DNA of 48,858 nt, counting the filler, from Bipalium vagum (lineage: Eukaryota), in assembly GCA_037834085.1 (NCBI GenBank). It is 2 parts of 2 records of this genome, joined end to end, with 100 filler letters (N's around TTAATTAATTAA, not from the genome) between each part and the next. Parts side by side here need not be neighbours in the genome. Positions count along the whole stretch, not along the records: positions 18,742 to 48,858 come from JBBMKC010005356.1; 1 more part is not named here. One strand, 5' to 3'. Position 1 is the stretch's first letter, and every line of letters begins with the position of its first letter. The translations under genes were made by a program, and so were the position numbers. This document shows, piece by piece, positions 1 to 48,858 of this stretch. The notes below the pieces were generated by a model, which was given only the letters and a program-made list of their open reading frames with translations, made no database searches and was not told the DNA's origin.

Positions 1-13121: not shown

Positions 13122-13234
13122 TTTCTCAAATGGTGGAAAACTAAGCCTGCCAGTCTTTTATTAGGTGGTGGTAATTGGATAATTAAAGCTTTGAGTCTAT
13201 TAACAAGATCGACTATTTCACCAGATTCAGCTTC
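13122..13234 (-). CDS. RhoGAP gene, GAP domain exon
   Basis: EAESGEIVDLVNRLKALIIQLPPPNKRLAGLVFHHLRK carries the LP..N...L..HL motif. CTGCAG| acceptor, then a 46-bp intron. Confidence 0.93.
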
Positions 13235-13836
13235 CTGCAGATAAGCGAAATAATAATATCTAATGGCAGCATATAAATAGAAATTGTTGTCTTATTAAGA
13301 CAATTATAACAATTTATCGGTCACGGACAATTCAGTCTCTGAAAAATGGATATTATTTCATGTGTAAACTTTCTTTGTGGTAAATCAAATTCGTCATTTC
13401 AGAGAAAAATTGTTTTCGAAAGATTTAACGATAAATTAGTACAAAAAATTGGGCGTATTAATAAACTGTAAAATATTATTTTAAGAAAATAGTACTTAAA
13501 AATTAATTTAAAAATATTATGAATTAAATATATATGATTAATATATAAATGATCTGTAATATTATTAACAAATATTAATATTTAATATATAATATTAATA
13601 TTCATAATATTATTAATAATGTTTATTGTAAACTCCGATTTATGAAGTTTAAACTTGATAATGAAATTAATAAAAATTTTAATAGTGTTTATAATATTAA
13701 AATAGCTGAACCAAATATTTATTTTATCAATTTGAAAATTGATTATTATAGTTATTGACAAAAAATAAATCATAATAAAAATCAATAGATAATTTTAAAA
13801 CTAAAGTACCACCTATCGAATAAAAAAGTGCACATA

Positions 13837-15495
13837 CATATACTCCAATAATTATCCGTACGATAATGATACAAATAAAAAATAAAAATTTCACTAAAAA
13901 AGAAAATATTTTTTATAAAAGTCTATTGTTTCCAAGTATAATGGCTATCCCGGATATATAAAATAAGAATAAGAATATGTAAATCGTTGTTTTTAGAATT
14001 GTAAGCATAAATTATTTTTGAATGTTCGAAAATGAGTAATACGAAAATTAACCATACGAATACATTTATTATAAGCGTACAAAAAATTTGTAACAAAATT
14101 TTGTTTTTAATAATTAATTGGACCACCCCTATTCTTGATGATCATTTTACATCTCATATGCATCGAAGTAACCAATTTTCTGCAGAAATCTGGGTTAATT
14201 TCTTGCCATTCTTCCAAGATGTAATTTTTCAGCATGTCTTTTTCAGTAATTTCTCTCCCTTTGAGTTTTCTCTTCATAAAAGCCCACAAATTTTCAATTG
14301 GGTTCATGTCCCGTGATTGCCCTATCCATTTCAAGACACTTACACCGGATTGATTAGGCCAATGTGTAATAATTTTGGCCCTATGTTTTGGGTCTCCGTC
14401 ATGCTGGAATTTGAAGTCAGTCTCAAGACCAAAGTGTTGCACAGATTCCAACAAATTTTCTACTAAAATTTTCACATAATCTTCCTTATGCATAATTCCA
14501 TCTATAAAGACTAAATTTCTAACACACAAACTCGAAAAACATCCCCAGACTATAACCGACCCATTACAATGCTTAAATATAGGTTGGAGACATTCTAATT
14601 TTATTTCTTCTCCGGGTTTTCGTCAAACAGTAACCCTTCCTTCTGACCCAAATACGTTAAATTTACACTCATTAGACCAAAGAACTTTATTCCAATCGGT
14701 TGAAGAGTTTAACAGTTCTCTTACCAATGCAACTCGTGCTTTCTGATTCATCTTCGAAATTAAAGGTTTCTTCCGTGCAATCCTTCCATGTAACCCTATG
14801 TCTGAAAGTCGGTTTCTCACTTGGAAATTAATATGCCAGTTTCTTCCTTAATAACTATGCTCACTTTCTCAGCTAATGTTCGCCGATCTTTCTTAACAAT
14901 TCTTTGGATTATTCAATCCTCTTTTGGTGTTGTTATTTTTCGTCTTCCTCTTTCGGGACTGGTTTTCACGCTTCCATCACAAGAAAACTTCCAAAATATA
15001 TTGAATTCTGAATTTTGGACATTTTAGAATATTTGATATGTGACTCATAGTATATTTCTCTTTTCTCATCGTCACAACAGCATTTCGGAAGTCAATGGAA
15101 TATTCTTTTGTCTTTTTACCCATTAAAATATTCACTTCTGAAACAAATGTAGAAAAATTTGTAAAAATACAAGAATTTAAAAATTAACTAGTCTTACTTA
15201 CATTGATAAAAAGTTTAAACAAAGATTTCTTTACTATTTAATATAAATATAATGTTATTTCCATTAAATTTTAAGGTCGTACGGATATTTATTGTGCATT
15301 AATATCCATAAAATAATTTTAATTAAGATAATTTAAATATTTTCTTGATAACAATTCTACAAAACACTTATAAATAAACGCATTGAAAATTAAATTATTA
15401 TTAACACCAAAAATTTATTTCATAAGTGTTGATTTTCCATACAAAATTATCTTGAGAATATTTACATATCGTAAGAATAATTATTGGAGTATATG
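13837..15495 (-). mobile_element. Full-length (1659 bp) DD34E Tc1 transposon, transposase pseudogenised
   Basis: TA-flanked 29-bp TIRs CATATACTCCAATAATTAT(C/T)C(G/T)TACGATA. ATG 15123 MGKKTKEYSIDFRNAVV; GLHGRIARKKPLIS; VLWSNECKFNVFGSEG; QHDGDPKH...DMNPIE (34-residue spacing); stop at 14107. Confidence 0.95.
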
Positions 15496-15725
15496 TAAAT
15501 GAAGCTGAGAAATCGGGTGTATCAAAGGTTAAAATAAACAATTATCTGGTGAATATTCTTTTGAATAATATAATTAATTCTCTAAGAAATATTAATATTT
15601 AATTGATATAAATAAAATAAACAAAGAGTTGAAGATTTGATTAAGTATTTGATTTAAGCACATCCTATCTAAGGACAGAAAGACATTAAATACAAATTTA
15701 AGCATTTAATAAAAAAAATAATAAC

Positions 15726-16285
15726 TTTTCCCAAATCTACAAATTCATTGTAGAGACTGTATGGCACAAGTGGTTCTGATAAAGAAATAAGTTTGCTCTT
15801 AACTACATTTGCCAGGGTAATAGGATGTTCATTGATTAGGTCAGTATCAATTCCTTGATTGTTAAGAGATTCCATAACTGATCCAACCTTAAGCTTGGAA
15901 GCGGAAATTCGATATATACCATGTGTGGATAATCCATTGATTTCAATAATTTCAATGCATTTTAAAATTATCTCTATAACTGAATCTACTTCCTTCTGCC
16001 ATTCCAGATCCTTATCTCCTAATCCCTCAGCACTACCTCCCATACTACTGGTACTGCCAGACGTACTTTTTTTCCCTTTAACGGTTTGATTTCGACGATT
16101 TCCTTCACCAGATGCATTACCAGAACCACTGCCACCTTGGCGAAATAAATTAGATCCAAATTCAACAATTGTATTTAGGACTCCAGTTTTATTTGGTCCT
16201 GTTGTCATAACTCCATCTCCTGTAGAAGTGATTTCTGTGTCTGAATCAGAGTCTGAATGGCTTTGAAGTATACTTCGACTGGGCC
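15726..16285 (-). CDS. RhoGAP gene (ARHGAP29/ARHGAP45/GMIP-like), exon with first half of the GAP domain
   Basis: IILKCIEIIEINGLSTHGIYRISAS keeps the arginine finger. LANVVKSKLISLSEPLVPYSLYNEFVDLGK resembles ARHGAP29/45 LPEP...LY.EF..LAKE. Acceptor TTGAAG|, donor AAA|GTTATT. Confidence 0.93.
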
Positions 16286-16377
16286 CTTCAAATAATAATA
16301 TAGAAAATAATATTCAAATATTAAAAAATAATCTTGCTAAAAAATTTATACATCTGGTGCTTAACATAATCAACTAC

Positions 16378-16434
16378 TGTTATTATGATAATAATTATTA
16401 TTGTTTTGATGTTGATGATAAATAGAATTTATCA
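16378..16434 (-). CDS. RhoGAP gene, small N/H/Q-rich exon
   Basis: Acceptor TTCTTAG|, donor A|GTAGTT. 57 bp, phase 1-1, reads VINSIYHQHQNNNNYYHNN and joins the next exon in frame over a 92-bp intron. Confidence 0.58.
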
Positions 16435-16592
16435 CTAAGAAATAGGAAATTTTACGAAAGTTAAAAAAAAATTTTGACTTTTAAACAACAAGTGATAAAA
16501 TATGCTTTGGAATTTACGTAAGTCTGAAAATATTTAGTTCTTGTATTTCTTAAATCTTAAAAATTAATTAAGACTGTGAACTTTAAATTGTA

Positions 16593-17420
16593 CAGTAGAT
16601 ACGGAATTAATCGGGACACTATAATTAAATTGGATATTATTATTTCTTTATTATGTATTTCAATATTTGTTTATATTTTTTGTTTGGTTTAAGTCATTGT
16701 ATTTTTAAAAATCGATAATTAAAATACATTTTCAAATGTTATAGCTAATAATCTTGAATCTCTTTGAAAATGGATACTAATATAGAAAACCATGTTGAAG
16801 TGAAAGCTTTGTTTGATGGTACCTTATCACAGGTGGATATTAAGTGACAGTTAAAAATTCCTCTGTCAACTTTACAACCAAACTGGGCCAATAAAAGCTC
16901 AACGAATTGGGAAATACAGAAGAAAACCAAGACAGAAAAGTAATTAGAAAAATAATTCGCGATAGCAAAACAAATCCTCAGAGGACCGTTAAAGAACTTA
17001 TAGCTAATAATCTAGGGACTGGATACTACTTAAATTGGATATCACAATTAAAAATTACCTAGTTTACAGAAAAAAATAATGCACGTTCACATACAGCATG
17101 AATTACAATGGCTAAAATCAATGGATTAAAGTAAAAACTTCTTCAACATACCCAGTTGGCTCCCTCTGACTTTCACCTGTTCCCAAAGTTGAAAATTTTT
17201 ATTAGTGGAAAGCTCTTTTCCACAATAAAAGAGGTTCATGAAACGCTAAATCATTAATCGGGAAGCTTTGACAAAAATCAATTTTGAGAGGACATAAAGG
17301 CCTTAGAACATCGTTGGCAGACGTGCATTAATTTTAAGACAGATTATGTTGAAAAATAATGTGATTTTTGTTAAAATAAATTTTTTTTCTTTTCAATTCT
17401 CGAAATTTTTAAACCACATC
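16593..17420 (+). mobile_element. Composite relic: Tc1-like 5' end/HTH joined to a mariner (irritans-like) 3' end
   Basis: TA-CAGT terminus, then HTH-like MDTNIENHVEVKALFDGTLSQVDIK*QLKIPLSTLQ, then NARSHTA...LAPSDFHLFPKLK...LEHRWQTCINFKTDYVEK* ending ~17359. Confidence 0.75.
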
Positions 17421-18148
17421 CACACTTGACATTTATTTTGAATTCTTTACCCTTTTTTCAGTCTTATCTTAAAATAACTTAATCATAGAAAAATAATTAA
17501 TATTTACTAAATAAATTAAAAGATAAATATTTTTTCAAAAATAATATAAATTAATTTTCCTTTTGAAATTAAAATAATATTTCACAAGAAGATTTTTTTA
17601 AAAAAAATAAATCAGCAAAAGAAAAGATTGAATAAATAAATGTTTAATTCTTTTTATTTTTTAAAAATTAAATGTTATCATTTTCAGTCATCTTTAATTA
17701 TAAACATCATAATCAAATTTCATAAAAAATGGAACAAAAATATTATTGGGAATTATTTTATTAATAATTTATTTCATAAAATTAAATGTATTTGTCTTTA
17801 GGTATTTAAAATGAATTATTTATTTCCATTAGTGATATTTATTCAAATGTGTTTTTTATTATTAATTTACATTTTGATATTGATCAGTAAATTAATCCAC
17901 GTTTGATGGAAATAATATTATAAAATAATAATTATCACCAATCGAATTATTTCATTCGAAAATTCAATATTTACTTAATGTAAAAATATGAAACTTAAAT
18001 TAAATGTTATGTACATTTGTTACAAATGTTGCCATTATAATATTATTCACATGTTCTCTGGTGTAAAGGTCACTGGTTATACATTAAAGTTTCATTAATT
18101 TCATGAAATAAAATGTATTTAAAATTATTAATTAATGTTCAATCTTAC

Positions 18149-18179
18149 CTAAAGGGTACGATATTTTCCTATTATGCAT
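18149..18179 (-). CDS. RhoGAP gene, candidate first coding exon (MHNRKISYPL)
   Basis: ATG at 18179 and strong donor TAG|GTAAGA; phase 1 fits the next exon. It could instead be a 20-bp internal exon using the AATAG acceptor. Confidence 0.5.
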
Positions 18180-18571
18180 ATAATTTGAAAAAAACATTTA
18201 TAAATAATAAAAACTAAATTCAAATTTAAAATAAAATAAAAAAATAAATTCACAAAAAAATAATAAAAATATTTGATTTCCCACAATTCTCTTCTTTTAA
18301 TAATAAATAAAAATAGTCCAAAATAAATGAGAAAAAAACATTATATTATATATTAGATTAGGATTGTTTAAAAATAAATCAATCAAAACCGAATCATCTT
18401 TGTCAGCTGACTTCATTTTTCAATAATAAAAATATTTTTAATAATTTAAAATAAAATTGAAAATAATAGGCATAAATTATGGAACCATATTTTCTTTTTT
18501 TATTTTTCTTATTTGTGACATATTTTCCTCGGACTGATTTATAATATAATAATTATAATATCCTATTACAC

Positions 18572-18641
<70 letters not shown>

Positions 18642-18741
18642 NNNNNNNNNNNNNNNNNNNNNNNNNNNNNNNNNNNNNNNNNNNNTTAATTAATTAANNN
18701 NNNNNNNNNNNNNNNNNNNNNNNNNNNNNNNNNNNNNNNNN

Positions 18742-18812
<71 letters not shown>
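18572..18812. repeat. (AAT)n microsatellite spanning an assembly gap
   Basis: Pure AAT repeats on both sides of the N-run. Confidence 0.95.
18642..18741. other. Artificial 100-bp scaffold gap spacer (N44-TTAATTAATTAA-N44)
   Basis: Symmetric N runs around a palindromic 12-mer that has stop codons in all six frames. Confidence 0.93.
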
Positions 18813-18816
<4 letters not shown>

Positions 18817-19916
18817 TAGAAATAATAATAATATTTCTATTTTTTATAAATTATATTTGTTTACCTAATATAAAAATATAACAATAAATATTACTTTAAA
18901 TAATTATAACTTCTTTAACTTAAATATAATAATAAAATAATAAAAGTAATAATATAGATAATAGTAATGAAAAGAATCAGAATAATAATATTATTATTAT
19001 ATTTATTATTCTCATTTTTTATCAATCCTATGTAAAATGAAAAATGTTTAAATAAATATTATTATTGTACTTTATTGTTGAATAATTATAATTATATAAT
19101 TTTGTATAATAATTCGAATAATGCTCATCAGTAAAATTTTTCGGATAAATTTTGATGATATTTAATTTAATTAATTAATCATTTAATCAATATATTTTAC
19201 ACGATGAATTTTTTATAACAAAATATCTTTTCTTTTAAATCTTGAAAGACTTCCAAGAAATAAGAAGGTTGCTGGATCATGTGAAACTCTTCCGGGATAT
19301 TTCCATAACTGATTAATTAAGTTGGATACTAATACGAAATAATAATGATATTTCATTATTTCCCACTGATAATCCGTTCTTTTAATTGATTTACAATGTG
19401 ACTGAATCATTTTATATTTTCCCTAACCGAAGGCCCATCCATAATCCAGTTTTCCAAAGCCACTGGATTATACAGTATGTGTAATTAAATAACCCTTCTT
19501 TTCCCATTTTTTATTGATTTATATCCTTATAATTATATTGTCGATTCTTGTGGTTTTCGTCTGTCGAATACCGAAATAATTAATTTAGATAAATTTTAAT
19601 GTTATTTGATTATTGAACATGAAAAGGTTTTATTAATCAGATTTTAATTTATAAAAGAAAAGATCTAAAGTATGTCATGGACAATGAATCTCTCTCAGTC
19701 CGTGTGGGAATAAAAGTTTTCTTTTCTGGTAGATACAATGTTAAGAGTTCAAACTAAAGAAAATATCCAAATGCCTTAACAAGTTGACATGAGTTTTGAT
19801 ATTGTTCTTAAAATAAATATTTCCATGGAATTCTGCTTCGAGATTGTGCCGATATGTGATTTTTCAACAATTTATTTTTATTTATTTTAAATTTTTATAG
19901 TTTAATTATCATAATA

Positions 19917-20450
19917 CAGTGGGAAGCATAATGATAGAAATACCCATATTTTTGATGAAAACAGCCGACCTAAGACAATGACTAAAGTAAATTTATAATT
20001 TTTATTTGGTATGGCAAGCATTAAACACGACAAGACAAAAGAAATCGATATTTTTGTCAATAGTGGTTAAAATGAATGGTGTAAAAGATAGGAATAGTAC
20101 GGAAAAAATCGATGTAAACGATAAATATTCCTTAACATAAAACATCTAATAACTTGTACAAAAACCATGTCTATGAATAACTTCAAAAAATCGATTATGC
20201 ATACTCTTAAAAGAATTGCTGAGAGTATCTTTGACCAGAATGTTCCAGCCGCGAGCGATGGCTTGTTTTAGCTCTTCCTTCGTCGAAAATGCATATTGTT
20301 TTTATATACAGGTCTTGTAATAAATCCCCACACGTTTTCAATGGGATTTAAGTCTGGAGAAAGAGCAGGCCATTGTAATCAGTTAATATTTTTGGCAGGT
20401 TAACCAGTCCGTAGTTCTTTTACTGACATGAACTGATGCATTGTGCTCTC
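19917..20450 (-). mobile_element. Tc3/Tc1-like 3' fragment with one TIR
   Basis: Minus strand reads NASVHVSKRTTDWL...QWPALSPDLNPIENVWGFITRPVY...EELKQAIARGW. TA-CAGTGGGAAGCATAATGATAGAAATACCC terminus at 19915. Confidence 0.85.
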
Positions 20451-22559
20451 CACTGCATTTTAAACCAATCTTTCAAATTATTTGCGCTTTCATAAATCTC
20501 TGCATCATGAAATTTTTGCACGAATTTAAAATTTTACACCGAGGTTTTCAATATTCGATTAAAACAAAATATTCTAGTTTATTTTGAAATTAACTTGATA
20601 GTCTCTGTCAAACTCATAAACAGAGAACCTGAAATTTTTATTCTATTGGAAAAAAATATTTAGGCTTAAAAATAATTTAATTCGAGTGAAATGATTAAAA
20701 AAAACTGAATAATTTATTCAAGACAAAATCTTGACTCACATAAATCAATTGATATTCAGTTGTCCATGAAAATTGTTTTAGGTGAACTTTAAAGACATTC
20801 TTTGAAATTCTACCACAAATCTCAACATCTCAACTCCATCATATGCCGATGTAAACTAATAAATCTGACAATCAATAAATTTAATTAATATTTGTTTTAT
20901 TGAATCGGAATCAAAAAATTAAACATCAAAATCCCGGGAAACTAAGCTGAAAACTTTATCTTGAAAAGCAAAAAAAAGTCGAAAAAGTCGAAATATTTTA
21001 AATAATATTATTATTTTAATGATTATTTATATTTTGAGTGTATTTCTTTGAATGAATAAGCCATCCTATTTGAAGAACATTTTTCTCAGTTTTTTTAATT
21101 GTTATTTTGTTTCCTTCAAAAATAAAGCTCAAAAATCAGGGGATATCTGATTTTTGGATGTTAAAGTGTGAAATAAATTAAAAATTGATTTTTATATTTT
21201 GTTACCATTTTGATAAAAATTATTGTTAAATGAAGTATAAAAAAGTGATATAGAAAACGAAAGAGTTTCCAAGTTCAATAATTTTGAAACAATTCAATAA
21301 AATTAAAAAAAAGAAATTAACTGTTTCCAAAAACGAAGACGACCTTTATGTGATTGAAGATGGGAATCAAAAAACGTCCTCACAATTTATTATACTTTTA
21401 AATTGTTTTAATACATCTCTCGGTTTCCAGTAAATCTGACGGGAAAATGAAGAAAAAAATTAATATAAATAAAATTATAATTAATTTATTTTCTACAAAC
21501 TTTTTTCCGAAAAAAAACATTTTTTCCAACAATCAAACCGATTTTTATCAAGAAAAATGCTTTGAAAAACGAACGGGAAAAAAACGAAAGATTGTTTCAT
21601 AATCAATAAAAATGGACAATAAAATTTAATAATTAATTATTAACATTCGGAATAATAAAACCAGTCCGAAAATTATTATTGTCTAAACAGATTCTCTTCT
21701 TCTTCATCTTCTTCTTTTTTTTCGTCTACAAAATGAAACCCGCTATTGCTATTTATTATTGCTGCAATGTATCTGCGCTAACTACTGACAAATGATAATG
21801 AGTAATATTTATTATTAGGTTTGTCCGGAGATTAATTTTATGCTTTTATGCTGGGCGGCAAATCTTTTGATATTTTTTCTGATTTTTTTTTCGATTTTAT
21901 TTTCAAGCTTTATTTGTTATCGGGTACATCTTATCTACAATATTTCTGATTATGGATTCGTTTGGTCAAACGCGGAGAGATACGTTTCAAATCAATATGA
22001 ATTATGACTTGTCTGACGGATGTTTGATCGGTTTAGAAATAACAAACGATCGTGGATATCGCAACACAAGGATTTATTAAATTTTTTGTTTAGCTCCCGT
22101 TTTTTTTTGGGGGTCATTTTTCCAATTACTTAATTTGATCGACATAAACGGGTTTTTTCGTTGATTTTAATGATCGTGAATAATGTCGTCGATCCATTTT
22201 ATTTTCCACATTATCACTGGACTTGGATGGCTGTTCATATTGTGATGGCTGATAGAAAACTCCTATTGAATGACAATATTGATCCAGTTGGATTTAGATC
22301 AGCTGATTTTTTTACGACCATACCACAACTGGTTCGATGATGAACTTTCCTCAACACTCTTCTCCTTGATGATGGTAATGTTGATAAATAGATCAACAAT
22401 GGTTGCCGATAAATCAATATTAAGTCAATTAAAATTTATCAATGATGTCAAGTAAATATTCGCTTTCTTTCTCTATGTTCCTTCAAGCGGAATCGGTGAT
22501 TATTAATTTTGTATAATGATTTTCTGCGCCATTAAGTTGACACTTGGCAAAAGTGGTAT

Positions 22560-23800
22560 CGGCTAAATCAATGATTAGGATATTTTGCTTATCGATAGAG
22601 ATATGTATACTTAAAACATCACTTCATATTATAATCAATATAATAAAAGCCAATATCTTGCTGGAATCTTCACACAATGAAAATTAATTCCCATGAATTA
22701 TTAATGTACTGTTGGCTTTTCTCTTTTCTTTATTTTCTTTCTTTTTCTTTCTTTCTTTCTCTCTCTCTCTCTCTTTCTCTCTGTCTCTCTCACTCTGTCT
22801 CTATCTTTGTCTCACTCAGTACCAATCTGTCGATATAACTCGAAAACAATAATGGATAATAGTATGATTGTCAACCTATACGAATCGCCACGTCCCACTA
22901 CTGGTCGCATTTTGTCAAAGCGATAAAAATTGCTTTGATGTTTCACCGAAACCGCCTGTTGAAAATTGTAGATAATAAAAACCAGACGCATACAAACAAC
23001 AAAAATGAAAACATACACACTCAATCTCGCAAAATACAAGAGCTATTTCCAGACCGTCATTCACTCCTACACAAACTGACACTTTAATACTGACACACGC
23101 ACGCACACAACCACAATCCGACATAGAGACAAACACACACACCCAATCGCCGAAAATTTCAAAAACAGAACTGCTTGCCAATTGATGTATGGAAGGCAAA
23201 TCATGAAAGCTTTACACACAGACATTACATGAACATAAACGATGTCGATAGCCCGCATGATCATAACTGTCAAGTTACCAATATCCAATATTAAAGACGC
23301 CGCCTTATCGGCAAATTTCAAAAGTTCAATGTTGGAACATGAATGAATCAACTGAACTGTTTTCTCTCTTACCATCTTTTGTATTGTATATATTATGTGG
23401 TCTGTGTGTGTGCGTGTGTGTTCATTTTTATCAATATGTATGTGTTTTCAAAAATTGATAGCTATGAATTATGTGTGTATGATTGTATGTCCTACAGTTG
23501 ATATTGGAAATATTGAGGAATACCAGCCTAATTAATAATCTTCATCGACCAATCGATGGCCAACTTTGTCAGTTTTGTTCAATTGACCATCTCAACCACA
23601 CCCTGCATTGTGCAGTGTATATGCATGTCCATGTTAACTTGTATATCTATATTTTGATGTGTGTGTGCCTGTTTACGTGTGTAATGGCACTAAATACACC
23701 ATATAAATCAAGAGCTTTGAAGTAGCCGCACCAGTTAAATCGCCGTCTAGGATTTGTGGATTCCAGAAGGAATTGTTTCATTACTTATAAACCATAACGG
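22560..23800. promoter_or_regulatory. Candidate (bidirectional) promoter / 5' leader region
   Basis: Locally GC/CpG-richer and free of recognisable TEs. Contains GA, CA and TG repeats, a TATCGATA (DRE-like) 8-mer at 22590-22597 and Inr-like TCAGT motifs. Lies upstream of RhoGAP (-) and of a spliced plus-strand unit. Confidence 0.4.
22735..22815. repeat. CT/CTTT-rich polypyrimidine microsatellite
   Basis: (CTTT)n(CT)n run seen directly. Confidence 0.9.
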
Positions 23801-23859
23801 TGAGTGAATTGACTTCATACTAAATAATATTGACTTAATTTCGTTTTAGTTATTTTTTA

Positions 23860-24243
23860 ATGCTGCTTTATAATTATTGTTTTGATTTACTTCGACGAAA
23901 TTACAAATATTCTGGATTATTTGTTTGTTTTTTCCTATGGTGTCTGATTCAGTTGGCATTGTATTACTGTCACAGATCTGAACCCTGTAGATCCGAGTTT
24001 GATGTCATGAATATTGTTGTCTTTTTTCATAACAATCAAAATCGAATCTTCAAGGTAAAGTTTGTGACAGAAATCATCATTCAACATTGATGCCTTAACG
24101 TGAAAAGAGTTACAGATCGATGAGCAGGATAGTAAATCTTTTTATTTTAGAAATTATCATCAGTGGACTCTGAACCGATCAAAGCGCCAAATATTTTGCT
24201 CCATAGAAGGTATTTTAAAATTTATTCTGTAAATATATATCAG
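23860..24243 (+). CDS. Candidate small single-pass membrane protein (exons 23860-24054 and 24151-24243), or a lncRNA ORF
   Basis: 50-bp GTGAGT...TTTTAG intron (23800-23849) just before the ATG. Basic RRNYK precedes hydrophobic SGLFVCFFLWCLIQLALYY. Splice sites AAG|GTAAAG, TTTTAG| and CAG|GTAATA keep the frame open. Confidence 0.3.
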
Positions 24244-27179
24244 GTAATAGTTTCGTTTCCTTTATTTATTTTATATTTCATAAAAAGTACAAAGTTTATT
24301 GCAAAATTTAAAGCCAAAATGTATTGATTTCTTAAAAGTGGTCCTAAAATATTAATTATTATTGACAAAACTCAATAGTTGAAAATGTTATTAATATTGA
24401 AAAAAAGTTCCATTCTTCATTATATTATCAGATTTTACCAGAGATTGTCTAACGAAAAATTCGGGTTTTTTCTCCGAAATATTGTAACAAATTTATAAAT
24501 AATAACAATAATAAAGGACTGTGTCGGGTCGTTACTGAATTCCAAAAATAAGCCTTTTGAAAAAAACTCATTATATTGTTTTATCTATAATATTTTATTT
24601 ACTCATCACTGATTGCAGAGATAAACATTAGGGTTTAATAAACAAAGATCAGATTTTGTTCAAACATTTTATACAATCAAAACCAGCTTGGAATTAAAGT
24701 GTGATTGTGATTTTTAATTTTTTCATTTAATATGTCGAATGAATTTCAATTAATTATAACAAGAAAAAACTTCTCTTGTCATTTTTTTTCAGTCAGGTTA
24801 CGTTTTAGGAAAATTTTAATTATTATCTTTCGATCAACAATTATGTTAAGAATATTATAATTTTCCCTTTTTTATAATAAATTTTATTTCATAAATTTTC
24901 GCTTTTTTCTGTTAAAGGTAATGACTACCGATCACTTTGGCGGTAATCTAGAGATAAAAGCATTTAATTTTATTCCATTTTTTGCCTTTTAATTCATGTT
25001 AATAATTAATTTATAGTTAGTTTCTGGGTTTCATAATTCTAATAATACCAACACAAATTTTTTTTATTACCATTTTTTTTCCAGCTTGAAAGCAATTTCC
25101 TTAAAGTTTAGTATCGACAGAAGACCTGGTGAACGATAAAATCTGTGGTCGGATAAAATCACATCGATTTATTGTTATCTCGGATGGTGTTAAGTCGGTT
25201 GAATGGTAACTGTTAAGTAGTGATATTCTAATTATTTGTAGTGGGTTTACTATCAGAGCATGGTAATGTGAAAATGGTGAAAATGGAGTTTTAAAAGTAA
25301 GATAAAGTCGTTTTGAACAATAGAACGAATCGGATTTACAAAATTCGAGTGTGAATGATATTAAATTGAAAATCACTTAAAAATAACAAAGTGCTTTAAT
25401 TTCTATCACCCATTAAGCCATCTGAGACTGATTTCAATATTGAAACGATCTGATCTGAAGATGATATGGGAAACGACAATGTTTCCAGTTGGCTCAAAAC
25501 GCTAAAAGAAACTCTAAGCGTTTCCGAGTTTTGTAGAAATTAAAAACAATAATCTATCGATAAACAAGTGAACATTAATTTTCCTTAAAATAAATAATTT
25601 TAATTTCACGCACAATAATTTTTTCAGGTTTCTGGCTCTGTGAAAAATGAGCGATTTCCAAAGTTAATTTGTTCTTTTTAGACAATTTCGCCGGAATTGA
25701 AAATTGACGTATTCGCTTTGAAATTCTAACTTTGATTGAAAATTATCTTTGACTAAAATTAACAAGATAACTGAGTTGGAGCTCTACCAGTGAATTCGAC
25801 AGAAATTTGTCTCAGTTTTTAATGTTTACTTTTCCCAACTTTTCTTAAAATCATTAATATATTTATATTATCAATTTATATCTTACTTCCCGTCTTATAT
25901 AGTCTGATAATTAAATAATATTTCAATGGAGAATTCTATATTTATCGTGAATATTTTATAATAATAATAATAACAATAATAATAATAATAATATAAACAT
26001 TGATCTTTTCGTAAGTAATCGATACTACATTGTTATGAATTAAATTTATTGAAAAATATTGATTAATCAATTTGTTTAATTATTTTAAAAATGGGAGAAA
26101 AATCCGTTGATAATTTTTACCATAAAAATTTAAAAATAAACAAAAAAATTGATCAAAAATAATGTCGGTTTAAAATAGACGAAAAAAGTTCAGATTATTT
26201 ATGTCGCAAATAGTAGTGTGATTTATTATTAGGAAAAGAAATAATTTAATTATTACAATGGTTCATATTTGAAAATATTATTTTTATTATTGATTCTATT
26301 TTTGTTAGGCCAATGATTATTTATTAATTTTTTGTTTTAATAAATTAATGAAGGTCAATTTTAAGTATCCTGGTGGATGTTCTTTGTACACCATTTCTGT
26401 GATTACTCTTTAGATTTTTAATGTTAAATAATGATGAAACTAAATTTCCAAGTTCGAAGTTAATTAATTATCTTAAATAAAAAATTATTTTCATAAACGA
26501 ATTACATTTTTTTAAAAATGTTATGAGAATTTTCTAAAAATAAGTATATAAAGTTTCTTGATTACGATTTTTAAAAAATATTGAGAATAATTAAATTTTC
26601 TTAAACACTAAATTAGGATGGATCACTCAAAAACTAAGAAATATTCCTTGAGATAATTGTGACTCAATTTTGAATTGCGTTTCAATAATACAGATAGTAC
26701 TCATAACTTGTCAGTAACTAACAAGCTTAAAAGACTATTTTTCAAGCATTACGACGGGTTCCTGAGACGAAAACCGCGTGGTTTTTATTAATGTTTTAGA
26801 ATATTTGATGCAACTATTCTCCAGGAATAAATAAAGTTGGAAATTGTTTGGAAAATTTGTAAACATCGATAATTTTTTATTAAAGGAATTTTGTTTAAAT
26901 TGAAATCTTGTCATTTTAAGTTGGTTCTAAAGCGACAAATACCCACTAATTTTATCAATATTGTTGAAATCTAATTATTACATTTGATCGAAAATATCCT
27001 TGTTGAATTTTAGACATTCTCTAAAATCATTCCTCTATTCAATAGGTCAAGCTCAAGGTTTTATGTTCTCTTAATTAATTTTAACACATTTTTCTTTCGT
27101 ATTAATGTTTTAAATGTTTTTTTTATTCAAGGTTATAATATTTACAAATAAAAATAACCAAGTAAGAATACAAAACTGT

Positions 27180-28160
27180 TATGAAAATTATTCTCCATTC
27201 ATTTCAATTAATTTTCTCGACCGTTTAGTCAGCTTCATTATTCCTCGGCAAACCAAATGGCATCCTTTGAAGGAAAGAACAGAAAGGAAGAAAATAGTTG
27301 CGTATTTCATCATTGCTTTCAAATCACTTTCTTTACAAGAAGTGTTGCCAACAGGAGGTAATCGCTTGGAGTTTATTCTGGAGAAAAAGGTGTTTCAACA
27401 ATCGATCAAAGCCAAGTTCATCAATTTTTGTAGTTTTCATTATATAACGAGGAGGTTTGAATCATTGTGCAAAATCATAATTTGAATTCGTCGACAGAAC
27501 CTGAAGCGATGATGTAAGTGGTCTAATTGTCTGCAGTTGTTTTAGAATTGACCTTCTGTTTTGGTTCTTACAAATTCCAATATTCAATTCTACGAACCTA
27601 CCAAATTATTTTGTAACGAAAACCCTTCTTAGCGGCTTGTATTTATTTCCTCTTCAATCGCTTGTCATTCGTGATGAGGATTCGGATTCTTGTAGCTGAT
27701 CCACTTTTGATAACTTGTAATTTGATTGATTTTTTTTAAAGAAAGGGGTCTTCTTTAGTTGATTCAACAAAGTTTTCGAAACATTAACATGTCTTTTCTT
27801 TTGAGCATCAGTTATTTCATCCGGAATCGTCCGTGTCTCCTTCCAAATCTTCCTAAGCTTGTGCAATATGTCCAGTTTTATTTTCAGACTAGTTGAAATC
27901 ATCGGCTAACATCTGATATTTCATTGGTGAATTTCCTTCGATAAGAATTTCTAGCATTGACCTTCGAAAATCATCTTCAGGCAGTAAATCTGTTAATAGT
28001 TCTTTCTCGATAAGATTCACAAAATCCTCGAGCACGTTTGAAAGTATTCATTTCCAATTTATGTTGAACATGAAGTAGTAAACGTGTTTCTTTTCTAGAC
28101 AACTTCATTCAGACAGACAGCAAACTTTCAAGCAGAATCAAAATTTTAAAATAACAACAA
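27180..28160 (-). mobile_element. mariner transposon relic
   Basis: LHKLRKIWKETRTIPDEITDAQKKRHVNVSKTLL...PFF...ITSYQKWISYKNP (degenerate WVPHEL and TGDEKW), with C-terminal GIMKLTKRSRKLIEMNGE. Confidence 0.78.
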
Positions 28161-28163
28161 TTA

Positions 28164-29174
28164 TGATGGCTAACCTAAAAATTTTCCGTCGTTTTTTAAG
28201 TAAAAAAACAAATAACCTTTTTTATATATAACAAATAAACTTTATTTAATCAAATATTTCCCTTTTTGATCTACAACCTGTCGCCATTTATCTGGTAAAG
28301 TCATAATAATATCTTTCTGTTGAGTAAATGTGACCGGTTTTTTTTCATCGCTTGATTTAATCTATCAAGTTGATCACAATAGAGTATGGAATCAATTCTC
28401 TGACCGGGTTCCAAAAGCTCAATACACGATTCCTTTCCAATCCCAGAAAACATATAGCATCACTTTTCTTGAGGACAATCTTAGCTTCGCAATCGTCTGT
28501 GGAGCTTCATCTTTTTTGGACCACGATCTTTTTGTAATATTATTATCATAGGTGATCCATGTTTAATGTCCAGTAATCATTTTTTAAGAAACAATTTCTT
28601 TCCAGTAAAGAATTACAATTCAAAATTCTCCTGATTAAATGCTTTTCTGATAACTTATGAGGCACCCAATTATCAAGCTTCTTCTTCTAATCAAGTTTAT
28701 TAAGATGATTAAAAACCAATTGCTGACAAATGCCTAGATCCTTGGCAATATGATAACTGATTATGTGCCGGTCTTGATTGATTCGTTCTTTTCTGCGATT
28801 GGTCGGTCCGAACAGGGGCGTCTTTTAAATCAGTTTGGTTTTGGAGAAATTTTTCGAACCATTCTCGAACCGCTCTTTCTAAAACAGCATTAGACCCATA
28901 AACCGCACATATTTTTTTGGTGGCATGACTCGCATTTTTCTTTTTCAAAAAATAAAATTTCATGATGCATCGAATTTCTTATTTTGAATTTTTTGTGACA
29001 TCTCTAAATTCACATAAACAAATGATATTATAAAAAAATTATGATTTAGCTATTCTAGCTAATTGATTTTATTATTTGAATTCTTAAAATTGATTTTCAA
29101 ATTTATAATAAACTGTAATTAAGCTTAAACTAACCGATGACAAAAACTGGGGAAACTTTTTAGGTTACCCATTA
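28164..29174 (-). mobile_element. Internally deleted mariner (mellifera-like), both TIRs present
   Basis: TA-flanked imperfect TIRs T(G/A)ATGG(C/G)TAACCTAAAAA.TTTCC...GTTTTT. Peptides KKLDNWVPHKLSEK, MITGH*TWITYDN, KVMLYVFWDWKGIV and IMTLPDKWRQVVDQKGKYLIK*. Confidence 0.92.
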
Positions 29175-30989
29175 TATAATAATAACATTTGTTCTTAATT
29201 TTTTTGAGGCGCTAAACTTTGTACTTGACCTAATAAATCTGCTATCCTTTCTTAATTCAGATATATTGATTTGAAAGTGTTTGTTTAAAGAATTGCTCTT
29301 CAGCCTTTTTTGAAATGTTTTAATTTTTTTATTAATTCATATTCATTAAATTTCTTCAGTGAATATAATTTGTTCCTTATTATTTTAAGAGAATTTATTG
29401 TCTATATATTTTTCTAAGAAAAATAGTCTAAGAATTGTATGAGAATATAATTTTCGAAAGAACTTCAGCAATATTTCAGTATTTTTCTTTTTTCCTCCAG
29501 TAGGAGTTCCAAAAAATATTACAGATTTTAATTTTTCTATTCGTTTATCCTGGCAGTGCTCATTTCATATTAAAACATTCAAAAATTATTTTTCGTCATC
29601 TGTTTATTGATCTTAACTATTTTGTATTTGTCTTAAAGTATAAGTTAATTATTTTAAAGATAATTAACTTATATTTTTCTTGATCCATCGTTAACTTGTT
29701 TTGATCTTAGTTCAAAATTCATAGTTCTATATGTCATAAAGAATATCGTTTATATGGTTAAAACACGACTAGTATATCTTTAGAAATCTGGTCTATTCAA
29801 GTGGTACCAGTGTTGTTAGTAATGGTAGAGTGTCCCAAAACGGAATTCGACGAAGGCTGTACCGATCGGAATATTTTCTGCCAACTATTTATCTTTTGCA
29901 GTTATTCGTTAATATAAGCCGACATTGACAAGATTTAATCTGGTTTTCACTATTGATTTGACGCTTCATGTATATCTTTAAATTCCTTCTCCGTCATTTC
30001 AAATTCATACTTAACTATGAATTACATTTTGTTATTTTTAGTAAAATTCTTTTCTGATTTTATGCAACAAATGTGTTTAACTTTTCCACTTGACCTCTTT
30101 GTTTATTATACTTCAGATCCTGATCCTCAGTATATTTCACTAAGTTGGGAACAACTTACCAGGTAGGTCAAAATGAAAAGTGATTAAAAATGATTCTCAT
30201 TTCAGTTGTTGAATTTGGTGTTAGATCATAATTGATTTCGTCTCATGTTGTTTTTTTTACGAAAAATGATCTATTTATAAAATAAAGATGATCGAGGATC
30301 CTTTCATTAGAGTTTTGTTTTAATGACCTTCTATGTAAATATTTAGTTTTATATTTAAAAATCATAAAAAATATCATACAAGGTGCAACTTGTTTTCATT
30401 AAATCATGGTCAGTGTTTATTATTGAAGGAGTATTAATTAAACATTTACATATGAAGGTCAATGGTGGTTTAAATCAGACATTTGTTGATAGAGCCAAAA
30501 TGTTAAAATAGTCCTTATTTTTAGAGACAGATAAAATAACAAAATGGAAAAACAAATTGTAAATTATAATTTTGTGTTAGACTTGTTCCATTCACTTATA
30601 TTTCAATTCTTTATTTTCTGTCTGTACACTTCAGCGTCTAAATCAATACACTTTCACTTGTTCTTTAAATATTATATAATCAGGAACCGTCATGAGAAAT
30701 GAAGGATAGGTTGAACAAACCTTTCATGACTCTCCATCAAATAAACCAGTCTTCATAAAAGATACGGTTCCAATTTTTTAAATGCATTCAAGTTTGTTAT
30801 TTTTTCATATCATTTCATATATGAAATAATTCTTAGGGTATTTAAAATGGTAGCAGTATTTCTTAATGAGTTCCACAAAATGATGACCAAGCGCAGACTG
30901 GAGAATAAAACCTTCAAATATTTAATAAAAATGCAAAATTTTACCGTAATAACTTAATTTATCTCTGGTGTCAACTTGTTTAACTAAAA

Positions 30990-31920
30990 GTTAATTTGAA
31001 ACAAATAATATGATATGAAAAGCAGATCTTCCAAATATTTTAAAAGAATTTATTTATATAAAGAAAGAATTTATCGGTATCTTCACGAAACAGGAACGTT
31101 TAAACATATACCAGGAAGACCAAAAACCGGAAGAATAACAGAAATGGAAGAGGATGTCCGTGATATGATTGAGGAAGATCCACATACTTCAACTTCATAC
31201 TTATAATTAGGCTTGAATGTGAGTAATTAAATTTTGGGATAACGAATACTTTTCCCGTACCACATTAAACGTGTTCAAGCACTTCTTAACAGGGATTTTT
31301 CTCCGGGAATATTATTTTGTCAATGACTGAAACAAACATTGTCTCAAAATTCTCAATATTCTGTTTACCGATGAATGAATTTTCTCAAAAAATACTATAA
31401 TGAATTTCCATAATAATCATATCCAATATCAGTTTTATTGAACGCTAGGGTGGAATTGTGGGTAGTAGTTGTGATTCTATAAAGAACACTTATCGCTGAA
31501 TTATGCTGTAGGTTTTTGGACGATAGGCTGCCTGAGTTGCTTGAGGATATACCATTTGTAATGAAAAAGGTCATTTGCTTTATACATCATTTCTCATTAC
31601 GCATTTTAGTAGACCTACTCGTTGGTTACTAAATGCAACATATCATGATCGCTGGATTGGTAGAGTGGACCTCTTGTATGGCCTGCTAGATCTCCAGACT
31701 TGAGTTCCATTGATTATTTTTTATGGGGATATTTAAAAGTTAGCTTATAAGAAGCTAGTGAAAAGGGAAGATGACTTCTGTACTCGCATAGTCAATGGAT
31801 GCAATTCCATAAGGAACATTCCTGTTGTTTTCGAAAGAATGCATAATTCATTGAGAAGATTGGATTCATGCATATTAGCTGGTTGGGGTCATTTTCAAAA
31901 GTTCGGTTGCAAATAAAATT
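30990..31920 (+). mobile_element. DD41D-type Tc1/mariner transposase relic
   Basis: LHETGTFKHIPGRPK...IEEDPHTST, LFPYHIKRVQALL, ILFTDE, RWIGR and VWPARSPDLSSIDYFLWGYLK. Confidence 0.85.
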
Positions 31921-31959
31921 TAGATTTTGGGAAAATAAAAATAGGAGTAAAATGATTTT

Positions 31960-32915
31960 GATTAAGTAAATTAATAAGGTTCTCATCTTTATGAGAACTG
32001 TAACTATCTAATATTAGAATTGATTCTATTTTGTTTTTAAAAGGTCCTAGATTAACCAAGCATTTATAAATCCATGTTTTCATGATTCTTTCTTCATTGT
32101 TCCTGATTTAGATGTACGTCCATTTTTAGTTATTTTACATTCTGGTAGATTTCTTAAACCTTTAAATTTAACCAATATTTTAGAAAATGTACCAGCGAAT
32201 GATATGGTTAAAACTGCAGTAAATCGGTTATTGCCTGACTATTTCTGTCAATTTTTTTATTGTCTCTATATTAAATATACTAATTAATATGCGTTAATAA
32301 AATATGCTAACTTTATATATTCTTAAAATTTATATTTATTATATTTTTAGAAGTATTTTATTTCTAATTTAATATTTTATTTAATTTTTTATACTTTATT
32401 AATAATTTTTTATTTAAATTTCTATTTTTAGAATATATAAGTTTCTAATTCTATATATTTAAGAATTTATGTTTTAATAACAATAATTATAATAATTTAA
32501 AATTGTTAGGGAAATTAAAGTTTTAGAGTTTTTTATTTTACAACATAGAAATTGATCAAAAAATTAAGGTTTACATTATTGTCACAAAACTAATAATTTT
32601 TGTCTTTTTTTCAGAGTCTCACACAATTATTACGACCCATAAAATTAGATATTCTTTTCCTGAACAATTTCAAGTGCCTTTTGGCGTAATGACCTAAAAG
32701 AAATTATTCATTTCTTTTCTCTCTAAGACAGCCAATTTATAAAATAGCTTCTATGTTAGGAAACAATGGTTTTCTTTCTGATGTCATATGCCATTGGATT
32801 TTTTTGAATGGTTGATTTAAAAATTAATCTTTATTTCTCCAAGATCTCAATTGTTTATTAGAGATACATAAAGCTCTAGATGTAGCACTTACATTAACAT
32901 TGTTCATTTTAAAAT
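31960..32915 (-). mobile_element. pogo-family transposase relic
   Basis: DDE-region ILILDSYSSHK and NRFTAVLTISFAG...KFKGLRNLP (31960-32240). N-terminal NVSATSRALCISNKQLRSWR...RKPLFPNIEAIL...LRQKALEI (Brinker/CENP-B-like HTH, 32650-32910). Confidence 0.78.
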
Positions 32916-33289
32916 TTTTCTAAAATTTCTAATTTTAACTTTACCATATAAGGCTTTCTTAGATAGAAATATTTGAGTTATTTTTCATTGAAAATGATAT
33001 TAAAATAAAAAATATTGAAATTCTTATTTTATCAATTCAACAATTAAAATATATTCTAGAATAATTAATTAATTCTAAATTAGATACCAAATTAGATAAT
33101 TTTAAACAAAGACTTTTATGATTCTCGACATATTAGTAATTTAAATTTTGCATGAAATTTAATATTAAAATACTCAATCCATCAAATAAATATCATAAAA
33201 AAAATATCACAAAGCGGAAAACTTAGAAAACTAAAAAAATAAAACTAAAATAAACTCACTTGAAAATATTACCAAATGCTTATTTTCGG

Positions 33290-34265
33290 AGAAATCCTGT
33301 AATTGTTTTTCTTAAACATCAAAGTTCGCGACTCTTGACGGTATTTTCTCGTCTATAATTTCTAATATCTTGCCTACTGCTCCATTCAGCTATTGCATTC
33401 AATGCTGGGTCTAAAAGGCATTGCTCTCTACCCTGAACTCCCACTGTGAAGAAACATACTATTTCCACTCATGGTAGTAATAGCAAATTTTCATCAAATA
33501 TTATGTCTCCCTCTGCTTCCTTGAACTGGGATTAAGTTTCCTGTAACTAGGTCATAACCACTCCTTATAATTGGAATAAAATGTCCATTCCGAACAATCC
33601 ATCATATGGACAGTTACTCACATACCATTACTTTTTTTATGACCACCAATCCAGTACACAATACTTTACATAAAAATTCAAAACTTTTACCTGTCACTGT
33701 TCAAAGACCTGACGCCAGTTGCATTAAATCCTTCTCTCATCAGTCAGGACATTATATTTGATTATTGTTACTGTTGCTCCTGAATTTAATAATGCTGATA
33801 AAACCAGCCGTTGATCTTCACTTTAACCACGTTTTTATCGTCCGTTCTGTATTTGTCTTGATTGCTCATTCTCAGCATATTGATACGATGTTTATATACA
33901 AGAATACCCAATCTGGTTACTTCCCATTGATTTGATTCTTGGTCTGAAAATTTTTCCTGTGGTGACTCAGTTATTACCCTTTCTCCTTCTGGTATTTCGT
34001 CGTACACAGAAAAATCTAACACTTAATATTTTTGAGCCCACTATCCTGTTAATGACGTATACCTTACAGGTACCATTGGCAAATTTCTCTTAATTTTTAA
34101 ATATTCTCCACTTGTTGGTGCTGTCGGTGCCACTTCTTCTTTCTTTCTTTTGGTTTCGTGGCTTGGTTATAGAAAAATTCCGATTCTCCTCCGTTGCAGC
34201 TTGACGAACTGCTTCCTCTTTTTAGCACCATCCACACTTCATGATCAAGCTTGTCTTTCCTTTTT
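33290..34265 (-). mobile_element. Ty3/gypsy-like LTR retrotransposon relic (gag end + aspartic protease)
   Basis: VVKVKING...SALLNSGATVTII (D-S-G-A active site with D>N, ~33760-33800) and downstream YDGLFGMDIL. A degenerate zinc knuckle lies upstream. Confidence 0.72.
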
Positions 34266-34268
34266 CGT

Positions 34269-35140
34269 GATAAAGGAAATAAAGAAATCATGGATGACAT
34301 AGGTCTACGACAGTTATTCGAATTTAGTACAAAAATGTATTGTTTATGTTCAACAACGAATGATACAAGCAAACAGATGGAATAGCCACGGGGTCGCCAT
34401 TAGGACCAACATTATCATCAATATTCATGGGTTACTTAGAAAAGGTAATCGACAATTACCAAGGAAGTAAACTACTGAATAATAAAAGTTACGTTTATGA
34501 TGTATTTTAATATTTGAAAGTGAAAATCAAATCAATTCATTTTAAAAATACATGAATAGTCTGCATGAAAATATTAATTTCACGATGGAGAAAGAAAGAA
34601 ATGAAAAAATACCATTTCTAGATGTTATAATTAAAAAGGAGAAATTAAATAATAAATTAAAGATTAATATATTTAGAAAAGAAACGGATACAGGTCTATA
34701 TATGGCAAACAATAGTTTCTATGTAGAAAGATATAAAAGTTGATTAATAAAATGATTAATTTATAGAGTATGGTCTTTAACATCAGATTATAAAGAGATA
34801 GATAAGGAGCTGGATATTATAAAAGAAAGGTTGAAAAAGAATGCATATTCAGATAGAAATAAAGAAAAGATCATTAATGGAACAATTAGCAGATTAATAA
34901 CTGGAAAAAAAAGATGAAAGAAAAGTGAAAATAGAAAAGAAGAGTTCAAGAAAAAACTGTTGAGCATGAAGATCTAAAGTTGATTTCAATGTCAGTAAAA
35001 ACGAAAAATTTTTAAAAATTAAAACGCCAACACCTGAAATATTGCAAGCTAATATTGTATATGTATTTAAATGTCATGGTTGTAATAGCCTATACATAGA
35101 GAAGACAAAGCACCACCGGAAAACATGTATTAGTGAAAAT
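34269..35140 (+). mobile_element. Penelope-like retroelement relic (RT + GIY-YIG endonuclease)
   Basis: YKQTDGIATGSPLGPTLSSIFMGYLE, YVYD (from YVDD), NSLHENINFTMEKERNEKIPFLDVII, IFRKETDTGLY, then ANIVYVFKCHGCNSLYIEKTKHHRKTCISE. Confidence 0.92.
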
Positions 35141-36284
35141 TTTCAATTAAGCAGAATGAGTAAAGTTTTAGATAATTCTTTAAATTCTATAAAATTTAAA
35201 ATATACCGAAATATTATGAAATATATAAATATGCTTAAACCTTTTGTTGAATTACCGGAAACTATAAGATCAAAAAATGATCGTGATAATTTTATAATAA
35301 ATAACTATAAGATGAGAATAGGAAGATAAAAAAAATTTTAATTTGAGAATAATACAAAATTAGAATTCAGAGGTTAAATCATAGGAATGATGATAATCAA
35401 CATTGAAAATTATTTAATAATAAATAAATATATTAGTGGAAATTTAAGAGTGAGAATATAAAGATATATCGATGATTATATCAAGATGAAATAAATAAAA
35501 AAACTACAAGATTATAAAATTTACAAACGAAAAAATTCATTTGATCAATTTGTAAATATAAAAATATTTATCTGTTAAAAAGCTAATCATAATAATGTTT
35601 ATCATTTAATTTTAAAATATTTTTTTAAAAAAAATAGAAATCCAGATAGAAAATGATAAGAAAAAGGTTTTAATAAATTTGATTTAGATTCTGATAATAT
35701 TTTTACTTTATTATTTTTTAAAAATTCCTTAAGATGCTAATGAAAATAAAATAGTTACATTTGGTAAAACAAAGGATTTGTAAAAAATAATATTAATTCT
35801 GATAAACTAATTTTTGAAAAGAAAGAGTTTAGTTTTAAATAATCCTAATAATCTTTATGCAGAAAATAAATCAGAAAATTATGAAATAATTGAAAGCATA
35901 AAATTTAAACTAACAGGAAATAATTATGAAAATTTTAATAAGATCCAAATAGATGAAATAAAAATTTATGATTTTTTTAAAAATTTAATAAAAGACAAAT
36001 AAAATATTTAGAAAATGGAAATGTAACAAATTATCCATATGGATATTAGTTAAATTGTAAATTTTTGTATACCAACTAAAATAAGACAAATGATTAACTC
36101 CATTATTTCTAAGAACTAAAAGATTATCAGATTTTTGTAGATTTGATTTTTTTTTGCAGAACCAAAAATTTTAATTTTTTTTATAGAAATAATAACTAAA
36201 AAAAAATCAAATTTTCATTGTTACTTAAAATTAACTAAACATAAAAAATTAATCAAATTTCGAAATCAAATTTTCCTTTCAAAA

Positions 36285-36838
36285 ATGGAAAAGAAACAGT
36301 ATAATAAATGTTTTCAAATAAAGTCGGTTACAGAATTTTATTTTAAAAATAAATAATTGTAAATGTTGTCACAGGACCGATATTAATAATCATAGAAGTA
36401 TTCCGGAAATTAAATATAATATAATGATTATCATAGAAAAAGAAAAAATGAAAATCTAATGTTAAAATTTAGACAAAATTTTTTATGCTATCTTAAATAG
36501 GGCTTTAAAAGAACAAAGAACAGAAGAATTATTTGGATGTTGTTTTGATTTTCTAATTAATTGGTTTGAATTTCAATATTTTGATGCAATAACATGGGAA
36601 ATTCAAAGACATTACTTGACTTAGATTTACCAGTTTCAAAATTTAATCGAAATAATAAAAAACAATTAATGTGTTGATATAATTAAAAAAAAATTTAAGA
36701 CCTTTAACTGTTCAAAAGAATTTATCAAAAAGTAATAAAATAGATTATTGGCAATATATCTTTCAAGAAATTAAAGCAAAGTATTTTATAAAGGAATATG
36801 AAAAGGAAATGATAATCTTTAATAATTTTTTAAAATGA
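36285..36838 (+). pseudogene. Frameshifted virus-type Zn-ribbon + HNH (endonuclease VII-like) nuclease gene
   Basis: Stitched translation: MEKKQYNKCFQIKSVTEFYFKNK/NCKCCHR.../NDYHRKRKNENLMLKFRQNF/NRALKEQRTEELFGCCFDFLINWFEFQYFDAITWE/..DLDLPVSKFNRNNKKQLMC*YN*K/NLRPLTVQKNLSKSNKIDYWQYIFQEIKAKYF. This follows, in order, the pattern C..C...K...EF...CK.C; T.ELLGC...FL..W.E.QF...MTWEN...W.IDH..P.S.F...CFNW.NL.PL....NLSK..K. Confidence 0.72.
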
Positions 36839-39800
36839 TTAATTATTTTCCACTGTCTTTCTCATTCTCTTTTTTCCTTATTTCAGTTAATTAATTAATT
36901 GCTATTTTTTGAGATTGAGAAAATTTTAATTGTTTTATATTCCTTTTCATATTTTGGGAAATACCCTATGCACACCTATAAGTTAATCATTTTGCAGTCG
37001 CAAGACTGTTACTGCTTTCTTTTGAACCCGAATATCGCCAGACTCATCTGGTTATCTGTACAGACTCATGTTTTTCTTTTTTATATATACGCTATTTTTT
37101 ATATTTATTTGTGGCTTCAAAATATAAAATATTTAAACTTAATTTAACCAAAAATAATAAAATAATTGAAACGGTAACTTTCTTCCTTGATCAATCTTTG
37201 GACTGGAAACAAAAAAAATTTTTAATTAAATATTTCAAATCTTTTTAATAAATAAAGATGTTTTAATTAATATTGGTAAAATTGATTCACTGTCCAAAGT
37301 GACCATTGTCGGTAAAGTTCATGAATCTATTTATTCTAGGGATAAATTTGGAAGTATCTCGAGGAAAACAAAGTGGTTCTATTTAATAATACTATTAACA
37401 CCCCATTAATATTTGGATACAAGGTCACCCAGATATAAGTTTTTAATACTCAAGTTACCCACAGTGCTAGAAATAGCTCGTATTGGGTGTAACCATAGTC
37501 TTCGATTATATTCAACATATTGGACGAGAAACTTAAAGCCTCAATTTTTATCATGCAGCCATATTAGGTAAATGGGTACTCTCTATATCTTGTAAAAATA
37601 AAAAAAACTTTTTGTCTAACTGAATTTCTATTTGAATGATTTATATATTTTTCTGTTACTCTTGATCAGCCGGTGATTACCACGTGTACAAGTAATGATT
37701 ATTTCATAATTAGACAATTAAAAAATATTAAAACTTTGAACAAATTTAGAAATAATCTTTAAATTTTCATGAAAAAATTTTTTCATCTATATAACGCTTT
37801 TCGAAACATTTCTCGCAATAATTTTTTTAATTTTATTTAAATTTTTTGACATTTTCTGGATGTTACAATATTTATTTTTATAAAATTGGACGAGGGGTTA
37901 AAAAAAATTAAATTAAATTTTATATTTTATCTAAATATTATTTAAAGTTTTACTACTTATTAGTTTAAGTAGTATGAAATCGAAAAGCGGCTGAAATGGT
38001 TTGAAAATTTACTTTCATTTTGAAATAGCGATAAAAAATTTATACTCAAGAAAAATATTGGTTCTAATTTTAAAAGACAACGAATAAATATTTAGTAAAA
38101 ATATAAATTTTTTTAAAATTACAAATAAAGTTTAAAAAAATAATTATTTAATTTTCAAAATAATTTATTTAATTTTATGAGCTTTTAAATGTTATTTTTG
38201 TCCATGAGTCATAAATGGATTTTTTAAGTTCGCCAAAATTCTTTTTTATTTTTTTGCTGGGAAAGTTTACTCAGTTAAAATATTCATCTTTAGTTTAAAA
38301 AATCGATTAAATTTTTTTTTGTTTGTTAATTAAAATTAATTTAATGTGTTATTTTAATTGAATTTAAACGATATCGAAATATTTCGTTTTTTAATTCTAA
38401 AAAATAGTTTTATTAATTAAAGAATTTAGGTATGCATTTCTATTATTAATTTAATGGCTTACATTAAAAGATTTTAAAACCAACCTTATTTTTAAAATTT
38501 TATTCACAATTCAAGCTTAAATAGGTTAGTATCTCCCCCGTTTTGTGATTGATTCACCACAATGGACCAATAAAAATTAATATTTAAAAGTAATAACCAA
38601 TCGGATAAGGTTTAGTGTTAGGTTACGATAAGGATTGAGAGTTAGGGGTTAAAAATTCTGAAAAATATTATTAGAATTAAAGTTAATGATTTATTTACGG
38701 TTTAAGTCCTGTAAATTTTATTTAAGAAGTATATTTCTAAAAATATCTTAGTTTATGTATTGATTAAATATATTATTTTATTGGTAACTATGGTTAAGAT
38801 GTCAACTTTGAATTTTTTCAAGTTTTTTTGATTTTTGTTTGTTACAAACTTTTTGTAATTAGAAAAAAAAATTTCAGTTTCGTAATAAGAATTTTATTCC
38901 CTTTCAGATAATATATTGATTATCTTTGGTTCATCTTTCAGATCAGTCTAGTTGGCGTTTGGATTCATATATGATCTCTATAAGGATAGTTTCACATATC
39001 CAACAGTCGAAAGCATAACGCAAAATTTTATTGATGTTCAGAAAAATCACCAGAAATACGTTTCATTGATAAATTGCTAAATAAAAATGAGGAATATATA
39101 AAAAATATTTTTAAATGTATTCACGTTAATGCTTAGTGAAAATCATAGTATAAAACGAAATTCGTATAAAAATGAAATAGGTCCCATTTTAAAAATCTGG
39201 TAACAATTTAAATAAAGCAGGTTCTGTATAAACCCTACTCACACAAACGTTTATTCTTATAAATTGAAAATATTTGATTCAAGAAAATTTACTACAGAAA
39301 TATTAAGTAACAGTAAAGTTTACTATAGTGGCAGAGCGACTATAGCCACGGAACTCACGAGAGAATTAAGATGATTCTAAAATAATAGAATAAAAAATCG
39401 AAGAAATCATATTCATATAATCTTTGTGGGTTTTCCCGCCTCTTATGCTACAGTACCCACAACATTAAAATTCGGGATATTTTCAGTCTACTAATTATTT
39501 GAAATATGATCTTGATCAGATAGTGAACGATTTCCTGCTGAGCTCACCAGATATTGAAAAAAGATGCTCTGATGACTAAAAAATTACAATTTTTGTTTGA
39601 TTTTTGAATAAAATCTCTTTTGGCAAGTTAAATTGTCTATCTATTCATAGTATGGTCCGCTAGCTAAAACCTACCCGGAAACTAAATTTTAGTGGCCTGC
39701 TTGTCTCAAAAAAAAATATAAAATATTTTAGTATCTCAAGAAATATCGAAGTCAATACATATCAGAAATACACTTTATTTGGCTTCTTTATTCTTAAATA

Positions 39801-39959
39801 TGTATACAAATATTCTCTATTATAGTTGGTAACAAGAACGAACTAAGAGTAAATATGACGAATAATCACATGAAGTCCATAATTCCATTGTCTTCTTCGA
39901 AATGCAAACCTGGTTATAGTGCCATTATTTATAATATGAATCAGTATCACATCTCGCAT

Positions 39960-40420
39960 TCATGCTCCCACTGACATTTATTTACTTGCACTGATCGGTA
40001 TTAGAAAATATCCAAAATATTTCAATTAAGTGTTTTAGCACAACTTTGAGGTTGGTATTATATTGGTAAAATTCCTTTCCTATTTTACTGTTCAAAGCAA
40101 AGCGTTTTTGTTGATTTACAGCATTGTATCTCGTGATTTTCTCAAAGTACTTTTCTGCATTTATTGTTTCGTCACGTGAGGGAAGCTTAAAATGAATAAT
40201 AACTCTGCAGTCCAACCAATTACTCAGCAACATCTTCATTGGATGAAGACTGGTCATAGCAAATGTTTCTGTGATATTGTAAACTTTTTCCAGATAATTT
40301 TTTGTGGTACGTTGTTGTACAGACCAGCATTAGATATCACTGAAATTTTAAGCGATTATATAAACAAATTTTAATGAAATATTACATAATATAGTCATTC
40401 ATCTATAATTTCTCACCATA
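39960..40420 (-). mobile_element. mariner transposase fragment
   Basis: TSLHPMKMLLSNWLDCRVIIHFKLPSRDETINAEKYFEKITRYNAVNQQKRFAL matches mariner LHPKK.ML..WWD..GIIH.ELL...ETIN...Y..QL. Confidence 0.8.
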
Positions 40421-41029
40421 TGAACCAGAAAAATAAGGAATAACATTTTTTGGGCATTTCCAAAATTTTTGTTCTGTTAATTATTTTTTGATTTCCTTAG
40501 ATACTTGTTAGACCAAATCTTCTTGGGTATTCTTCGACTGTTTTGCAAACTTGATTAATGTAATTTTTCAAAAATTGTACGGAAAGGCATTTATTTTGAG
40601 AGTACTCAATTCTTAAATATTGCAAAACCTATTTATTATTTTAACAAATAATAGTATACTTAAAATGTATGAATTTAAAAATCTCTGCATTATTGTGAAG
40701 TTATGAAATCCATTCATGTAAATTGTTAGGAACCAAATTGGGAATAGAAAAAATTTTGAAATTATAAATTTTCTGAAGTTATCGATGATTAAGATATAGT
40801 TGAATGATTGTAATCTATATATTCGCTTAATGTGACCACATTGAGACGTAGTACTTTTGATAACATTAACCCAGGGTTATAAAAATTACTATATCTACCT
40901 ACTTTTATTAATTCAATTATATCTAACAACAACAAATTTTTTTTAAAAAATTATTACTTTCCTAAAGTCGCATTTTAAAACACAATATTTTATTTGGAAT
41001 ATTCATTCACTGTTTTTGGCGTTTCTTTA

Positions 41030-41880
41030 TATCCAATAATTCTTTAAATCCAATAATGTTCATATTCATTATGTTTCTGTTAGATTTTAGCTCTATGTTG
41101 AACACCGCGGAGAAGAATTTTTAAAGCTTCTAGGATTTGAGAATCAGTTGGTGGACTTTCTAAAAACTCTTTCAATTTTATCTTCATTGTTTAGCTTTAT
41201 ATATTGGAATCCGTAACAGGTTGACAAATGTTTCATGTTGTAATTGTTACTACTATTTAGAGATCATTATCAATAACTAACCAATTATGAAATTCCTCTT
41301 TTGACATACCATTTCATTTTTCCGAGATATCGCTAGTAATATAATAAAATTCTTGAAATTCGGAATCTAAATTTAAAAATCACCAACTATTCGCTTGTAC
41401 ACGACTTCCGTCTGCCAAACCATCCATCTGCAATAGAATTTTCTTTAATTGTTTTTCTTGCAATTTTTTATGCTTTTGTCGCATAATAGGCCGTTAATTA
41501 GAGTATGCTTTTCACAAATATCTCTGAACTACATTTTTAAAGTTGATTCAACTTGGAAATATTATCCAGGTCATGTTCTTTTTTCTATTCAGATTTGCAT
41601 TAGTGAGTCTTGCAATTTCAATGTTTGATCTGCTTTTTATCGGCTTACATAAAAGAAGTTGCGAAACCATTAAATAAACAGCTGCACTACGTTGACTCGC
41701 TTTAGGTAATTTGTCATAGTACTCTAAAATTCTTTGTTTTTCACTTAAGGACAAATCCACAAGCTTCATATTTATAAGAGGTACAAGTAAATAATGCTGA
41801 TTTATTTAAAATAGATTTAGTGAGATATCGAAATATAATTGTGAATTGAAATATCAATATAATATAAATCAATATCTAAT
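41030..41880 (-). mobile_element. pogo/Tigger (TIGD-like) element relic, internally deleted
   Basis: HTH MKLVDLSLSEKQRILEYYDKLPKASQRSAAVYLMVSQ, CENP-B-like DGWFGR, and C-terminal VPPTDSQILEALKIL. Confidence 0.75.
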
Positions 41881-41910
41881 TAATACGGTAATCATTTAAA
41901 TTTTCATAAT

Positions 41911-42790
41911 ATGTTAATAATTTCAAAATGTTTAGATCTAAATATTTCAATATTTAAGCCAAGCAAAGAACACTTGAGGGAAGTTCTCATTCATTGCTTC
42001 ATGATGAACAAAACTTCCGCAGAAACCTGCAGGATATTATGCGATGTTTATGGAAAACATGTAGTATCTCAGGATACTTACGAGCGTTGGTTTCATTGCT
42101 TCAGAAGTAATGATTTCAGTGTAAAGCATAAAGAACGCCCAAGCTGTTCTTCCAAATTTGAAAATTACGATTTACAAAATTTATTAGATAAAGATGCCCA
42201 TCAATCACAAAATTAACTTGCCATAAGATTAAGTGTTATCCAGCAGGCAAAGAATAGAAAATGGGTGGCTTATCAATTAAATGCAAGGCAACTGGAAAAC
42301 CGAAAAAGAGTCAGTGACATACTCTTACAAAGACATGAAAAAGTCTTTTTCCAAAGATTATTGACATAAGATGAAAAGTGGATCCATTTTGAAAATCCCT
42401 ATCGTACAAAAGCATGGATTAACTCAGGTCAACCGTAAAAAAACTGCAAGATCAGACCGCTTCTGAAGGAAAACAGTGCACTGCGTTTGATGGGATCAGC
42501 AAGGCGTGGTGTACCATGAGCTTCTCATTTTCAACTGTTCGGTTTAATGACACATGGACATGCTGAGCAGCACTTCAAATCGTACGAAGATGTCCAAAAT
42601 TGGGTCTATAGATGGTTCGCCTCGAAACCAGGAAAGTTCTTTTGGGATGGTATCTATAAATTGACTGAAAGATAGAAGAGATTTGTGGATAACAATGGCC
42701 ATTATTTTGAATACATTTTTTTGTTTCAAAATTACCATGCTTTGGTTATTGAAAAAGTCAACATTATTTATTTTACGCATAATACTTTTC
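41911..42790 (+). mobile_element. mariner relic, mauritiana (Mos1-like) subfamily
   Basis: FKPSKEHLREVLIHCFMMNKTSAETCRIL...YERWFHCFRSNDF, KWVAYQLNARQLENRK, DEKWIHFENP, WDQQGVVYHELL and EQHFKSYEDVQNW...FFWDGIYKLTER*KRFVDNNGHYFE. Confidence 0.92.
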
Positions 42791-43899
42791 AATTCACAAA
42801 TTTTAAATTGTGTGATAATCCGGCTTAATATTTAAACAAATGTAATTGATTTTAAAATTCTTTATTAGATGAAAAAATTTAATTTTTAATAAATAGTTAA
42901 TTTTTGATTACAAGAAACCGCTAATTTTTAATTAATTTATATAGAAAAATCCGGGACCTGATATTTTTGAAAAGATTAACCGTTAGGACATTAAAAGGAT
43001 TCTACTATAAAATATTTAAATCTTAATCATTTTTATGATTTTTGAAATAAAGTGACAATCATGTTTATATGAGTATCGTAAGGTAATGCATCCCACAACG
43101 GAAAAAAGGTTTTTTTTTATCTCATTTACCTCTAAACTTTAACTGATTAGGATTACTTAAAGCCCAATAGAACTAAACCACAATTTTATCAAAATAAAAC
43201 CTTGAAGGAAGGAATCAACTGGTATTTCAGAAGAAAGTAGATATGAGTCTTTTGAAAAGCAAATAAAAAGGAAAAATCGAGTGTGAGAAAACAGAAGTCA
43301 GATAAAGAAGTAATCAAACTTCGAGTTTCAATAGAGTAGAAGAGTTTTTGTATAATGATTTCCAGTGTTTGTATAAGAAAAGTTTAATATATTATTGACT
43401 GTTCTTTATTATTTATGTAGTGATAAATTATTATAGAAATGAAGTGTACAATGATAATCACAAAAATAATATAATGAACTAATTAATTTTTTCTTTTTTC
43501 TTTTCCTTTTTAGTATTTTTGGATATGGAGTATCATCCAGTAAATGATAGAGTGGAACAAAATAATTCCGTAGGTAAGTCGTTAAATTGTCATACATTTA
43601 GTGCAAATCAGAGTTAAGAAGATATTAATGCAGTGCCTAAATCCAAATCCAAATATGGAACAAATTCAGTCCAATACAAAGCCCATTAGGATTCCATTTC
43701 CCTTTTTTATCTCCTAAGAAGAACCGAAAAATAACTGCTTACTTGAGTTAGGAGATAAGACCAAATCCCTTTCATACAAAAAGAAGACTTCTTTAGTTGA
43801 AATGAACGAAATTGATGTAATAAGAGGTGACGTAAATATCCCGGAAGTAATCACTATCCTCAATAATCTCAAAAGGAGATGATGTTTTAAAGAATAAAT

Positions 43900-45400
43900 G
43901 CCCTAGCAATAAACTTAGCTTATCTCAGTCGTTGGGGGCAAACCGTCGAATTTTAGAGTACAGGTCGAACGCTGGTTTTAGAAAAAAGGTGGAGAGAAGT
44001 GCGAGCAGTGGGAGTTTAACCCGAAATAAAAGAAGAGACAAGTGTGGAGAACTATATATTACAGCCAATGATAATTCAAGTTATTTAAAAAGAAGTATGG
44101 AAGCCAGCAAAAAACATTTTTCCGAAAAGAAGTAACTCATGAATTCAGGAATGAACCAATTAGTACTTTTGGGGTCAAATATGGCGTACAATTTTTGAAG
44201 AAAATGTTTCCGCTAATATCAACAGTAATAGATACTTCATTTTTTTTCCGAACATTGATAACAACTCGGGCGCATGTGACCGACTATGGGTCATGCGAAC
44301 ACGGAAAATTTAAAGATATGGCGGGAAAGTGGACGAGGTGGAAGCTAAGGTGGAATTGTCAAAAATACTGGCAGGAAAAAAAGTAATCTGACAAGGTGTT
44401 TAGAAGGATTCGAGGGTACTGTGATCCGCCGAATTTACCTTTGATTAAGACAGGTGAACTTATAGATCCTAAGAGAAATTGGACAATGTTGTCACATATG
44501 CTGGTTCAATATTATGCTAACTGGAAAATAAAGAACAAGAGAAGGTGCTATGACCTTCAACGAAATGTATAATTTATGATGAAAGTGTGGATAGTTGTAG
44601 GAATACTAGTAGATGATTTACAGCAGGACCTAATGGTCATAGATAAAGACTGAGAAGCATAAAAACACTTGTAGGAACAAATACCAATAAATTGCGGGAC
44701 AACGGAACTATTGTTTGGACCAGAGGAGAAGAAAACAGGAATCAAATTTATTCTGAAGCAAAGGAATTACTGGCAGACGTAGAACCAACGAGGGATTGGT
44801 CTAATGAAATGCATGCTTTTACAGTAGAAAGTGAAGAACCTGAAGCCAAGAGTTTGGAAGAATTAGATGAAAAATCGAAAATAAAGAACATTTTAAGAAG
44901 TACAAGTGAAATTTATAAGTCACTGTCTGTCGATTAGATGATAGAAGCCATTATTTTGAACCCATTGTGATGAGGGAGGAATACACAAAAAGACAGAGAT
45001 GCAAGCAAAGAAATGAAGAAAGAAATTGGACTTCAGTCGGAAAATTACCATTCGGAGTTCATCTAATAGTAACCTGGTGAAACGCAAGAAAGTTAAGGCA
45101 CCAACCCCGACATATTAAGAACAGATGAGTATCTCGTGATATTATTCAGAGAGTTTGATATTATTATCTGTCTTAGGATTCACCGAAGGAACTCAAGCTG
45201 CTAAAGAAAGGAAAGAAATTGATCCATGAAGATATAGGAAAGACGAAGCTTAGGCTGAGAAATTCACTAGTAGAGATTCATGTTCTGAGCCAGTAACGCG
45301 TCTGGGAATGGAAAGAAGTAGTGGAAAAGAAATAGTAAAGTTGAGAATGACGGAACTAGAACTATTGATTTATGATATTAAAAGGAAGTTTTGGTTTGTC
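43900..45400 (+). mobile_element. Heavily decayed retroelement-like sequence (possibly gypsy gag-pol)
   Basis: Purine-skewed, GC-richer block with short broken ORFs. WNCQKYWQEKK resembles a decayed CCHC knuckle, and LPFG occurs near 45050. No intact diagnostic motif. Confidence 0.35.
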
Positions 45401-46194
45401 CAAGAATAATATAAAATTTATACTACTACTACTACTAATAATAATAATAATAAATTATTTTATCTTTAATTTTTCGCAGTTAAAAAACTTAATGAATTTA
45501 ACAAAAATTACAAAGAAGATCCTTTAATGAAATCCTTTATATTTTTATCAAAAGTTATATTTTATTCATTTATAATTTATAATTTGGTATTGAAATTTTG
45601 TCTGAACGTTGGACAAAGATAAATGATACCGATGAGCATTATATTATCAAATAAAATATTCTTGTGATTTTATAAAATAATTTTTTGTTCTATACACCTT
45701 TTCCATAAAGACTTATGAGACGACTTTATAAAATAATTAATATTATTATCTTTCTCTAAAACTTTATTTATTAATAATAATTAATTAATCAATATAATTT
45801 TATATTTTATATTTTTACCTTCTTATGAAATAATACGGTAATGGTGGCTGGAAACTAACCAATGGAACAAAATTGATAAATTATTTAATTTATAATTTAA
45901 AAGTAACGAAAGAAACAAATTGAGTCCAATGGTACATTAAACAAATAAATATAACTAAAATTGACAGATGACTGAAGTTAAAAAGAATGAAGTTTTGTCA
46001 AAGAAATTCGCTTATACTCCCTTTTCAGAAAGATGAAAATACAATTTTGTAATAGAATAGTGAAAGAATAGTGAAAATCAATTTTTTGTTTAAATCACAA
46101 ACATTTATTACACTGAAAAATGGACAACACAACTATAATTCAACATAAATACGATTATATAACGTCATCCCTGAAGGGAGAATGAGAAAAATAT

Positions 46195-46951
46195 TTAGAA
46201 TATAAATTTTTGCTTTTCCAAGTATGAAGAATGATTGTTGATTCTTCCCATTTTTATACTGGACACTGATAATCCACGGGGTCTGGGTGTTGCTATCAAC
46301 TGTCCCGTCATTAAAGGAGTGGAATTTCGACGTAAATCACCTTCACTGATCGTTTTGCAGTGCACAATACAAGAAAGAAATTGCCTTCGATAAGTGAGGC
46401 TGAGAATACAAAGAATCACGGGGTTTAGACAGTGGTATAGGTATGATAATATCTCACTTATTATTTGTATACTAACAAAAGCTTCATCAAAAACGAAAAC
46501 ATATATTTTGTGGATTTGTTCGGGCAATTTACATAAAATAAATATTATAACCAAGCAGAGGACGATTTTCGCTAATTTTTGTCGAGAATTTATATGAGCT
46601 GAGTTGACAGTGTTGATATTCCAGATATTATATCGGGATATCAAATATACGGCAATAACTATGTAGCATATTCCAATTGAGATAAAAGGAATTAAAAAAT
46701 ATATGGAAAATGTAATCCAGAACTGTTGGACTTTTTCATCATATGAATTGTATTCTGTTCTAATTGAACAGATTTCCATATATATGCAGTCAGATGAGCT
46801 TATGTTGACTCGAGCTATGTTGCTCTTCATTGTGAAAGGAATACCCACACCTATTGATGCTACCCATATGATAAATAAGCCTATTATTGCGAACCACTTT
46901 GATTGATTGGGAGATAATTGTCTTCGAAGTGGGCAAACAATGACTCGTAAT
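46195..46951 (-). CDS. Class A neuropeptide GPCR, CCHamide/excitatory-peptide/bombesin-receptor-like; terminal exon (ICL2 to C-terminus)
   Basis: Acceptor ATTTTAG| in phase 2 at the Arg of the DRY position, then RLRVIVCPLRR. TM4 FIIWVASIGVGIP, TM5 YFLIPFISIGICYIVIAVYLI, SRQKLAKIVLCLVIIFILCKLP, TM7 HCLNPVILCILSLTYRRQF; stop at 46195. Upstream exons were not found in the window. Confidence 0.92.
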
Positions 46952-48784
46952 CTAAAATTAAATAGTTTCTTTTATTATCAGTTTAAATCCTGAATTTTTC
47001 CAAGCTGGTGGAAAGCAATATGATAAAAATATCATTTTTACATTTATAAGAAATTTTTTTATTAAGTTCTTATTATTTTATATTTTTAGTAACGGTTACA
47101 AAAAGTTAAATTTGGAAAAGTTTTGTCCAAATATATTATTTTTATTACACAGTACTCAATAAGTGTACTCAGAAATATTTTATTTATTATTTAAATATTT
47201 ATTTTATTAATGGGAAAACCCTAGCAGTCTATTTATATTTATTTTTCTTCTATCATTACAACTCACAGGGTGATCGAACACATTACTTATTCTACTTGTT
47301 GTGAATGTTCACTAATTCGATAATGAGATAACGTTGTGTCTGCAGTGTGTGCGGAAAATCTGTAATAATATATTTTAATTTAGTATTTTAGTTAATATTT
47401 AATTATTATATATTTTGTGTTTAATAATTTCATATTTGGTATTCAAACAACGTTTTAAGTGCCCTACGGCTTTTATAATTCATGTAAGATCATAATTAAT
47501 CTTTATGGAACATTAAAAATCAATAGCTCATTTATATTTTAATGAATGAAATAAATTTATTGGTGCCAGTTAAAATTATTTTAATTGATATATAAATAAT
47601 GTTTCTTTTATTTTTACAAATATTTCGGTTCTAATTAAATTCCACTTATAACTTCACATAATTGAAATCAAAGTTGGGGTCGAGAATTATGATAATTAGA
47701 GAGAACTTGGTTTCAAGAGCATTGTCTGTTTATTATTATTAATTATATTAAAGCACAGGTTATATTAATTATTATTTTTAAAATAAAAAATAGTCCTATT
47801 ATCGTCTTATTTTTATTAATTAAAACAAAAGTTATTAAAACATGAATATCTTGTTATTTGCATTCCTAGAGACACAGCCTAAAGCCATATAATTTAACTG
47901 TTAAAAATCAAAGAAATCCAAAAATGTTTCATCCAAAAATTTAGTAAAAATAAAATTTGTATTTTAAATGGTGTTTTCTTCTGATATTTCTGCGAATGAC
48001 ATTTATAATATTACCAAAGGGAAATGCAATTGTAAATTATATTTTCCTTCCTTAATTAAAGCTATATCCATTAAACTTTAATCAGCTTTCGCATTTCAAA
48101 TGGACCCCGAAAAACATGATCCTCGTGTGGTATAGTTTTGTGGTATTTTACTGAAATTTTGTTTATTAAATAAATGTTACCAAACAAAAATTTGCTGTGT
48201 AAATAATACGATAACAATAATCAGATATCGTATAATTGATTTTTCAATTATAATTAAATAATTCAATTAAAATTTATTGGTAGAAATAAAGTTAAAAATA
48301 ATTGTAATTTTTATAGAATTTGTCAAGTATTTTCATTGAGGACAAAAGAAACTTTTTGGAATAGATTTTATTTGTTTTAAATATTACAATAAATTACAAA
48401 ATTCAAATTCAAATTATTTTATTTACAATAATTTTAACGAATGATTTTTAATTTAAACTTTTTTTTCAAAATAACTAAAATTATTCCATCATCTTTTTAA
48501 AAATTATGAAAATTAAATTAAAATCATTTATTTATAATAATTATAATTTTTTTAAATTTTTAAAATTAAAAATTCATATTAAATTACCAATTGTCTGATA
48601 ATTAATATAACATAATTAATAATAACAAGCTAAATTGTTTAAAAGTCGTCATAGTGTCTAATATCGAAGCAATAAAATTTTTTTAAAACTTTAAATTTAG
48701 TTAATAAAAAATGATATATTCTAAATAATTATTGTTTTTCTATCACGTATGGTTTTCATTTTTACAATTTAATTTTTATTTATA

Positions 48785-48858
48785 CAGTTTAGTCCGGTTA
48801 TTACGAATCCGGATATTACAAAAAATCGGTTATTACGAAAAATAATTTTGGCAATGGC
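48785..48858 (+). mobile_element. pogo/Tigger-like terminal inverted repeat (element continues past the window)
   Basis: TA-CAGT start followed by three subterminal repeats CGG(T/A)TATTAC(G/A)AA. Confidence 0.6.

Follow-up and report, generated by a model that had tools for sequence, protein, structure and literature searches.

A 1.7-kb, AT-rich block in the genome of Bipalium vagum (GCA_037834085.1) is probably a dead remnant from the interior of a Maverick (Polinton/adintovirus), once integrated in the animal germ line. The block lies within a window of 48,858 nt, by which we mean the whole stretch of DNA analysed here (overall GC content 27%), and carries a decayed HNH endonuclease gene, a second decayed gene upstream of it, and probably a third (Table 1). 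The original prediction had read the HNH gene alone and missed the second, Maverick-type gene, which we regard as the best evidence on the origin of the relic.

Table 1 Features of the relic and of the rest of the window (positions counted along the window)
Feature	Position	Strand	State and basis
Whole relic	35180–36838	.	AT-rich, 18% GC versus 27% in the window; no terminal repeat or target duplication found
Second decayed gene	35222–35650	+	Broken by six stops in a single frame, 5' part lost; linked via P0179 to a gene of L169
Probable third decayed gene	35750–36035	+	Collinear with the L169 penton-like protein, not significant
Decayed HNH (His-Me finger) endonuclease gene	36285–36838	+	Five frameshifts, one or two stops; fragment map, HMM rank, frameshift-aware alignment
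Zn ribbon remnant, N-terminal	36285–36380	+	Three of four Cys left, one frameshift; alignment to P0096
Broken active-site strand	36595–36645	+	7-nt deletion; His of the invariant Asp-His pair replaced by Leu
NLRPL..NLSK helix and C-terminal Y..QEIK tail (Maverick-linked subclades)	36689–36800	+	Tail motif comparison
Penelope-like retroelement relic (neighbour, outside the relic)	34300–35170	+	RT motifs, thumb, then GIY-YIG-like end
RhoGAP exon, host gene	15672–16313	-	Pfam E = 7e-15
Rhodopsin-family GPCR ORF, host gene	46198–46971	-	Pfam E = 2e-13
Tc1/mariner relics	10717, 11902, 14110, 39985, 41884		Pfam

The decayed HNH endonuclease gene

The consecutive plus-strand fragments that had been predicted to form one gene, coding for a protein of ~180 residues, proved to belong together. 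Six of them (36285–36353, 36322–36456, 36420–36497, 36466–36621, 36585–36674, and 36683–36835) lead to a terminal stop codon at 36836–36838, and the best of 277 proteins aligned to the stretch with a frameshift-aware score of 224, compared with maxima of 46 in 268 other stretches of the window and 48 in 200 shuffles. A frameshift-aware comparison had been proposed as a check; the relatives aligned here come from a family that includes HNH proteins of both giant viruses and phages. An intact relative of 181 aa (P0096) aligned from Met1 to residue 179 over 36285–36799, with identity at 63 of 168 residues.

Relatives were fetched with a degenerate pattern derived from the window's own HNH C-terminal motif, which matched viral contigs 111 times (the motif was in frame in 53 cases, of which 25 were distinct and at least 150 aa long), and with two profile searches, which gave 42 matches and then the best 120 of 419. 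An HMM built from the 25 viral-contig relatives, using only the 110 residues that precede the fetching motif and leaving out the motif itself, ranked the fragment 36466–36621 first among 2134 window fragments (E = 3e-5), with the next HNH fragment in order ranking second (E = 1.3). Queries with a single frame or a single fragment went unrecognised in Pfam, PHROGs (best E = 0.024), phages (best E = 8), the protein database (0 of 26 candidates), the Atlas, and viral contigs (0 of 52), and the window had no match to HNH in Pfam.

Alignments with 17 relatives placed the frameshifts near 36351, 36420, 36465–36492, 36593–36617, and 36676–36688, and most of them also contained the one or two in-frame stops, near 36675–36685. 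As had been proposed, the gene is a pseudogene: because of these frameshifts and stops, and because the catalytic His is absent, it is not an active member of the L246/'endonuclease VII'-like family, and the present copy is predicted to be without nuclease activity. Two details of the proposal were only partly borne out. The catalytic His, said to be deleted, is indeed absent, but its position aligns without a gap to L169 and L170, two of the relatives described below, and reads Leu, the 7-nt deletion lying directly before it; the Zn ribbon is a remnant without a complete Cys set, the first Cys being Tyr in the window. A reading of the breaks as tiny introns was rejected: the one near 36617 is not spanned by any GT-AG pair 20–70 nt apart, and at the remaining breaks such pairs would excise aligned sequence. 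A search of 35730–39000 with Rfam (E up to 1) found no group I intron around the HNH gene; decay could have erased one.

Neutral decay fits this pattern better than indel errors do, because in-frame stops occur in both decayed genes, conserved Cys, Trp, and His residues have been replaced, and the window sequence has a long terminal branch; neighbouring transposon relics have decayed likewise. We therefore consider it extremely unlikely that contaminant viral DNA or an error-rich contig was joined to a host scaffold during assembly and that the frameshifts are sequencing errors, even though the segment is compositionally distinct and several of the HNH breaks lie in A/T runs. One sequencing run contains 0.79 of 215 sampled words of 35000–37000 but, as possibly the assembly's own source, gives no independent support, and no RNA data set was found among those containing the region.

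The HNH family and its Maverick-type members

The family call made beforehand, an HNH/endonuclease-VII-like group common to giant viruses and phages, agrees with sequence scores, annotations, and the predicted fold of P0096. The Asp-His pair (D120 and H121) and P124 were invariant in 99 of 99 aligned relatives, the rows of this alignment having been chosen by us from the matches; a count of the His in 110 of 110 rows was set aside, since those rows had been selected with a pattern containing that His. Among phage relatives, 96 records matched P0034, with the annotations 'endonuclease VII' or 'putative HNH endonuclease'. Pfam and NCBIfam hold no usable model for the family, and none of the solved structures matches it by sequence. 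The predicted model of P0096 (pLDDT 90.7), searched with Foldseek against BFVD, matched the 'intron encoded endonuclease' of Bodo saltans virus (E = 6e-15) and Mimivirus L246 (E = 1.5e-14). Matches in the PDB were weak and mostly to HNH proteins (best Foldseek E = 0.078), including Cap5 (Z 5.1, rmsd 3.7, 90 aligned) and IscB (Z 4.9, rmsd 3.1, 69 aligned), while residues 1–40 of the model resembled Hpy99I (Z 5.7, rmsd 1.8, 40 aligned). On the model of this one intact relative, with strong BFVD and weak PDB matches, a beta-beta-alpha-Me fold may tentatively be proposed for the family.

By protein score, L169 (200) and L170 (196) ranked first and second among the fetched loci, the best giant-virus-type locus scoring 144. 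They also led when 273 of the loci were compared with the window by blastn, L169 with 69.8% identity over 245 nt (E = 1e-19) and L170 with 65% over 388 nt (E = 2e-14), and the next match on the HNH gene followed at E = 2.5e-7. The Maverick-type contig L169 (6.7 kb) carries an ATPase (Pox_A32, E = 4e-10), a pX-like gene (9e-4), a DJR capsid gene (5e-28), an HNH gene, and a Zn-PLA2-rve integrase (PLA2 and rve, 4e-12 and 7e-13); its first ORF, which has no Pfam match, is presumably penton-like. In L170 (positions 1-1755), a group I intron (RF00028, 101 bits) harbours the HNH gene and splits a Zn/PLA2 gene 53–72% identical to the N-terminus of the L169 integrase, which in L169 is uninterrupted. 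In L191, the HNH gene is followed by an rve integrase, and L183 has an upstream gene in common with L191, the one feature that suggests its context. No pPolB was present among the fetched Maverick loci. Because the closest context-bearing loci, L169 and L170, are Maverick-type, a Maverick/adintovirus is the most likely source of the HNH gene.

Several further members of the family were recorded in passing. P0115 has an intron-like C-terminal tail similar to that of L170. P0028, P0033, and P0056–P0064 are many near-identical HNH copies on long ENA contigs (up to 540 kb), the pattern that a Maverick family with many copies in a single eukaryotic genome would give. In L171:87-1057, a PLA2-like ORF faces an HNH gene that has Glu-His instead of Asp-His and is without the Maverick-linked tail; this HNH was possibly acquired separately by a Maverick-type element. 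Within a giant-virus region, L043:1-6048, an NCLDV capsid coding sequence is accompanied by six group I intron matches, four of them above the gathering score and the strongest reaching 98 bits in Rfam, and by three different nuclease ORFs, namely the L246-type HNH, a GIY-YIG, and an HNH_3.

L169, L170, L183, and L191 belong to two subclades with good support, one of 10 and one of 14 HNH proteins, so that genomic context is known for 4 of the 24 members. The tail motif Y..Q[EQ][IV]K was found in the window and in 24/24 proteins of these Maverick-linked subclades versus 0/86 others, and [LI]PV[SAN] in 12/24 versus 0/86; neither motif occurred in any of the 14 proteins of the giant-virus sister group. 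The shared tail argues for a Maverick source, although it is an imperfect marker, given the tail-less HNH beside a PLA2-like neighbour in L171. The summed bit scores of three unjoined HNH fragments were also highest with the L169 subclade (86.8, compared with 65.0, 64.3, and 74.6 for other groups), but the middle fragment alone scored 34.1 bits with a mixed 'rest' group and 28.4 with the L169 subclade.

For phylogenies, 327 cores were reduced to 200 by removing near-copies and scores under 60, then to the best 110, to 72, and to 46 rows. In an LG+G4 tree of 72 rows, the window joined both Maverick-linked subclades (bootstrap 88), and FastTree placed it beside the L169 subclade (support 0.45). 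Set against a Maverick source, the branch of the window is long (1.97), a mixture-model tree of 46 rows did not separate it from the two Maverick-linked subclades and the giant-virus sister group, and a grouping with that sister group was not rejected by the AU test (p = 0.127). As evidence on the source, the trees are weaker than the scores and motifs.

The AU result would also suit an endogenised fragment of a giant virus (Nucleocytoviricota), either of this animal or of an ingested organism. The HNH family is widespread in such viruses: relatives on giant-virus contigs adjoin NCLDV capsid and VLTF3 genes (L043 and L112), and the best 120 of 419 matches include named proteins of Pacmanvirus A23 (PACV_243) and Megavirus caiporensis, besides the BFVD matches to Bodo saltans virus and Mimivirus L246. 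We nonetheless consider this origin unlikely, in view of the lower scores of giant-virus-type loci and the absence of both diagnostic motifs from the sister group. In addition, no NCLDV core gene or giant-virus neighbour was found in the flanks of the relic: 1497 neighbour ORFs of the fetched loci gave no match there by tblastn, and neither did 3483 ORFs in frameshift-aware alignment (best score 78, off strand). The second decayed gene likewise points to L169; its conserved motif had 0 exact matches in viral contigs, a weak result that covers exact matching only. Of the sources named in the original prediction, the Maverick/polinton is thus favoured by L169 and L170, the tail motif, and the second gene, and a giant virus is much less likely.

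The second decayed gene and the limits of the relic

A read-through of 35201–35692, searched against 1.84 billion proteins, yielded two matches, P0179 (E = 1.2e-8) and P0180. P0179 aligned to 35222–35629 with 50 identities in 153 columns, through the six stops and in a single frame, and its score of 158 compares with a control maximum of 56 in 128 stretches. P0180, a tandem-repeat protein, was rejected as a relative, with 30 residues matched and a score of 51 versus a control maximum of 43. P0179 is a full-length relative of the ORF at L169:824-1669, which lies between the penton-like gene and the ATPase (pairwise BLASTP E = 9e-9; score 166, equalled in 0 of 2000 shuffles; best of 3966 ORFs). 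The L169 ORF alone had no significant match in the window, its C-terminal part ranking fourth among 2436 window tiles (E = 3). The second gene is therefore related to the L169 gene through one intermediate, P0179, a protein without genomic context, and this route to L169 argues for a Maverick source. Scans of viral contigs with the L169 capsid, the integrase alignment, P0179, and the P0179 motif returned no further Maverick contexts.

The HNH gene and the second gene share a strand and an AT-rich block, each of them is broken, and each has relatives in L169 (the second gene via P0179). Adjacent to each other and found by independent searches, they lead to the same kind of element, and the closest relatives of known context lie for both in Mavericks, a proxy for origin rather than a formal criterion. 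Counting against this, L169 keeps the two genes far apart and on opposite strands, so that order and orientation differ from those in the window, the link of the second gene passes through a single context-less protein, and the relic has neither a hallmark gene nor a terminal repeat. Tested against the single L169 versions, the window showed no trace of a capsid, ATPase, or integrase gene, and the segment's frames contained no pPolB by Pfam; since the relic is 1.7 kb long, the absence of hallmark genes is expected of a fragment. Neither a terminal inverted repeat nor a target-site duplication was found near the ends of the relic, both of which an internal fragment would lose.

The block 35180–36830 has the lowest GC content of the 1650-base stretches of the window (0 of 844 overlapping stretches elsewhere were as low), with 17% GC in the 1.1 kb upstream of the HNH gene. 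On the plus strand, 35180–36130 is stop-poor, with 3 of 200 shuffles as low. Between the second gene and the HNH gene, 35750–36035 scored 54 against the penton-like protein of L169, a value that 11 of 396 control stretches and 42 of 300 shuffles also reached; we consider a third decayed gene probable here, and its identity as a penton gene was rejected, as this score is not significant against the controls.

On the 5' side, the second gene is cut, without approximately its first 97 residues, where it adjoins the Penelope-like relic. The Penelope and GIY-YIG labels of this neighbour are our own assumption from its motifs; its RVT_1 match (E = 0.009) is below the curated cut-off, and it has no GIY-YIG match in Pfam. 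The junction raises the question of whether the genes were cargo of another mobile element, such as this retroelement, that had picked up Maverick or viral genes: the two relics share a strand and meet directly at the 3' end of the Penelope-like one, and the truncation of the second gene falls exactly there. Simple truncation gives the same picture, however, with genes that would still be Maverick-derived, and the GC content drops from 27% to 17% at the boundary. We hence judge cargo carriage very unlikely. On the far side of the Penelope-like relic, no match to the missing 5' part was found (best score 36), which favours neither reading.

Smaller features were seen around the HNH gene. The gap before its start holds a 20-nt inverted repeat (36136–36217, 90%, 42-nt loop) and repeated AAATCAAATTT words (36136–36278), and a 16-nt direct repeat also lies upstream of the gene, all of low complexity; the repeats at 36136–36278 are possibly a regulatory remnant. 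Downstream, the plus strand of 36850–37700 is stop-poor (0 of 200 shuffles as low), its minus-strand frames being without a significant Pfam match, and a Tudor-knot match (E = 0.12) was treated as chance.

Proposed history and relation to known elements

On a Maverick origin, a whole element would have entered the germ line through its own retrovirus-like integrase. The original HNH protein probably acted as an accessory nuclease of the homing type, encoded by a free-standing gene like that of L169 or within an intron like that of L170. Its Zn ribbon and helix would have bound DNA, and the Asp-His pair and two Asn residues would have served metal-dependent cutting; such a nuclease may cut related genomes that are without its gene, which is then copied in during repair, a homing model that follows earlier descriptions (PMC5871332, PMC11296320, and PMC12220804). 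After integration, the element would have decayed neutrally and lost its flanks, its 5' side being likely cut by the Penelope-like element.

Degraded germ-line relics of adintoviruses/Mavericks have been reported in many animals (Starrett et al. 2021, PMC8502044). The earlier notion of a fossil of an undescribed virus therefore holds only weakly, insofar as Mavericks are virus-like. The gene classes described there for the proposed Adintoviridae (DJR capsid, packaging ATPase, rve integrase, PLA2, and pX-like) correspond to those of our closest loci, whereas the window is left with just two, perhaps three, of the element's genes, none of them a hallmark. The word 'endonuclease' is absent from the main text and one supplementary file of PMC8502044.

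With the giant-virus and phage HNH proteins (L246, Bodo saltans virus, PACV_243, and 'endonuclease VII'), the window gene shares the layout of Zn ribbon, helix, Asp-His, and Asn..Asn. It differs from the giant-virus family in being a pseudogene, in its affinity by motif and score to the Y..QEIK-tail subclades, in the Maverick-type nature of the known contexts, and in that no group I intron was found. Bodo saltans virus is described as having homing endonucleases of the HNH and GIY-YIG types in introns (PMC5871332), and Polintons and polinton-like viruses have already been reported to contain HNH nucleases and group I introns (PMC10748475 and PMC12220804), with PMC6431247 providing general background. 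The HNH domains reported from Polintons and polinton-like viruses are for the most part joined to pPolB or a helicase (PacI-like, HNH_3), and protist elements are the source of the group I introns. Here, by contrast, a separate gene of the L246 type appears in animal-type Mavericks, set apart from the fused domains on the basis of their descriptions. We found no account of an L246-type HNH in animal Mavericks in full-text searches of the literature within reach; repeat libraries such as Repbase or other supplements of PMC8502044 may already annotate the relic.

The locus itself is an ordinary dead relic, of use as a marker that a Maverick with a giant-virus-type HNH entered the lineage of this animal, and its two genes can serve as probes for better-preserved copies. 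More interesting than the relic is the intron-borne HNH of L170, which splits a Maverick-type PLA2/integrase-like gene. At least two subclades of Maverick-type contigs carry a free-standing or intron-borne HNH, with sister groups in giant viruses, and a homing endonuclease family common to the two offers a way to test their contact. Drawing on the L170 intron in a PLA2/integrase-type gene and on the several introns in the capsid region of L043, we put forward, tentatively and with considerable doubt, that animal-type Mavericks and giant viruses trade one homing endonuclease family, sometimes together with self-splicing group I introns. Were this so, the relic would record this exchange in the germ line of an animal host, animal Mavericks would have shared cells with giant viruses, and the nuclease might serve against giant viruses or rival Mavericks; a hypothesis of dependence on, or competition with, giant viruses has been stated for polinton-like viruses (PMC11296320).

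Elsewhere in the window, 32-nt terminal inverted repeats (94% identical), 1.2 kb apart at 2096–3364, enclose an ORF that has no significant Pfam match and that we take to resemble a decayed transposase.
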